Source: Saccharolobus islandicus REY15A (GTDB taxonomy: Archaea; Thermoproteota; Thermoprotei_A; Sulfolobales; Sulfolobaceae). From it: 64,000 bases of DNA. Positions 1-64,000 of the stretch are shown here, piece by piece. Positions within the stretch are counted from its first letter, which is position 1, and every line of letters begins with the position of its first letter. Below the pieces are notes generated by a model, which saw only the letters and a list, made by a program, of their open reading frames with translations, did no database searches and was not told the DNA's origin. The stretch lies in NCBI RefSeq assembly GCF_000189555.1, contig NC_017276.1; one strand, 5' to 3'. The position numbers and the translations under genes were made by a program.

Positions 1-184
1 TTAGATGGAAAAATCTAGGTATAAAGGAAAAGAATCAGCAACTTTCCCAGAATTTTGACATTAATGCCATAGCATATGACAAGGTTACTATGACGTGATT
101 GAGATAATAATTTATCACACAATAAATTCAAGTTTAATATAAGTGAAAAGGCTTAATAGATTTTATTTTAGATAAAAAGACGTA

Positions 185-883
185 ATGGCCAATAAAGTCG
201 TTAAGGCTACCAACGAAGAACTACAACAAGTTTACAACAATATACCAAAAGCCTATGATAGGGCTAATAGATTTATTTCCTTTAATCAAGATGTGAAGTG
301 GAGAGCAGATCTGGTTAAGACCATACTCAAGTTCTGTGAAAGACCTAAATTAGTTTTAGATGTAGCAGGTGGAAAAGGTGAACTCTCATATACGTTTAAG
401 AAAGTTTTCAAGGGAAATGCTAAATATGAGATCATATTGTCTGACTATGCCGAAAACATGCTTAAAATGGCGCTAATAGAAGACGACAAGGTACTTTGCT
501 CCTTTGACGCGTTACCATTTAGGGAAAAAATGTTTGATGTCGTAATGAGTAGTTTCGCCTTACATGCAGCTGACAATATAGAGGATGTGATAAGGGAAAT
601 TACTAGAGTTTCAAGAAAAATTGTGGGATTTATAGCCATGGGCAAACCAGACAGTTGGATAAAAAGAGTCTATTTGAGCATCTACCTAAGATATATTATG
701 CCATATATCGCAGCCCTAGCTGGAGCCAAGTCGAGGGACTTCAAATACATTTATTACATTTATGAAAGAGTACCTACTAATTCTTTCCATAAGAAGATCT
801 TTGAGAAATACATTGATATTAAAGTATACGAGGAGAGGGGACTAAATTTATTCTATTTCGTGGTAGGGTTTCCTAAAGGGTGA
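185..883 (+). CDS. Class I SAM-dependent methyltransferase, UbiE/COQ5-like
   Basis: 232-aa ORF with SAM motif [11 protein letters not shown], UbiE-type N-terminus ([17 protein letters not shown]) and FDALPF..FDVV motif. Confidence 0.8.
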
Positions 884-999
884 TTTTGTACAAAACCAAC
901 TAATAAGATGTAGATGTATTTTGTATGACCATCAAAAATAAACGTAACGCTATGAACCAGTAGTAAATCTTTTTTAGTAATTATAACAAATGAATAATT

Positions 1000-1803
1000 G
1001 TGTCAAGTGACATTGTAGAGAGATTAAAGAACGATCCTGAATTCATAAAGAAAGTTGCAGAAGCAGTAGCCAATAATATAATCGTGAGTAAGCTAGAAGA
1101 GATTGACAAGAAGATTAACTACTTGATGGATCAGAACAAGTTAATTTGGGAGAAATTCCTAAACCAAGACCAAAAATTCAACAAAATATTAGAAGATATG
1201 AAGAAGGAAGATGAGAGACATAATGCGGAAATGGAAAGGTTAGATAGAAGAATTGACGAAACCATTAACATGTTTAAAAAGGAGGTTACGGATTTAAGAG
1301 AAGAAGTTACGGGAGTAAAAAGGGAAACTATGAGCCTAAGACAAGAGGTTACGAATCTGAGAAACGACGTTAAGGACATGAAAAAGGATATTAGACTGAT
1401 AAAAAAAGACATTAGAGATATAAAGAGGACTATTGAGGGATTAAGCATATCTATAGAAGATGAGGCAATAGACTTCTTGACCTATAAGCTTAAAAAGGAA
1501 TATAACATTACCGCAATAGTCCAGTCTTTAGAAATTCCCAAGGTGGTTGAGATTGATCTATATGCTGAGCATAACGATTACGTATTTGTAGGGGAAGTTA
1601 AGATGAGGGCTGGGGTTAAGGCTATTACCCAATTGGAAAATGCTATTGAGAAACTATTAAAGGTGAAACCTGAATTAAGTAAAAAGAAGGTTATTCCAAT
1701 AATTTATGCTAAGAGAGTTACATTTGAATTAATTGATGAATGTAAGAAAAGAGGAATATACTTGACCAATGGAATATCGGACATAACACCACTTGTTTTA
1801 TAA
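1000..1803 (+). CDS. Coiled-coil protein with C-terminal PD-(D/E)XK nuclease-like domain
   Basis: Heptad repeats EVTDLRE/EVTGVKR/ETMSLRQ/EVTNLRN/DVKDMKK/DIRLIKK/DIRDIKR followed by EIDLYAE...VGEVK. Confidence 0.65.
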   Translation: MSSDIVERLKNDPEFIKKVAEAVANNIIVSKLEEIDKKINYLMDQNKLIWEKFLNQDQKFNKILEDMKKEDERHNAEMERLDRRIDETINMFKKEVTDLREEVTGVKRETMSLRQEVTNLRNDVKDMKKDIRLIKKDIRDIKRTIEGLSISIEDEAIDFLTYKLKKEYNITAIVQSLEIPKVVEIDLYAEHNDYVFVGEVKMRAGVKAITQLENAIEKLLKVKPELSKKKVIPIIYAKRVTFELIDECKKRGIYLTNGISDITPLVL

Positions 1804-1824
1804 ACTATAAAGAGTTGTTGAAAA

Positions 1825-3165
1825 TTATCTCCTTTTCGTAAAACTAATTACACCTAGCAATATGCCGCTAACTAGAGAAGCTAAACCTATCAGCGAGCTT
1901 GGGTAACTGTAGGGTACAACGTAACTATAGACACCATAACCCATCAAAATAACTGCTGCTATAGCTAATAATACATCCCAAGCTTGTAGTCTTGAAATCT
2001 TATTTATAAATGATGGAAAAACTCCAGATACTATTACATGTGAAGCGTAAAGAGTTACTAGGGAGATCTCGGTTGTAATGCTGTAAACGTTTAGATATTG
2101 CCCCGTGAGTGACGCTATTAAATTGACTAAGGTAAATGGTACTGCTACTATAAATATTGATTTTAGCATATCTTTTCTTATTAATGAATATGAAAGTCTG
2201 GAAAGTGCGACATAAGCTGCTAATACTGAGCCAATTAGACTGTTTGCTGTGAATATGAAAAATACTAAGGAAAACGTGTTACCCATAAACTTCTTGGCAA
2301 TGTAAAACCCAGGGTAATTCGTAATGTTAAGTAAATTGGTTATACCCACATTTGAATAACCCGCAGCAGCTATTTCGAAATACGCTGCGAACAAAACCGC
2401 AATTGCCGCTATCCAGTATGCGATAAGATAACTTTTTCCCACAGTCTTCCCTTTCCCTATTGCCTCATAGCCTAAGAAGAACGACGCACCACCTCCGGCT
2501 AGGGTGAAACCGACTCCTAAAGCTCCTTGAAAGAAATCCGATATTGGTACTTTAAGTGCTAACGGCTCTATTGATAATCCAGTAACGCTTAGAACCTTTA
2601 TACCTAATATTAGAATAAGAATTACCTCTATACTAGATGTTGCTAGAGCGTAAAATAGGGGTGGCTTAATTCCAGCTAGCAAAAACAGAGTTAGAATTAT
2701 TGGTATTAAGACCTCAATGAGAGCTATTGTAATTGGAGTTAAGCTGAACTCAGAAGGTAAAACTACGCTAGCAAGATAAGTCGTAGCAGATGGTAAGTAG
2801 ATCATGTAACTTATCCAGTAAAGCCAACCAGCAATTCTACCAGTTAACTCTCCACCTCCAACTCTTGCAAACTCATATGTACCACCAGTAGAGGCTATTA
2901 CTTTGGAATATCTGTAACCTATTACAACCCAAAGGAAATAGATTAATGAACCTAGTATTCCCGCTATGACCGTGGACGAAATGGAATAGGATAAGGCGTA
3001 AGTTAAGTAGGCTGAGGCAGAACCCAAAGGTGCAATTGACGCCAATGATTGTGCGTAAACTAGAATTGGTGGGATAGTATTCTCCTTAGGTTCGAGCTTC
3101 TTGGATAGACTATCCATACATATTCCTCTTATGAGCATCCTATTAAGAGTTACTTGTGAAGCCAT
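1825..3165 (-). CDS. APC-family amino acid permease
   Basis: About 12 TM helices, QSLASIAPLGS and GGTYEF motifs. Start uncertain: ATG 3165 fits a TATA-like tract near 3190; ATG 3117 is also possible. Confidence 0.8.
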   Translation of the reverse strand: MASQVTLNRMLIRGICMDSLSKKLEPKENTIPPILVYAQSLASIAPLGSASAYLTYALSYSISSTVIAGILGSLIYFLWVVIGYRYSKVIASTGGTYEFARVGGGELTGRIAGWLYWISYMIYLPSATTYLASVVLPSEFSLTPITIALIEVLIPIILTLFLLAGIKPPLFYALATSSIEVILILILGIKVLSVTGLSIEPLALKVPISDFFQGALGVGFTLAGGGASFFLGYEAIGKGKTVGKSYLIAYWIAAIAVLFAAYFEIAAAGYSNVGITNLLNITNYPGFYIAKKFMGNTFSLVFFIFTANSLIGSVLAAYVALSRLSYSLIRKDMLKSIFIVAVPFTLVNLIASLTGQYLNVYSITTEISLVTLYASHVIVSGVFPSFINKISRLQAWDVLLAIAAVILMGYGVYSYVVPYSYPSSLIGLASLVSGILLGVISFTKRR

Positions 3166-3249
3166 GTGTAAAAGATTTAATTTTTGTTTATATTTAAACA
3201 TACTGGACTTATATATTTCAAAAGGAAAGTATATATTGGTGATAAGACG

Positions 3250-3876
3250 GTGTTTATAGATAATTTGGGTTTAATGTTATTTATATTGCCGTTAGTATCA
3301 GTGTTAATAGCTTATACTACAATTCAAGCTTTCATAGGATTTAGAAAAAGCGGTTATGAGGCAATAAAAAGAAGCCTTGACGATTCCATACTTCCCGCTG
3401 CGATTTTGGGTATAATAATCATAATACTCAGCCTATGGGGAGAATTCACTTGGACATTACCGGGTAGTTATAATATATTATTTTATGACGTATACCTATT
3501 ACTTGGTATAACGATCCTCTCCTATTCAATTGCTGTATACATAGGAAAGAGATTACAAAGTACTGGAATATTCTCGTTATTCGTAGGCTTAATAACTATT
3601 TACTACGGTGTTTCTGGTTATAATTTAGGACTTACTAAGGAACCGTTGGCATTATTAGCACTATACGTTACTTACGGAATAGCTGGTATTTTAGGATATC
3701 CAGTAACCTTAGCGTTAGATAAGCTTAGAGATCAACAAGGAGTTAAGGATCCAAAGCTAGAAGGATGGATGTACGCTTTTTTCCTATTATTTTGGATATT
3801 TGTTGTGATTGCGGGAATTATAGGCGCGTTCATCGCTGTTGAGACTATCCCGGCCCATCTAGCACATCCTCCATAA
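3250..3876 (+). CDS. DUF981-like membrane protein
   Basis: Multi-TM ORF, likely GTG start at 3250 (VFIDNLGLM), with SYNILFYDVY motif recalled from DUF981 proteins. Confidence 0.6.
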   Translation: MFIDNLGLMLFILPLVSVLIAYTTIQAFIGFRKSGYEAIKRSLDDSILPAAILGIIIIILSLWGEFTWTLPGSYNILFYDVYLLLGITILSYSIAVYIGKRLQSTGIFSLFVGLITIYYGVSGYNLGLTKEPLALLALYVTYGIAGILGYPVTLALDKLRDQQGVKDPKLEGWMYAFFLLFWIFVVIAGIIGAFIAVETIPAHLAHPP

Positions 3877-3988
3877 AAGGTATTTTTCTTTAATCTTTTT
3901 TATCGGTACCGGAAAACTTCTAATTTGCGAGAGAAGATTAAGTCCAACATGTAGAAAGATATATTAGAAATCCTTGTAAAAGGATAAT

Positions 3989-5971
3989 ATGAGCGATCTG
4001 AACTACTTGTTTAAGCCTAGAAGCATTGCAGTTGTTGGTGCGTCAAGGTATAAGGAGAAAGTTGGGAATGTTATATTCAGAAATTTACTCTCCACATTTC
4101 ATGGTAAACTATACCCAGTTAACGCTAAGGCTGAAGACGTTGAAGGAGTAAGAGCCTTTAAGAGCGTAAAGGAAATCCCAGACGATATTGACCTAGGCAT
4201 AATTACTGTTCCAAGAGAGATTGTTCCTCAAGTAATGGAGGAATTAGTAGAAAAAGGAGTAAGAGCTTCCATAGTTATAACTGCAGGATTTAGAGAGGTT
4301 GGAGAGGAAAAATTGGAAAATGAGGTAATAGGCATTGCACGAAAAGGAGGGATTAGGGTTCTAGGACCAAACACCTTTGGGATTATTACACCAGAATTTA
4401 ATGCAACATTTACTTATACCGATGTAAAGAGGGGAAACATTGGCCTAGTAGTTCAAAGTGGTGGGCTAGGAGTTTACATGCTAAACTGGGCTCAGAAGTA
4501 TAGGATAGGGATAAGTTACATGGTTAGTTTAGGTAATCAGGCTGATGTAAAGGAATATGAAGTTATTAACTACTTATCTAGGGATGCTGAGACAAGGGCA
4601 ATATTCGTTTATTTGGAAGGAGTTTCAGATGGAAACGCCTTTCTTGAGACTCTACCAGAGGCAACCAGAAGAAAACCGGTAGTATTTTTGAAAGGAGGGG
4701 TTACCAATAGTGGGGCATCAGCTGCTAAAACTCACACTGGTAGTTTAGCTGGATCATTTGAGGTGTTTAAGGCTGCAGTTAAGACGGTTGGTGGGATTTT
4801 AGTGGAGAATCTTCATGACATGTTGAACTTGGCTAAGATATTAATGTACTCTGAACCGATAAGTGAAGAAATCCTGGTTATAACTAATTCTGGTGGACAT
4901 GGCGTATTAGTTTCGGATGAGATAGATAGAAACAAGCTAAGGCTTGTGGAAATTCCAGAATGGATGAAGAAGGAACTAACTAAAATACTCCCACCAACAT
5001 CCCTTCCTAAAAATCCCCTAGACCTAACTGGAGATGCCGATAAGGAGAGATATTATAATGCGCTAAAAATAGTTAGCAATTTAGATTGTACTAAATTGAT
5101 AATAGTACAATCGTTACCCATGGTGAGTTGTAGTGACGTTGCTAGAACTGTGTCGAATTTTAAAGGAAAAGGAGTAATTGGCGTAACCATGGGCCTAGAT
5201 GAGGATATGGCGTTAAAAATATTGGAGACAACTGGTATTCCAGGCTATACTTTTCCGGAAGATGCGGTAAAGGCAATTAGATATTACACTTCTAGACCAA
5301 CACCCAGAAGAAAGATAAGGACTATACAGCCAATTGAGGCTGCCTTAGAGTTGGTTAAGGGGAAGAAGACTCTTAAGGATTTTGAGGCCTTAAAACTTAT
5401 GGAAATTTACGGGATTAGGACTCCAAAATGGGGACTAGCAACAAATGAGAATGAGGCACAAAACGTTGCAGATAACATAGGTTTTCCAGTTGTAATGAAG
5501 ATATCTCCAGATACACCAGTTCATAAAACAGAAATGAAAGGTGTTGTAGTAAACGTTGAGAAAGAAGACGTTAAGAAGGTTTACAGCGAGTTGTCAAAGA
5601 TAACTAGTAGAGTGTTAATTCAACAGCAGTTAAATGGATTGGAAATATTTGTGGGAGGTTTAAAGGATCCGGCGTTTGGCCACGTTGTGTTAGTAGGCAG
5701 CGGCGGAATCTACGTTGAAGTACTCAAGAACGTAGCCTATGCGCTTTCACCAGTTTATGAGGACGAGGCACAAGAGTTATTAGTAGAAAGTAAGATTCAC
5801 GACATGCTGTATGCACGAAAGAGGGGATATGATGAGAACTCGTTAATAAGGACAATTACCAGAGTGTCAAGAATGATAGTTGATTTGAACGTAAAGGAAA
5901 TGGATATCAATCCACTATTTGTCAATGAAAACGGGGCATTTGCGGTAGATGTGAGGATAGCTTTAGAGTAA
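3989..5971 (+). CDS. ADP-forming acetate/acyl-CoA ligase, fused alpha+beta
   Basis: PRSIAVVGAS CoA-binding fold, GPNTFG, HTGSLAG phospho-His motif, C-terminal ATP-grasp (HKTE, DINPL). Confidence 0.9.
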   Translation: MSDLNYLFKPRSIAVVGASRYKEKVGNVIFRNLLSTFHGKLYPVNAKAEDVEGVRAFKSVKEIPDDIDLGIITVPREIVPQVMEELVEKGVRASIVITAGFREVGEEKLENEVIGIARKGGIRVLGPNTFGIITPEFNATFTYTDVKRGNIGLVVQSGGLGVYMLNWAQKYRIGISYMVSLGNQADVKEYEVINYLSRDAETRAIFVYLEGVSDGNAFLETLPEATRRKPVVFLKGGVTNSGASAAKTHTGSLAGSFEVFKAAVKTVGGILVENLHDMLNLAKILMYSEPISEEILVITNSGGHGVLVSDEIDRNKLRLVEIPEWMKKELTKILPPTSLPKNPLDLTGDADKERYYNALKIVSNLDCTKLIIVQSLPMVSCSDVARTVSNFKGKGVIGVTMGLDEDMALKILETTGIPGYTFPEDAVKAIRYYTSRPTPRRKIRTIQPIEAALELVKGKKTLKDFEALKLMEIYGIRTPKWGLATNENEAQNVADNIGFPVVMKISPDTPVHKTEMKGVVVNVEKEDVKKVYSELSKITSRVLIQQQLNGLEIFVGGLKDPAFGHVVLVGSGGIYVEVLKNVAYALSPVYEDEAQELLVESKIHDMLYARKRGYDENSLIRTITRVSRMIVDLNVKEMDINPLFVNENGAFAVDVRIALE

Positions 5972-6027
5972 TTTTCATAAAAACTTTTTTAACAAGAGTT
6001 TATTTTCATGAAAACGAATAGATAATT

Positions 6028-6558
6028 ATGGATGGAAAATCTTTGCTTCAAGGTAATATAATTAGTTTGATTGCCTCACTTATCATATTATATGGACTAA
6101 TTCTCCTATTAGAGAACGGTATTTATTTTGCCTTATCTAAAGTTTTTCTAATCCTTATGACTTTCGTATGGATATTAGCAGTACCGTCTTATCTCAGCTA
6201 TCGGAGAAGTGGATTAAAAAAACAGTGGATCTTGAATTATTTTGCAATTCTTGCAATAATAATAACGTTTATAGGGATGATTATTGCATATACGGGAAAT
6301 TTCTTGGGAGTAGAAATTATAGTATTAGGATATATATTTGAACCAATAGCTGGAATATCAATATATTTAACAACGTTAGGTTTTTCCAAAACATACTCCT
6401 CCTTATTCTTCTGGGGTGCAGTAGTGTTTACCATCGGATTGCCTTTATATCTGAGTAGTTTGGGGATAGTCGCGATAATAGGAGATATAGTAAAAATGAT
6501 AGGAATAGTAGGGTTGATGATGATAGCCAGAAAGACTTATCTAGCAAAACCAAGTTAG
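6028..6558 (+). CDS. Hypothetical membrane protein
   Basis: 176-aa ORF with about 6 hydrophobic segments; no recognisable motif. Confidence 0.6.
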   Translation: MDGKSLLQGNIISLIASLIILYGLILLLENGIYFALSKVFLILMTFVWILAVPSYLSYRRSGLKKQWILNYFAILAIIITFIGMIIAYTGNFLGVEIIVLGYIFEPIAGISIYLTTLGFSKTYSSLFFWGAVVFTIGLPLYLSSLGIVAIIGDIVKMIGIVGLMMIARKTYLAKPS

Positions 6559-6610
6559 GGCGAATAAAAAGAAGATTATATTATTGCTTTATACTATTTA
6601 CCCGTTAGAG

Positions 6611-6931
<321 letters not shown>

Positions 6932-6973
6932 TCACCAATTTGCACTATATGATAAAACGTTAAAATAAAACTC

Positions 6974-6989
6974 GCCTAATGTTTTAGGC
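6974..6989. promoter_or_regulatory. Palindrome GCCTAA-N4-TTAGGC in divergent zfx / ORF7074 promoter region
   Basis: Perfect 6-4-6 inverted repeat; same core recurs at 7988-8005. Confidence 0.45.
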
Positions 6990-7073
6990 AATTTTGAGAA
7001 TTTGATTATTTTTGATTAAAATATAAGGGATATCTCTTATTTTGTCAATAAACAAATATTACCTTGGGGAAAA

Positions 7074-7526
7074 ATGATAGCCCTCCAAAAGATAAGGGAA
7101 GAGGAAGAGAAGGAAAAAGAAATTAAGAGAAAATTAGGAATAGCTAAGACGATCGAATTGCCTATAGGAGGTTCCATATTTTATTTTGATATTCCAGATC
7201 ATCCAATGGTTTACGTTAGTGAGACGAATGGGGTTATGTATATAAACGGATCAGCCTATTGGGAACCTCAACTCCTTATGTTGAAAGACCTGACTAACGA
7301 ATTCTTAAATCAAACCATAGAGTTAGCAAAGGCCATCGGTAAAACCATAACTAAGATTGATGACATTCAGCTGGGATTGGATGAGAGGAAAAATGTTGAG
7401 AAGAGAAAATTTTATGTTTTAATTGGAGATAACATAGAGATTGGCTTCTATTATAACCTTTATTCACCCGATGGAAAGAGAAATGGTATAGTAGAGATGA
7501 TACCTTACTACAAGCAGTATAAATAA
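7074..7526 (+). CDS. Hypothetical soluble protein
   Basis: 150-aa ORF with typical codon usage, first gene of a same-strand run; no motif recognised. Confidence 0.65.
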   Translation: MIALQKIREEEEKEKEIKRKLGIAKTIELPIGGSIFYFDIPDHPMVYVSETNGVMYINGSAYWEPQLLMLKDLTNEFLNQTIELAKAIGKTITKIDDIQLGLDERKNVEKRKFYVLIGDNIEIGFYYNLYSPDGKRNGIVEMIPYYKQYK

Positions 7527-7553
7527 TAAGGCATATACGTTGATGATAATAAT

Positions 7554-7994
7554 ATGATATCACTTATTTTAACATTAGACCATAGGAGACTTGAGGGTTT
7601 GGTAGAGGATTTTTTAGCAAATCCTAGTCTTTCTCTTTATACCATGATGTGGAAAGCGTATACTAATCATATTTATTGGGAAGAGGAAATTCTCTTTAAA
7701 AAGATTACAGATACTTCTTTTCTTGCCATCATAAGAAGCTTGGAGATAGAGCATGGAAGCATGTGGATCTTATTAAAACAAACGGAGGAGTTATTGAAAT
7801 CTAATGAGATTGAAGGAGCGAAAGATAAAATAAGGGAGTTTATGAGAGTACTTTTAGAACACGATGGTGCTGAAGAGGGGAGTGTGTATCAGTTTCTTGA
7901 ATCATTATCCGATGAGGAACAAGCTAAGTTAGTCTTGGAAGATATAGAGTTAGCGGAACCACCTAGTGATTGGAAATGTCACGCAATCACCTAA
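7554..7994 (+). CDS. Hemerythrin/HHE cation-binding domain protein
   Basis: DHRRLE, HIYWEEEILF, EHGSMW and EHDGAEE metal-ligand pattern. Confidence 0.85.
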   Translation: MISLILTLDHRRLEGLVEDFLANPSLSLYTMMWKAYTNHIYWEEEILFKKITDTSFLAIIRSLEIEHGSMWILLKQTEELLKSNEIEGAKDKIREFMRVLLEHDGAEEGSVYQFLESLSDEEQAKLVLEDIELAEPPSDWKCHAIT

Positions 7995-8005
7995 TAGCTT
8001 AGGTG
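7988..8005. promoter_or_regulatory. Palindrome CACCTAA-N4-TTAGGTG upstream of ORF8042
   Basis: Perfect 7-4-7 inverted repeat 37-54 nt upstream of the ATG at 8042; overlaps the hemerythrin stop codon. Confidence 0.45.
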
Positions 8006-8041
8006 TTTCGTATAAATCCTTAGTCTAAAAGCAAGAAACGT

Positions 8042-9085
8042 ATGAGATTACCACTTTTATTGATGATTACGGGAATATTACTGCTTTTACTTGGAGGAGT
8101 ACCAGCAGTATTTGAGTTCATGAGCATGCAAGGGTTCTTCATAGACCCTACGGAGTCATTATTCCCAGCTCACTGGTTTATAATGATATATGGCTTTTTT
8201 GGTGCTTTAATAGGAAACGAAGTATTGGTAGCATTAAGTGTCGAATGGAGTGGAAAAACTGCTGATAATAGGCTAATAGCAGTTTATTTATCGTCTGTGA
8301 TCTTAGGTTCAATTTCATTCCTTTTCCTTAGTCAACAATTGGGACTTATTTTTATCCTACTTAGTATGGGAATCCTCCTTTATCATTCAAAGGAATACTT
8401 AGGTGTATCAAAAATAGGCTTGTTACCTACAACCTACAATTGGTTACTATTTTACTCTATCATGATATCATCTGCTATAGTAGCGTTCCAACTTGGATTG
8501 GGATATACAATACCTTACATAAACCTAATATTCCCTGCTAGCATGATTTTGGCAGTGATGGATAGAGATATCGCCCTTGTAACTGGAGTAAAAATTGCTA
8601 GACATTGGGAAAACGTATTGGCTTTCATACTATTAGCTATTGGGATGGGAATTTACCCTAATGGTAGTATTTTAATGATTTTAGCGTGGATTTTATCGTT
8701 TCACGCTTCTGGGTTATACAGATTTAAGGGAAGGAGGTATCCGATTCTCCACTTGGCCACTGCTTGGATATATCTTTTGATTGCGTCAATATTAGTTTTC
8801 AGTTATGATATATACATCCACGCAATAGCAGTGGGTTTTCTCTTCAACACAGTATTTGGAGTTGATGTAGTACTGATGGATTTATTTGTCAATGCCTTCA
8901 ATAGAAGGATACATGTGAAGCCTTCATATATTCCATTTATCTTGTTAAATGTTGGCTTAATAATGAGGTTCTTGTACGATTTCGGATTATCAATACCAAT
9001 TCTTTTATTGGCCTCTCCATTACAAGGAATTGGAATACTTTCATTTTTTGTATTAACACTTAAACAAGTGGTGATGGCTAAATGA
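8042..9085 (+). CDS. Polytopic membrane protein, NnrS-like (putative NO-response)
   Basis: About 12 TMs with HWFIMIYGFFGALIGNE and HAIAVGFL motifs resembling NnrS / heme-copper-type membrane proteins. Confidence 0.5.
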   Translation: MRLPLLLMITGILLLLLGGVPAVFEFMSMQGFFIDPTESLFPAHWFIMIYGFFGALIGNEVLVALSVEWSGKTADNRLIAVYLSSVILGSISFLFLSQQLGLIFILLSMGILLYHSKEYLGVSKIGLLPTTYNWLLFYSIMISSAIVAFQLGLGYTIPYINLIFPASMILAVMDRDIALVTGVKIARHWENVLAFILLAIGMGIYPNGSILMILAWILSFHASGLYRFKGRRYPILHLATAWIYLLIASILVFSYDIYIHAIAVGFLFNTVFGVDVVLMDLFVNAFNRRIHVKPSYIPFILLNVGLIMRFLYDFGLSIPILLLASPLQGIGILSFFVLTLKQVVMAK

Positions 9086-9810
9086 ATAGAGGTAAAGTTA
9101 GAAATCATGCGTTATATTTCCTAGGAGTACTCACTTATGTAGTTGCTCTACTACCGTTCCTCAGTGTTAATTTAGTAAAGGCATTGGTACTTATTCCAAT
9201 AATAGCTTACACTTTACCTATAATGGAATATTTACAACCTAAAATTATGTCCTTAAAGATAGGATATAAGGACATTCTGTTAATGATACCTCCGATTATC
9301 CCTTATGTATTTCTCCCTTATAACGAGATAAGGATAGTCTACGTTTTGATACCGTTAATGCTAATGTTACTCACATTCACATTATATCTTACAAAATACA
9401 CTATGTGGGGAAACGTAATAGGTACTGCATTTGAAGCATCTATATCGATTGTATGGGGATTATTCATTAATAACCCTCTCTTCCTTATACCATCAATATA
9501 CTGGCTTTTCTACATTTTTACTGGTGCATTATATGTGGAATATAAGATACCATATAGGAAACTAGATAAGAGGGTTGTACAGATAAGTTGGGTTGTCTCA
9601 TTAGTTCTACTAATAGTGCTGAGTTTAAATAACCCAATCACTCTAATAACGTTAATTGAGCCGTCAACTAGATACCTAATACCGGGAGAAAAGCTGAAAT
9701 CTCCTAAGGAAATAAGGGAATTAGGCAAGAGAGGATCAAAGAAGGATATACTCTTTGTAGTGTTGTTAACGATAACTTATACTTTATCAAGAATATTTCT
9801 TACCATCTAG
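9082..9810 (+). CDS. Membrane protein, possibly YwiC-like
   Basis: ATGA overlap with ORF8042; hydrophobic, with W..Y..GALYV and terminal P..KLKS..IRELG patterns reminiscent of YwiC-like proteins. Confidence 0.45.
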   Translation: MNRGKVRNHALYFLGVLTYVVALLPFLSVNLVKALVLIPIIAYTLPIMEYLQPKIMSLKIGYKDILLMIPPIIPYVFLPYNEIRIVYVLIPLMLMLLTFTLYLTKYTMWGNVIGTAFEASISIVWGLFINNPLFLIPSIYWLFYIFTGALYVEYKIPYRKLDKRVVQISWVVSLVLLIVLSLNNPITLITLIEPSTRYLIPGEKLKSPKEIRELGKRGSKKDILFVVLLTITYTLSRIFLTI

Positions 9811-10113
9811 TTTCTATAAGGGAAGTATTTGATCTGAGCAAAACTTTCGCTGTTGTTACCTTTTCCCCACTTTTCCCTAAGCTAAATGACTAAGCATTCT
9901 ACCTTTTGGGTGTCTAACTTGAGCCTAAGTTAAAGCTAATTGTAAATATCAGAGTACTAGTCTATTAGAAAAATTGGATGACTTATAAATACAATCGACA
10001 CTAAATATATTCAGAGAAAGTAAGAAATAACTCGATTAATAGGATAAGAGGTGCAAAATTAAAAAATTTGCATATATAAGAAGTTTTATAAACCTTAAGG
10101 AGAATCTTATATT

Positions 10114-10356
10114 ATGTCTCAAGAGGTTAGGATTGCAAAGACGTTAGATGCTAGGGGGATGTATTGCCCCGGCCCAGTTTTAGAAACTGCAAAGGCAATT
10201 AAGCAAATAAATGTTGGTGAGGTTTTGGAAATACTTGCAACTGATCCTGCTGCGAAACCTGACATTGAAGCGTGGGCTAGGAGAACCGGAAACCAAGTAG
10301 TTGACATACAACAACAAGGAGGAGTAACGAGGATATTAATTAAAAGAATGAAATAG
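10114..10356 (+). CDS. tusA: TusA/SirA-family sulfur carrier
   Basis: LDARGMYCPGPV (CPxP), ATDPAAKPDIEAWA. Confidence 0.9.
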   Translation: MSQEVRIAKTLDARGMYCPGPVLETAKAIKQINVGEVLEILATDPAAKPDIEAWARRTGNQVVDIQQQGGVTRILIKRMK

Positions 10357-10370
10357 TTAGGAGTAACTAA

Positions 10371-11528
10371 TTATTGATTTCCTTTTTTTATACCATTTTC
10401 TTTAAATTTCGGTATTAGATTGATTGGATAAGATTGCCTTATATTCCATTTGTCAGTCTTAAATGGTTCTCCATCTATTGTAATTACTCTTTCAGCTACG
10501 ATATCACAATATTTACATTCCTTGCAACTTCTCGTATCGCAATCGTTGGTAAGGAAGAACTTTATCCATCCCTCAGGGAACTTTGTATTGTCTATCTTCA
10601 CTTTAGTTAGTACAGAATAGGATGATGGCCCATTAACCATCTGAATAGCCTTTGTTGCCGCTCTCCCTTGAGGGTAGCTAACAAGATCTAAGAGATCTCC
10701 TTCATACCTTCTCTCAGCAAAAGCCTTAACCACGTTCAATATCCATTCTGTCTTTTTATTTCTCCCAGCGATCTTAAACCTATTTATCCCTATCTCCTCA
10801 TAGTATTTTATATCCTCTGGCCTAATCCACCTACTCCTTATCAAATTTACTGGATCGTTTAAGACATCAGTTGCACATAATAATATAGGATACTCAAACC
10901 AAACGTCATTCACTCCGTTTACCATAGAAGTAATTGATGAAATTCCGTCATGTGTAAGCCTAAACGGGCAACCGTAAAGACAAGAATTGTTGAGTATTAA
11001 CTCCACGTCGAATTTATTAGTTTTAGATAATGAAGCAATCTCCTTTAATAATTTGAAATCCCTATTTGCATCCTCATGCATAATAATAGTGTTTACACCT
11101 AAATTCGCATACTCCTCAACTTCCCTCACATTGCGAATTCTAGAAAACGATGAGGCTGATACTTCTAAGTCAGGGTATTCGCTTCTTATTAGCCTAATAA
11201 GAAAGGGTACTGCTATTATGAAACCATCAACTCCTAGACTTACTAACTTGTCGATCTCTTTCATTACTTTACCAATAAATTCTGCATCATATTCCTTGCC
11301 TAATAATGTGTTAGTATTCATTGTGTAAAGGAATTTTATGCCATAAGAGTGTGCTATACTAATGTGATTCTTGAACTGTTCTTCCTTAATATCGGGTATG
11401 ATAAAACCAGCCCTACCGTGTCCAGTTATTGTCCTCTTAAAACTTCCAAAAATGTATTTAACCTCTGGATACTTTTTTAATTCTTCCAATAGGGAATCAT
11501 CGAAATTTGTAGCAACTACCAGCTTCAT
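10371..11528 (-). CDS. Peptidase U32-family Fe-S protein
   Basis: [14 protein letters not shown] and FKIAGR motifs plus C-terminal C-x4-CKECKYC cluster. Confidence 0.85.
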
Positions 11529-11642
11529 ATGATATCAGACTTTTTCCATTTAAATAAGATTGGCTAAGGAAAAACATGTGGGAAATAGTTTAACGGGGTT
11601 TATTAGGAAAAAGTTATTTAGGAACTTCACACCCAGAGGTCG

Positions 11643-12446
11643 TTATTTCCCTTTAAATACTGGTCTCCTTTTTTCAAAGAACGCCCTAGCTCCCTCCTTA
11701 GCGTCTTCTGACGCTAACGCTTGGTTTTGCATTTCCCTTTCTAGGGCAAACGCAGTATACCAAGGTAAATCCATTCCTTCGTTTACCGCTAATTTCGTAA
11801 ATCCTACAGCTAATGATGGACCTTTAGCCACTTGTCTTGCAAATTCAAAGGACTCTTCAAATAGTTTTTCGGGTTCTATTAATCTGTCCAATATTCCGAG
11901 TTCATAGGCCTCTTTAGGAGAGAGTGTCTTTCCGGTTACCATTAAGTATATTGCCTTAGATCTACCCACTAACCTAGCTAAAAACTGTGTTCCACCCTCT
12001 CCTGGTATTAGGGCCAAATTGGCTACTTCCGGCATACCAAATTTTATATTTTCATCGTTAGCTCCAAATCTTAAATCACTCGCCAACGCAAGTTCTAATC
12101 CACCTCCCATACAATGCCCGTTTATGCTAGCAATTATTAGTTTCTTAGTGGACATCATCCTAAGCATAACCTCCTTACTAAACTGACTCGATAATCCAAT
12201 ATACTCGGGGGACTTATCCTTTATTTCATTTATATCAAATCCTGCAGAGAAGAACCTAGGAATATTACTAGTTATGAGTATGGCTTTAACGTTTTGGTCG
12301 AATCTCGATTCAACTATTATATTATCTAATTCCCTCAACATCTCAAGATTATGTGCGTTTGCTGGAGGTCTATTTAATTTAATAATTCCTACTCCGTCTT
12401 CGACTTCTATTTTGAAGTACTTTGGATTTAACTCACTTAAGCCCAT
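11643..12446 (-). CDS. Enoyl-CoA hydratase/isomerase (crotonase family)
   Basis: FSAGFDI, GHCMGGGLELALASD, FGMPEV..LIPGEGGTQ. Start ATG 12446 follows GGTGAG; GTG 12455 is an alternative. Confidence 0.92.
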   Translation of the reverse strand: MGLSELNPKYFKIEVEDGVGIIKLNRPPANAHNLEMLRELDNIIVESRFDQNVKAILITSNIPRFFSAGFDINEIKDKSPEYIGLSSQFSKEVMLRMMSTKKLIIASINGHCMGGGLELALASDLRFGANDENIKFGMPEVANLALIPGEGGTQFLARLVGRSKAIYLMVTGKTLSPKEAYELGILDRLIEPEKLFEESFEFARQVAKGPSLAVGFTKLAVNEGMDLPWYTAFALEREMQNQALASEDAKEGARAFFEKRRPVFKGK

Positions 12447-12455
12447 CAGTCTCAC

Positions 12456-12638
12456 CTAATATACCCTTCTATTCCTATTTATATCTGGTAACTCTAAACC
12501 TAGAGGAGTAATTAGTTCTTTAATATCCTTAATGTATAACTGTCTCATTTCATCATTCCTCATTTTCTTTATCCCATACTTGTATGCCAAATCTATTGTA
12601 ATCGACTTAGAGTGGCCAAACATGTCCAAGCCTCTAGG
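12456..12638 (-). pseudogene. 3' remnant of a PaaA-like aromatic-CoA ring epoxidase subunit
   Basis: Manual translation PRGLDMFGHSKSITIDLAYKYGIKKMRNDEMRQLYIKDIKELITPLGLELPDINRNRRVY-stop; resembles the PaaA C-terminus (MFG..IK..NDELRQ..LG..PD); not in the ORF track. Confidence 0.7.
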
Positions 12639-12945
12639 AGAACCTAAGGGACTAGTAGAAAAATGTTGGAATTTATCTGAAGTTGAACAAGCTTATAGAG
12701 CGTTCTTAGAAAAGTGGAATGGAGTACTAGAAAAGGTAAGTAGTCTAAAAAGTAATGAGGCGTTCGTAACTAGGATACTACTTGTCCACGAATATAGAAA
12801 ATTTTTAAACATTGATTCAGATTTACCTGAGGATTTATTACCTCCAAATTGGATAGGGTATACAGCATATGATCTATTTATGAAATTAAGGGAGGAACTT
12901 ACTCCTAAGGCTAACGAGTTCTTTTATAAGGTTTATGAACCGTGA
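12637..12945 (+). pseudogene. paaX: 3' remnant of PaaX-family repressor (C-terminal domain only)
   Basis: CWNLSEVEQAY..F, LLVHEYRKFL..D..LP..LLPPNW.G..A..LF is the PaaX C-terminal signature; N-terminal wHTH absent. Confidence 0.85.
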
Positions 12946-12982
12946 AACATTTTTATCCCCTCACATCATCTATTAAAATAAC

Positions 12983-13669
12983 ATGTGTAGAATGTTAGCA
13001 TACCGTGGAGATGATAAGGAGTACTTAAAGAGACTTACGAATTGCCTAGCTAAGGCATCACTAAATGACCCATTAACCAATGAAACCCATGGGGATGGCT
13101 GGGGAATTGTGGCAATTGCTAGTAATAATTTAATACATTACAGAAGCCATCTCCCAATATTTAAGGACGAAAATCTAGAGAAAATCCTAAACTTGCTAGA
13201 TGGTGAAATGAAAGTAATAATTCACGCTAGGCAAGCCAGTGATAAGAGATTAATCTCCCCCTATTATTCCCATCCTTATTTAGAAAGTACTCCAAAATCA
13301 ATACTATTCTTAGCCCATAATGGTAGTGTCGATAAATACAAATTGGGTAATGTACTAGGAATAGACCCCATGCTAATGGTAGACTCAGAACTTGTTGCCA
13401 AATATTTTGCAACATACAGTGTTAAAGAAATTGATAAGTTGCAGGACGTTACACAGTCCGCATTAAATCTACTAATCATGGAGATAAATAGGATTGATAG
13501 ATCCTCTACTATCTACTTCTATAACTATTATAGAAAGGATAGAATAAAAAGAAAGGAAGAGTACTATAAGTTATATTTTAATAAAGGTGCTATCTACTCT
13601 TCATCTTTAGCCTATTCTGGTTGTGAAAAAGGTGAGGAGGTTAAGTTCGGGAATCTGGGAGAGCTATAA
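12983..13669 (+). CDS. Class II glutamine amidotransferase (Ntn hydrolase)
   Basis: MCRM N-terminal Cys, HGDGWG, HARQAS, HPY, HNG, DSE motifs. Confidence 0.9.
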   Translation: MCRMLAYRGDDKEYLKRLTNCLAKASLNDPLTNETHGDGWGIVAIASNNLIHYRSHLPIFKDENLEKILNLLDGEMKVIIHARQASDKRLISPYYSHPYLESTPKSILFLAHNGSVDKYKLGNVLGIDPMLMVDSELVAKYFATYSVKEIDKLQDVTQSALNLLIMEINRIDRSSTIYFYNYYRKDRIKRKEEYYKLYFNKGAIYSSSLAYSGCEKGEEVKFGNLGEL

Positions 13670-13927
13670 TGAGTAACATTTTACTGAGGATACTCTGGAG
13701 TTAGGTTTTAACTAGAGTATCTTTGGAAGAGGCTAGAAATATGAACGCTAAATTTAGTATTTACGCTAAAAATAGGGAAGGTGTCGCAACAGTAGATCTA
13801 GATAGAATAATTGAGGCAAGAATATGATGAGGGACCAGTAATTATAGTTAATGGTGGTTTAGGAAGTAAGGAGCTCATAAAGGATAAGGGTTTTGGCGTT
13901 AAGGATTGGGAGGAAGCCTTGGATAGT

Positions 13928-15247
13928 GTGAACTACCACGCCCTAACGGACGTGGCTTCCTGCTTCACAGCCGAGGCTTGCCAAAGGTAGAGGTCTCAGC
14001 TCCACAGGCACTAAGGGTCGTTCCGACCCCGATCTACTCAGAATATTAAGAGAAGCATTATAATCACGATCTACAGTCCAACCGCAGGAAGGACAGACAA
14101 ACACACGATCAGCCAAAGCCAAGTCCTTCTTAACGTAACCGCACCTAGCACAAATCATTGAAGTAAAAGCAGGATTAACAAAACGAATCTCCTTACCATA
14201 CTTCCCAACTTGATACTCCATAATACTCCTAAACTCATGAAAAGCAACATCATGTAACCTCATCCTCAGCCTTCTGAGAGACTTACCAACAATTTGCTTA
14301 ACATGAATATCCTCCATTACGAGAACATCATAATGCTCAGCAAAATACTTCCCCAGTTTCATGTACATATCCATCCTCAAGTTCTTCAAGTACTCATAAG
14401 CCCTTGCAAGCTTAATCTTCGCCTTAAACCAGTTGTGTGACAAGAACTTCTTCCTTGAAAGAGCTTTATGAAGTCTCTTCATCTTGTTGAGTGCCTTCTC
14501 GTAAGGCCTCATGTTTGGCACGTATTCCCCGTCAGAGGTAGTGAGAAGTTTCTCTACACCAACGTCCACAGCAACAACTTTGTTTGTCTTGGGGAGTTGA
14601 GGATACTCTTGATCCACAACGAAAGTGATGTACAATCTGCCTGAAGGTGCCAGCTTGACTACTACCCTCTCCACTTTTTCCAGTTGGAAATCCCTATGAA
14701 CAACGACGTTGAAGATACCTAGGTTTGAAAGCTGAAGCGTCATTACCTTCTTCTTGTTCTTCTTGCTTTTCGTCCTTATTTCTCTCACCTTCATGACTTT
14801 CCAACCTGACTGAGGGTAGACTAGTGAGTACCACTTGTGTGCTTTCTTTTCCTTGGGGAAGTGTGCTAACCCTTCGAAGAACCTCTGTCTAGCGTCGTAG
14901 AATCTGTCTGCGATCTGTTGTAGTGTTTGGGAATATAGATGTTGATATTGTTTATCCTGTTTTCTTAGATCGAGAGCTAGTTGTCTCAACTCCGTCTTAG
15001 TGAGTCCTTTTCCGTCTCTCTCATGAAAATAGATGTCTGCCCAACGTAGGGTGTTGTACACTTCACACGCTAACCTCAATTGGGCTTTTAACGCCCTCAA
15101 TGTTTGTTCGTCAGCGTAAGCTCTAAAGCGTAACCCTACGTCAGACATTAATAGAATATTTGAAAAAGAATTATTTAAATATAAGGGGGCTATCCATCTC
15201 CTCCCTCACGGAAGGGGTCTTTCGCCCCCTTTGAACCCCTTGTTAAG
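13928..15247 (-). mobile_element. IS200/IS605-family tnpB-only element, 1320 bp (ISC1316-like), copy 1
   Basis: Boundaries from comparison with copy 2: right end ..GTTCAC, left-end hairpin CCCCTTCC-GTGA-GGGAGGAG, inserted 3' of TTTAT (15248-15252), no TSD. Confidence 0.92.
13943..15148 (-). CDS. tnpB: RNA-guided endonuclease TnpB
   Basis: RuvC residues VDVG / MED / DRDYNA and CxxC..CxxC zinc ribbon all intact. Confidence 0.95.
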
Positions 15248-15533
15248 ATAAATGAGATTTTTGAGGAGGAAAATGAGTTTGAACTCATATATGGGAGATT
15301 GCTAAGAGTTTAAGATGGAAAACCACGCCGAAAGGTTAAAGGAATTGATGGAAGAGGCTAGTTTGCGTTGAGAATAGAGGAGTTAAAACCCAAACCTCCC
15401 TCATTAAGAGAATATCTTAACGTTAAACCTTTAAATTTCCCGTCTATATTATTCCTATTTTAAAACATACATTAACTTAAGGTATTTTAACAGATTTCCT
15501 AAAATAAATGAATGATATACCAAACTACTAAAG

Positions 15534-15842
15534 GTGGAATATGATGACATTACTTCAGCCTATGAGAGTAAGGGTAACAAGATTGTGGTTGACGCAGTTA
15601 CTTTAGACTCTCTTGGCCTAAAAAAGGTAAATTTATTAAAGATTGATGTCGAGCGTGGTGAATTGGAAGTATTGAAAGGAACCACGAATACCTTAGATAT
15701 AACTGATAAAATTTTGATAGAAGTTAGGAAGGAGTTAGAAAAAGATATAAACTCGTTATTACGTGCAAAGGGATTTAAACTAGTTAAAGTCGACATGACT
15801 TATGATAATATTGGAAATTTCTTATATAAGAGAGCTTCATAG
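15534..15842 (+). pseudogene. FkbM-family methyltransferase C-terminal fragment
   Basis: VDAVTLDSL..LLKIDVE.GELEVLKG motif; N-terminal SAM-binding half missing. Confidence 0.7.
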
Positions 15843-15959
15843 CAATTATTGAATAGTTAAAACACTTTTTATATATTACATTCATCTAAGATTTAGTATT
15901 TCTATGAAAATACATAGCCTTATAGTTAACTTTTTAACTATCACATTCTAATATCCCTC

Positions 15960-17627
15960 ATGGATCTATCGAAGCTACTGGAACCAATAAGAATTGGAGA
16001 TATTGTTTTAAAGAATAGAATAGCCATGTCCCCAATGATCAGTAATCTAGGTACGCCGGAGGGTTATCCTAGTGATGCTCATATAGCTTACTTAGCTGAG
16101 AGAGCTAAGGGAGGAGTTGGGTTAATAATAACAGAATACACATACGTTAATCACGTAGACGCTAGGGGATCAGTTAACGAACTGGGAATGTATTCAGATG
16201 AGTTAACGCCAAAGTTCATGAGGTTAACTGAGTTAATTCACGCTTTGGGAAGTAAGATTTTTGTGCAACTAGTTCACGTTGGTAGGAAGACTAGAAAGGA
16301 TATAATTTGGGGTAACAAACCAATAGCCCCTTCTCCCATTCCCATAATGGACGAAGTAAGGGAGATGACTAAGGAGGATATAGAGAGGGTTAAAAACGAT
16401 TTCATAGACGCATCAATAAGAGCTAAGAGGGCTGGATTTGACGGAATAGAACTTCATGGAGCTCATGGGTATCTATTAGCCCAATTCTTATCTCCCGCGA
16501 CAAATAAGAGGAATGATGAGTACAAAGATGGTGTAAGGTTTATAGAGGAAATCCTTAAGGGCATAAAGGAAAAAGCTAAAATCACTGTAGGTATAAGAAT
16601 CAGTGTAACCGAATTCGACAATGAGGGCTTAACTCCAGAAATTGTTGCTGAAATAGGTAAAAAGTTGGAGAAGGCTGGGATAGATTACATTCACTTATCA
16701 GCTGGAAGAGATGGTCCTTTAGGTTCCAGCATGCCATACTACCATAAGAGATTGGCATTTCTTGAAGAGGCAAAGGTAGTAAGGGATGCAGTTAATATTC
16801 CAATATTTCTTGTTGGATCTGTGATAACTCCAGTAGATGCGATTAAGGCGAGAGAAATTGCTGACGTCGTTGTATTAGGAAGACAATTATTAGCCGATCC
16901 CTATTGGCTAGAGAAAGCGAAAAGAGATCTACCAATAAGACCATGTATTAGGTGTAATCAATCATGTAGAGGAGTTGTATATAAAGAGGTAAGATGTGAT
17001 GTCAACCCTGAATTAGGATGGGAGTTGTTACCACCATTAGAGAAGGGCAAGGGAGGGGTTATCGTGGTGGGAGGAGGTGTAATGGGGTTAGAAGCTGCTA
17101 GAGTCTTAGCTTTGAGGGGCTTCACGGTAACCTTATATGAGCAAAACAATAAGTTAGGAGGACAGTTCCTACTTTACAAGGATCCTTGGAAAGTTAAGGA
17201 GTTCCAAGAGTTAATTAATTACTATGAGAGGGAGTTAAAGAGACTTAATGTTGAGGTTAAGCTTAACTCTAAGATTGAGTGCTCTGACTGTATAATGGCT
17301 ATACCTGACTATGAAATACCTAAAATGCCCGACGTCAAGGGAGAAAAATTGCTGATAGATTCTAACCTTTACGTTTATCATGACTATGCGTTTGAGCTAG
17401 CTAAATATAATGAGATTTACATTACTGAGAGATCGTTTAAGGGATTGGATAGAACTAGGGAGTACCTCCTAAGAAAGGAGTTAAGTGAAGTTGGTGTGAA
17501 GTTCTTAGAGGAAAAAAATAGTATGAGGTTTGACGTGGAAATACATAATATTGTCGATGACCAGCCGAGTATTGGTAAGGCTATACAAAGAGGTTATTGG
17601 TTAGGTAGAACTTTCAAGTCATATTAA
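15960..17627 (+). CDS. NADH:flavin oxidoreductase (Old Yellow Enzyme/BaiCD-like, Fe-S)
   Basis: LKNRIAMSPM, GFDGIELHGAHGYLL.QFLSP..N.R.D.Y, CIRCNQSC..C, GGGVMGLEAA. Confidence 0.92.
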   Translation: MDLSKLLEPIRIGDIVLKNRIAMSPMISNLGTPEGYPSDAHIAYLAERAKGGVGLIITEYTYVNHVDARGSVNELGMYSDELTPKFMRLTELIHALGSKIFVQLVHVGRKTRKDIIWGNKPIAPSPIPIMDEVREMTKEDIERVKNDFIDASIRAKRAGFDGIELHGAHGYLLAQFLSPATNKRNDEYKDGVRFIEEILKGIKEKAKITVGIRISVTEFDNEGLTPEIVAEIGKKLEKAGIDYIHLSAGRDGPLGSSMPYYHKRLAFLEEAKVVRDAVNIPIFLVGSVITPVDAIKAREIADVVVLGRQLLADPYWLEKAKRDLPIRPCIRCNQSCRGVVYKEVRCDVNPELGWELLPPLEKGKGGVIVVGGGVMGLEAARVLALRGFTVTLYEQNNKLGGQFLLYKDPWKVKEFQELINYYERELKRLNVEVKLNSKIECSDCIMAIPDYEIPKMPDVKGEKLLIDSNLYVYHDYAFELAKYNEIYITERSFKGLDRTREYLLRKELSEVGVKFLEEKNSMRFDVEIHNIVDDQPSIGKAIQRGYWLGRTFKSY

Positions 17628-17837
17628 AAACATTTCATCACGTTTTTTCAGTCCTGGCCACTTTAATCACTCAAATGACATATTGTGTTAACTCTTTTTA
17701 AAACTTATGAAGAATATGGTCGGAAACGACTATTTTATTTTGCTAATTATCAGACCAAACACAATATTTGCTCAACAAAACAACGATATAAATAAGAAAA
17801 ACAAAAAGAATTTAGCTTTTATTACTCATTCATTAGC

Positions 17838-18038
<201 letters not shown>

Positions 18039-18241
18039 TCAAGATATCCTTATGTTATTCTCTTAAATATACTTTACGGTTTTAACTCAAGTATAACTTA
18101 AGGTAATATCATAAGACTAAAAAGAGTTAATCCTTTAAGAGAAGAATATAACTTATTTTCAGAAATATAGGTTCTAAATAACAAACATTCAAAAAACTTG
18201 ATTTAGAAGAAGATAGAAATTTAAAAAGGTTTTAGTTAAGG

Positions 18242-18436
18242 TTAGGAATACCAGATCCAACCATAATAAGATTTCTTTTCTTTTTGCAATGAACGCCACT
18301 CTTCTGGAAACTCATTTCTCAAGTATTCCTCTGGTAATCTAGCCATGTCGTAAGTAATGGGAGTGTTAACTCTAGAATTGTCATTCTTTTTATCTTCTTT
18401 CTTGTGACTAATTTTGAGACCTATCATATATTTCAC
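18242..18436 (-). CDS. Small hypothetical protein
   Basis: 64-aa ORF in a gene-sized gap with AT-rich upstream region. Confidence 0.45.
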   Translation of the reverse strand: MKYMIGLKISHKKEDKKNDNSRVNTPITYDMARLPEEYLRNEFPEEWRSLQKEKKSYYGWIWYS

Positions 18437-18589
18437 CCTAACTATATATAAGTCTTCTAATTTATAAACTTATCTAACATAAGTTAAAAGGGTTAAAACG
18501 TATAAAACCTTAGGAATACTTTCCCATCTTCAATGAATAATACTTTCAGTGTACTGGATCTAATTCTTTTTTGAAGAAACGATAATGAG

Positions 18590-18808
18590 ATGTACCCATA
18601 CTTGATTGGAATAACTAGGAACACTTATTATATAGCGATGGAATCTGAGAGGAACCCATTAGAGTCATACCTAGTAAGGATAGTATACAAGGATAAAAGC
18701 GTAATCAATTATTCGTGTAGTTGCAAGGGATTTGCAATGAGAGGAAAATGCAAACACATAGCAATTGCTAAAAATAAGGTGAGATTTATAAGCGAGGAGA
18801 GGGTATGA
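18590..18808 (+). CDS. SWIM zinc-finger protein
   Basis: YSCSCKGFAMRGKCKH (CxC-x7-CxH). Confidence 0.8.
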   Translation: MYPYLIGITRNTYYIAMESERNPLESYLVRIVYKDKSVINYSCSCKGFAMRGKCKHIAIAKNKVRFISEERV

Positions 18809-19332
18809 ATCTTGTGAGGCTCAGAACCCATTACATCTTCTCAACTGGTTTATTGACGTTTCTGGACTCTGTACTCTTTCATGAATATTTTTATTACGCT
18901 TTAATCTTGAGCGGAATGGTTTCGGTAATAGGTAATTCCTTGATTGATAGGATTGGCCATAAGGAGATTGCCACTAGGTATGGGTATATTCCGGTAAGGA
19001 CACCTTTAACCCATACAATTCCTAGAAGTGTAGTTTGGGGTATTGTCTCTATAATCCCAGTCTTTATCCTCTTATTGATTTATTATGGGTTTAGCTATCA
19101 CGAGTACTATTTCTCCCTTAGCAATAAAGTACTGTTGTTAATATTGTTAAATGGTGTAGTTGTTGGGCCCTCTCACTTGCTCTTGGACGTATTTACGGAA
19201 AGAGGAATTTACGTTAAAAAATACGGTAGATGGAAAAGATTTGCCTTGGCACATTTCAGATATGATAACCCCTTAGCAAACGGTTTAGCAATAATAGCTG
19301 GTGCCGTAATGATATATCTGGCTTATCTCTGA
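18805..19332 (+). CDS. DUF1286-like membrane-bound metal-dependent hydrolase
   Basis: LRTHYIFS, IDRIGH, RTPLTH, SHLLLD..TE.GI His/Asp motifs; ATGA overlap with the SWIM gene. Confidence 0.7.
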   Translation: MNLVRLRTHYIFSTGLLTFLDSVLFHEYFYYALILSGMVSVIGNSLIDRIGHKEIATRYGYIPVRTPLTHTIPRSVVWGIVSIIPVFILLLIYYGFSYHEYYFSLSNKVLLLILLNGVVVGPSHLLLDVFTERGIYVKKYGRWKRFALAHFRYDNPLANGLAIIAGAVMIYLAYL

Positions 19333-19425
19333 GAGCTTCGCCTTTAAGAAGAAGCTAGTTCTGATATCTTCCACGCCTTAAAAGGCAAGAGTTACGCTTA
19401 TCCATTCGGGTCTACATCTTTAATA

Positions 19426-19995
19426 TTAACTAATTTGTTGCACTACAGCCCATCTCTCCATTAAATTCTTTCCTTCTCTTATTATCTTAAATTGACCAAG
19501 TATTTTCTTCCATTCGTCTCCACTAACATCCATTTTATCCTTTATGAGAAAGCTTCTTGTAACGCTTATGTAAGCTAAACCATTATCCTTTAGAATCCTC
19601 TTAATTTCCTTTATAGAGCCATTGTGGTCCGAAGTACAACACAGCATTAGGTTAGAGAAAACAAAGTCAATACTTTTATCTTTAATAAATTCCAGTTTTT
19701 GAGCTGGAGCTACATACGGTATAACGTTATTCAAAGACAACTTTTGGACTTTTTCCTTTAATCTTCTTATTGCCCTCTCGTCAGGGTCTACTGCGTAAAC
19801 GGTTTTCACAATTCTAGCGAGGATTGTAGTGAAGAACCCAGGACCACATCCCAAATCCACTACCGTGTAGTCTTCTTTTAGATATTTCATGAATCTTGAT
19901 AGTATCCTATTAGGAGGTGAAACCAGAGACCTTAAAGGATTATCAAGAACTAGTGGATTAATGTATCTATCGTTTTTGCTCATTAGTGTGTACAT
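19426..19995 (-). CDS. Class I SAM-dependent methyltransferase
   Basis: [21 protein letters not shown]. Confidence 0.85.
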
Positions 19996-20075
19996 TTCTC
20001 TCTATATAATTAAATTTTTTCCCAATATTTAAAGGGGAACAAAAGTATATAACCTTAAAAATTAGTGAAAAACAC

Positions 20076-20714
20076 GTGTATAGAGCGATTTTCGTAGACT
20101 TTGGAAACACGCTAGTTGGTTTTAAACCAGCATTTTATGAGAAATTACAAACTATTCTGAGAGAACACGGTTATGATGTTGACATTAGAAGGGTCTTCAG
20201 AGCCTATGTAAAAGCCATGGCTGTTAATAACTATTCCCAACCAACTGATATTAAGGAATTCCTATATAATTTGAATATTCCTCCGAGTGATAGATTGATC
20301 AGCCATATAAGGGGTTCTGATATAAGGGACGGGGAAGCGTTCATATATGATGATGTGATGGAATTTTTAGAAACTATTAGAAGTACCAACACCAAATTAA
20401 TCTTATTAAGCAACTCATCACCTAGGACCAAAAAGTTGTTGGAGGAATTGGGATTAGTAAAGTACTTTGATGACTTAGTCTTATCTCACGAGATTGGTAT
20501 TGTTAAGCCTAATCCTAAAATCTTCGCCATTGCAATTTCAAAGGGAGGATATCCAGCTTTGCATATAGGGGATATATATGAAATTGATTACGTGGGAGCT
20601 AGGAGAAGCTATGTAGATGCGATATTGTTGGACAGATACGACTTTTATCCAGAGATCAAGGAAAAGGTAAGGAATTTAAGAGAGATAATTCCAATGGTCA
20701 CGAAAAATCTCTAA
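20076..20714 (+). CDS. HAD-superfamily hydrolase
   Basis: DFGNTLV (motif I variant), LSN, KPNP.IF, HIGD..E.D. Confidence 0.9.
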
Positions 20715-20785
20715 ATTTCAAGTAGATATTACCAAAAGTAAACTATATAGTTTATAATATCAATATAGGAAATCCTTTTAAATAT

Positions 20786-21529
20786 TTGTGCCAGAAATTA
20801 AATATGGCATTCAATGGGATAAAATTCGATACTTCTGTTCCAGGTATGGTGCCTTGGGAGATAGTTACTATCTACTTTATAGTAGGGCTTGCAATAGTAT
20901 TTTACTTCGCTAGGAGATTCGGCTTAAAGAGTTTTACAACAATTGATTTAGTTTACATTGCAGTGGGAGCAGCCTTTAGCGTGGTTTGGGAATTCTATAT
21001 AGGTAGTTTCATTGGTAGATTTTTACCCCGTACACCTTTCATAGGAGTAGGATTTTGGGGGAGAATGTTCATTCTCCTTATTGTAGCTGCCTTAGTTAGA
21101 AAACCAGGTACTGGGATACTGAGTTTACTGATCTTTAATATACTGTCAGATTTATTCTTCTATGGTTTTGGCGGAGAACCCATGTATACAATTTATGAAG
21201 CCCTAACTTATGGATTATTTCTTGACCTTGTAATTGTAGCTAGTAGGGGAAAATTATTCGGTATTGGATATAAAAGTAGCAATGGGCCATCTGTGGCAAC
21301 TAAAACTGTTGTGGGATTGGCAATATTAGAAGGTATAATAATTGGTATATTGTTTGCAATTCCAGACCCAATCTTTTATCTTGGCTTCTTTAGGCCCTTA
21401 ATAAGTGGGGCTATAGTGAACTGGGCTACTATACAATTTGACTTTCTAGCCTTTATACCTGGTGATGTGATCATAGGGATTTTAGGAGCTTTAGCCGGGC
21501 AGAGGATAGCTAAAGCGGTGGGACAGTGA
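20786..21529 (+). CDS. ECF transporter substrate-binding (S) component
   Basis: Multi-TM ORF with VRKPG motif, directly upstream of ECF ATPase and T genes. Confidence 0.7.
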   Translation: MCQKLNMAFNGIKFDTSVPGMVPWEIVTIYFIVGLAIVFYFARRFGLKSFTTIDLVYIAVGAAFSVVWEFYIGSFIGRFLPRTPFIGVGFWGRMFILLIVAALVRKPGTGILSLLIFNILSDLFFYGFGGEPMYTIYEALTYGLFLDLVIVASRGKLFGIGYKSSNGPSVATKTVVGLAILEGIIIGILFAIPDPIFYLGFFRPLISGAIVNWATIQFDFLAFIPGDVIIGILGALAGQRIAKAVGQ

Positions 21530-23118
21530 AGTTTGTGGAGATTAGGGATCTCCAAATAACCTATATGGGGAAAGATAAGCCCAGCATAGTGGTAGATAAA
21601 CTTGATATAGAAGAAGGGGAGTCCGTTTTAATAACTGGTAGGTCGGGAAGTGGTAAGTCGACACTAGTAAGTGTAATTAATGGCGTAATTCCACACTTAA
21701 TTAACGCTGAAGTAAAAGGAGAAGTTAGAGTTTTTGGACTTGACGTTAAGAGTACGCCAATACATGAAATATCTAAATATGTGGGTACACTATTACAAGA
21801 TCCGGATACTCAAGCTTTTAATTATACTATAATAGATGAGGTAGCTTTCGGCGTTGAGAACTATATGATAAGTAGGGATGAGATGATAGAGAGGGTTGAA
21901 GAGTCAATGAAGATATGTGGCATTTCACACTTAAGGGATAGGGAGATTAATACTTTATCTGGAGGGGAACTTCAAAGAACTATCTTAGCGTCAGTTTTAG
22001 CCATGAGACCTAAGGCGTTAATTTTAGATGAGCCAACTTCCAATATAGACCCTCAAGGTACTAGGGAAATTTTAGAACTAGTAAAGACCTTTAGATCTGA
22101 GGGAATTAGCCTAGTCTTAGTTGAGCATAAAATAGAGAGAGTATTACCCTTTGTTGATAGAATAATTGTAGTAGAAGAAGGAAAAATTGCTGTAGATGTC
22201 AGAAAAGATGAGATTGTGGATAAGGCCGATTTTCTCTACTCTTTGGGTCTTGAAATACCAGATTATATGCTATTTTTAAAGAAAAACGGTTTTAGGAAAA
22301 TAGATTACGAGTATTTAAGGAAAACTTATACTTATAGACCACCTTCTAGAATTGGGGGAAAAGGAGAAGCGCTATACGCGAGCGTAAAGGTTAAGACGAA
22401 AAATGGAATGTATCTGATTAATACTAAAATATCATTAAAACAAGGTACTATAACAGCGTTAATGGGTAAGAACGGCTCTGGAAAAACTACTTTATTGAAG
22501 GTAATTGTTGGTTTAATAGACAAGAAGAGGCTGATCGTAGAGGAGGAGAAGGTCATAGTCAACGGTGTAGATTTAAGTAAGACTAAGCTGGTGGAAAGGG
22601 GAAAATTCATAGCGTATTTACCTCAGTTCTTTGACGTTATGTTTATAAAGAGAACTGTTGAGGATGAGATTAAGTTCTCAATGAAGAATAGAGGTACATA
22701 CGACGAGAAGAGGTTAGGAGAGGTTTTGAAGATGTTCTCTCTAGATGCCTATAGGAAGGAAGATCCTTTAGTTCTCTCCATGGGGCAAAGGAGAAGAGTT
22801 GCAATGGCCTCAGTACTAGCAGGTGGGGCTAAGGTTATACTGATGGATGAGCCGACAAGTGGACAAGATTGGTATCATAGGCAAATCTTGGGAAAAGAAC
22901 TCTTAGAATTGAGAGATAAGGGATATACTATACTGGTTGTGACTCATGATTCCAGATTTGTTGATAGATTTGCTGATTATCTGTTAGTAATGAATGAGGG
23001 AAAAATCGTATTGGAAGGGAAGCCAGAAGAGGTTTTCATTAAATCACTAAGACATGGTATAGAACCTCCATTAGAATATGAGTTGGGAGGATTGATAAAA
23101 AATGAACACTTTAGTTGA
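21526..23118 (+). CDS. ECF transporter duplicated ATPase (A-A')
   Basis: Two ABC cassettes: GRSGSGKST / LSGGE / DEPT and GKNGSGKTT / LSMGQ / DEPT. Confidence 0.92.
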   Translation: MKFVEIRDLQITYMGKDKPSIVVDKLDIEEGESVLITGRSGSGKSTLVSVINGVIPHLINAEVKGEVRVFGLDVKSTPIHEISKYVGTLLQDPDTQAFNYTIIDEVAFGVENYMISRDEMIERVEESMKICGISHLRDREINTLSGGELQRTILASVLAMRPKALILDEPTSNIDPQGTREILELVKTFRSEGISLVLVEHKIERVLPFVDRIIVVEEGKIAVDVRKDEIVDKADFLYSLGLEIPDYMLFLKKNGFRKIDYEYLRKTYTYRPPSRIGGKGEALYASVKVKTKNGMYLINTKISLKQGTITALMGKNGSGKTTLLKVIVGLIDKKRLIVEEEKVIVNGVDLSKTKLVERGKFIAYLPQFFDVMFIKRTVEDEIKFSMKNRGTYDEKRLGEVLKMFSLDAYRKEDPLVLSMGQRRRVAMASVLAGGAKVILMDEPTSGQDWYHRQILGKELLELRDKGYTILVVTHDSRFVDRFADYLLVMNEGKIVLEGKPEEVFIKSLRHGIEPPLEYELGGLIKNEHFS

Positions 23119-24067
23119 TCAAATAATAAGTTGGATAATTGTTCTCTACGGATCCGCAGTGCCAGCTTTATTCGTAATTTTCTTGATAGGAATAACAGGT
23201 TTAAGGGAAATAACGCGTTATGAGACTGGAAATACGTTTCTATATAAGTTAAACCCCGTTACGAAGGTAGTACTCACAATAGTAGTTATGATTGTAGCTG
23301 CTACTACGATATGGTGGATAGGCGCCATATTAACCCTAATTCTCTTATTATCATATCTTACGCTAAACGATGGAGTAAGGAAATTCGGATATGCGTTTTT
23401 CTTAGCGCTTTCAACAATATTGGGTGGAACGTGGAGCATTGCTCCTTACACTCCACCTAGTACACTACAGTTAGCCTTCCCTAATGTGAAACAGTTTACG
23501 GTAATTTGGACATTCCCATCTTATTTCCAGGTAATGGGGTATGAGCAACAATTAACGTTAGAAGCTCTAATTTACGGCCTTCAGACTACCTTTAGAGTAG
23601 CTCCAGTATTATTGTCAGCCTTACTGTTCATTACTACAACAACTGGATCCGATATCTTCAGGATGTTCACTAAAATAAAGATACCTATAGCAATTACGTT
23701 TTCAGTGTTAGTTGGCATAAGGATGATACCTAGGATATTTGAGCTGTTAGACACTTCAGTGAAGATGCAGTATATAAGAGGTTTAGGGTATGGTAGACCG
23801 AAAATAGTTTCTTCACTGTTAATAGTTTACGCGATTTTTGCAGCAATAATACCAACTATGGTGTATTTGTTTAGGGGAGCTAAGAACTTGGCAATTTCAG
23901 CTGATACTAGGGGATTTAGAGCTTATCCAAGTAGGACTAGTCTAGTAGAACTTAAGTTTACAAGAGTTGACTACTACGGTACTGCAATAATTGCGGCATT
24001 AATAATTATAGCAATTGTAGCTAATTTACTTGGATTTGGGAGAACGATACCATACGTTGGACTTTAA
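23102..24067 (+). CDS. ECF transporter T component (EcfT/CbiQ)
   Basis: LNPVTK and the conserved Arg motifs YIRG and DTRGF. Confidence 0.88.
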   Translation: MNTLVDQIISWIIVLYGSAVPALFVIFLIGITGLREITRYETGNTFLYKLNPVTKVVLTIVVMIVAATTIWWIGAILTLILLLSYLTLNDGVRKFGYAFFLALSTILGGTWSIAPYTPPSTLQLAFPNVKQFTVIWTFPSYFQVMGYEQQLTLEALIYGLQTTFRVAPVLLSALLFITTTTGSDIFRMFTKIKIPIAITFSVLVGIRMIPRIFELLDTSVKMQYIRGLGYGRPKIVSSLLIVYAIFAAIIPTMVYLFRGAKNLAISADTRGFRAYPSRTSLVELKFTRVDYYGTAIIAALIIIAIVANLLGFGRTIPYVGL

Positions 24068-24591
24068 TTTTTTATAATTTTATAATAATTTATCACTTTT
24101 AGATTAAGATATTAATTTTAAAGCTTCTTTTATCTGGTAATTAAATAACAAAAGGAATCTGGTTAAGGCGAGAATACCAAGGAGGTATCAAGGAAAGTTG
24201 AAATATATTGAAGAGGAAACAAAAGAATTATTAAAGAGAATACTGACATTGTAGTTATTGAGATAGTAACTATGGCTATTGCTATAACCACTGGAATTAG
24301 GAGTTTCCTTTTTATATCATGAAGATGTTTGACAATATTTAAGAGTCTTTTCGAAAGATGCTAGTCGTAATTTAAGCTAACCTCCCTTTGTTCTTAGGCT
24401 TTCTACGTTATTCCTTACAAACTCCTATCTTTCTAAATCCTAAACATGCTTCACTTCCTCTACATTCCTAGCTTAATTTGATCATCGTCAATGGATGGCA
24501 TTTGTTAATAGTTGTAATTTCCATTAATAATCATGTATTAATACGGGAGTGTATAGATGAGTTAATGAGATGTGAACTACCCCGCCCTTAC

Positions 24592-25798
24592 CGGTAGACC
24601 CAAAATCATATTAGAAAAAATATTTCTGGTAGGATAATATCGAATTTATAAAAGATAAAGAAATTTATAAGAGTATAAAGAATTCAATTGAAGAAAGGGT
24701 TTAAGGTGAGGGAGATGGCGTATTACCATGTGACATAGGAAGATGGTAACACCAGGTCTCCCTCACCAAAATAACATTCAACAAATAGGATATAAATTAC
24801 TTTCCATGTTGAACTTCCAAGGGGAAAAGGTAGAGGAGGTAGCGAAAACTCTCATCTCCGCGTGTTTGTGGTACGATTCAGTAGAGAACAAGTCCAGAGC
24901 GTATGACGTATCCCCACAGACCGTGAGGAATTACGTAGAGAAACAAGGGATGGAAGTGACTTAAAAGCTATTGGAAAGAGCTAGGAAAATATCCTTGGAG
25001 ATATTAAAGGGAGTGAATGAGATAGATCTTTCAATAGACTGGACAACCAAGACATGGTACGGGAAACCAGTGAAAGGGCTCGGGAGCTCTGAAAAAGGAA
25101 ACTCGTGGAACTACGCAACTGCAACAACCAAGTATAAGGGGAAAGTGCTTTTACTTGCCGCAAGTGAACGGTATGACTAAGGACGAGATAGTGAAGGTTC
25201 TTGTTGAACAAGTAATGGGATTCAAGATAAGGTTGATAACTCTTGACGCTGGTTTCTATACTGTTGACGTGCTCAACTTCATTTCACAGTTTAAGTACAT
25301 AATTGCTGTTCCGGTTGGGGACGTGAAGGTGTACGAGGAGTTTGACGGGGATTACACAACTAATAGTAAGAGGCATAGGAGGGATGAGCAGGTCAAGTTC
25401 AGGCTTCTCGTGTACAGCAAGGAAAAAGTGGGGAGAAAGAAGAAGAGTCTTGTTTACTTCGCTAGGGCTACTAACCTAGACCTATCCAAGAGGGAAGTGT
25501 TGGATTTGTACAATAAGGTAAGAGGTCCCATAGAGACCTCTTATAGGAACATTAAGGCTTTTCTTCCATTTACTAGTTCTACTAAGTTTGTTTTCCGCAC
25601 GTTGATCTTCGTGCTGGCCCTTGTACTCTACTCCTTATATACCATATTCAAGGGGGAGGTGGGGAGAGAGGAGTTTAGATTATTATTAATTCTTTTATTT
25701 CCTGATTTATTCAATCCAGAGACTTTTACATTTAATATAATTAAAACACTTATTTACACTATAGATTTATTTTCAAGGAGGTGATTTTGGGTCTACCG
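24592..25798 (+). mobile_element. ISH3-family IS (ISC1200/ISC1225-like), 1207 bp, nested in the MITE
   Basis: 17-bp TIR CGGTAGACCCAAAATCA / TGATTTTGGGTCTACCG; 4-bp TSD TTAC at 24588-24591 and 25799-25802. Confidence 0.88.
24743..25784 (+). pseudogene. ISH3-family DDE transposase, inactivated
   Basis: In-frame stop at 24962-24964 and a frameshift near 25155; DDE pieces SIDWT, LDAGFY, IETSYR present. Confidence 0.85.
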
Positions 25799-26103
25799 TT
25801 ACGGACAGGGCATCTCCACCTCACGATGGGGATTTCCTGCTTCTCAGAGCAACCTCGATCCCCCTTCACCCACAGCGGAGGTTCCATCGAACGGAACCGT
25901 TCTGTAATGCCCCGTGTGGAAGAGGGGTTACGGAGGGTTGCTCTCCACAGGCGTAAGTTCCCCCAGTCCCAAGGGTACGGCCCAGCTCTTACAGCCGAGG
26001 CCTAAGAATTATCTATTTTTTGCAATAAAAAGGTTTCTATAAGGGGGCTATTCATCCCCTACCTTACGGAAGGGGACTTTCGCCCCCTTAACCCCTAATT
26101 AAG

Positions 26104-26622
26104 TTAAACGTTCAAGTAGCTTAATATCTCCTTTACCTGAGCAAATGAAGCTTGATACCCATCTAAGGTTATTTCTACTAAAGTTGAGCCCTTATAAGCA
26201 ACTATAATTGTTTTAGGATACGTAAAAGAAGTAGCTGAATAAGTAATGTAATATCCGTTATATATATAATAATTGGTATTATTACCGAAGATTTCACTCC
26301 AACTACTATTTGAAGAGAATTTTACGATAACTATAGTCATTTCCACTTTAGTATTATTTACGTCTCCCGCAAGTACTTCTTCTTCAATTGATTCGACTTC
26401 TAGTGAATGTTGTGTAGTAAGATTTGTACTATTAGCATAATATATTGTTATCGTACCAATAGACTTTAAATTAGTATTGTTTTGCAGAACCTCCCAATTT
26501 CCCCCAAAGATAGCTTCAGCCTCTTGAGGAGAGAACAAAAGGTCTTTTGAGGGATATACCATTATTAAAGCAAAAGATATTATAACTATTAATACTATAA
26601 AAATCAAGATTTTCTTATCCAT
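26104..26622 (-). CDS. Hypothetical exported / membrane-anchored protein
   Basis: MDKKILIFIVLIVIISFALI N-terminal TM, many N-x-S/T sequons; probable start 26622. Confidence 0.65.
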   Translation of the reverse strand: MDKKILIFIVLIVIISFALIMVYPSKDLLFSPQEAEAIFGGNWEVLQNNTNLKSIGTITIYYANSTNLTTQHSLEVESIEEEVLAGDVNNTKVEMTIVIVKFSSNSSWSEIFGNNTNYYIYNGYYITYSATSFTYPKTIIVAYKGSTLVEITLDGYQASFAQVKEILSYLNV

Positions 26623-26656
26623 GTGGATATGCACAGCCTTACAGTTATTTAAATTT

Positions 26657-27817
26657 TCATCTCTTAACCATAATATTATCATTCCAAAACATCTTGAAGA
26701 AAGCTACTGCAGTAGTGGCAACTGGTATTATTAGGGCTGAAATGGAGAGTGATAATCCAACTATCTCTGATACAAATCCAATTGTAGCTGGTACTACTAA
26801 GAACAATAAATTGTTATAAGCTAAGAAATAGGAATTTACTGCATTCCTCTCAGCTATACTTGTAGCCCTACTTATCATTATGGTAGCCATAGGAAATATT
26901 GAACCGTGAGGTATTCCCAGTAGCGCTATAACTGCTAAGAAAATAGAGTAATTTGGGGCGTATAGGATTCCAAATAACCCCAAAATTGTTATAATGATAG
27001 AAATTAACATTGGCATTCTGAGGTTTTCGAAAGGTCTTATGGTCATCGTAAGTCTAGTTAAGAAAGACATTATATAGAATGGCAAAAAGACAAAGTAGGC
27101 ATCGAAATTAGGTAAGTTGAATCTATCCTTAGCCAATATTGCCAAGAATGTGGTGAATGCTGCGAATGGTACATTATACGTGGTAATTGATAGTGCAGCA
27201 GCTGTTAGACCCTTATTTTTAATCACTGAAATCCCACTGCTTTCTCTCTTAACATCTGGGAATCTAATACTCGATGAAATTATAATGCCTATAACTGCTA
27301 TTGGAATAAACCATAAGAATACATCCCTATAGTCATATTTAGTTAGTAAATAGACTTCAATTGCAGGACCTAGAATCAAACTGGTACTAAGGCTAGTTGA
27401 GTACAGGGATAGTAGCCTCTCAACTGATTTCTTATCATTTGCCAAACTCGCTGCTGTTATTAGGTTAGGCATTACTAAACCGAATGCGATTCCGGCGAAG
27501 ATTGAGATTATCCATATTGATATTGCGTTAGACAGATAATAGAGTGGTAACGAAAATAAAATTATAACATTGGAAATTACAAATACTCTCCTTCTTACCC
27601 TCGAATTAAGTTCAGGATTAATAAATGTTGTGGCGATAAAATTGAAGGTAAATAGTAATGCCGATAAAAGTCCAACCAGAGAGTTAGATAGTTGAAGACT
27701 ATACTTTGCTAATAATGGAACCGTTGTAGTAACCATGTTATTTGTAGCTCTGGCTGAGATTGTCATTAGTACAAGAATTATGGCCGAGTAAATCAATGAA
27801 TGTTTTGAGCTGTGCAT
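26657..27817 (-). CDS. MFS transporter
   Basis: 12-TM hydrophobicity pattern, 386 aa. Confidence 0.8.
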   Translation of the reverse strand: MHSSKHSLIYSAIILVLMTISARATNNMVTTTVPLLAKYSLQLSNSLVGLLSALLFTFNFIATTFINPELNSRVRRRVFVISNVIILFSLPLYYLSNAISIWIISIFAGIAFGLVMPNLITAASLANDKKSVERLLSLYSTSLSTSLILGPAIEVYLLTKYDYRDVFLWFIPIAVIGIIISSSIRFPDVKRESSGISVIKNKGLTAAALSITTYNVPFAAFTTFLAILAKDRFNLPNFDAYFVFLPFYIMSFLTRLTMTIRPFENLRMPMLISIIITILGLFGILYAPNYSIFLAVIALLGIPHGSIFPMATIMISRATSIAERNAVNSYFLAYNNLLFLVVPATIGFVSEIVGLSLSISALIIPVATTAVAFFKMFWNDNIMVKR

Positions 27818-27935
27818 TGCAGATACATAGTTGACAAGTTAAATTTAAACTTACTTACAAAAGTAGTAAACGTGTTAATTTTTTATGATTCGAATAAGCA
27901 TAGCTTTATTAGACCATCAAGAGCAGTTACCCAAT

Positions 27936-28967
27936 ATGTTTGAAAATTTAAGTGAAGATCTAAGAAAGGCTTTGAATGAAGCCGGTTACATTAAACCTAC
28001 CAGAGTCCAAGAAGTTGTTATTCCAGAATTGATGAACGGTAAAAGTGTAATAGTTCAAGCTAAGACCGGATCTGGTAAGACTGCAGCGTATGTTATTCCA
28101 ATTTTAGAAAGAAATAGTACCGCTTTAATTTTATCGCCTACTAGAGAATTAGCAACGCAAATTCTAGATGAGATAAAGAAACTAGGAAAATATAAACAAA
28201 TTGACGTTAGCTTGATAATAGGTGGGATGAGTTACGACGATCAAAGACAATCCAAAATAGTCGTTGGTACCCCAGGAAGACTTTTGGATCTGTGGAGTAA
28301 GGGCAAGATTGACTTCTCTGGTTACGATTTCGTTATAGTTGACGAGGCGGATAGAATGCTGGATATGGGTTTTATAGATGACATTAGAATGATATTGAAT
28401 CATTGTAATGCTAAAATTGCAGGGTTCTTCTCAGCTACAATACCAGATGAAATTATGACCCTTGCCGAAGAGTTCTCCAAGGATCTTAGAGAGATCGTAT
28501 TGGATGAATATAAACCGGTAGAGGAGGTTAAACAGAAATTCGTGAAGGTTAGGAATGATTGGAATGATAAAGTATCGAAATTACTGGAGGAAATAAACGG
28601 TGAGAAAATTCTGGTATTCGCTAGGACTAGGGATAGGGCTAGGAAACTATACTATCTGTTAAAAGGGAAGGGAGTAAATGTGGGACTTTTAAGTGGAGAT
28701 ATGCCTCAGAGCGTTAGATTAAAGAACTTTTACGGGTTCAAAAAGGGAAAGTACAATGTTCTAGTTGCAACTGATTTGGCTTCTAGAGGAATTGATATAA
28801 TAGATGTTAACAAGGTAATAAATTTCGATATTCCCAGAGACGTGGAGACTTACATACATAGAGTAGGAAGGACTGGTAGAATGGGAAGAGTGGGTCAAGC
28901 AATAACGTTCTATACGTTCAGAGAAGCTGACATGATTAAAAGAATCAATAACTTACTTGCAATTTAG
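27936..28967 (+). CDS. DEAD-box RNA helicase
   Basis: [38 protein letters not shown]; probable start ATG 27936. Confidence 0.95.
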
Positions 28968-29004
28968 GAAAACGTTTTTATTTTTGAACATTCATTTCCC
29001 TTAC

Positions 29005-30669
29005 GTGCTAAGGAATACATTGCTAATCCTCCTTTTGCTCTTACCAACACCATTACTGGCCATTTCATTACCAACTGGAGTGGTAGCTTATGACGGTCCT
29101 ATATTCACAAATCAAGTATTAGGTTACGTGAATATAACATCACTTCAGGCTTATAATGCATCTGGATCAAAATTTGGAGTTCCACCTTATGGTGCTTCGC
29201 TGCAATTAAACGTCATGCTACAAGTGAATACTAGCAATGAGGAGTACTATTTTTGGCTACAAAATGTAGCAGATTTCATTACAAATGAGAGCAAGATGTT
29301 CTTTAGTGAAAATATTTGGAACTCAACTACTCCATTAGCTGGAATAAATAACGTAATTGGCAAGGGTGAAATATACTCCACCTCAGACCTTTTCTCTCAT
29401 TCTTCATACTACGCTTACGGCACTTATTATATTAAATACGATTTCCCATTTTCGTTTTACCTTATAGTAAATGAAAGCCATAATAATCAAGGAGTATATG
29501 TTAGTTTCGGTTACGTTATTCTTCAGAACGGAAATATAACTCCACCCAATCCAACGTTTTACGATACAGTTTTCATCCCAGTTAATAATTTGACCTCTGC
29601 CTCAATTATAATAGCTAATCAGACTACTCCTAATTTAAACTTAGGTATTATAACATATTTGGGAAGCTACTTAGATGCTGAATTGGTATGGGGAGGATTT
29701 GGAAATGGTGCATCTACAACGTTCTTAAACATGTCCTCTTATCTAGCATTACTGTACATGAAAAACGGTAAATGGGTCCCATTTTCACAAGTATATAATT
29801 ACGGGAGTGACACAGCAGAGTCCACTAATAATTTACGTGTTACCATAGCAAAAAATGGAGATGCGTACGTTACAATAGGAAAGCAGAATCCAGGATTGTT
29901 AACTACTAACTTTAACCCTTCAATCCCTGGTTTCTTATACTTGAATATTAGTAGTAAAATACCGTTTCTAGTTAATAACATCATTTCACGTACTTTCTCT
30001 GGTTACGTTTCAGCCCCAATTAAATTAGGCTTCTTTATGAATTATTCCATTAACTCATCCTCCTTTGCAGTCCTCAATGGAAACTATCCTAGCTTAATAG
30101 AACCTAACGTCAGTTGGTTCAAGATTTTGAACATTATCCCTAACTACACATATTACTACTTGGTGAGAGTAAACTCATCTATTCCAGTTATTGGCACGAT
30201 AAATGGTAAACAAATTACCTTAAATGATACAAATTGGTTTGCCCAAGGTACTCAAATCAAAATAGTTAATTACACGTATTATAATGGTAGCGATGAGAGG
30301 TATGTTATTTCATCAATTTTACCATCGCTATCGTTTAACATTAGCTCGCCTTTAAACGTTACCATAAACACTATAAAACAATATCGAGTTATAATAAACT
30401 CCGATTTGCCAACATACTTAAATGGTAAAAGGGTGAATGGAAGCATATGGATTAACACTGGTACAATTGTTAAATTAAGTGCAAGTATCCCCTTTTATGA
30501 AGTGGGAAGGTTTATCGGGACTTATAACTTAACACTAGGAGGGACCATAGTAGTGAATAAACCGATAGTTGAAAAATTGCAATTATCTATTAATAATTTA
30601 CTATTAGAAATAACGGCTGTAATAATAGTAATAGTTATTATCTTGTTAATACTGAGAAAGAGAAGATAA
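29005..30669 (+). CDS. Thermopsin-family acid protease, membrane anchored
   Basis: LPTGV, ASLQLNVML, YFWLQNV, DAELVWGGFGNG, DTAES motifs; signal peptide and C-terminal TM+KRR; probable GTG start. Confidence 0.9.
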   Translation: MLRNTLLILLLLLPTPLLAISLPTGVVAYDGPIFTNQVLGYVNITSLQAYNASGSKFGVPPYGASLQLNVMLQVNTSNEEYYFWLQNVADFITNESKMFFSENIWNSTTPLAGINNVIGKGEIYSTSDLFSHSSYYAYGTYYIKYDFPFSFYLIVNESHNNQGVYVSFGYVILQNGNITPPNPTFYDTVFIPVNNLTSASIIIANQTTPNLNLGIITYLGSYLDAELVWGGFGNGASTTFLNMSSYLALLYMKNGKWVPFSQVYNYGSDTAESTNNLRVTIAKNGDAYVTIGKQNPGLLTTNFNPSIPGFLYLNISSKIPFLVNNIISRTFSGYVSAPIKLGFFMNYSINSSSFAVLNGNYPSLIEPNVSWFKILNIIPNYTYYYLVRVNSSIPVIGTINGKQITLNDTNWFAQGTQIKIVNYTYYNGSDERYVISSILPSLSFNISSPLNVTINTIKQYRVIINSDLPTYLNGKRVNGSIWINTGTIVKLSASIPFYEVGRFIGTYNLTLGGTIVVNKPIVEKLQLSINNLLLEITAVIIVIVIILLILRKRR

Positions 30670-30671
30670 AA

Positions 30672-31544
30672 TTATATAGTGACTTTTTTAAACCTAAGTC
30701 TTACGTGAATATAAGCCAAAAATAACCCAACAAGCATTGAGACTATTATAAGAACTAATGTATTGAAATTGATTATGGGTTTCATGGGCGAATACAGATT
30801 TATACCTTGAAATAGAATGAGTGATAGGCCTAAAGCCATTACGCCAAGTATTACATATTTCAATTTATTATTTAAATTTTGAAACTGCAATCTTCTTCTC
30901 CATAATTCTCCTGTGAAGTAAAATAGCACTATTCCGATTACAATAAAGGTAAATTTTACAAACACAGTGTATAGAAATATTTTCCACCATTCAGCAAGAT
31001 GATTTAACTCATATAATTGGATGAACACGAAAGAAGAATAGAATATCATCCAATCAACTAGTCTACTGTTTTTAAAGGGACCATAAATTCTGATCCAAGG
31101 CATCTTAACTACTTCTTTCAACCCAGGATCTGCCGTCTTATTTATTATTCTCATTGGATCTTCAAGATACCACATTATCCCCCTGCTTTTCCTTATATTA
31201 CCGTCGTAGTCCAGTTCATAATTTTTAACCAATCTACCTAAAGGGAAAAACAATTCTACACCCCTATCCGTAGGTGATGTAAGTAGATCCAAAGCCATAT
31301 GAAGAAATATTCCCAATCCTAAGTAAAAGTTGAAATAGACCACTGCAAGAGCGAAAAAGATGTTATGGAAGAGAGCTCTGTGTAGTTGATATTTTGCAAA
31401 TATTTTCCTCTTAGTGAATACATATTCCCTATCCAGGTCAGGTATTGCCGCTCCAATCCCTACTAACACAGCTAAGGTTATGTCATTGTGGAAGAAAATT
31501 AGCCCAAATGCCAAGGCTAATACTATGTGAGTGTGTAAATTCAT
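30672..31544 (-). CDS. Membrane-bound metal-dependent hydrolase (YdjM/DUF457-like)
   Basis: HTH, IPDLD, HRALFHN, LHMALDLLT motifs. Confidence 0.75.
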   Translation of the reverse strand: MNLHTHIVLALAFGLIFFHNDITLAVLVGIGAAIPDLDREYVFTKRKIFAKYQLHRALFHNIFFALAVVYFNFYLGLGIFLHMALDLLTSPTDRGVELFFPLGRLVKNYELDYDGNIRKSRGIMWYLEDPMRIINKTADPGLKEVVKMPWIRIYGPFKNSRLVDWMIFYSSFVFIQLYELNHLAEWWKIFLYTVFVKFTFIVIGIVLFYFTGELWRRRLQFQNLNNKLKYVILGVMALGLSLILFQGINLYSPMKPIINFNTLVLIIVSMLVGLFLAYIHVRLRFKKVTI

Positions 31545-31890
31545 ATAAAATTATTACCTTTTCTCATTCTAATAAATTTTAGGACAGCACGAAATTAGTA
31601 AAAAACTTGGTTCTAACCTTCAGATAATTAAGTTAAAAATATTCACTTAGTTAATAACAAATGTTAAGATTGTTTAAGATGCGAAAAAATATCTAAAATG
31701 ATAACCATTATAAAATTTAGTAGAAAATAATCTCTTCTATAAAATAACGAGATTTTTAGATCCTATAATTTATCTATAATCAAGTTAAAAATTTTTCAGT
31801 TATATTGTAAAATTCTCTTCATTATGATAGAGTACTGTTTAACTTTTAATGAGTAAAAAATTTAAGGAAGAAACAAACGATTGGTAAAAT

Positions 31891-33174
31891 ATGAAGGAAG
31901 AAACAAAAGTTTCAATCGCAGCAATGATAGGTATAGCATTCGAATTCTATGATTTTTTGATATTCGGATTCGTAGCTGGCATCTTGGCTAACTTATTCTT
32001 CCCATCTGGAAATAAAATAGTGTCGCTTCTTGACACGTTTGCAGTATTTGCTACAGGCTTTGCTGGTAGACCGCTGGGGGCAATAGTGTTTGGTCATCTA
32101 GGTGATAAGATAGGAAGGAAATATACATTAATAATTACTATGACATTAATGGGGCTATCGTCATTATTTACGGGTTTATTACCAGGTTACGCTATATTAG
32201 GTGTTTTAGCACCCACGTTGCTGACGATTTTGAGATTACTTCAAGGATTTTCACTAGGAGGCGAATTTGGAGGAGGAATTACTCTCTCAGCGGAATTTGC
32301 AGAACCTGGGAAAAGAGCTTTTTATACCGGAATTGCTCAAATGGCCCAAGGTATAGGTCCGCTAATGGCTACTGGATTAATATTCGTCTTTAGTAGTATT
32401 ATGTTACCTAGTGCTTTCGCATCTATTGGTTGGAGAATACTTTTCATAATTGGCGCATTTATCGCAGTAATAGGAGTCATGATAAGACTAAAAATTTCTG
32501 AATCACCAGTATTCAAAAAAGTTAAGGAGAAGAATGAGATTTCTCATTTTCCACTAGTTGATGCTTTCAGAATTTATTGGAAAAGGATACTATTGGGTTT
32601 AGGATTCATAATAGGTGGTACCACAATGACATATGCTACTAGTGTTTTCGCATCATCATATTTAGAAAATGTAATAGGAGTACCTGCACGACTCGTTTCA
32701 TTAGCCTTGACTATAGGATACATCGTTGAGGCAATATCTATACTCTTGTTCGCAATGTTGGCTGATAAAGTAGGGAGAAAGCCATTAATGGTTGCAACTG
32801 CAGTAGGTTTATTAATCCTCGTATACCCATATTTCTTATTAATATCTACTGGCCAATTCTCACTAATATTGTTAGCTCAAATAATATACTCCGTTATAGG
32901 TTCAATGTCAACTGGTGCATATGCAACTGCCTTAACTGAGTTATTCCCAACCAAAGTAAGATATACAGCCTTATCCTTCGACTACCATGTGGGAGTAGCG
33001 GTATTTGGAGGAACCACGCCATTCATTGCAAGCTATCTGATTTACGCTACTGGTTATAAATTAGCACCTGTTTATTGGGGAATAGCTGGAATGATCTTAA
33101 CATTAATAGCTTATTTATTGTATAAAGAAACTAAAGGAACAGTATTTGAGGGACAAGAAGTATTGAAAAGATAA
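31891..33174 (+). CDS. MFS transporter, metabolite:H+ symporter (MHS) type
   Basis: FEFYDF, RPLGAIVFGHLGDKIGRK, GGEFGG, ESPVF. Confidence 0.92.
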   Translation: MKEETKVSIAAMIGIAFEFYDFLIFGFVAGILANLFFPSGNKIVSLLDTFAVFATGFAGRPLGAIVFGHLGDKIGRKYTLIITMTLMGLSSLFTGLLPGYAILGVLAPTLLTILRLLQGFSLGGEFGGGITLSAEFAEPGKRAFYTGIAQMAQGIGPLMATGLIFVFSSIMLPSAFASIGWRILFIIGAFIAVIGVMIRLKISESPVFKKVKEKNEISHFPLVDAFRIYWKRILLGLGFIIGGTTMTYATSVFASSYLENVIGVPARLVSLALTIGYIVEAISILLFAMLADKVGRKPLMVATAVGLLILVYPYFLLISTGQFSLILLAQIIYSVIGSMSTGAYATALTELFPTKVRYTALSFDYHVGVAVFGGTTPFIASYLIYATGYKLAPVYWGIAGMILTLIAYLLYKETKGTVFEGQEVLKR

Positions 33175-33183
33175 GGGATAATC

Positions 33184-34410
33184 ATGGAGCTAGCCATAAG
33201 AAACGGGATCGTTTTTAACGGAAAAGAAGTAATAGGAAAAACTAACATCTATGTGAGAGAAGGAAAAATTGTAGAAGTCTCTAGAGAAGATCACAGTGCG
33301 AAAATGGAAATTGATGCAAAAGACATGTTTGTAATGCCCGGATTAATTGACGCTCATATTCATCTTTCTGGAATCAAAGGTGGTAGTCTATTAAAAATAA
33401 TGTTTGAGAAACCAGAATATAGGGTACTTCGTGCCGCTAAATGGCTAGAAAAGCTACTGTTAGCTGGATTTACAACTGTCAGGGATTGTGGAGAAACAGT
33501 GTCTTTAGCCTTAAAGAGGGCTGTAAATGACGGAATTATAGATGGGCCTAAGGTAATTGCTGCCGGCAAACCTATTACACAGACTTTTGGACATGGGGAA
33601 TTAAGTCATGATGTACCGTTAGAGTTCTCAAAAACTATGAGCTTTTCTGAATTTTGTGACGGAATGGAATCATGTATTCACGCTGCCAGGAAAGTTCTAA
33701 GGGATGGTGCTGATTTCATCAAAATATTCGCAACTGGCGGAGTCCTATCACAGAGGGATACACCAGAACATCCTCAGCTAAGTTACGAGGAGATTAGGGC
33801 AATAGTTAACGAAGCTGAAAAAGTCAATAGTTACGTAGCAGCCCATGCTCATGGAGATAGAGGAGCAAGGATTGCAATAGAGGCTGGAGTAAAAACGTTA
33901 GAACATGGTACCTTACTTAAGGATGAGACGCTAAAGTTAATGAAGGAGAAAAACGTAACGTTAACCCCAACATTGACGATTCAAGAGTTAATATTCAAAT
34001 ATGGTAAACAGATCGGAGTCGATGAGTGGGGACTCCAAAAGATCACTTCCGTAAGGGAGAGTATTGCAAATGTTGTTAGAAAAGCTAAGGAGTATGGAGT
34101 TACGATAATAAGTGGTACTGATTTGGGTTTTGAAACGGGATTAGAGGAGATTGAAATGGGAAAGAATTGGATGGAGACTGTTTTACTTGTTGAAAGAGGA
34201 GGGCTGTCTCCAATAGAGGCTTTAAGAGCTTCAACTTATAACGCTGCAATGGCTATTGGAATTAACGCTGGTGTCATAGAGATTGGAAAAGATGCTGATA
34301 TCATAATTATTAATGGTGATCCAACGCAAAATGTGAGGGAAATATCTAAGATTACACATGTAATTAAGAATGGAAAATTAACGGTGGAGAATAAGTCAAT
34401 TAAGGGTTAG
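33184..34410 (+). CDS. Metal-dependent amidohydrolase (Xaa-Pro dipeptidase-like subgroup)
   Basis: MPGLIDAHIH, AGFTTVRD, IKIFATGG, AHAHG, EHG, SGTD. Confidence 0.9.
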   Translation: MELAIRNGIVFNGKEVIGKTNIYVREGKIVEVSREDHSAKMEIDAKDMFVMPGLIDAHIHLSGIKGGSLLKIMFEKPEYRVLRAAKWLEKLLLAGFTTVRDCGETVSLALKRAVNDGIIDGPKVIAAGKPITQTFGHGELSHDVPLEFSKTMSFSEFCDGMESCIHAARKVLRDGADFIKIFATGGVLSQRDTPEHPQLSYEEIRAIVNEAEKVNSYVAAHAHGDRGARIAIEAGVKTLEHGTLLKDETLKLMKEKNVTLTPTLTIQELIFKYGKQIGVDEWGLQKITSVRESIANVVRKAKEYGVTIISGTDLGFETGLEEIEMGKNWMETVLLVERGGLSPIEALRASTYNAAMAIGINAGVIEIGKDADIIIINGDPTQNVREISKITHVIKNGKLTVENKSIKG

Positions 34411-34457
34411 TTTTTTCCTTTTATAAACCTTTTAAGTTTTGAATGTATAATTAACTT

Positions 34458-35954
34458 ATGGCTAGTTATGAAGAAGTTAGGAGAAGTTTTTCGTGGATTG
34501 AAGTAATTAGATATTTAGATAAGAACACATTAGACGTTTTGACTTCTCATGACGGTATAGCAGTTAAGAGAGTCACTAAGAACGCTGTGGAGAAGATAAG
34601 CTTCTCAGATCTTAAAAGAAAAGCGTTAAGACTTGCCTTATATCTCAAGGAATTTCATAATGTTAAAAAGGGTGATGTAATAGCAGTATTAGCTTCAAAG
34701 AAGATTCAACAAGTCATAATACTTTTAGCAACTCTCTCCCTAGGAGCAATTTATCAACCATTATTTACTGCATTTGGGCCAGAGGCAATTAGGATGAGAA
34801 CTGGGGATGTAAAACCAAAAGTTATCTTTTGTCAAGACGATCAAAAGGATAAGGTAAATAATGCAATATCCTTCTCCAAGTTCGATGAATTATTAAGTTA
34901 CGGTGAATTGAAAGAGATTGAAAAAATAAATTGGGATGATGCGATAATTTTACTTTACACTTCTGGTACTACGGGAACACCTAAAGGGGCTCTAATCGCT
35001 AAGAGGCTACTTCTTAACACTTATGTCTACATGAAATATGGTATAGGTATTAGGGAAAATGACGTGTTTTGGAACCCCGCAGATCCCGGATGGGCTTATG
35101 GGTTATATTATGGTATAATAGGACCACTAATGTTTGGAAAAACTATAATCTTCCTTGACGAACCATTTAACCCAGAAAGGACAATGGAGTTCATGGAGGA
35201 AAATAAGGTTACTAATTTTGCTTTCGCACCTACGGCATATAGAATGATAGCTGGAACGGTTAAGAAGAAGTATGATTTAGTATTGGAAAGAGCTAGTTCT
35301 GCAGGTGAACCACTTAACCCAGAAGTTATAAGATGGTTTATGGATAAGTACAGTGTTACTATCAAAGATCATTATGGACAAACTGAAGTTGGAATGGTAG
35401 TTTATAACGGCTGGGGATATGACGCAAAAGTAAAAATAGGGAGTATGGGACTACCTGCACCTGGTTATGAGGTCGATATAATAGAGGATATTATAGGTGT
35501 CAAGAGAGATTCTCCAGGTTTCCACTTCTTGGGATATCTAAACAATCCAGAGAAGACCAAGGAATCATTTCGAGGCGATTGGTACTTGACTGGTGATAAT
35601 GCGTATAGAGATGAGGAAGGATATTTATGGTTTGTTGGAAGGAAGGACGATGTGGTTAAGGTATCTGGTTACAGGATAGGTCCATTTGAAGTTGAGAGCG
35701 TACTTCTAGAATTTCCCGCAGTACTAGAATCTGCTGTTGTTGCCGATGAAGATCCAATACGAGGACATGTATTACATGCTTATATTGTACTCAAAAGTGG
35801 ATATACTCCAAGTGAGGAACTAAAGAAGGAGATTATTGATTTTGTAAATACTAAATATTCTAGACACGTACATCTAGAAAGGGTTGACTTTGTTGATAAA
35901 TTACCAAAGACTGAGAGTGGCAAAATACAAAGGTATCTACTTAGAAAGAAATAA
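34458..35954 (+). CDS. AMP-forming acyl-CoA synthetase
   Basis: YTSGTTGTPKG, YGQTE, GR.DD..K.SGYRIGPFEVE, PKT.SGKI. Confidence 0.92.
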   Translation: MASYEEVRRSFSWIEVIRYLDKNTLDVLTSHDGIAVKRVTKNAVEKISFSDLKRKALRLALYLKEFHNVKKGDVIAVLASKKIQQVIILLATLSLGAIYQPLFTAFGPEAIRMRTGDVKPKVIFCQDDQKDKVNNAISFSKFDELLSYGELKEIEKINWDDAIILLYTSGTTGTPKGALIAKRLLLNTYVYMKYGIGIRENDVFWNPADPGWAYGLYYGIIGPLMFGKTIIFLDEPFNPERTMEFMEENKVTNFAFAPTAYRMIAGTVKKKYDLVLERASSAGEPLNPEVIRWFMDKYSVTIKDHYGQTEVGMVVYNGWGYDAKVKIGSMGLPAPGYEVDIIEDIIGVKRDSPGFHFLGYLNNPEKTKESFRGDWYLTGDNAYRDEEGYLWFVGRKDDVVKVSGYRIGPFEVESVLLEFPAVLESAVVADEDPIRGHVLHAYIVLKSGYTPSEELKKEIIDFVNTKYSRHVHLERVDFVDKLPKTESGKIQRYLLRKK

Positions 35955-35958
35955 AAAA

Positions 35959-37440
35959 TTAAGGCTCCATTTTCACCTCTCTTCTTCTCCTCTCTAATCC
36001 TAAATATATTGCTATGCTCAAAAATAATCCCAGATACCAACCATAGTCATATAGCAAGGATAGTTTAGGAATTAGAAATCCTATTACCGGTACAGAGAAC
36101 CCTATGATCATTGCAACTAACGCATTTACGTTATAGCCTGACACATACCAATATCTTCCATTTGGCTTAAATAGATCTGCAAGTTTAATTTCAGTTTTTC
36201 CTAATATCCAGTAGTGGGCTATCATGACTCCGGCAACAGACCCTAGACCGGCACCAATCAAATTTATCACATTTTCTATACTTGAAGCGTTATTGTACCA
36301 TAACCATGGGGCGTAAAGTAAACCCAGAATTGCAGATACAATAGCTGATTTAGACCACGTGTTAAGCTTCTTTGGGAATAAACTTATCAAGTCGTAAACG
36401 GGTGATACAATATTTGCTGCAACGTTAACTGAGATTGTTGCAATAACTAGACTGATTCCTAAGATTAACGTTATGTAAGGATTGTCAGTAAAGAGATACA
36501 TTATATTTACTGGGTTTACATAATTAATTGCGTCATTACTTGGAATATTGTAAATATAAATTACTGCCGATGTTAACCCGACTGCTATGAAGCTGAAAAG
36601 CAACGTAAGTATAGGTAGACCAACAGTTTGTCCTATTAGTTGGTCCTTTTGGCTTCTAGAAAATCTCGTAAAGTCCGGAATGTTTAGGACTAGGGTTGCC
36701 CAAAAACCTGCCATTGTGGATATTGCTAAGGCCATGTTAGGTAATGAAACGTTATTCCCCCTTATTTGAAACAATGATGATAGACCATTTGCATGAGTAA
36801 TTACGTGAATCATCAAACCTCCTAAGATTATTATTACCAAGGGACCAGCAATTAGTTCAAATTTCTTTATATCATCCATTCCCTTAAATAAGACTAATAC
36901 GTTAAGGAACCAAAAGAGGAAGAACGAAATTGCCAGATGGAGTGGCATTCCTAAGAGGTATGCTGAGATTGTTGACCATGAGGGATAAAAGATTGAGATG
37001 AGCGCATCTAATATTAGACCGCCAGCATAGGTCTCAACGGAGAACCAAAACAATGCTGAAATTGCCCTCATTATTACTGGTATTCTAGCACCCCTTATTC
37101 CGAACATTGGTCTAATTGATGAGGGGAATGGAATTCCCCATTTTGTACCTATATGCCCATTTAAGTATAGCGCTATTACCAAGGTAAAGTAGGCTATTGT
37201 GATGATCATTAATGCTATTAGTGGGCCGAACTCAAATGTTAATAGCCCAGCAAGCATAAATGCGGGGACGTTATGTATCATTCCAGCCCATATGGTAGCA
37301 TAATTTACCCATGTCCATGTTTTTGCGCTTTTAGGAAGCGGTGCTATGTTTGGATTATAGTAACTGTCTGGTACTACAGTCGTTCCTTGATTATATTCCG
37401 TTAAGTCTAAATTAACGTGGTTTATTTCTTGTTCTGACAT
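35959..37440 (-). CDS. NCS1-family nucleobase:cation symporter
   Basis: WAGMIHN, GIPFP..R..FG..G, WATLVLNIPDFTRF, NVAAN. Confidence 0.92.
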   Translation of the reverse strand: MSEQEINHVNLDLTEYNQGTTVVPDSYYNPNIAPLPKSAKTWTWVNYATIWAGMIHNVPAFMLAGLLTFEFGPLIALMIITIAYFTLVIALYLNGHIGTKWGIPFPSSIRPMFGIRGARIPVIMRAISALFWFSVETYAGGLILDALISIFYPSWSTISAYLLGMPLHLAISFFLFWFLNVLVLFKGMDDIKKFELIAGPLVIIILGGLMIHVITHANGLSSLFQIRGNNVSLPNMALAISTMAGFWATLVLNIPDFTRFSRSQKDQLIGQTVGLPILTLLFSFIAVGLTSAVIYIYNIPSNDAINYVNPVNIMYLFTDNPYITLILGISLVIATISVNVAANIVSPVYDLISLFPKKLNTWSKSAIVSAILGLLYAPWLWYNNASSIENVINLIGAGLGSVAGVMIAHYWILGKTEIKLADLFKPNGRYWYVSGYNVNALVAMIIGFSVPVIGFLIPKLSLLYDYGWYLGLFLSIAIYLGLERRRREVKMEP

Positions 37441-37835
37441 CTTTCAGTATTGCTAAAAGGGGGTATATAAATTAAACTGATTAAAAGAGAGAGTAATTTT
37501 TAATCTAATTGTGAATTAGGAAATACCAGAAATCTCCAATATTCTCTAATTATATTTCTCTAATTTACTAGAGTCGATGTAACTAGATAAGAGGAAAAAC
37601 GACTTATACGATATTATATATACATTATTTATGCGGTGTGTTTTTTGACATATAATAATTCTGAGAAAAAATTGACAATTCATCCTAGTTCATCTCTCCT
37701 GAGGTCACCAATTCAGTAAGAGTTCAATCCCGCATTTACTAACTACGAAATCATTACCTCTCAAACTGTACGATTAGCGTACGTTTCTTTAGATATTACT
37801 TTAAAAAGACCTATCTTATTTCGTAAATAATTTGT

Positions 37836-39686
37836 ATGACAAGCGTCAGTAACTCCGATAAGTTGTTAAGGAAAGAGTTGGGCCTCTTGGATCTAACCTT
37901 TTTATCTTTAAGTGCAATGATAGGTTCTGGTTGGTTACTAGCTTCCTTAAGCGTGGCATCTATAGCGGGGCCATCTGGAATTTTATCTTGGATAATAGCT
38001 GGGATAATGGTAATGTTTATAGGGTTAGCTTATGCCGAACTTGGAAGTTCAATACCTAAAACTGGTGGTATAGTTAGATATCCAGTTTATTCCCACGGAA
38101 GTTACACTGGATTTGTCATAGCATTTCTATATCTTCTCTCAGCAATCTCTACACCTTCTATAGAAGCTTTAGCAACAATCGAATACTTAACTAGTGTAAA
38201 CCCCACTTTGAGTAAATTGCTTACTAACTCAACAGTTGTTAACGGCACACCAGTTACTATATTAACGCTTCCCGGATTATTGTTTTCTATTCTTTTACTA
38301 TTTATCTATTTCTTAGTAAATTATTACGGTATAAAGATCTTAGGGAAAACGAATTCTGCCATAACAGTTTGGAAATTGATCATACCAGTTGTTACATTTA
38401 TGTTACTATTTTTCGCATTTAAATCAAGTAATTTTACAAATTATGGAGGATTATTTCCGAAAAGTGTTGCATCAAATTATGTTGGTCCAGTTGGTATGCT
38501 GTATGCAATACCCTCGGCTGGGATAATCTACTCGTATTTAGGATTTAGACAACCCATAGAGTATTCTGGAGAGGCCAAAAACCCTGAAAAGAACGTATGG
38601 AGAGCCATAATTCTCTCAATAGTAATTGCCATACTAATTTACACTTTCCTACAAATAGCTTTTATAGGTGCAATAAATTGGGTATCTGCTGGAGTAACGC
38701 CAGGCAATTGGTCAGCATTGCTAAATAGCAAGTGGGCTAACAGTCCATTCTACAGTGAGCTGGAAGCTGAAGGTCTAGCAATAGCTGGAGCTTGGGGATA
38801 TGTACTTTTAATAGATGCGGTTCTATCTCCCAGTGGAACTGGACTAGTTTATACTGGGACATCAGCTAGGACGCTTTACGGGTTATCAGCAGAAGAATAT
38901 TTCCCACTAATATTTAAAAAATTAAATAGCTATAGAATCCCTATATGGTCCTTAATCGTATCCTTAATAGCCAGTATCATATTCCTACTTCCGTTTCCAA
39001 GTTGGTATTTATTAGTTGGATTCAACTCCTCAGCTACTGTACTTACGTATATTATGGGCGGTATAGGTTTACAAACCTTGAGAAAAACAGCCCCTGATTT
39101 AAAGAGAGGAATTAAGATACCGTTTGCTAGTATAATAGCACCAGTTGCTACAATAGTTTCCTTGCTAATAGTGTATTGGTCAGGGTTTACAACATTGTTT
39201 TATATCATCTCTGCTTTATTTATTGGAATTCCAATCTTCTGGATAAATTATGCTGTGAAGATTCTAGGGCTAAAGAAATGGATTGGTATTAGCTTAGGAA
39301 TATCACAACTAGTTGTAAATATCATATTAACTATAATCGGATATTATAGCCTAGTTTTGAATAACGATAATCCTATACTATACTTTGCACTATTTATATT
39401 AATGGCGTTAACACCCCTAGTAGTTGCTTATCTAACTGTAAACACTAATGAGAAAGTACACCTTAAGAGTGGATTTTGGCTTATGGGCTTAATTATTACA
39501 ATTTACATTATCAGTTATCTTAGTGAGTTTGGACCATCAAGCAACTCTGCTCCTATAAGATTCCCTTATGATATTGCAATAATTTCGATAATAGGTATAA
39601 TATTCCATTATTTAGCAGTTTTAAGTGGTTTTAGAACCAGGGAAATAGAGGAAATTATTGAGGATCAGAAGGAGAGAAGAGAATAA
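37836..39686 (+). CDS. APC-family amino acid permease
   Basis: MIGSGWL, YAELGSSIPKTGG..RYP, GFRQPIEYSGEAKNP. Confidence 0.92.
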   Translation: MTSVSNSDKLLRKELGLLDLTFLSLSAMIGSGWLLASLSVASIAGPSGILSWIIAGIMVMFIGLAYAELGSSIPKTGGIVRYPVYSHGSYTGFVIAFLYLLSAISTPSIEALATIEYLTSVNPTLSKLLTNSTVVNGTPVTILTLPGLLFSILLLFIYFLVNYYGIKILGKTNSAITVWKLIIPVVTFMLLFFAFKSSNFTNYGGLFPKSVASNYVGPVGMLYAIPSAGIIYSYLGFRQPIEYSGEAKNPEKNVWRAIILSIVIAILIYTFLQIAFIGAINWVSAGVTPGNWSALLNSKWANSPFYSELEAEGLAIAGAWGYVLLIDAVLSPSGTGLVYTGTSARTLYGLSAEEYFPLIFKKLNSYRIPIWSLIVSLIASIIFLLPFPSWYLLVGFNSSATVLTYIMGGIGLQTLRKTAPDLKRGIKIPFASIIAPVATIVSLLIVYWSGFTTLFYIISALFIGIPIFWINYAVKILGLKKWIGISLGISQLVVNIILTIIGYYSLVLNNDNPILYFALFILMALTPLVVAYLTVNTNEKVHLKSGFWLMGLIITIYIISYLSEFGPSSNSAPIRFPYDIAIISIIGIIFHYLAVLSGFRTREIEEIIEDQKERRE

Positions 39687-39996
39687 TTGAAAAAATGTTA
39701 TTTCGAATCTTAATGGAAACTTTTTAATAAAGAAATTATGCCTTATTTTAGGTCGAAAAATCATGCTAAAATAATGAAAAGTAGAAACTGTTTATTACAA
39801 TAGTTGTGAGTTTCCAAACAATTTCTAAAAAGCAAATAACAACTAAAAATCATTTATTACATTTTGGTAGCATATCAATTAATAAATTCCCTTTTTATAT
39901 CGTTTTGACTTTTTCACCTAAAGAAAATTGTGAGTTAAGAAAATTTTAAAGCTGTGCTGGAATAAATTTTTATTCCGGGAAAACGAATTTATATTG

Positions 39997-41256
39997 ATGG
40001 AAGAAGTTCTTAGTTCGAGTCTGTATACTCAACAAGTCAAAAAGTTATATAAAGTCGGAGAATTATTGGGTCTTGATAACGAAACTTTAGAAACGCTTTC
40101 TCAGCCCGAAAGGATAATTCAAGTTAAGATACAGATTAGAGGGTCTGATGGTAAATTAAAGACATTTATGGGTTGGAGGAGTCAGCACAACTCGGCTTTA
40201 GGCCCATACAAGGGTGGAGTTAGGTATCATCCTAATGTTACGCAAGATGAGGTAGAAGCGTTATCTATGATAATGACGTGGAAGAACTCATTACTATTAT
40301 TACCATATGGAGGAGGAAAAGGCGGAATTAGAGTAGATCCTAAAAAGTTGACTAAGGAAGAACTAGAACAGTTGTCGAGAAAGTTTATCCAAGCTATTTA
40401 TAAATATTTAGGTAGCGAATTAGATATCCCAGCCCCAGATGTGAACACAGATTCACAAACCATGGCATGGTACCTAGACGAATACATAAAGATAACTGGA
40501 AATGTTGATTTTGCAGTATTTACTGGGAAGCCAGTGGAACTAGGTGGAATAGGTGTTAGATTATACAGTACTGGACTTGGAGTTGCTACCATAGCTAAGG
40601 AAGCTGCGAATAAGTTTATAGGAGGTATTGAGGAAGCTAGGGTAATAATTCAAGGCTTCGGAAATGTTGGGTATTATGCAGCTAAATTCCTAAGCGATAT
40701 GGGAGCTAAAATAGTAGGAATTAGTGACTCTAAAGGTGGAGTAATTAATGAGAAAGGTATAGATGTTGGAAAGGCTATGGAAATAAAGGAGAAAACTGGA
40801 AGTGTGACAAATTATCCTGAGGGAAGAAAAGTCACAAATGAGGAATTACTAATATCGGACTGTAATATATTAGTACCTGCAGCGCTTGAAAACGTCATAA
40901 ATAAGTTTAATGCTCCCAAGATTAAGGCTAAGCTTATTGTTGAGGGTGCAAATGGTCCATTGACTGCTGATGCAGATGAAATAATGAAACAAAGGGGTAT
41001 AGTAGTTGTGCCAGATATACTTGCTAATGCTGGTGGAGTTGTTGGAAGTTATGTAGAGTGGGCTAATAATAAAATGGGTCAAATAATAAGTGATGAAGAG
41101 GCTAAGAAGATTATAGTCGACAGAATGAACAATGCTTTCAATACGCTATATGATTATCATCAAAAGAAATTAGAAGATCAAGATCTGAGAACTGCCGCAA
41201 TGGCACTGGCTGTGGATAGAGTAGTAAGAGCTATGAAAGCTAGAGGTCTATTATAA
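39997..41256 (+). CDS. gdhA: Glu/Leu/Phe/Val dehydrogenase (glutamate dehydrogenase)
   Basis: [43 protein letters not shown]. Confidence 0.95.
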
Positions 41257-41482
41257 CATTTTCCCTTGGGCTTAATCCTAGACCCCTTAAAGAGAAAGAT
41301 AAGATAGGATAATAATGAAATAAAGAATAGAGCTTGATTAGAGTTCAACTTTCATAATTTATTACTTAGCCCCTTAAATGTATAAGTTTTACTAATTTTT
41401 GATCACTTAATATCATTAGCATAAATTGATAAAATGTCAGTAAAATAATGTTGGTAAAAACGTTACTGTTAACGTTAGTTAC

Positions 41483-42802
41483 GTGAACTACCACGCCCTA
41501 ACGGACGTGGCTTCCTGCTTCACAGCCGAGGCTTGCCAAAGGTAGAGGTCTCAGCTCCACAGGCACTAAGGGTCGTTCCGACCCCGATCTACTCAGAATA
41601 TTAAGAGAAGCATTATAATCACGATCTACAGTCCAACCGCAGGAAGGACAGACAAACACACGATCAGCCAAAGCCAAGTCCTTCTTAACGTAACCACACC
41701 TAGCACAAATCATTGAAGTAAAAGCAGGATTAACAAAACGAATCTCCTTACCATACTTCCCAACTTGATACTCCATGATACTCCTAAACTCATGAAAAGC
41801 AACATCGTGTAACCTCATCCTCAGCCTTCTGAGAGACTTACCAACAATTTGCTTAACATGAATATCCTCCATTACGAGAACATCATAATACTCAGCAAAA
41901 TACTTCCCCAGTTTCATGTACATATCCATCCTCAGGTTCTTCAAGTGCTCATAAGCCCTTGCAAGCTTAATCTTCGCCTTAAACCAGTTGTGTGACAAGA
42001 ACTTCTTCCTTGAAAGAGCTTTATGAAGCCTCTTCATCTTGTTGAGTGCCTTCTCGTAAGGCCTCATGTTTGGCACGTATTCCCCGTCAGAGGTAGTGAG
42101 AAGTTTCTCCACACCAACGTCCACAGCAACAACTTTGTTTGTCTTGGGGAGTTGAGGATACTCTTGATCCACAACGAAAGTGATGTACAATCTGCCTGAA
42201 GGTGCCAGCTTGACTACTACCCTCTCCACTTTTTCCAGTTGGAAATCCCTATGAACAACGACGTTGAAGATACCTAGGTTTGAAAGCTGAAGCGTCATTA
42301 CCTTCTTCTTGTTCTTCTTGCTTTTCGTCCTTATTTCTCTCACCTTCATGACTTTCCAACCTGACTGAGGGTAGACTAGTGAGTACCACTTGTGTGCTTT
42401 CTTTTCCTTGGGGAAGTGTGCTAACCCTTCGAAGAACCTCTGTCTAGCGTCGTAGAATCTGTCTGCGATCTGTTGTAGTGTTTGGGAATATAGATGTTGA
42501 TATTGTTTATCCTGTTTTCTTAGATCGAGAGCTAGTTGTCTCAACTCCGTCTTAGTGAGTCCTTTTCCGTCTCTCTCATGAAAATAGATGTCTGCCCAAC
42601 GTAGGGTGTTGTACACTTCACACGCTAACCTCAATTGGGCTTTTAACGCCCTCAATGTTTGTTCGTCAGCGTAAGCTCTAAAGCGTAACCCTACGTCAGA
42701 CATTAATAGAATATTTGAAAAAGAATTATTTAAATATAAGGGGGCTATCCATCCCCTCCCTCACGGAAGGGGTCTTTCGCCCCCTTTGAACCCCTTGTTA
42801 AG
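41483..42802 (-). mobile_element. IS200/IS605-family tnpB-only element, 1320 bp (ISC1316-like), copy 2
   Basis: Near-identical to 13928-15247 (about 9-10 substitutions seen by eye); target TTTAT at 42803-42807. Confidence 0.92.
41498..42703 (-). CDS. tnpB: RNA-guided endonuclease TnpB
   Basis: Same protein as 13943-15148 except two His/Tyr swaps; RuvC residues intact. Confidence 0.95.
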
Positions 42803-42856
42803 ATAAAGCATTACTATAACAATATTTAAATATAACATGGTACTACCCTTTTACCC

Positions 42857-45487
42857 ATGAGATTAATTAACATACTACTTTTGACAATGTTGATTCTTCC
42901 ATTATTTTCCTTTTTTACTTTGTCAATGTCTTTAGCTGACCAGATACAATTACTTCCTCACTACTATTTGCCTATTAGTTATAACGTTACACAAGGAAAC
43001 GGTATTGACGTAATTTTTTACGCGTCATCACCAATAACGTTCATGATTATGACTCCTTCGCAATTTTATCAATTTAATCAAACGGGTTTATCTCAGTCAA
43101 TATATTCAACTACTACCAATTCCCTTAGTAGATTCTTTCCTCTCAAAAGTGGGCAATATTATATTGTTTTCAATAATAACATTAGTAATAATCCTGTTAC
43201 GTTAAATTACTATATTCTAATAAGACCCTTGCCTACTGGTATAGCCGATTATGGTCTTAAGGTTAACAATGGTGCTATTAGTCCTTATATAGAGAAGATT
43301 AAAAGTGTAATAGGTGCTGTTGAAATTAACAAACTGCTAGCTTATAATTTAACACCACCAGCTGGTATAAGTCAATACTCTGCATCCATTCAGTTAAATG
43401 TAGTTCTTCAAGTTAATACTATAGGTGGTTCTCAACAAATTTGGTTACAGAATGTTATACAAATTGATACCAATAATAATTTCTATAGCTTTTTAGATAA
43501 TATATGGAATTTCACTGGTAAAATCTCAATTCTATCTAATAGTACTGTGAAGGGTAATGGAATAGTTTACGTTACTAATGACGGAAATGACTATTACGCA
43601 TATGGTACCAATTTCTCCACACTATTAATACCCTCTTTAAAATATTTAATCATAAACACATCATACACTTCTCAAGGTCCCATGATATCTTTTGGCTATA
43701 TGAACCAGAGTGGTTTACCCATATGGTACGATAATGTGACTATATTAATACCAAATACTTTATCAGCATATATCCTAGTAGATGGTTATAACTTCACTGC
43801 AGGAGGGCTTGCTTACGATGCAGAGCTAATATTAGGTGGTGGAGGTAATGGCGAGTTTACGTTCTTTAATGAATCAAATGTGAAATTAGCTATGATCTAT
43901 CAATATTTAAACGGAACTTTAGCACCCCCTAAATTCCTCTTCCCCTTTGGTCTTGATACTGAGGAATCTGCAGATAACTTATATACTGTCTCATATAATG
44001 GCGTTTATTTAGTGAGTAGTGGTTATCAAGTTATAAATAACTTAAACGAAAACGTATCACAGTTGAGATTTAACGTTGTTAATTACACTAAAGTTACAGA
44101 CCAGAACTTCCCATACATATTTACTATAAACGTCTCTGGTGGAGTTTTACCGTATAAGTTAAACGTTACAATTAGCAATAGCAGTGGAAACGAGTTATCT
44201 GGATATACTTACGTTCTATTTCCCTCTGTATCGACGTATTATTTACCCTTAAGTCCGCTTTCTCCAGGTAATTATACTATTAAAATAAAACTTACTGATT
44301 TTAATGGAAATTCAAAATCTTACGAATTCTCACTTACAATAAACCCACCCTTAAAAGTACAAATACTTAACGTAACTAATTATACAGATCTAGTATTGCC
44401 TTACTTTAACTTTACCTCTCTAATAAGCGGAGGTACTAAGCCATATAATATCACTATTACAATATCTAATGATAGCAGGATATTATCAGAAACGTATAAA
44501 ATCATAAATTACACTTCAGTTGCATATTACACAGTAAACATGAAGGGTTATAGCATAGGAAAATACACCATTCAAATAGAAGTTAAGGATTACGCAGGTA
44601 GTATAAATATTTCAAAATATAATTTCACTATCAATCCTAATCCTTATATTTCTACATTAATTTATACCAATGAGACAGATAAGGGATTAAGGGGAGTAAT
44701 AAAGGCTATAGGTGAAGGAGGATCTGGAAGCCTTATATATTACTGGTACGTTAATAACTCTCTAGTAAGTAGTGGAATTGGGGATGAGCTGTATAATTTC
44801 ACGCCTTCTAATATTGGTGAATATAACATCACTATTATGGTAAAAGACGTTCTAGGGATATCTTCAGCAAAGAGCGTTATTATAAAGGTTAACCCTGATC
44901 CCGTAGCTGAGTTATCAGTACCTAAAACTGTTATAGATTCTGGAGCTGAGTTTCCAGTTAACGTTACAGTTTCTCTAGGAACACCACCCTACTATACTTC
45001 TTGGTATATTAACGGAAGTTACGTAGGTAATGGATCAATTAAGGAATTAGATTTAAGCAATATAGGAGTTTATATAATAACGGTAACAGTGAGAGATTCT
45101 GCAGGTTATATAATAAATATAAGTAAATCAGTGTCAATAGTCCCTCCTCCCTCATTAAGTGTTAAAGAACAAACTCAAGGAAACTTCATTCAGTATAATA
45201 CATCAATTGCATTATCGGCTTCAGTTAATGGTGGAACTAATCCGTATTATCTTATCTTCTTAAACGGTAAACTTGTAGGTAACTACTCCTCAACAACTCA
45301 GTTACAACTTAAGCTACAAAACGGTGAAAATAATATTACGCTAGTAGCTAAAGATTTATGGGGTAAAACTGCTGTGAAGACTTTAATAGTTAACTCTGGA
45401 TACAATTACGTAGGCATAGGAATTATTGTGGGCATAATCTTAATAATAGTTATAATTGTTATACTAGTAATCAGTAAAAGAAAATAA
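42857..45487 (+). CDS. Thermopsin-family protease with Ig/PKD-like repeats and C-terminal TM anchor
   Basis: LPTGIADYG, SIQLNVVL, WLQNV, DAELILGG, DTEESAD; repeated SGG..PY / YWYVN modules. Confidence 0.9.
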   Translation: MRLINILLLTMLILPLFSFFTLSMSLADQIQLLPHYYLPISYNVTQGNGIDVIFYASSPITFMIMTPSQFYQFNQTGLSQSIYSTTTNSLSRFFPLKSGQYYIVFNNNISNNPVTLNYYILIRPLPTGIADYGLKVNNGAISPYIEKIKSVIGAVEINKLLAYNLTPPAGISQYSASIQLNVVLQVNTIGGSQQIWLQNVIQIDTNNNFYSFLDNIWNFTGKISILSNSTVKGNGIVYVTNDGNDYYAYGTNFSTLLIPSLKYLIINTSYTSQGPMISFGYMNQSGLPIWYDNVTILIPNTLSAYILVDGYNFTAGGLAYDAELILGGGGNGEFTFFNESNVKLAMIYQYLNGTLAPPKFLFPFGLDTEESADNLYTVSYNGVYLVSSGYQVINNLNENVSQLRFNVVNYTKVTDQNFPYIFTINVSGGVLPYKLNVTISNSSGNELSGYTYVLFPSVSTYYLPLSPLSPGNYTIKIKLTDFNGNSKSYEFSLTINPPLKVQILNVTNYTDLVLPYFNFTSLISGGTKPYNITITISNDSRILSETYKIINYTSVAYYTVNMKGYSIGKYTIQIEVKDYAGSINISKYNFTINPNPYISTLIYTNETDKGLRGVIKAIGEGGSGSLIYYWYVNNSLVSSGIGDELYNFTPSNIGEYNITIMVKDVLGISSAKSVIIKVNPDPVAELSVPKTVIDSGAEFPVNVTVSLGTPPYYTSWYINGSYVGNGSIKELDLSNIGVYIITVTVRDSAGYIINISKSVSIVPPPSLSVKEQTQGNFIQYNTSIALSASVNGGTNPYYLIFLNGKLVGNYSSTTQLQLKLQNGENNITLVAKDLWGKTAVKTLIVNSGYNYVGIGIIVGIILIIVIIVILVISKRK

Positions 45488-45519
45488 TTTTTAATTCTTT
45501 CTAGTATTCTCTTCATCTT

Positions 45520-45677
45520 AGACAGCAGTTTTGTTAATTTAGTATCATATGAATTAGAAACTCATTTTCAATTCAACATAAAATTCTATAGTAAAAATTG
45601 AATATTATAGTTTTTCCTTATAATTTCTACTAAATATTTACATGTCAATGAAAGTCGATTTAAGGGAATTTAAACTA
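45520..45677. repeat. Degenerate ~160-bp intergenic direct repeat, copy A
   Basis: Shares TGTTAATTTAGTATCATAT, ATTAGAAACTCATTTTCA, TAAATATTTACATGTCAATGAAAG and CGATTTAAGGGAATTTAAACTA with 48295-48449. Confidence 0.85.
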
Positions 45678-45841
45678 GGTTTAATTAATCGCTCGGCCTC
45701 ATCACTCCTCCCCGTGCATTCTACGGGACTAATTCCCTTTGAGAAGTTTCATTAGGTGCCTTACTTCACCTCACATCGGCTTCATAATAATACCTCTAAT
45801 AAAGTGAACAACCCAGCCCTTACGGACGGGGCATCTCCACC

Positions 45842-47047
45842 TCACGATGGAGATTTCCTGCTTCTTCCAGGAAACTTACTATACACACCCTCAGAGAAGG
45901 GAATGTATAGCAGAGGTCTCCTGTCCACAGGCTCTAAGGGCTGTCCCGACCCCGCATGAAGAATATTTAGAGAAGCATTATAGTCACGATCTACAGTCCA
46001 ACCACATTTAGGACATGAGAATATACGGTCAGCCAAAGTCAAATCCTTCTTAACGTACCCACATTTAGCACACGTCTTAGAAGTATTTCTTGGATCTACT
46101 TTCACTACCCTCCTACCAGCTCTTTCAGCCTTGTAGGAGAGGTAGCTCACAAACTTAGAAAAGTCAAAATGAAGAATATGCTTTCTCAAAGTTTTACTTT
46201 CACCATCCTCAACCATCTTCTTCACATCAAGATCTTCCACATAGATCTCATCATACTCTTCTACTAGCCACGAAGTCACCTTGTGAATATAATCACTCAT
46301 CAAGTTCTTCACATGCTCGTGAAGCTTAGCTAGTTTTTCCCTGACCTTCTCGTAGTTTCTAGATCCCTTCTTCTTCCTAGATAACGATTTTTGTAAGATC
46401 TTTATCCTCCTCTCGACCTTATCAAAAACCTTGGGGTTCTCTATTACTACACCATCAGAGGTGGTTACGAGTTTCTCCACGCCTAAGTCTATTCCAACCA
46501 CTTTCCCAGTTTTCTCAAGAGGCTTCTTTTCCACCTCAACTTGAAAGATAGCATACCAACCAGTTGAACTCTTCTTTATTATAACTCCTTTTATCTCGCC
46601 TTCCAACGGTCTGTGAAAAAGCACTTTAATCTCCCCTATCTTTGAGAGGGTCAGCTTGTCTCCCTCAACCTTGAAACCAGATTGATTATAGTTGATGATC
46701 TTCAAGATCTTCTTGTACCTCAGTTTCCCCACTTTCTTCCCTTTCTTCCTCAGTTCGTGAAGAGCATTGATGTTGTACCATAATTGGTTGTTAACCATTT
46801 GAAGGGCTTTAGAGTAAACTAGATCCTTCCCTTCTATTTTCAAGTCCCTCAACATGTTTTGAGTGTCTTTAGGTGTTATCTTTTTCCCTTCTTTCCTCGC
46901 GTTATTCACCACATCTAACAAGGCATTGTATACTTTAGCCTCAACCTGCATTACTTTGATGAGTTTCTCCTCGACTTCTCTCGTTGGGTAAATCTTGTAC
47001 TTGAATGAGAGTTGGGTCTTGTCATTCTTCTCCTTGGCTCTCCACAT
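45842..47047 (-). CDS. tnpB: RNA-guided endonuclease TnpB (second clade)
   Basis: GIDLG / VEDL / DRDYNA and CAKC..CPKC; divergent from the other two TnpBs. Confidence 0.95.
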   Translation of the reverse strand: MWRAKEKNDKTQLSFKYKIYPTREVEEKLIKVMQVEAKVYNALLDVVNNARKEGKKITPKDTQNMLRDLKIEGKDLVYSKALQMVNNQLWYNINALHELRKKGKKVGKLRYKKILKIINYNQSGFKVEGDKLTLSKIGEIKVLFHRPLEGEIKGVIIKKSSTGWYAIFQVEVEKKPLEKTGKVVGIDLGVEKLVTTSDGVVIENPKVFDKVERRIKILQKSLSRKKKGSRNYEKVREKLAKLHEHVKNLMSDYIHKVTSWLVEEYDEIYVEDLDVKKMVEDGESKTLRKHILHFDFSKFVSYLSYKAERAGRRVVKVDPRNTSKTCAKCGYVKKDLTLADRIFSCPKCGWTVDRDYNASLNILHAGSGQPLEPVDRRPLLYIPFSEGVYSKFPGRSRKSPS

Positions 47048-47429
47048 ATTTTTTCAGTACCTCCAGTGTTACTTGTCCACTCGTTGCTAGGAAGTAAGAT
47101 GGTGACCAGAAGTGCCCTTTCCACAGTTTTTCCTTTACTTGTGGAAATTTTCTCTGTATTTCTCTAGACGTGATGGTCTTGATTGCGTTCACGTACCTAG
47201 GTATATTTAGGGTTGGTTTTGCTTTGAATAACATGTGGAAGTGATCCTTATCTACTCCTATATCTATGACTTCAACTTCGAATGTTTTGCTTATTTCCTG
47301 AATTTGTTCCTTTAGGAAGTTGATTATTTCTTCATTATCGAACACCTTCCTGCGGTACTTCACCACTTGGACATAGTGGTAATAAAGAGCGTAAACTGAA
47401 TGGGATCCTCTGTCCAATCTGTACCGCAT
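47022..47429 (-). CDS. tnpA: IS200/IS605 Y1 HUH transposase TnpA
   Basis: YHYVQVVKYRR, DHFHML (HUH), LWKGHFWSPSYF, YVESQ (catalytic Tyr). Confidence 0.95.
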   Translation of the reverse strand: MRYRLDRGSHSVYALYYHYVQVVKYRRKVFDNEEIINFLKEQIQEISKTFEVEVIDIGVDKDHFHMLFKAKPTLNIPRYVNAIKTITSREIQRKFPQVKEKLWKGHFWSPSYFLATSGQVTLEVLKKYVESQGEE

Positions 47430-47629
47430 AGTTATATCTATTTTTTAATAACTATAAAAAGGTTTCTATAAGGGGGCTATTCATCCCCTCCCTCACGGAA
47501 GGGGACTTTCGCCCCCTTAACCCCTAATTAAATTAAAAATATTAAGGGCAGAGAAGTAACGCAACGCCTAAAATCTATTTACGAGCTAATCGGAAAGATC
47601 AAATAAATATTTAATTTACTAGAGCAAAT

Positions 47630-47815
47630 ATGTATAAGAGAAAAATGACTGAACAAGTTTCCGAGATTCAGAAAGATTTGCGCAAAAGGGCTGAGTTCGT
47701 CATCAAGGCTTATAAGAAGTATTTTGATGCTTTAGCGGAATTTGATAAGACCGGAATACTTAAGGTTAATGGGGAAGTCCTTTATGTATCTAAACGTGAT
47801 TCTAATAAGGATTAG
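47630..47815 (+). CDS. Small hypothetical protein convergent with Doc gene
   Basis: 61-aa ORF (or shorter from MTEQ), 3' end overlaps the Doc ORF. Confidence 0.55.
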   Translation: MYKRKMTEQVSEIQKDLRKRAEFVIKAYKKYFDALAEFDKTGILKVNGEVLYVSKRDSNKD

Positions 47816-48233
47816 CTAAATTTCTCATAATCTCCCCTATAATTTCTTGTAGTTCTCTTATTTCATTTTCCGTTTCATTAGCTATTTTTGCTATCACAGT
47901 TATTAACGATTTCATTAGACGATCTTCAATTATTATATCCCTCTCATATAACTTAGAAAGTATAGTAAGTAGCAATGCTGTAGCGGTTCTCTTATTTCCG
48001 TCGGCGAAAGGGTGCCCACTAATCAAGTGATGTATTAAAACTGCTAAACTCCTACTTATACTATGGTTTATTTCAAAGTCCAGTAGTGCGGAATAGATAG
48101 CTCCTTCAATATTTCCCTCATTAATTACGATAGAAGTTAGGGAAGGGTCTTCTTCTTTTAAAACTCTGTCATTTAGCCATATTATGAAAGTCTTACTAAG
48201 TGAGGTGATGATGGCTCTCAACTTACTTTCCAT
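47802..48233 (-). CDS. Fic/Doc-family protein (Doc-type)
   Basis: HPFADGNKRTA motif; K replaces the second G of canonical Fic, as in Doc kinases. Confidence 0.9.
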   Translation of the reverse strand: MESKLRAIITSLSKTFIIWLNDRVLKEEDPSLTSIVINEGNIEGAIYSALLDFEINHSISRSLAVLIHHLISGHPFADGNKRTATALLLTILSKLYERDIIIEDRLMKSLITVIAKIANETENEIRELQEIIGEIMRNLANPY

Positions 48234-48294
48234 GTATCGGTATCTTAAATCTAAATAATTTTATATTTTTGTTATGTGACACATAGCTTTATTG

Positions 48295-48449
48295 TAGATA
48301 GTAGTTGTGTTAATTTAGTATCATATAGATTAGAAACTCATTTTCATCTTAACGCGAAATTTACTAATTAAGAAAGAAGATATTATAGTTTTCTCTAATT
48401 TTTAAATATTTACATGTCAATGAAAGCCGATTTAAGGGAATTTAAACTA
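48295..48449. repeat. Degenerate ~160-bp intergenic direct repeat, copy B
   Basis: See 45520-45677. Confidence 0.85.
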
Positions 48450-48621
48450 CGCTTCATGACTGAAATTGTTGCTTACACTGAAGGGAGCATTAAACTTATT
48501 TATGACGTTTTCAAGCGCTGCAGGTACTAATATATTACAGTCCGATATTAGTAATTCCTCATTTGCGACCTTTCTTCCTTCAAGGTATCTATTATAACAC
48601 TTTTCCCTTCTTTTGTTTCAA

Positions 48622-48924
48622 TCAATCGTAACCTATTATTAAAATTTTATCCATAAGCTTATAAGAATAAAGGATTGTAAAATTAAAACTATTTCTTGAC
48701 ATAGATATAAGCTCATCTTTTACTTTTTCATTTTTTACATTGTCTGGCACTATCACTACATAATACTTAGCAGTAGGTACAAAAGTCTTGAAAAATTTCT
48801 GAACATCAACTATCAAACTGGCACTAACGTGCCTAACAAACTTCACACTTCCACTTTTACTTATCATTTTAATTAGGCTATCCTCAATATATTCTGATAA
48901 CTCCTCAATTCGTATAACTGGCAT
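48622..48924 (-). CDS. Small hypothetical protein (DUF4898-like)
   Basis: KFFKTFVP..KYYVVI motif shared with ORF52785; family name from recall. Confidence 0.55.
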   Translation of the reverse strand: MPVIRIEELSEYIEDSLIKMISKSGSVKFVRHVSASLIVDVQKFFKTFVPTAKYYVVIVPDNVKNEKVKDELISMSRNSFNFTILYSYKLMDKILIIGYD

Positions 48925-49041
48925 TTATATTTATATGCATTTTCCATGTTAATAAGTATACATGTATATATTCCATAAGAAGTATATAGGATTTATACAA
49001 TTTATACTGAAATACTTAAATAGAAGAGATAAGTAGAAAGC

Positions 49042-50460
49042 TCACGCATGTTGCCCCGTCTTAATTACGTAATTCCTAGTGAATAAAGCAACGATAAGGT
49101 TTAGGAACATTATACCGACTGCAGCAGTATACATGTAATGAAAGGCTGAATAAGATGGTACTTGAGCTAACGGTACAATTTGATCGTTAAAATCGTATAT
49201 TATCCATGTAGTGTAGGTGTCCATAAATACTGTTGAGATTACTGGGCCAATTGAACTTCCGATAGTTCTTATTAAAGTGTTCATGCCTATTCCTATTCCT
49301 CTTTGTTCCTCTGGTAAAGATACTGCGACCATATTAACTAATGGAATCATAATATTAACTAACCCTAAAGCAGTTATCATGACATCAAGTACAACTTCAT
49401 ATACGCTATACCTAAAAGTATCTAGAAGCAAATAACCAAAAATGCTAATTACAGAACCTATGATAAGTAATGGCTTAGGTCCAGTAGCGTTAATCAATCT
49501 ACCTACTATCGGTCCGACAATCATCATTACTAAAGCTACAGGTGTCATTAACAGTCCAGATTCTATTATGGATAAGCCTAGTCCATAGGGTTGAGGTAAT
49601 TGAAGATAATAAACTAACCCTGTAAACATTAAAAACATTCCAGCTCCAGATATTAGCCCAGCTATATTTGCTACCATTATATTTCTTACTCCAAATAAAT
49701 CAAGTCTCATCAGGGGTTCATTGGCTCTTCTCTCTACCAATAAAAATATGGGAAATGCTATTACTGAAATCGCAATTAATAACAATTGACTAAGGGAAGT
49801 CCAACCAACATTAGGACCATTAGATAAATATACTAATAACGGAACTACTGTTAGCATAAGAAATGTTGCCCCTAAATAATCTATCTTCTCCCTAGTCTTC
49901 TCAGGGATCTCAACTATGTACTTTGCGGAAATTATTACTAGAATTATTGATAGTAAAAATGCGGTATGAAACGCATAAGGCCATCCAAGATCTTGAACTA
50001 TATAGGAACCTACTAATAATCCTAAGGCTGGACCGGCTGCGAGTGTCGCACTTAAAATACCTTGAGCCCATGCAACTCGCTCTTTGGGAAATAGGTCAGT
50101 TATAATGGCTATTGCAAGAGGAAACGTTGCATAGCCTAATCCTTGAATCGCCCTAGCGAAAATTAAAAAGTAGATGTTAGTTGAGAACCCAGCTAATAAT
50201 ACAGCTAACGAGTAAAACCCAATAGATAAGAGGTAAACTTTCTTCTTTCCATATCTATCACCAAGTTTTCCAAAAAGTGGTGATGCAATTGCACCAACTA
50301 TGAGATAGGCTGATGTTACCCATGCAACCGTTGTGGCTGTAGTAGAGAATTGTGTTTCGATTTTCGGCAATGCAGGTATGACCATTGTCTCAACGTAATT
50401 TACTAAAGTTAACATTAGAGTGAGGGTAATTAAAGTACGCATTGCTTCTTTAGAGTCCAT
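49042..50460 (-). CDS. MFS drug:H+ antiporter (DHA2-like)
   Basis: 14-TM pattern, PLFGKLGDRYGKKK, GPALG..VG, PLMRLDLF. Confidence 0.9.
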   Translation of the reverse strand: MDSKEAMRTLITLTLMLTLVNYVETMVIPALPKIETQFSTTATTVAWVTSAYLIVGAIASPLFGKLGDRYGKKKVYLLSIGFYSLAVLLAGFSTNIYFLIFARAIQGLGYATFPLAIAIITDLFPKERVAWAQGILSATLAAGPALGLLVGSYIVQDLGWPYAFHTAFLLSIILVIISAKYIVEIPEKTREKIDYLGATFLMLTVVPLLVYLSNGPNVGWTSLSQLLLIAISVIAFPIFLLVERRANEPLMRLDLFGVRNIMVANIAGLISGAGMFLMFTGLVYYLQLPQPYGLGLSIIESGLLMTPVALVMMIVGPIVGRLINATGPKPLLIIGSVISIFGYLLLDTFRYSVYEVVLDVMITALGLVNIMIPLVNMVAVSLPEEQRGIGIGMNTLIRTIGSSIGPVISTVFMDTYTTWIIYDFNDQIVPLAQVPSYSAFHYMYTAAVGIMFLNLIVALFTRNYVIKTGQHA

Positions 50461-50659
50461 AAAGAAAAGAGCGATATAAAGACAAATAAATTTTTCGATA
50501 TATCTTTTTCAATGAACATAAATAGTAATGCTTTTAGTTACAACTTAGTTATGATAAGCAACTATACTTAATCACACTTTAAAGGGCAATGCATTTTCAT
50601 TCAATATTGACGTCTAAGGTTGACCACACTTTTCACTGATATTTCTTATATTAGGAAAT

Positions 50660-50960
50660 ACCAGTGAAACTTTTCTTCTATGTTTATGTTTCCCATATGG
50701 TATTGCCTTGTAGTTCTTGTGGGCTTATCTCCTTTTCGTTGATTTTCTTGTTTGTTCCTTTTCTCTACTTTTAGAATAGGCATTTCTCTCCTTCTATCTG
50801 GAATTCGTTGATCCATCTATAAATTGTGCTGGTGTACTTATAGTATTTTAGCTATTTTCTAGTTTTCATTCCTTCCAATAGTATTCCTCTAGCCTCAGTC
50901 TCGTTTAGGTCCTTGGGCTTCTTTTTGATCAGTTTTCTGAGCCTCGTTTTTAATCTCCTA
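50660..50960 (-). pseudogene. Decayed IS630/Tc1-type transposase N-terminal (HTH) remnant
   Basis: Manual translation TIYRWINEFQIEGEKCLF*K*RKGTNKKINE with several stops. Confidence 0.5.
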
Positions 50961-51349
50961 AACACGCCAATTCCCTGGTGTCTACTAGCTAAATTTGAGA
51001 TAGTCCCTTCTAGTCTCCTTTACACATATTATGAAAAAGACTATAACGCCTCTACGTAACTACTAGTTAGTTTTAATCAATTCTAAATATCGTTTTGAGT
51101 GTGTTTATATTTATATAGTATTATTAATGTATTTTTTATTGATGGTCTCCCAACTAATGACGGATACTGCTCACGAGGTTCTTGGGGGTGATAAAAACTG
51201 GATGGGAGGGTAGTGGTGTTTTCATCGACTAGGGCCTAATGACTTAAGGGTGAGTGTGTATGAGCCCGTAAGAGGGATGACCTTGGTGGAATTAAAAGTA
51301 AGGATAAGTTACACCACGAGTAAACACTATATCCTTCTGTCTTTTTCTC

Positions 51350-51769
51350 TCATTTGACAAAATCTCTCGGGTCTATTCTTCTGATCCCAAGGACTTTGTC
51401 AAAGATGTGATCTGTGGAAATTATTATCTTATCCTTATCGTATAGGAGGCAAGTTGCAACATAATAACAATCGAATATTGAAGATATTCCATATTGGGAC
51501 ATTAAAGACAGCGCAAGAAGATCAGTATCTACAGTAGTGGGAACCCAGTCTATGTTAGGTATACTCTTTAACGCACCGAGCCTTAGGAGTATTTCTTGCG
51601 GAGATAAATTCATATTCTTTAAAACATAGTAAAGCTCATGAAACACTTCTCTGGAGGTGATTACTTTTAACTCTCCTCTAGCAATTCTTAAAAGAATAGT
51701 ATCGGCCACGGCTTTAAGTCTATCTTCAGACTTAATATGGGCTAGGAGAATGTCACTCTCTATCATCAT
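51350..51769 (-). CDS. vapC: VapC PIN-domain toxin
   Basis: IESDILL, REVFHEL, SIFDCYYVA, STDHIFD acidic PIN pattern. Confidence 0.9.
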   Translation of the reverse strand: MMIESDILLAHIKSEDRLKAVADTILLRIARGELKVITSREVFHELYYVLKNMNLSPQEILLRLGALKSIPNIDWVPTTVDTDLLALSLMSQYGISSIFDCYYVATCLLYDKDKIIISTDHIFDKVLGIRRIDPRDFVK

Positions 51770-52002
51770 TTTGAGTGCCTTCCTAATGCGTCCCTTTCAG
51801 CCTCCTTTTCAGCAATTTCTTTCAGCTCCTTAACACTAAGCTCAGTTTTAATTATGCCGTAAGTTTCAGCCAAGGGATCCTTAGGAATAGGTATACCTAC
51901 GAAGAAAGTCCCTGCCTCAATTATTATTACCGAGTCAGCATTAGCTAGTTTTTTAGGAAGCTTTATCCTACCTCTATCATCCACTTTTACAACATATGCC
52001 AT
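51766..52002 (-). CDS. vapB: VapB antitoxin (AbrB/MazE/SpoVT fold)
   Basis: VVKVDDRGRIKLPK; ATGA overlap with vapC. Confidence 0.88.
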   Translation of the reverse strand: MAYVVKVDDRGRIKLPKKLANADSVIIIEAGTFFVGIPIPKDPLAETYGIIKTELSVKELKEIAEKEAERDALGRHSK

Positions 52003-52119
52003 TATTTATATTATAAATCCCCGAGATTATTAACTTTTCCCCACTTATGCAGATCTGTCCCACATAGCCTCAAGCTTGTTAGGCTTTATTACGATCTTGG
52101 TTTTTTTTTTATCTTGCTA

Positions 52120-52298
52120 CCGTTTGTCCCTACACTTTCATTTCAATCATTTTATGTTCATTCATGATCGAGTGTAGGTACTTAGCCCTCAATCACCTTA
52201 TAGGTGGGTCATGGGACTCCAACGGCACGGGGCTCACATCTCCGTAATCCCCCTCACCCTTTTGGGCATAGCCCACATCGGCGTGAGAGATCATCCTT
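52120..52298 (-). mobile_element. Solo right-end remnant of an IS607-family (ISC1904-like) element
   Basis: GC-rich 180 bp ending ..AAAATGATTGAAATGAAAGTGTAGGGACAAACGG on the minus strand, recalled as a Sulfolobus IS607 end; no transposase. Confidence 0.45.
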
Positions 52299-52784
52299 AA
52301 TAAATAAAATTTTAACATACTTAAATATAAAAAGATTTCTATTAAAATGAAAAAGAATTCAGTCCAAGAGTGTTTGGAGTAGTTAAGGTCTAATAATTTG
52401 GTTGAGTCTTTGCTTGAGTGGTAGGTTTTTTGGTAAGTTTCATTCTCCTTGGAGGATTTTATAGATCACCTTGAGCATTGCTTTTGAGTATAGATTATCA
52501 AATTATTGTTCATAATAATATTATTACTACGCTTCTTATTTTTCTCGATACACTGTTATTTAATCAAGTATTCCCTTATAGACTTACGCTAATCTAGAGA
52601 TAATATTACAATTACCAACGGATCCTAATCGCTTCTCTACCTAACATACTTAAGGTTTTTGCATAAATTTAGAGAGATCCTTGCCCTTTAAACTACAAGT
52701 ATATTTACACACATAAACCTTGTCCTTGAAATCTGATGAAGTGTAAAGAAGTTAAATTAATATATAACTTAGGTTACTTTATAT

Positions 52785-53135
52785 ATGATGATACACTTAA
52801 GTGTTAAAGAACTTGAAAGTTATCTTGATGATGATTTGTTAAAGCTTTTAAAGAAAGAAGATATAAGACATATATTTCTTATAAATACAAAAATCATCTC
52901 AAACTTTGAAAAATTCTTTAGCACGTTCCTTCCAGACAGTGTCAAATATTTCGTAGTAATATCTTCTGATTTACCAGTTAAGATAATTAAGGAAAGTTTA
53001 ATTAGAGCTAAAGATACACTAGAAGTATCGTGCTACATCACATCTAAACTACCACCGAAATCAATGATAATAATTGGACTACAATCCGTAAGTGAGAGAG
53101 AAGAATTAAAGGAGCTTTCAGCATTCCGAACTTAA
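52785..53135 (+). CDS. Small hypothetical protein (DUF4898-like)
   Basis: KFFSTFLP..KYFVVI; paralog of ORF48622. Confidence 0.6.
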   Translation: MMIHLSVKELESYLDDDLLKLLKKEDIRHIFLINTKIISNFEKFFSTFLPDSVKYFVVISSDLPVKIIKESLIRAKDTLEVSCYITSKLPPKSMIIIGLQSVSEREELKELSAFRT

Positions 53136-53144
53136 TCTTTGCTC

Positions 53145-53660
53145 TTATTTTCTCTTCTTCTTGTTCTGTAAAATTGTATATAAGACTATTGAAAATGTTG
53201 CAACTAGTACCATTACAATAACCCCATTACTGTAAAAAGTGTTTAAGGGTAAAGGAGATGAAGAGGTAGAAATGAATGAAACATTCGTAAGATTTCCACC
53301 AAAATTATTACTGTCGTTTACTTGCACAGAGCTTATTGTAATGTTTGCATAATAACTCCCATTATAAACTATTGAGAATGTTTTGTTAATCAGATAATAA
53401 GGTACAATTATTTCCGAGAAATTGGTGCTATTCTTTATTGCTAATAACTTATCAATAGTTTGAGGTTCTACTGTAAAGTTCTTTACACTTACTACAAATT
53501 TTATACCAATAGTGGAGTTCTCAACGCTTTGAACTAATGGAAAATTCTCATTTACGTTAACATGTATTATATAATTGCCTAGCATAAACGTTTTCGAAAT
53601 TACGGTTATTATCAGTAATAGAAGAAATGAGAATTTCATTACTATCTCTACACTTTTCAC
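53145..53660 (-). CDS. Hypothetical surface protein with N- and C-terminal TM segments
   Basis: Signal-like N-terminus, many N-x-S/T sequons, C-terminal TM + KKKRK. Confidence 0.7.
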   Translation of the reverse strand: MKSVEIVMKFSFLLLLIITVISKTFMLGNYIIHVNVNENFPLVQSVENSTIGIKFVVSVKNFTVEPQTIDKLLAIKNSTNFSEIIVPYYLINKTFSIVYNGSYYANITISSVQVNDSNNFGGNLTNVSFISTSSSPLPLNTFYSNGVIVMVLVATFSIVLYTILQNKKKRK

Positions 53661-53703
53661 TCTTCAATAAAAGGTTTTTTAATATCCCAACATTAATGAA
53701 AAT

Positions 53704-54111
53704 ATGGACATAATAGAACTACTTAAATTTGAACATGGTATATTTAGAATAAGGTTCTATTTTCTAGAAAAAATTGATAATTCTTGGCAGGAATTGGAAA
53801 CATTACATGACTTCATAGTTAATGTTCACGCGAAGATGGAGGACTTGTATGTCTTTAAAGATATACCAGAAGCCAAGCCTTATTCAAACGACCATAAACT
53901 AATTGAGAAGTACGGTGATACGATAATAAAGGAGAAGAGAAAAGATTGGGTACCTAGGTATATGAAAATAGTGTTAGATCATAATCTGAATGAAGAGAAA
54001 TACGTATTTCCGAAGGTAAAAGAAAGAAAAGGTTTGGTCTTAGACATTATAGAACAGTATGGCTTTGAAAACTATCAAAAAATTACTGGTATAGATATAA
54101 GAAATTTCTAA
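53704..54111 (+). CDS. Hemerythrin-domain protein
   Basis: FEHGIFR, VHAKMED..VF, NDHKLI, DHNLNEE..VFP. Confidence 0.8.
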   Translation: MDIIELLKFEHGIFRIRFYFLEKIDNSWQELETLHDFIVNVHAKMEDLYVFKDIPEAKPYSNDHKLIEKYGDTIIKEKRKDWVPRYMKIVLDHNLNEEKYVFPKVKERKGLVLDIIEQYGFENYQKITGIDIRNF

Positions 54112-54386
54112 ATAGTGTAAACAAAGCTACACGTCATGCACCTATATAATCTTTTCTTCTTATTAAGTAATATAGCTCTCGCCGAACCGCATCTAGGACA
54201 GAGCGAGATAGCGACTCTACCCTCTATGGTTTCGCCATCTGCTATTATTGTCTTATCATTTTCATGATTTATATTCTCCTTCAATATCACTTTTTCTACA
54301 TCATGATCAGAATGTCCACACTTACTACAAACCATTTTGTTACCTTTTACCCTCATCAAGGAACCGCATTTAGGACAAAAACGCAT
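54108..54386 (-). CDS. tfs4: TFS4-type transcript-cleavage-factor paralog (RNAP inhibitor)
   Basis: Two Zn ribbons (CPKC..CSKC; CPRC..CMTC); the hairpin tip carries K76-K77-K78 instead of the catalytic DE dyad. Confidence 0.85.
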   Translation of the reverse strand: MRFCPKCGSLMRVKGNKMVCSKCGHSDHDVEKVILKENINHENDKTIIADGETIEGRVAISLCPRCGSARAILLNKKKRLYRCMTCSFVYTI

Positions 54387-54403
54387 GTCTAAAAATGAGT
54401 CTT

Positions 54404-55192
54404 CTACTCATAAAAGCTTGTGGCTAACATACTAACTCCGGGCCAAGGTGTATCATATCCTAGTATCTCAGCCTTCTTTGGTTTAATATACCCTAAGAGC
54501 ATGTGCAGAGTATTTAAATTTCCCTCAGGCATTGCAGTCTGATACTCCTTAGGATAAAGTTCACTAATTTTTAATATTTTCTCAAATTCACCAGATTTTA
54601 TTAGATCCATTAATATCACATCGAATTTTGTAGGTTTAGGAGTTATCTTAAAGTAAAACAAGTCTAACCTATGAGTTGGTGAACCAGTGGCTAAAAACAC
54701 TGCTTTCCTTTTAAGTTTCTCTACTGCTTTCCTAATCTTTTCACCTATTTCATAGTGTGATTCTGGCGAATTGTCAGTAATTGATATTGTCACAACTTTT
54801 GGTTTATACTCGGGAAACATGTAGAAGAGGGGAATCCACGCACCGTGATCTAATCCCCATTTATCATCTTTCACTACTTTTCCCTCAGCGTTTTTCACTA
54901 TTTCTTCAACTAGTTCAGTGTCATTTAACGCGTTATAACAGTATTTATAAGTCTCATCTGGGAAACCGTAATAATCTTGAATACACTCTAGCCTCTCACT
55001 GCTTTCAATATAGAAGGTTTCCGTCCATGAGACGAAATGGGGACTTGAGACTATTATTGTTTCTGGTTTATACTTCTCCTGAATTTCCTTTCCTACTCTT
55101 CTCAATAAGTCCTTCCACTTATTCTCATCAATCAGTATTGTAGGAGAACCATGAGATATAAATAAGCCAATTGTCATTAATAAGAACTCCAA
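54404..55192 (-). CDS. DODA/LigB-type extradiol ring-cleavage dioxygenase
   Basis: [33 protein letters not shown]. Confidence 0.9.
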
Positions 55193-55228
55193 AAATATAA
55201 ATAAAAAATTAAGTTAACTTTTGTTCAC

Positions 55229-56704
55229 TTAAGCTTTAGGATTAGGCATCTGATCGATTATATCCTTAACCAATTTGACGAATTCGTGCTTTCTATCCTT
55301 GAATACCTCAGTATAAGTTTGAGCCCATCTTATTGTGGGATCACCCCTACTGAACCTATCATATTGTTCATATCTCATCCCTGCTTCAGATCCTATAACG
55401 TCCCACAGTAGGTTAAACGTCTTAACTCTTTCTAGGGCATCAAGATCTTTCATTGCCATGTACTTATCCAATAATTTTCTTTCCTCGGGATTTTCAAAAT
55501 CTTTAATACCAGCAGGTATAGGTATTGATGATCCTGCACTAATTAACCTTAATATCTCATTTGCTCTGGGAACTGTCTTCATGTTGAAGTGACTGGCTGA
55601 AATGGAAATATAGGGATCTGGTCTAGTAATATTGGGCAATTCTTGGGCTCTTTCAACTGATGCATAGAGGGCTGCCTCATTTAGAGCTACATATATCAGT
55701 ATCTCACCTATCTTTTCTTGAACGTTAATGAAATTACTGGTGCCAGAAGCTTCAGCAATGGCGATAGCTAAACCAGCAAGGAATTTTAACCTGCTATAAT
55801 GTTGAATTACGAAGTGCCAGTTAAACCATCCCCTTAACTGAACGGTGTGCCACATTAGGTCTTCGATTAACTCAGGCTTCTTGAAGAATATTATTCTTTC
55901 CCAAGGAATTAGGACGTTATCTAACACTAAAATTGCATCGGATTCCTCAAATCTAGAAGATATTGGGTATTCGAATTCTCCTCCTTCCCTAGGCTGGAAC
56001 CCCCTTCTAGACAAGAACTTAACTCCTTTAGTGTTTGTTGGGATAGAGAAGTATATTGCATATCTAGGATCACTATCTCTTCTGACATTTGGTAGATACC
56101 ATAACATCTCCGCATAAGGACCGGCGGTACATATCATTGCGGCTCCTCTTACTACTACACCTTCTGGTTTTTCCTCAACTATTCCCACTTGAATGTATGG
56201 ATCTTCCCATTGAGAAGGTGGTCTAGATCTATCGTACATTGGGGCCACAATTGCGTGAGTATAGAACAAATCTCTCTTTGTAGCTTCTTTGTAAATTTCA
56301 ATCGCATTTTCCATGAACTTTGAACCGAACTGTTTTCCAAAGTAGTCTTCAGCGTGTGCATAGAATACCATTGTCCATAAGTTTAGGTAGTCTGGACTTC
56401 TACCGAAGAATCCCCTATAGTAATCATATATCTTTACTAGGCCATCCCTTAATTTGCCTAAATCTTTCTTGTTTTTAGGTCTTAGAAAACTTATGCTAGT
56501 TTCCTCTCCCACATCAAGGTTATAAATCCTTAGGTACTCCTTATATTTCTCATCCCAATGTAGATCATAATATTTCGCAACAGTAGATATCGGTATTTTA
56601 AATGCTGAATGTTCTGTAACATCCTTTACTACTTCTCCTTCATAGTAAACTACTGGTGGGTTTTCCTTTATACTTTTTATGTAATCTGTTCCCCTTCTTA
56701 TCAT
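55229..56704 (-). CDS. hpaB: 4-hydroxyphenylacetate 3-monooxygenase, oxygenase component
   Basis: [40 protein letters not shown]; start ATG 56704 overlaps the hpaD stop (ATGA). Confidence 0.92.
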
Positions 56705-57651
56705 CCAGACCACCTCTTTAATTGACCCGTGGAAATATCCTCCACGGGAACCCATTCAGTTAACCAAGATTGAGGAATCGGCCTTCCCCAAAAATCACTT
56801 CTATACCTTAATTGATCATAGGTCCAAACTATTGGTTTCCACTTATCCGGATCCAGAACCACGTAATCGTTGGTGAAGAACTCAATTCTATTTTTATCAA
56901 AATCTCTCAAATAAATATAATAACCCTCAGTTACACCATGTCTACCGGGACCCCTTTCTATACTATCCCACAATCCCACTGAGGCTAGAATATCTGGGGC
57001 TTTAATGACATCTTTTACATCATGAACGTAATACGTCTCATGGTGAAATCCCGGAACGTTTTTACTTGACTTCGCTATTGCTATTTCGTGTGAATCCCCT
57101 CTTCTAGTTAACCACACTACTGTCAAATTCCCATCCTTATCCAAGAACCTCTCAGTCTCATAATAACCCATGAATCTCTTAAAGAACTCCAATTCTCTCT
57201 CCAAGTCCTTAACCATATAATTTACGTGGGCTAACCTGACTGGACTCACTCCCCTATGCCTATGAAATGCTAATCTTAAATCGCCTACATACTCCATATC
57301 ATAGTATAGAAGTATTGGGATTCCTTCGGGGGATTCAAATAATAGAGCTTCATTAATACCCTTTTCCCTAAATTTCCTAACCTTATGACCTAGGTTTTCC
57401 AATTCTTCTCTGGCCTTATCTAATTCTTCTCCTTTACTTACCCTAAAGCCTATATACGATAAACCAGCCAAGTTGGCCTTTTTTAGTATTAAGCTATGAT
57501 GCTGACCTTCCTCAATCCCTCTCAAATAAATGTAATCGCCATCCTTTTCTGTCTCCACAAATCCTAAGAGTTCTGAGTAGAAGTATCTCGCCTTATCCAA
57601 ATCGCTAACTCTTATACACACATGAGATGTACGTAAAATGTTGATCATCAA
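56701..57651 (-). CDS. hpaD: Homoprotocatechuate/catechol 2,3-dioxygenase (VOC family)
   Basis: [35 protein letters not shown]. Confidence 0.9.
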
Positions 57652-57686
57652 ACACTATCAAGTGCAAAAAGATAAATTAATTCACT

Positions 57687-57702
57687 ATTAAACTGATTTA
57701 AG
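57687..57702. promoter_or_regulatory. Putative operator box upstream of hpaD
   Basis: ATTAAACTGATTTAAG, 36 nt upstream of the start codon, just upstream of the TATA position. Confidence 0.6.
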
Positions 57703-57703
57703 G

Positions 57704-58171
57704 TTATCTACATAACTTCCAATAATTTCTATTGTAATAGACTAAGGGTGAGAAATTATCTCTAACAACCTTTCCATTAATTACCTCACCAACTACAATG
57801 GTGTGATCACCAATATCAATAGTCTTATACTTCTTAACTTCCATGTAAGCGTAACTGTCAGCCAATACGGGTATTCCATCTAAACCTTCGAAGAACTTTA
57901 CCTCCTTGAATCTCTCCTTTACGGGCTTAAAGGCAAATGTATTGAAGATTTTTTCGTCATCGACAAAATTTACTATAAAACCATTACTCTCGATAAAAGG
58001 TACATCATTACCCTTAGTTTTATCTGCGGTAAACATAACTAATGGTGGATTTAAAGAAAGCGAATTAAATGTGTTGACCGTCATTCCTACTAAATTATCA
58101 CTCCATTTAGTTGTAACTACTACTATTCCTAACGGAAATAATCTCATTATATTCCTTATCGTCTCGCTCAT
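57704..58171 (-). CDS. hpaC: Flavin reductase (HpaC)
   Basis: GMTVNTFNSLSLNPPLV, GDHTIVVGEV, PLVY. Confidence 0.92.
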   Translation of the reverse strand: MSETIRNIMRLFPLGIVVVTTKWSDNLVGMTVNTFNSLSLNPPLVMFTADKTKGNDVPFIESNGFIVNFVDDEKIFNTFAFKPVKERFKEVKFFEGLDGIPVLADSYAYMEVKKYKTIDIGDHTIVVGEVINGKVVRDNFSPLVYYNRNYWKLCR

Positions 58172-58207
58172 GAGAGTATATACTTAAAAAAATTATTTAA
58201 GTTTATC

Positions 58208-58223
58208 ATTAAACTGAGTTGAT
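58208..58223. promoter_or_regulatory. Putative operator box upstream of hpaC
   Basis: ATTAAACTGAGTTGAT, 37 nt upstream of the start codon. Confidence 0.55.
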
Positions 58224-58226
58224 GTC

Positions 58227-59705
58227 TTAGGGTGAAACCTCATCCAATCTCTTATTAGCAGACCTATGTCCTATTGCTATTGCAATTATTGTTGAAATTA
58301 CTTGGAATAAGGCTATTAGCAAAAACACCTCTATTGCCAAAGCTGTAGTGACCCCAGAAGCTATCAGAGAACCTATGAAAGAGGAAATTGCAATGATCCC
58401 TATCCCACCCCCTATATGACCTACACCGTCACATAAGGCGAAACCAGTACTCCTAGCCCTAGTCGGAAAACTCTCAGCAGTCCAAGCGTATGATATTGGA
58501 ACCCATAAATTAAAACCATAAAAGAGAATTATAGATCCTAGGAAAGATAATGCTATGTTAGTACCAGCTATAGCTATTAATAATCCCCCAATTATTGTGA
58601 AGACTACTGAAATGACTGTCCACGTCTTTCTTTCAAGTCTATCTCCAACAAAGAAGGTTGTTATAGGAACTAATATGAAACCTATAACACCTATTGCCGC
58701 AATCATTCCAGCTTCTGGTGGAGCAAATCCCAGTGAGGCTAATACAGATGTTAAACCAGCTGCCAAGGTATAGACGGTCATATAACCAAATAACCACATT
58801 GAGACAAGTATTCCAAACCTCTTTATATAAAGTGAGGAACTAAATATGGTCTTTAATGCATCTAAATAGGAATATCTCTCTGCAATATAAGGCTGAATTA
58901 TATTGGGTAATGGTGGGAGATTACCTAACTTGTCAGTAGCTTTCTTCTCCATCACCTCAACTATCCTTTCAGCTTCAGTTAATTTACCCTTAGATATTAA
59001 CCATCTTGGAGATTCAGGTAAGCTAAACCTTAAGAGCAATCCTATTAAAGTCAATAACGCACCTATCCCGTACATTACTCTCCATCCATTAACCGCAAAG
59101 AACCCACTTCCACCAAGTGCAAACGGTAATCCAAGAGGAAATGGAGCAGAGGGCGTTGTTAAGAACAATCCTAACCATATGCCTAGTGCTGCGCCTAGTG
59201 TTGAAAATAAGAATACTAGACTAGTGTATCTAGCCCTTCCGTTAATGGGAGCTACTTCTCCAATATAAGTATTAACTATTGCTAAATCAGCACCAACACC
59301 AATACCAGTTATGGTCCTTGCTACTAAAAAGTTAACATAATTATTCGCCAATGCGTTATATAAACTGCCAAGGCCTGTAATGATCATAGTTATCATTAGC
59401 ATCCTCCTCCTGCCTATTACGTCAGATATTGGAGAAAGTATAAGGGCTCCTATTATATACCCTACTAGGTTTAATAGGACTATGGGGCCTAGTAATGCTG
59501 GAATCTGAGGAGAAGTTGGATTGCTAACGTGAAATAGCGTTAATGCCGTTTGTATAAATGATACATTTATATCGAAAATGTCATAAAATGTGAAGAGAAA
59601 CCCTATACCTAATATTCCTATAAAAATATATGAAAGTCCCCATATTGGGATTCTATCCATTCTAGCAATCACTTCCCCTGCTTTTACTGCAGCTTTTTCT
59701 GCCAT
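58227..59705 (-). CDS. MFS aromatic acid transporter (AAHS-like)
   Basis: RMDRIP, YDIFDI, SDVIGRR, GVGADL..YIGE, LPESPRWL, ESFPTRAR. Confidence 0.88.
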   Translation of the reverse strand: MAEKAAVKAGEVIARMDRIPIWGLSYIFIGILGIGFLFTFYDIFDINVSFIQTALTLFHVSNPTSPQIPALLGPIVLLNLVGYIIGALILSPISDVIGRRRMLMITMIITGLGSLYNALANNYVNFLVARTITGIGVGADLAIVNTYIGEVAPINGRARYTSLVFLFSTLGAALGIWLGLFLTTPSAPFPLGLPFALGGSGFFAVNGWRVMYGIGALLTLIGLLLRFSLPESPRWLISKGKLTEAERIVEVMEKKATDKLGNLPPLPNIIQPYIAERYSYLDALKTIFSSSLYIKRFGILVSMWLFGYMTVYTLAAGLTSVLASLGFAPPEAGMIAAIGVIGFILVPITTFFVGDRLERKTWTVISVVFTIIGGLLIAIAGTNIALSFLGSIILFYGFNLWVPISYAWTAESFPTRARSTGFALCDGVGHIGGGIGIIAISSFIGSLIASGVTTALAIEVFLLIALFQVISTIIAIAIGHRSANKRLDEVSP

Positions 59706-59739
59706 ATTTGGCCTTTCAAATCAATAATTTAATATTCTA

Positions 59740-59757
59740 TATTAAACTAGTTTAATA
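59740..59757. promoter_or_regulatory. Perfect 18-bp palindrome, putative operator
   Basis: TATTAAACTAGTTTAATA; core begins 36 nt upstream of the MFS start, in the region divergent from the HTH regulator. Confidence 0.65.
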
Positions 59758-59836
59758 AACACACGACTAATAGTATACTATATTATAGTTTCTTATAATA
59801 CATAACATTTATATTTTTAAAGAGTTTAAATAGTAC

Positions 59837-60469
59837 ATGATTAACTTGATTAAACATGTAGATATAGTTGTAAGCCATGAAGATTGTTGGACTTCACACA
59901 TGCCATTTACCGCATATACTATTAATTTAGAAGTTTATCCACATAAGAACTATTTAAGGAGTAGGATTCTTATCGATTCAATGGAAAATAAGGTTATATC
60001 AAACTTAATGAAAACACACAGAAGCGTTATAAAGGTTATGAAGGTAGATAGGTTTAAGGGAGGAACTTATGTGGATTTTTTAAATAAATACAAGGGATCA
60101 ATAGCTGGGGTCCTCTACGATAAGGAAGTGTTGATTCTGGGTAATCTCATAGAAGGTAAAGACGAAAAATGGTCATTTGTAACTTCCAGCAAAAATCTTC
60201 GAGAGATTCTTACTGAGATCGAAAGTTTAGGAAAGGTGAAAAGAGTGGAGACAACTGACTTTAACCCAATTCTCTACCCTAATCTGACTGAATGGGAAAA
60301 GAAAGTGCTTACGGTATCCTATTCCTATGGTTATTTAGACTATCCCAGAAGAGCAACTGCCGATGAATTAGCTGAGCTACTAGGAATAAGTAAAGTAACG
60401 TTCCTCTATCATTTGAGAAATGCCCAAAGGAAGTTAATTGCGTTTTTCATAAAAAACATTTTAGCTTAG
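59837..60469 (+). CDS. HTH-10 (bacterio-opsin activator-type) transcription regulator
   Basis: C-terminal LTEWE.KVL..SY.YGY.DYPRR.T..ELA..LGISK.T..YHLR.A..KL. Confidence 0.9.
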   Translation: MINLIKHVDIVVSHEDCWTSHMPFTAYTINLEVYPHKNYLRSRILIDSMENKVISNLMKTHRSVIKVMKVDRFKGGTYVDFLNKYKGSIAGVLYDKEVLILGNLIEGKDEKWSFVTSSKNLREILTEIESLGKVKRVETTDFNPILYPNLTEWEKKVLTVSYSYGYLDYPRRATADELAELLGISKVTFLYHLRNAQRKLIAFFIKNILA

Positions 60470-62329
60470 GCTCTTCAACGCTTCCTTAAGTTCCTCCATT
60501 ATCCTTATATCGTCCAATGTTGATACATCACCTGGATTCTCGTTAGCTAGGATAGCCTTTAGTAGCCTTCTCATTATCTTCCCGCTTTTGGTTTTAGGCA
60601 GTCTCTTCACAAACACTACTTTATCAACTATGTAACCAGCGTTCCTACAATAGTTCTTAATGTCATTTCTGAGTGCGTCACCAACCTCAACCCCTTGTCT
60701 TGGGACTACAAACGCTATTATGTTACCGCCTTGACCTATTACGGCAGCTTCGGCCACGTTGGGATGAGTTACTATTACACTTTCAACTTCAAGTGTTCCT
60801 ATCCTCTCCCCTTCAGCTCTTATTACATCATCAGCTCTTCCCAGCACGAACAGATATCCATCCTCATCAACATAACCGTAATCTCCAGTGTAGAAGTATC
60901 CTGGGAACCTAGACCAATACTTCTCCTTTATCTTCTCGTAATTGGGATCATTCCACATTTTAGCTAAGGCTGGGTTAAGCGGTTTTAACACTATATAACC
61001 CTTTTGCTTAGGAGGTAATGATTTTCCCTCATCGTCAACAATTAAGAAATATGTTCCTCCTGGGAATTGTATACCAGCTGAACCTGCCTTAAAGGGAATT
61101 TCGCCGATTCCGTAAGGAGTTGCACCAACTGGCGATAAATGCTCTGTCATCCAGTAAGCATCTGCCATCTTAACTTGAGGAAGATTCTGATTTAACCACA
61201 TCCACGCTCCAACGTTTAAAGGTTCTCCTGTATTAAGAATCATTCTTAAGCTTGATGTATCTCCGCTCTTAACTGACTCCTCTCCTAAACTCTTGAGAGT
61301 GTAAAGAGTTGTGGTAGAACTCCAAACTAGGCTTACATTATATCTCTCAATTACTCTCGAGAATAGATCCCTTTTATAACCAACATATCCCTCAAAAAGC
61401 ACACCAGGTATTCCCATTACTGGTATCGTGTATAAATTTGCCATTGGCCATACTGGCCAACCTAATTCTGAAACAGTCCACCAAACGTCATTCTCTGTTG
61501 GGTTAAATATTGCCTTAAAAGCCCAATTGAGTGCTATCACATACCCTCCATTACTATGGTATAATCCCTTAGGTCTTCCCGTAGTTCCAGACGTGTAATA
61601 AACTGTCGCTGGCTCGTTAGCCTCAACTTCCACTGGTTTAACGTAAACTTTCCCTTTAGGTTTCACATCATCATACACAACATCCCTTTTCCCATTAACA
61701 TTAAAATCTGAATATCCCCTCGGCACTGCCAAGACTTTCTGTATAGGTGTAGTATGAGATTCCAAAACTTTATCCACAAAATCCTTAATTCTTATCTCAT
61801 TTCCATTCCTAAACGTCTTTGAAGCAACAATCAATACTTTTGAACCGCAATCATTAAACCTATATGCCACTGTTTCCTCGCTCAAACCTACATAATGTAT
61901 TATTAGAATTGCCCCCAGTCTGTGTGTTGCTAAGGAGAAGTATACAGCTTCTGGTATATTAGGCATTAGCATGGATACCGTATCGCCTTTTTTCACGCCC
62001 AATTCACTTAAGACATAAGCAGCTTTGTTCACTTCTTGATATAAATCTTGGAAGGATATTGACCTAAAACTATCTAATCTTTCATTGGTCCAATAAAATG
62101 CCACCTTATCTTTCTTATCTGGTAAATGCCTATCTATAGCGTTATAGGATATATTTGTGGTTCCTCCAACGAACCACTTCTCGTACGGTGGTTCTCCCTC
62201 AAGTATTTTCTCTGGTTGCCTAAACCAAGTTATGTAATTAGCCTTATCTCGCCAGAAGGCTTCTGGATTTTCCATAGAGAATTTCGCCAATGCTTTAATC
62301 TGATCTAGAGAATATATTTTCCAACTCAT
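60461..62329 (-). CDS. AMP-forming acetyl/acyl-CoA synthetase
   Basis: YTSGTTGRPKG, DAYWMTE, GRADDVI, PKTKSGKIMRR. Confidence 0.92.
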   Translation of the reverse strand: MSWKIYSLDQIKALAKFSMENPEAFWRDKANYITWFRQPEKILEGEPPYEKWFVGGTTNISYNAIDRHLPDKKDKVAFYWTNERLDSFRSISFQDLYQEVNKAAYVLSELGVKKGDTVSMLMPNIPEAVYFSLATHRLGAILIIHYVGLSEETVAYRFNDCGSKVLIVASKTFRNGNEIRIKDFVDKVLESHTTPIQKVLAVPRGYSDFNVNGKRDVVYDDVKPKGKVYVKPVEVEANEPATVYYTSGTTGRPKGLYHSNGGYVIALNWAFKAIFNPTENDVWWTVSELGWPVWPMANLYTIPVMGIPGVLFEGYVGYKRDLFSRVIERYNVSLVWSSTTTLYTLKSLGEESVKSGDTSSLRMILNTGEPLNVGAWMWLNQNLPQVKMADAYWMTEHLSPVGATPYGIGEIPFKAGSAGIQFPGGTYFLIVDDEGKSLPPKQKGYIVLKPLNPALAKMWNDPNYEKIKEKYWSRFPGYFYTGDYGYVDEDGYLFVLGRADDVIRAEGERIGTLEVESVIVTHPNVAEAAVIGQGGNIIAFVVPRQGVEVGDALRNDIKNYCRNAGYIVDKVVFVKRLPKTKSGKIMRRLLKAILANENPGDVSTLDDIRIMEELKEALKSLS

Positions 62330-62429
62330 GTTATCATATACATTTGTAAATTAAAAATTATATATACCTTTCGTTCAATAATGATAGATTGATATAAGAT
62401 TTAAAAGTTATTAAATGTAGGATAAATAT

Positions 62430-63545
62430 ATGAGCGAAAAAGAGCTTTTTATAGAATCACTGAGGGAATTCCTCAAAAGAGATGTTGAAAAAATAGCAAC
62501 TAAAATAGACAAAGAAGATTACTACCCTAGAGATTTAGTTAGGAAACTCGGAGAGTTAGGCTTTCTAATCCCTTTAACTAATGGACTTTCACACTACGAT
62601 ATGATGACAATTTTAGAAGAAATTGCCAAGGTTAGCGGGTCCTTAGCGTTAATTGCTGACGCTCAAGGAGAATTGGCTGGCGAAATGATTAGATTATATG
62701 CAGACGAAAGACAAAGGAAGGAGTTTCTAGAACCGATGAGTAAGGGAGAGATGATAGGTAGTTTTGCCCTAACTGAACCTTCTGGTGGAAGTGATATAGG
62801 CTCCATGAAGACTTTCGCTGAGAAAAGAAATGGATTATGGAGAATAAAAGGACATAAGATGTGGATAACTCAAGGACTTTACGCTGATATTTTCGTCACA
62901 GTTACGAGAACTGGCTCATCTAGGCATGATTTATCCGTTTTCATAGTGCCTAGGGGTAATTGCGTTGAGACTAGAAAAATAGAAGTCATGGGTAATAGGG
63001 GAACTGGAACTGCTGAGGTAATCTTTCATGATTGTGAAGTGTCAAAAGATTACGTAGTTGGAGAAGTAAATAATGGGTGGAATATGGTAAATTCAGTACT
63101 AGAGATAGGGAGACTTGCTATATCTGGGATTGCAATAGGTTTGGCTGAGGCTGCGTTGGAAGAAGCTCTTAAGTGGGCTAGATCTAGAACAGCATTTGGC
63201 AATTCAATTTATGATTTTCAAGGGATAAGATGGTACTTCGCCGATTCCGTAGCTAAACTCAACGCGGTAAAATCAATGGCTAAGGATGTTAGCAATAAGT
63301 TTGATGAGAATTCAAAGGATAAGGGAGTTTACGTAGCAATGTTAAAGCTATTATCGGCGATTATCGCTAACGAAATAGTCGATATCTCCTTGCAAGTATT
63401 TGGTGGTATGGGTTACGCTAAGGGAACCACTATTGAACGAATATATCGTGATGCCAGATTACTTAGGATAGGTGAGGGAACTGATGAAGTACAAAGACAC
63501 ATTATTGCTAAATATATTGAACGGTATGGAATACCGTATATTTAG
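62430..63545 (+). CDS. Acyl-CoA dehydrogenase
   Basis: FALTEPSGGSD, GHKMWITQG, R..FG..I..FQG, QVFGGMGY, IGEGTDEVQ. Confidence 0.95.
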   Translation: MSEKELFIESLREFLKRDVEKIATKIDKEDYYPRDLVRKLGELGFLIPLTNGLSHYDMMTILEEIAKVSGSLALIADAQGELAGEMIRLYADERQRKEFLEPMSKGEMIGSFALTEPSGGSDIGSMKTFAEKRNGLWRIKGHKMWITQGLYADIFVTVTRTGSSRHDLSVFIVPRGNCVETRKIEVMGNRGTGTAEVIFHDCEVSKDYVVGEVNNGWNMVNSVLEIGRLAISGIAIGLAEAALEEALKWARSRTAFGNSIYDFQGIRWYFADSVAKLNAVKSMAKDVSNKFDENSKDKGVYVAMLKLLSAIIANEIVDISLQVFGGMGYAKGTTIERIYRDARLLRIGEGTDEVQRHIIAKYIERYGIPYI

Positions 63546-63620
63546 TTACTTTCGATCCTTTCATAGGTAAGGCTAAAAAGCTTTAATAAGTACGTCAAGA
63601 GAATATATTTGGGGACTTTT

Positions 63621-64000
63621 TTGAATCGAATTGCCATAATAGGCATAGGTTGGTTCGGCTTTAGGTCTACAACTCCAGAAGTCTCATTTAGAGAGATGGT
63701 TTTCGAGGCTGCGTCTAGGGCATATAAGGATGCGGGAAATATAAATCCTAGAAATAATGTGGACTCTTTTATATCCTGCCAAGAGGACTTCTGGGAGGGA
63801 ATATCGATAGCTGACGAATTCGCGCCAGACCAAATGGGAGGAGCAATGAGGCCAACCATGACTGTAGCTGGAGACGCGCTTCAAGGATTAGCTCACGCTG
63901 TAATGCATATTAATTCCGGTGTAGCTAACGTAGTGTCAATTGAAGCCCATTCTAAGGTAAGCGACATACTAACGTTTAGTGACTTAGTGAAATTCGCAAT
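63621..64000 (+). CDS. Thiolase-domain protein, 5' part (runs off window)
   Basis: Manual translation from TTG: NRIAIIGIGWFGF..SFREMVFEAASRAYKDAG..DEFAPDQMGG..TVAGDALQGLAHA; not in the ORF track. Confidence 0.8.
   Translation, partial: MNRIAIIGIGWFGFRSTTPEVSFREMVFEAASRAYKDAGNINPRNNVDSFISCQEDFWEGISIADEFAPDQMGGAMRPTMTVAGDALQGLAHAVMHINSGVANVVSIEAHSKVSDILTFSDLVKFA

What the first reader, a model, noticed from the sequence alone, without database searches (positions are those of the whole stretch)
57687..60469. Position-conserved palindromic box defines a candidate aromatic-acid regulon
Seen: ATTAAACT-GATTTAAG, ATTAAACT-GAGTTGAT and ATTAAACT-AGTTTAAT begin 36, 37 and 36 nt upstream of the hpaD, hpaC and transporter start codons. 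The promoter-proximal 8-mer is invariant, the third is a perfect 18-bp palindrome, and each sits just upstream of a TATA-like tract at about -28 to -21. A weaker copy (ATTAAACTGATTAAAA, 37471) lies 31 nt upstream of the NCS1 gene. Known: Sulfolobus activator boxes such as the ara-box sit immediately upstream of BRE/TATA, and HTH-10 proteins act as activators. Inference: the divergent HTH-10 protein (59837) activates this cluster through this box, which I do not know to be described. One AT-rich palindrome could be chance; the fixed spacing at three genes is the evidence.
Basis: partly seen in the sequence, partly recalled or inferred. Interest (0 to 1): 0.72.

Follow-up and report, generated by a model that had tools for sequence, protein, structure and literature searches.

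The report
Conserved promoter box for archaeal hydroxyphenylacetate genes
Three neighbouring aromatic-acid degradation genes of Saccharolobus islandicus each carry the same 16-bp palindromic box one BRE-length upstream of their TATA box; the box and the adjacent HTH_10 regulator gene are conserved together across many thermoacidophilic archaea, which predicts a regulator-operator pair I found no description of.

Summary
The three boxes are at the stated coordinates: 57687-57702, 58208-58223 and 59741-59756, read on the minus (gene) strand.

The 8-mer alone is not enriched in the window (10 seen, 8.4 expected). The evidence is position and conservation:
- A weight matrix built only from orthologous loci of other genera ranks the transporter and dioxygenase boxes first in the 64-kb window. 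The reductase (hpaC) box ranks fourth among distinct sites.
- In 38 promoters from 17 loci the layout is fixed: box, a 6-7 nt BRE slot, a TATA box (89-100% A/T), then about 21 nt to the ATG.
- The HTH_10 regulator gene lies beside the HpaD/HpaB genes in 19 of 20 regulator loci, from Saccharolobus to Pyrobaculum. Pyrobaculum carries the variant TCGAACTAGTTCGA.

Most likely the neighbouring regulator binds the box as a dimer and switches on leaderless transcription of the transporter, hpaC and hpaD-hpaB. Activation and the aromatic ligand are inferred, not shown.

The weaker copy upstream of the NCS1 gene is not conserved and has different spacing.

I found no published description. It is a new member of a known kind, closest to the ara-box/XylR system, and can be tested directly in S. 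acidocaldarius (saci_2293-2295).

The parts
59741..59756 (.). hpa-box 3. ATTAAACTAGTTTAAT, the core of a perfect 18-bp palindrome (59740-59757). It lies 35 nt before the transporter ATG at 59705 and 80 nt before the regulator ATG at 59837.
   Evidence: Sequence. Highest score in the window on both strands with the independent matrix: 21.3 and 20.6. Conserved upstream of the transporter gene in 12 loci.
58208..58223 (-). hpa-box 2. On the gene strand it reads ATCAACTCAGTTTAAT. It starts 3 nt after the transporter stop codon and ends 36 nt before the hpaC ATG at 58171. The distal half is degenerate (AAC-TCA-GTT, a 3-nt spacer).
   Evidence: Sequence. Matrix score 14.8, within the null range. The same position and proximal half are conserved in L001, L003, L009, L011 and L013.
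57687..57702 (-). hpa-box 1. On the gene strand it reads CTTAAATCAGTTTAAT. It starts 1 nt after the hpaC stop codon and ends 38 nt before the hpaD ATG at 57648.
   Evidence: Sequence. Matrix score 19.0, above every null simulation. Conserved upstream of hpaD in 16 further loci, including S. acidocaldarius and Pyrobaculum.
59727..59740 (-). BRE slot (atagaa, 59740-59735) and TATA box (tattaaat, 59734-59727) of the transporter promoter.
   Evidence: Read. In 38 aligned promoters, positions +8 to +14 after the box are 89-100% A/T.
58193..58207 (-). BRE slot (gataaac, 58207-58201) and TATA box (ttaaataa, 58200-58193) of the hpaC promoter.
57673..57686 (-). BRE slot (agtgaa, 57686-57681) and TATA box (ttaattta, 57680-57673) of the hpaD promoter.
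59837..60469 (+). Candidate regulator, 210 aa. It has an unannotated N-terminal alpha/beta domain with invariant H14, C17, W18, a YLR motif (39-41) and a DFLN motif (80-83), followed by a C-terminal HTH_10 domain (residues 150-202).
   Evidence: Pfam HTH_10, 79 bits. 100% identical to S. islandicus LAL14/1 AGJ62204.1. AlphaFold model with pLDDT 90.8. Invariant residues.
58227..59705 (-). MFS transporter, 492 aa. Its best family match is the aromatic acid/H+ symporters, below the family's cut-off.
57704..58171 (-). Flavin reductase, HpaC-like, 155 aa.
   Evidence: Pfam Flavin_Reduct. NCBIfam HpaC-type models match below their cut-offs.
56701..57648 (-). 3,4-dihydroxyphenylacetate (homoprotocatechuate) 2,3-dioxygenase, HpaD type I, 315 aa.
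   Evidence: NCBIfam TIGR02295 equivalog, 432.5 bits against a cut-off of 321.4.
55229..56704 (-). HpaB-family aromatic hydroxylase (oxygenase component). Its probable start is the ATG at 56704, which overlaps the hpaD stop codon (ATGA) and has GAGGTG 7 nt upstream. It has no box and is co-transcribed with hpaD.
   Evidence: Pfam HpaB_N and HpaB. Sequence. Gene calls in orthologous loci give 491 aa. No box upstream.
37471..37486 (-). Doubtful weak copy. On the gene strand it reads TTTTAATCAGTTTAAT, 30 nt before the NCS1 permease ATG at 37440, directly abutting ttatata.
   Evidence: Matrix score 16.8, at the top of the null range. Spacing is 6 nt shorter than at the other sites. Only the proximal half survives in L022, and nothing survives in L023 or L024.

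Best explanation
The box, consensus T(T/G)AAAC-YR-GTTT(A/G/C)AT, is the operator of a dedicated one-component regulator: the 210-aa HTH_10 protein encoded next to it.

Proposed mechanism:
- A dimer binds the two 7-8 bp half-sites. The promoter-proximal half (GTTTAAT) is the better conserved.
- The box ends exactly one BRE-length (6-7 bp) upstream of the TATA box. This corresponds to about -36 to -52 relative to the start codon of what are most likely leaderless transcripts.
- From that position the ligand-bound regulator most likely helps TFB/TBP assemble. This would switch on three separate promoters: the aromatic-acid transporter, hpaC, and the hpaD-hpaB operon.
- The probable signal is 4-hydroxyphenylacetate, homoprotocatechuate or a close aromatic acid, sensed by the conserved N-terminal domain.

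What is shown: the element, its fixed architecture, its conservation and its linkage to the regulator gene.

What is inferred: that this protein binds it (I estimate about 0.75), that it activates (about 0.6) and the identity of the ligand (about 0.5).
For: 1. Independent detection. A matrix from orthologous loci only ranks the transporter and hpaD boxes above every null simulation. The hpaC box ranks fourth among distinct sites in 64 kb.

2. Phylogenetic footprint. The box is found upstream of the transporter, hpaC and hpaD genes in Saccharolobus, Sulfolobus, Sulfurisphaera, Acidianus, Stygiolobus, Metallosphaera, Aramenus, S. acidocaldarius, and as TCGAACTAGTTCGA in Pyrobaculum and a Thermofilaceae genome. 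The window palindrome matches 20 of 34 target promoters against 8 of 188 controls, p = 1.7e-13.

3. Fixed architecture. In 38 promoters, positions +8 to +14 after the box are 89-100% A/T, and positions +4 to +7 are mixed. The box-to-ATG distance is 35-38 nt in 29 of 38.

4. The box follows the genes when gene order changes. This holds where the transporter is co-directional with the regulator (L006-L008, L017), and where hpaD follows an unrelated gene (L014, L015).

5. The regulator gene is adjacent to HpaD/HpaB in 19 of 20 regulator loci. Its predicted recognition helix, SKVTFLYHLRNAQRK, is almost invariant, in line with the invariant AAC/GTT core.

6. Box and helix vary together. The Metallosphaera second paralogues (helix HHLRNAYRK) sit beside TGAAAC-type boxes, and the Pyrobaculum type (SKSTVVYHLRNALKK) beside CGAAC-type boxes.

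7. Further boxes in other species precede genes of the same pathway: FAA hydrolase with aldehyde dehydrogenase (L003), and a MoCo aldehyde oxidoreductase (L014, L015).

8. Expression of orthologues is condition-dependent. Sso2054 is nearly silent on glucose and on phenol (PMC7820114). saci_2293-2295 is among the most induced clusters under 1-butanol and under nutrient excess (PMC8208165, PMC11486757).

9. The ara-box sits in the same place and is thought to act by recruiting TFB (PMC5512572).
Against: - There is no binding, transcription-start or expression data for this locus.
- Most loci were collected through the regulator itself, so co-occurrence of box and regulator was not tested in genomes that lack the regulator.
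- One S. shibatae locus (L018) has related boxes but no HTH_10 gene within 8 kb. That genome does encode an orthologue and a paralogue elsewhere.
- A box that touches the BRE could equally hinder TFB, which would make the protein a repressor.
- The hpaC box scores within the null range and has an irregular distal half.
- One Sulfurisphaera box also carries the G that otherwise marks the Metallosphaera paralogue group, so the co-variation argument is only suggestive.
- S. islandicus has at least two paralogues of the same architecture that could compete for such sites.
Confidence: 0.7

Rival explanations
1. Same protein and same box, but the regulator is a repressor. Without ligand it sits against the BRE and blocks TFB binding or pre-initiation complex assembly. 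The aromatic ligand releases it.
For: The box is immediately adjacent to the BRE slot. The orthologous gene Sso2054 is almost silent without an inducer. The bacterial counterpart HpaR is a repressor (PMC7180172, listed).
Against: The box never overlaps the TATA box or the start site in 38 promoters, and keeps a strict 6-7 nt gap. That is the pattern reported for activator boxes such as the ara-box. Archaeal repressors typically overlap the BRE/TATA or the start site (established knowledge, not tested here).
Confidence: 0.17
2. The box is a genuine operator but is bound by another factor: one of the paralogous HExCW/HTH_10 proteins, or an unrelated regulator. On this reading the neighbouring gene is linked only by co-inheritance.
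For: S. islandicus encodes at least two paralogues with the same architecture. Related boxes occur in L018 with no regulator gene nearby.
Against: Regulator and box stay together across about ten genera and several rearrangements, including Thermoproteales. Where two paralogous regulator-cluster pairs coexist in one Metallosphaera genome, each keeps its own box flavour.
Confidence: 0.1
3. The similarity is chance in AT-rich intergenic DNA, or merely generic core-promoter sequence.
For: The 8-mer itself is not over-represented in the window. The hpaC and NCS1 sites score within the null range.
Against: The box is absent from the other promoters of the same loci, such as LigB, AMP-ligase, acyl-CoA dehydrogenase and the regulator's own core promoter. 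The comparison with control promoters gives Fisher p = 1.7e-13. The palindromic core is conserved even in Pyrobaculum DNA with 48% G+C.
Confidence: 0.02

Closest known systems
ara-box (AACATGTT) with the activator XylR (Saci_2116) of Sulfolobales
   Same: A short palindrome with an AAC-N2-GTT core lies immediately upstream of the BRE/TATA of catabolic transporter and enzyme genes. It is conserved across Sulfolobales. Activation is thought to work by recruiting TFB (PMC7264815, PMC5512572).
   Different: The sequence differs: a 16-bp TAAAC-TA-GTTTA box with TA, not AT, at the centre and conserved flanks. The pathway differs: aromatic acids, not pentoses. The XylR paper does not state XylR's protein family, and I could not determine it. 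No second S. acidocaldarius protein appeared in the family search.
Bat, the bacterio-opsin activator of Halobacterium, founding member of Pfam HTH_10
   Same: Both have a C-terminal HTH_10 DNA-binding domain. Bat is a transcriptional activator (my own knowledge).
   Different: Bat is a large protein with GAF and PAS-type sensor domains (my own knowledge). This protein is 210 aa, and its N-terminal alpha/beta domain has no Pfam match and no sequence relative in the PDB.
TFB-RF1 (PF1088) of Pyrococcus furiosus and EarA of Methanococcus
   Same: These activators bind directly upstream of the BRE and compensate for a weak BRE by recruiting TFB (PMC5512572). The geometry is the same as here.
   Different: They are described under other names and were not compared with this protein here. 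They control different targets. For the hpa promoters neither recruitment nor BRE strength has been tested.
Bacterial hpa regulators: HpaR (MarR family, repressor) and HpaA (AraC/XylS family, activator) of Escherichia coli W
   Same: They control the same pathway, 4-hydroxyphenylacetate to homoprotocatechuate to meta-cleavage, and probably respond to similar ligands (PMC7180172 for HpaR; HpaA from my own knowledge).
   Different: The protein folds and promoter logic are unrelated. The archaeal protein matches only HTH_10 in Pfam.

Membership tests
Pfam HTH_10 (bat-type HTH) DNA-binding proteins | A match to the HTH_10 domain model above its gathering score. | tested here: met
   79.1 bits against a cut-off of 23.1, residues 150-202, full model length.
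Bat-type (bacterio-opsin activator) regulators in the strict sense | GAF/PAS-type sensor domains N-terminal to the HTH_10 domain. | tested here: not met
   Pfam finds only HTH_10. The model shows a 145-residue alpha/beta domain made of repeated beta-beta-alpha units. The best PDB fold match is weak (Ta1207, TM 0.43).
Small HExCW-domain plus HTH_10 regulators (unnamed family, about 200-240 aa) | Full-length similarity, including the invariant H14, C17 and W18 and the C-terminal HTH. | tested here: met
   326 representative clusters reach E <= 1e-10, and most of the listed hits align over nearly the whole profile. The S. islandicus paralogues P0295 and P0303 align end to end.
Upstream activator boxes of the ara-box class | A palindromic element placed immediately upstream of the BRE/TATA. 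| tested here: met
   The box is followed by a 6-7 nt gap and then a TATA box in 38 promoters. The ara-box position is described in PMC5512572.
Upstream activator boxes of the ara-box class | The ara-box sequence AACATGTT. | tested here: not met
   The core here is AACTAGTT or AATCAGTT. AACATGTT occurs twice in the window, at 1267 and 46851, neither in this cluster.
Upstream activator boxes of the ara-box class | The box and its factor are required for induced transcription. | not testable with these tools
   This needs reporter assays with box mutants and a regulator deletion.
Homoprotocatechuate (hpa) meta-cleavage gene cluster | An HpaD equivalog: 3,4-dihydroxyphenylacetate 2,3-dioxygenase. 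| tested here: met
   TIGR02295, 432.5 bits against a cut-off of 321.4.
Homoprotocatechuate (hpa) meta-cleavage gene cluster | HpaB and HpaC equivalogs: the 4-hydroxyphenylacetate 3-monooxygenase components. | tested here: inconclusive
   HpaB scores 328.6 bits on TIGR02309 against a cut-off of 480.2. The HpaC-type models score 42-89 bits, far below their cut-offs. This shows membership of the families only, so the substrate is not fixed.
Bacterial HpaR (MarR) and HpaA (AraC) regulators | A MarR or AraC-type DNA-binding domain. | tested here: not met
   Only HTH_10 matches, and no NCBIfam model matches.

The most novel reading that the evidence does not exclude
The small HExCW-domain/HTH_10 proteins may be a general family of one-component activators in Thermoproteota. 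On this reading each paralogue reads its own variant of an AAC-N2-GTT palindrome, placed exactly one BRE-length upstream of the TATA box. The hpa-box, the related boxes at the S. shibatae Rieske-dioxygenase locus and possibly the classical ara-box/XylR system would then be instances of one shared activation code.
Probability: 0.2. Interest if true: 0.75.

Novelty: new member of a known kind. Interest (0 to 1): 0.55.

Why it matters
Few crenarchaeal transcription factors have a known operator, ligand and regulon. I found none described for the HTH_10 family in Sulfolobales.

This finding gives a precise and deeply conserved operator, a candidate cognate regulator and a defined promoter geometry. 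All of these are present in genetically tractable model organisms: S. islandicus, S. acidocaldarius (saci_2293-2295) and S. solfataricus (Sso2054).

It would explain why the "catechol" cluster of S. acidocaldarius is so strongly condition-dependent. It could also supply a tightly off, aromatic-inducible promoter for Sulfolobus expression systems, as the ara-box did. Finally, it offers a clean system for testing how an archaeal activator placed against the BRE recruits the basal transcription machinery.

Tried and rejected
- The genome-contig scan returned only 8 loci, so most complete genomes had to be fetched one at a time by exact-protein look-up. The look-up for P0019 (Acidianus sulfidivorans) found nothing.
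- The NCS1 site was tested with a metagenome scan and rejected as a conserved member of the regulon.
- I tried to place XylR (Saci_2116) in this protein family using the XylR paper, its supplement, an iModulon paper, a profile search and cluster look-ups. Neither paper states XylR's family. No S. acidocaldarius paralogue surfaced, so the link remains open.
- The fold search of the regulator model against the PDB gave no convincing relative for the N-terminal domain. The sequence search of the PDB found nothing relevant.
- A high-scoring match inside the 3' end of hpaB in L009 and L010, on the opposite strand, was dismissed as coding-sequence coincidence.
- No conserved box lies at the regulator's own core promoter in loci where it is not divergent from the transporter. 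Autoregulation is therefore not proposed.
- Rfam finds no RNA family anywhere in the window.
- The L004 contig (7.9 kb) carries a regulator but no hpa genes and no box. It is too short to interpret.
Full report
**What is in the window.** The regulator is 100% identical to a protein of S. islandicus LAL14/1, and the dioxygenase 99% (AGJ62204.1 and AGJ62201.1), so the window is Saccharolobus islandicus DNA.

The region holds these co-directional minus-strand genes:
- an MFS transporter (59705..58227), whose best family match is the aromatic acid/H+ symporters;
- a flavin reductase, HpaC-like (58171..57704);
- an extradiol dioxygenase (57648..56701), which passes the NCBIfam equivalog cut-off for 3,4-dihydroxyphenylacetate 2,3-dioxygenase (432.5 against 321.4 bits);
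- an HpaB-family hydroxylase;
- a LigB-type dioxygenase.

The hydroxylase most likely starts at the ATG at 56704. That ATG overlaps the dioxygenase stop codon (ATGA) and is preceded by GAGGTG, so it is an internal operon gene. A 210-aa HTH_10 protein (59837..60469, plus strand) is divergent from the transporter gene.

**Checking the observation.** On the gene strand they read:
- ATTAAACTAGTTTAAT (transporter)
- ATCAACTCAGTTTAAT (hpaC)
- CTTAAATCAGTTTAAT (hpaD)

The invariant half is therefore the one nearest the promoter. Orthologues begin at the next ATG, which makes that offset 39.

The 8-mer by itself is not enriched: 10 matches against 8.4 expected.

**Independent detection in the window.** I built a 20-nt weight matrix from 26 orthologous sites. 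I left out the window and its nearest relative. Scanning the window gave:

| Site | Score |
|---|---|
| Transporter box | 21.3 and 20.6 (two strands) |
| hpaD box | 19.0 |
| Site at 37469-37488 | 16.8 |
| hpaC box | 14.8 |

Thirty Markov-1 simulations of the window had a mean best score of 14.3 and a maximum of 16.7. Two boxes are therefore beyond chance on sequence alone. The hpaC box needs its position and conservation for support.

**Related loci.** Regulator orthologues were found in Saccharolobus, Sulfolobus, Sulfurisphaera, Acidianus, Stygiolobus, Metallosphaera and Candidatus Aramenus. Through the dioxygenase I also found them in S. acidocaldarius and a further Metallosphaera. A profile search added Pyrobaculum oguniense and a Thermofilaceae genome.

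In 19 of 20 regulator loci the regulator lies within a few kilobases of the HpaD and HpaB genes. The exception is a 7.9-kb contig.

**The box in related loci.** Upstream of the transporter, hpaC and hpaD orthologues the same element recurs. Its consensus is T(T/G)AAAC-YR-GTTT(A/G/C)AT.
- It follows the genes when their order changes. This holds where the transporter is co-directional with the regulator (L006-L008, L017), and where hpaD follows an unrelated gene (L014, L015).
- It is missing where hpaC is fused to the transporter transcript (L002, L005).
- In Pyrobaculum and the Thermofilaceae genome, hpaD is preceded by the perfect palindrome TCGAACTAGTTCGA, again 7 nt before a TATA-like tract.

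As a test that does not depend on my matrix, I searched with the window palindrome, allowing up to 4 mismatches. It occurs in 20 of 34 target promoters against 8 of 188 control upstream regions in the same loci (Fisher p = 1.7e-13). Some of those controls are probably further targets.

**Promoter architecture.** I aligned 38 promoters on the box.
- Positions +8 to +14 downstream are 89-100% A/T. This is the TATA box.
- Positions +4 to +7 are only 53-66% A/T. This is the BRE slot.
- The distance from the box to the ATG is 35-38 nt in 29 cases.

In the window, each 55-nt gap upstream of hpaC and of hpaD is fully used: stop codon, box (16 nt), BRE slot (6-7 nt), TATA (8 nt), about 21 nt, then ATG. 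With a TATA box centred about 26 nt upstream of the start site (established knowledge for Sulfolobus), these are leaderless transcripts. The box then covers roughly -36 to -52. No transcription-start data were available to confirm this.

**Which protein binds the box.** The evidence is circumstantial but consistent.
- Linkage is conserved across about ten genera.
- The predicted recognition helix is almost invariant (SKVTFLYHLRNAQRK), matching an invariant AAC/GTT core.
- The flanking box positions vary with the helix. The second Metallosphaera paralogues (HHLRNAYRK) sit beside TGAAAC-type boxes, in the same genomes where the first paralogues sit beside TTAAAC or TTTAAC boxes. The Pyrobaculum type (SKSTVVYHLRNALKK) goes with CGAAC. 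One Sulfurisphaera site breaks this pattern, so I treat it as suggestive only.

The AlphaFold model is confident (pLDDT 90.8). It shows a 145-residue alpha/beta domain followed by the HTH. This domain has no convincing relative in the PDB by fold or by sequence. Its invariant residues (H14, C17, W18, Y39-L40-R41, D80-F81-L82-N83) are candidates for a ligand site. That is inference.

**Activator or repressor.** The box never overlaps the TATA box or the start site. It keeps a strict gap of one BRE-length. The ara-box occupies the same position and is thought to act by recruiting TFB to a weak BRE, as is described for TFB-RF1 and EarA (PMC5512572; PMC7264815).

Expression data for orthologues fit a promoter that is off without a specific signal:
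- Sso2054 is expressed at very low levels on glucose and on phenol (PMC7820114).
- saci_2293-2295 is among the most strongly induced clusters under 1-butanol and under nutrient excess.

Neither observation separates activation from relief of repression. I put activation at about 0.6.

**Extent of the regulon.** In other species further boxes at the same spacing precede:
- an FAA-hydrolase and aldehyde-dehydrogenase pair (L003);
- a molybdopterin aldehyde oxidoreductase next to the regulator (L014, L015). The Pyrobaculum and Thermofilaceae loci have the same enzyme divergent from the regulator;
- a diiron-protein and PaaK-like ligase operon in S. acidocaldarius.

All of these fit an aromatic-acid catabolic regulon. 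The NCS1 site in the window does not qualify. Its spacing is 30 nt and it abuts the TATA box. Among diverged NCS1 orthologues, one keeps only the proximal half fused to its TATA box and two have nothing.

**Comparison with what is known.** The closest system is the ara-box with XylR. It has the same geometry, the same AAC-N2-GTT core idea and the same type of target genes. The octamer is different and so is the pathway. I could not determine XylR's protein family.

The protein carries an HTH_10 domain but is not Bat-like in architecture. It belongs to a sizeable unnamed family of proteins of about 200-240 aa (326 clusters at E <= 1e-10). S. islandicus has at least two further paralogues of this family. 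The bacterial hpa regulators HpaR and HpaA are unrelated in family.

Full-text searches found no description of this regulator or box. I searched for the motif, the HTH_10 family in Sulfolobus, homoprotocatechuate in Sulfolobus, and the locus tags saci_2294-2296 and SSO2053-2057. Subscription journals are not covered by these searches.

**Verdict.** This is a genuine, deeply conserved cis-regulatory element with a strong candidate regulator. It is a new member of a known kind of system. The activating mechanism and the ligand remain to be shown. The element can be tested directly in laboratory strains.

Noticed in passing
L018 3872-3891, and the upstream regions of the genes starting at 6166 and 8001 (S. 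shibatae CP077713.1): A locus with a Rieske ring-hydroxylating dioxygenase, an MFS transporter and a paralogous extradiol dioxygenase has three related boxes: ATCAAACTTGTTTGAT, TTGAAACATGTTTTAG and CCGAACAAGTTTTAG. Each ends 33 nt before its ATG. The second contains the exact ara-box octamer AACATGTT. No HTH_10 gene lies within 8 kb, but the same genome encodes an orthologue and a paralogue of the regulator elsewhere.
   Followed up: partly
window 55211-55220 (minus strand), upstream of the LigB-type dioxygenase gene: A different palindrome, AAGTTAACTT, directly abuts a TTTTTTAT tract. It is fully conserved (as AAGTTAACTTA(A/G)TTTTTTATT) in L009 and L013; L001 keeps only the 3' part (TTTAACTTAATTTTTTATT), so its palindrome is incomplete. 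The hpa-box is absent from this promoter.
   Followed up: no
L016 11307-11326 (S. acidocaldarius): A second good box, ATTTAACTTGTTTGAT (score 16.8), precedes an operon for a diiron/rubrerythrin-like protein, a zf-ChsH2 protein, a PaaK-type AMP-ligase and a thioesterase. This operon lies just downstream of saci_2293.
   Followed up: partly
L013 6392-7868 and L003 5854-7325: The transporter gene of Sulfolobus sp. E5-1-F and the hpaB gene of Candidatus Acidianus copahuensis each align as two overlapping pieces. This suggests frameshifts (pseudogenes or sequencing errors). Their boxes are intact.
   Followed up: no
L006 7179-7198 and 7148-7167 (M. yellowstonensis): Two boxes lie in tandem upstream of the dioxygenase of the second paralogous cluster: CATGAAACTTGTTTCAAC, and CTGAAACTCATTTCAT about 30 bp closer to the gene.
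   Followed up: no
L003 15713-15732 (Candidatus Acidianus copahuensis): A near-perfect palindromic box, ATAAAACTAGTTTAAT (scores 20.4 and 17.5), lies between a molybdopterin oxidoreductase gene and an Amidohydro_2 gene. No start codon is at the usual distance, so its target is unclear.
   Followed up: partly
Proteins P0295 (217 aa) and P0303 (210 aa); not encoded in the window: S. islandicus strains carry at least two paralogues with the same HExCW N-terminal domain plus HTH_10 architecture, at 28-31% identity. In strain M.16.27 their accession numbers are 26 apart. Their targets are unknown.
   Followed up: partly
window 62330-62429: The divergent promoter region between the acetyl-CoA-synthetase-like gene and the acyl-CoA dehydrogenase gene is well conserved in L013 and carries no hpa-box. 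These neighbours are therefore probably not part of the regulon, despite conserved synteny in the closest relatives.
   Followed up: no
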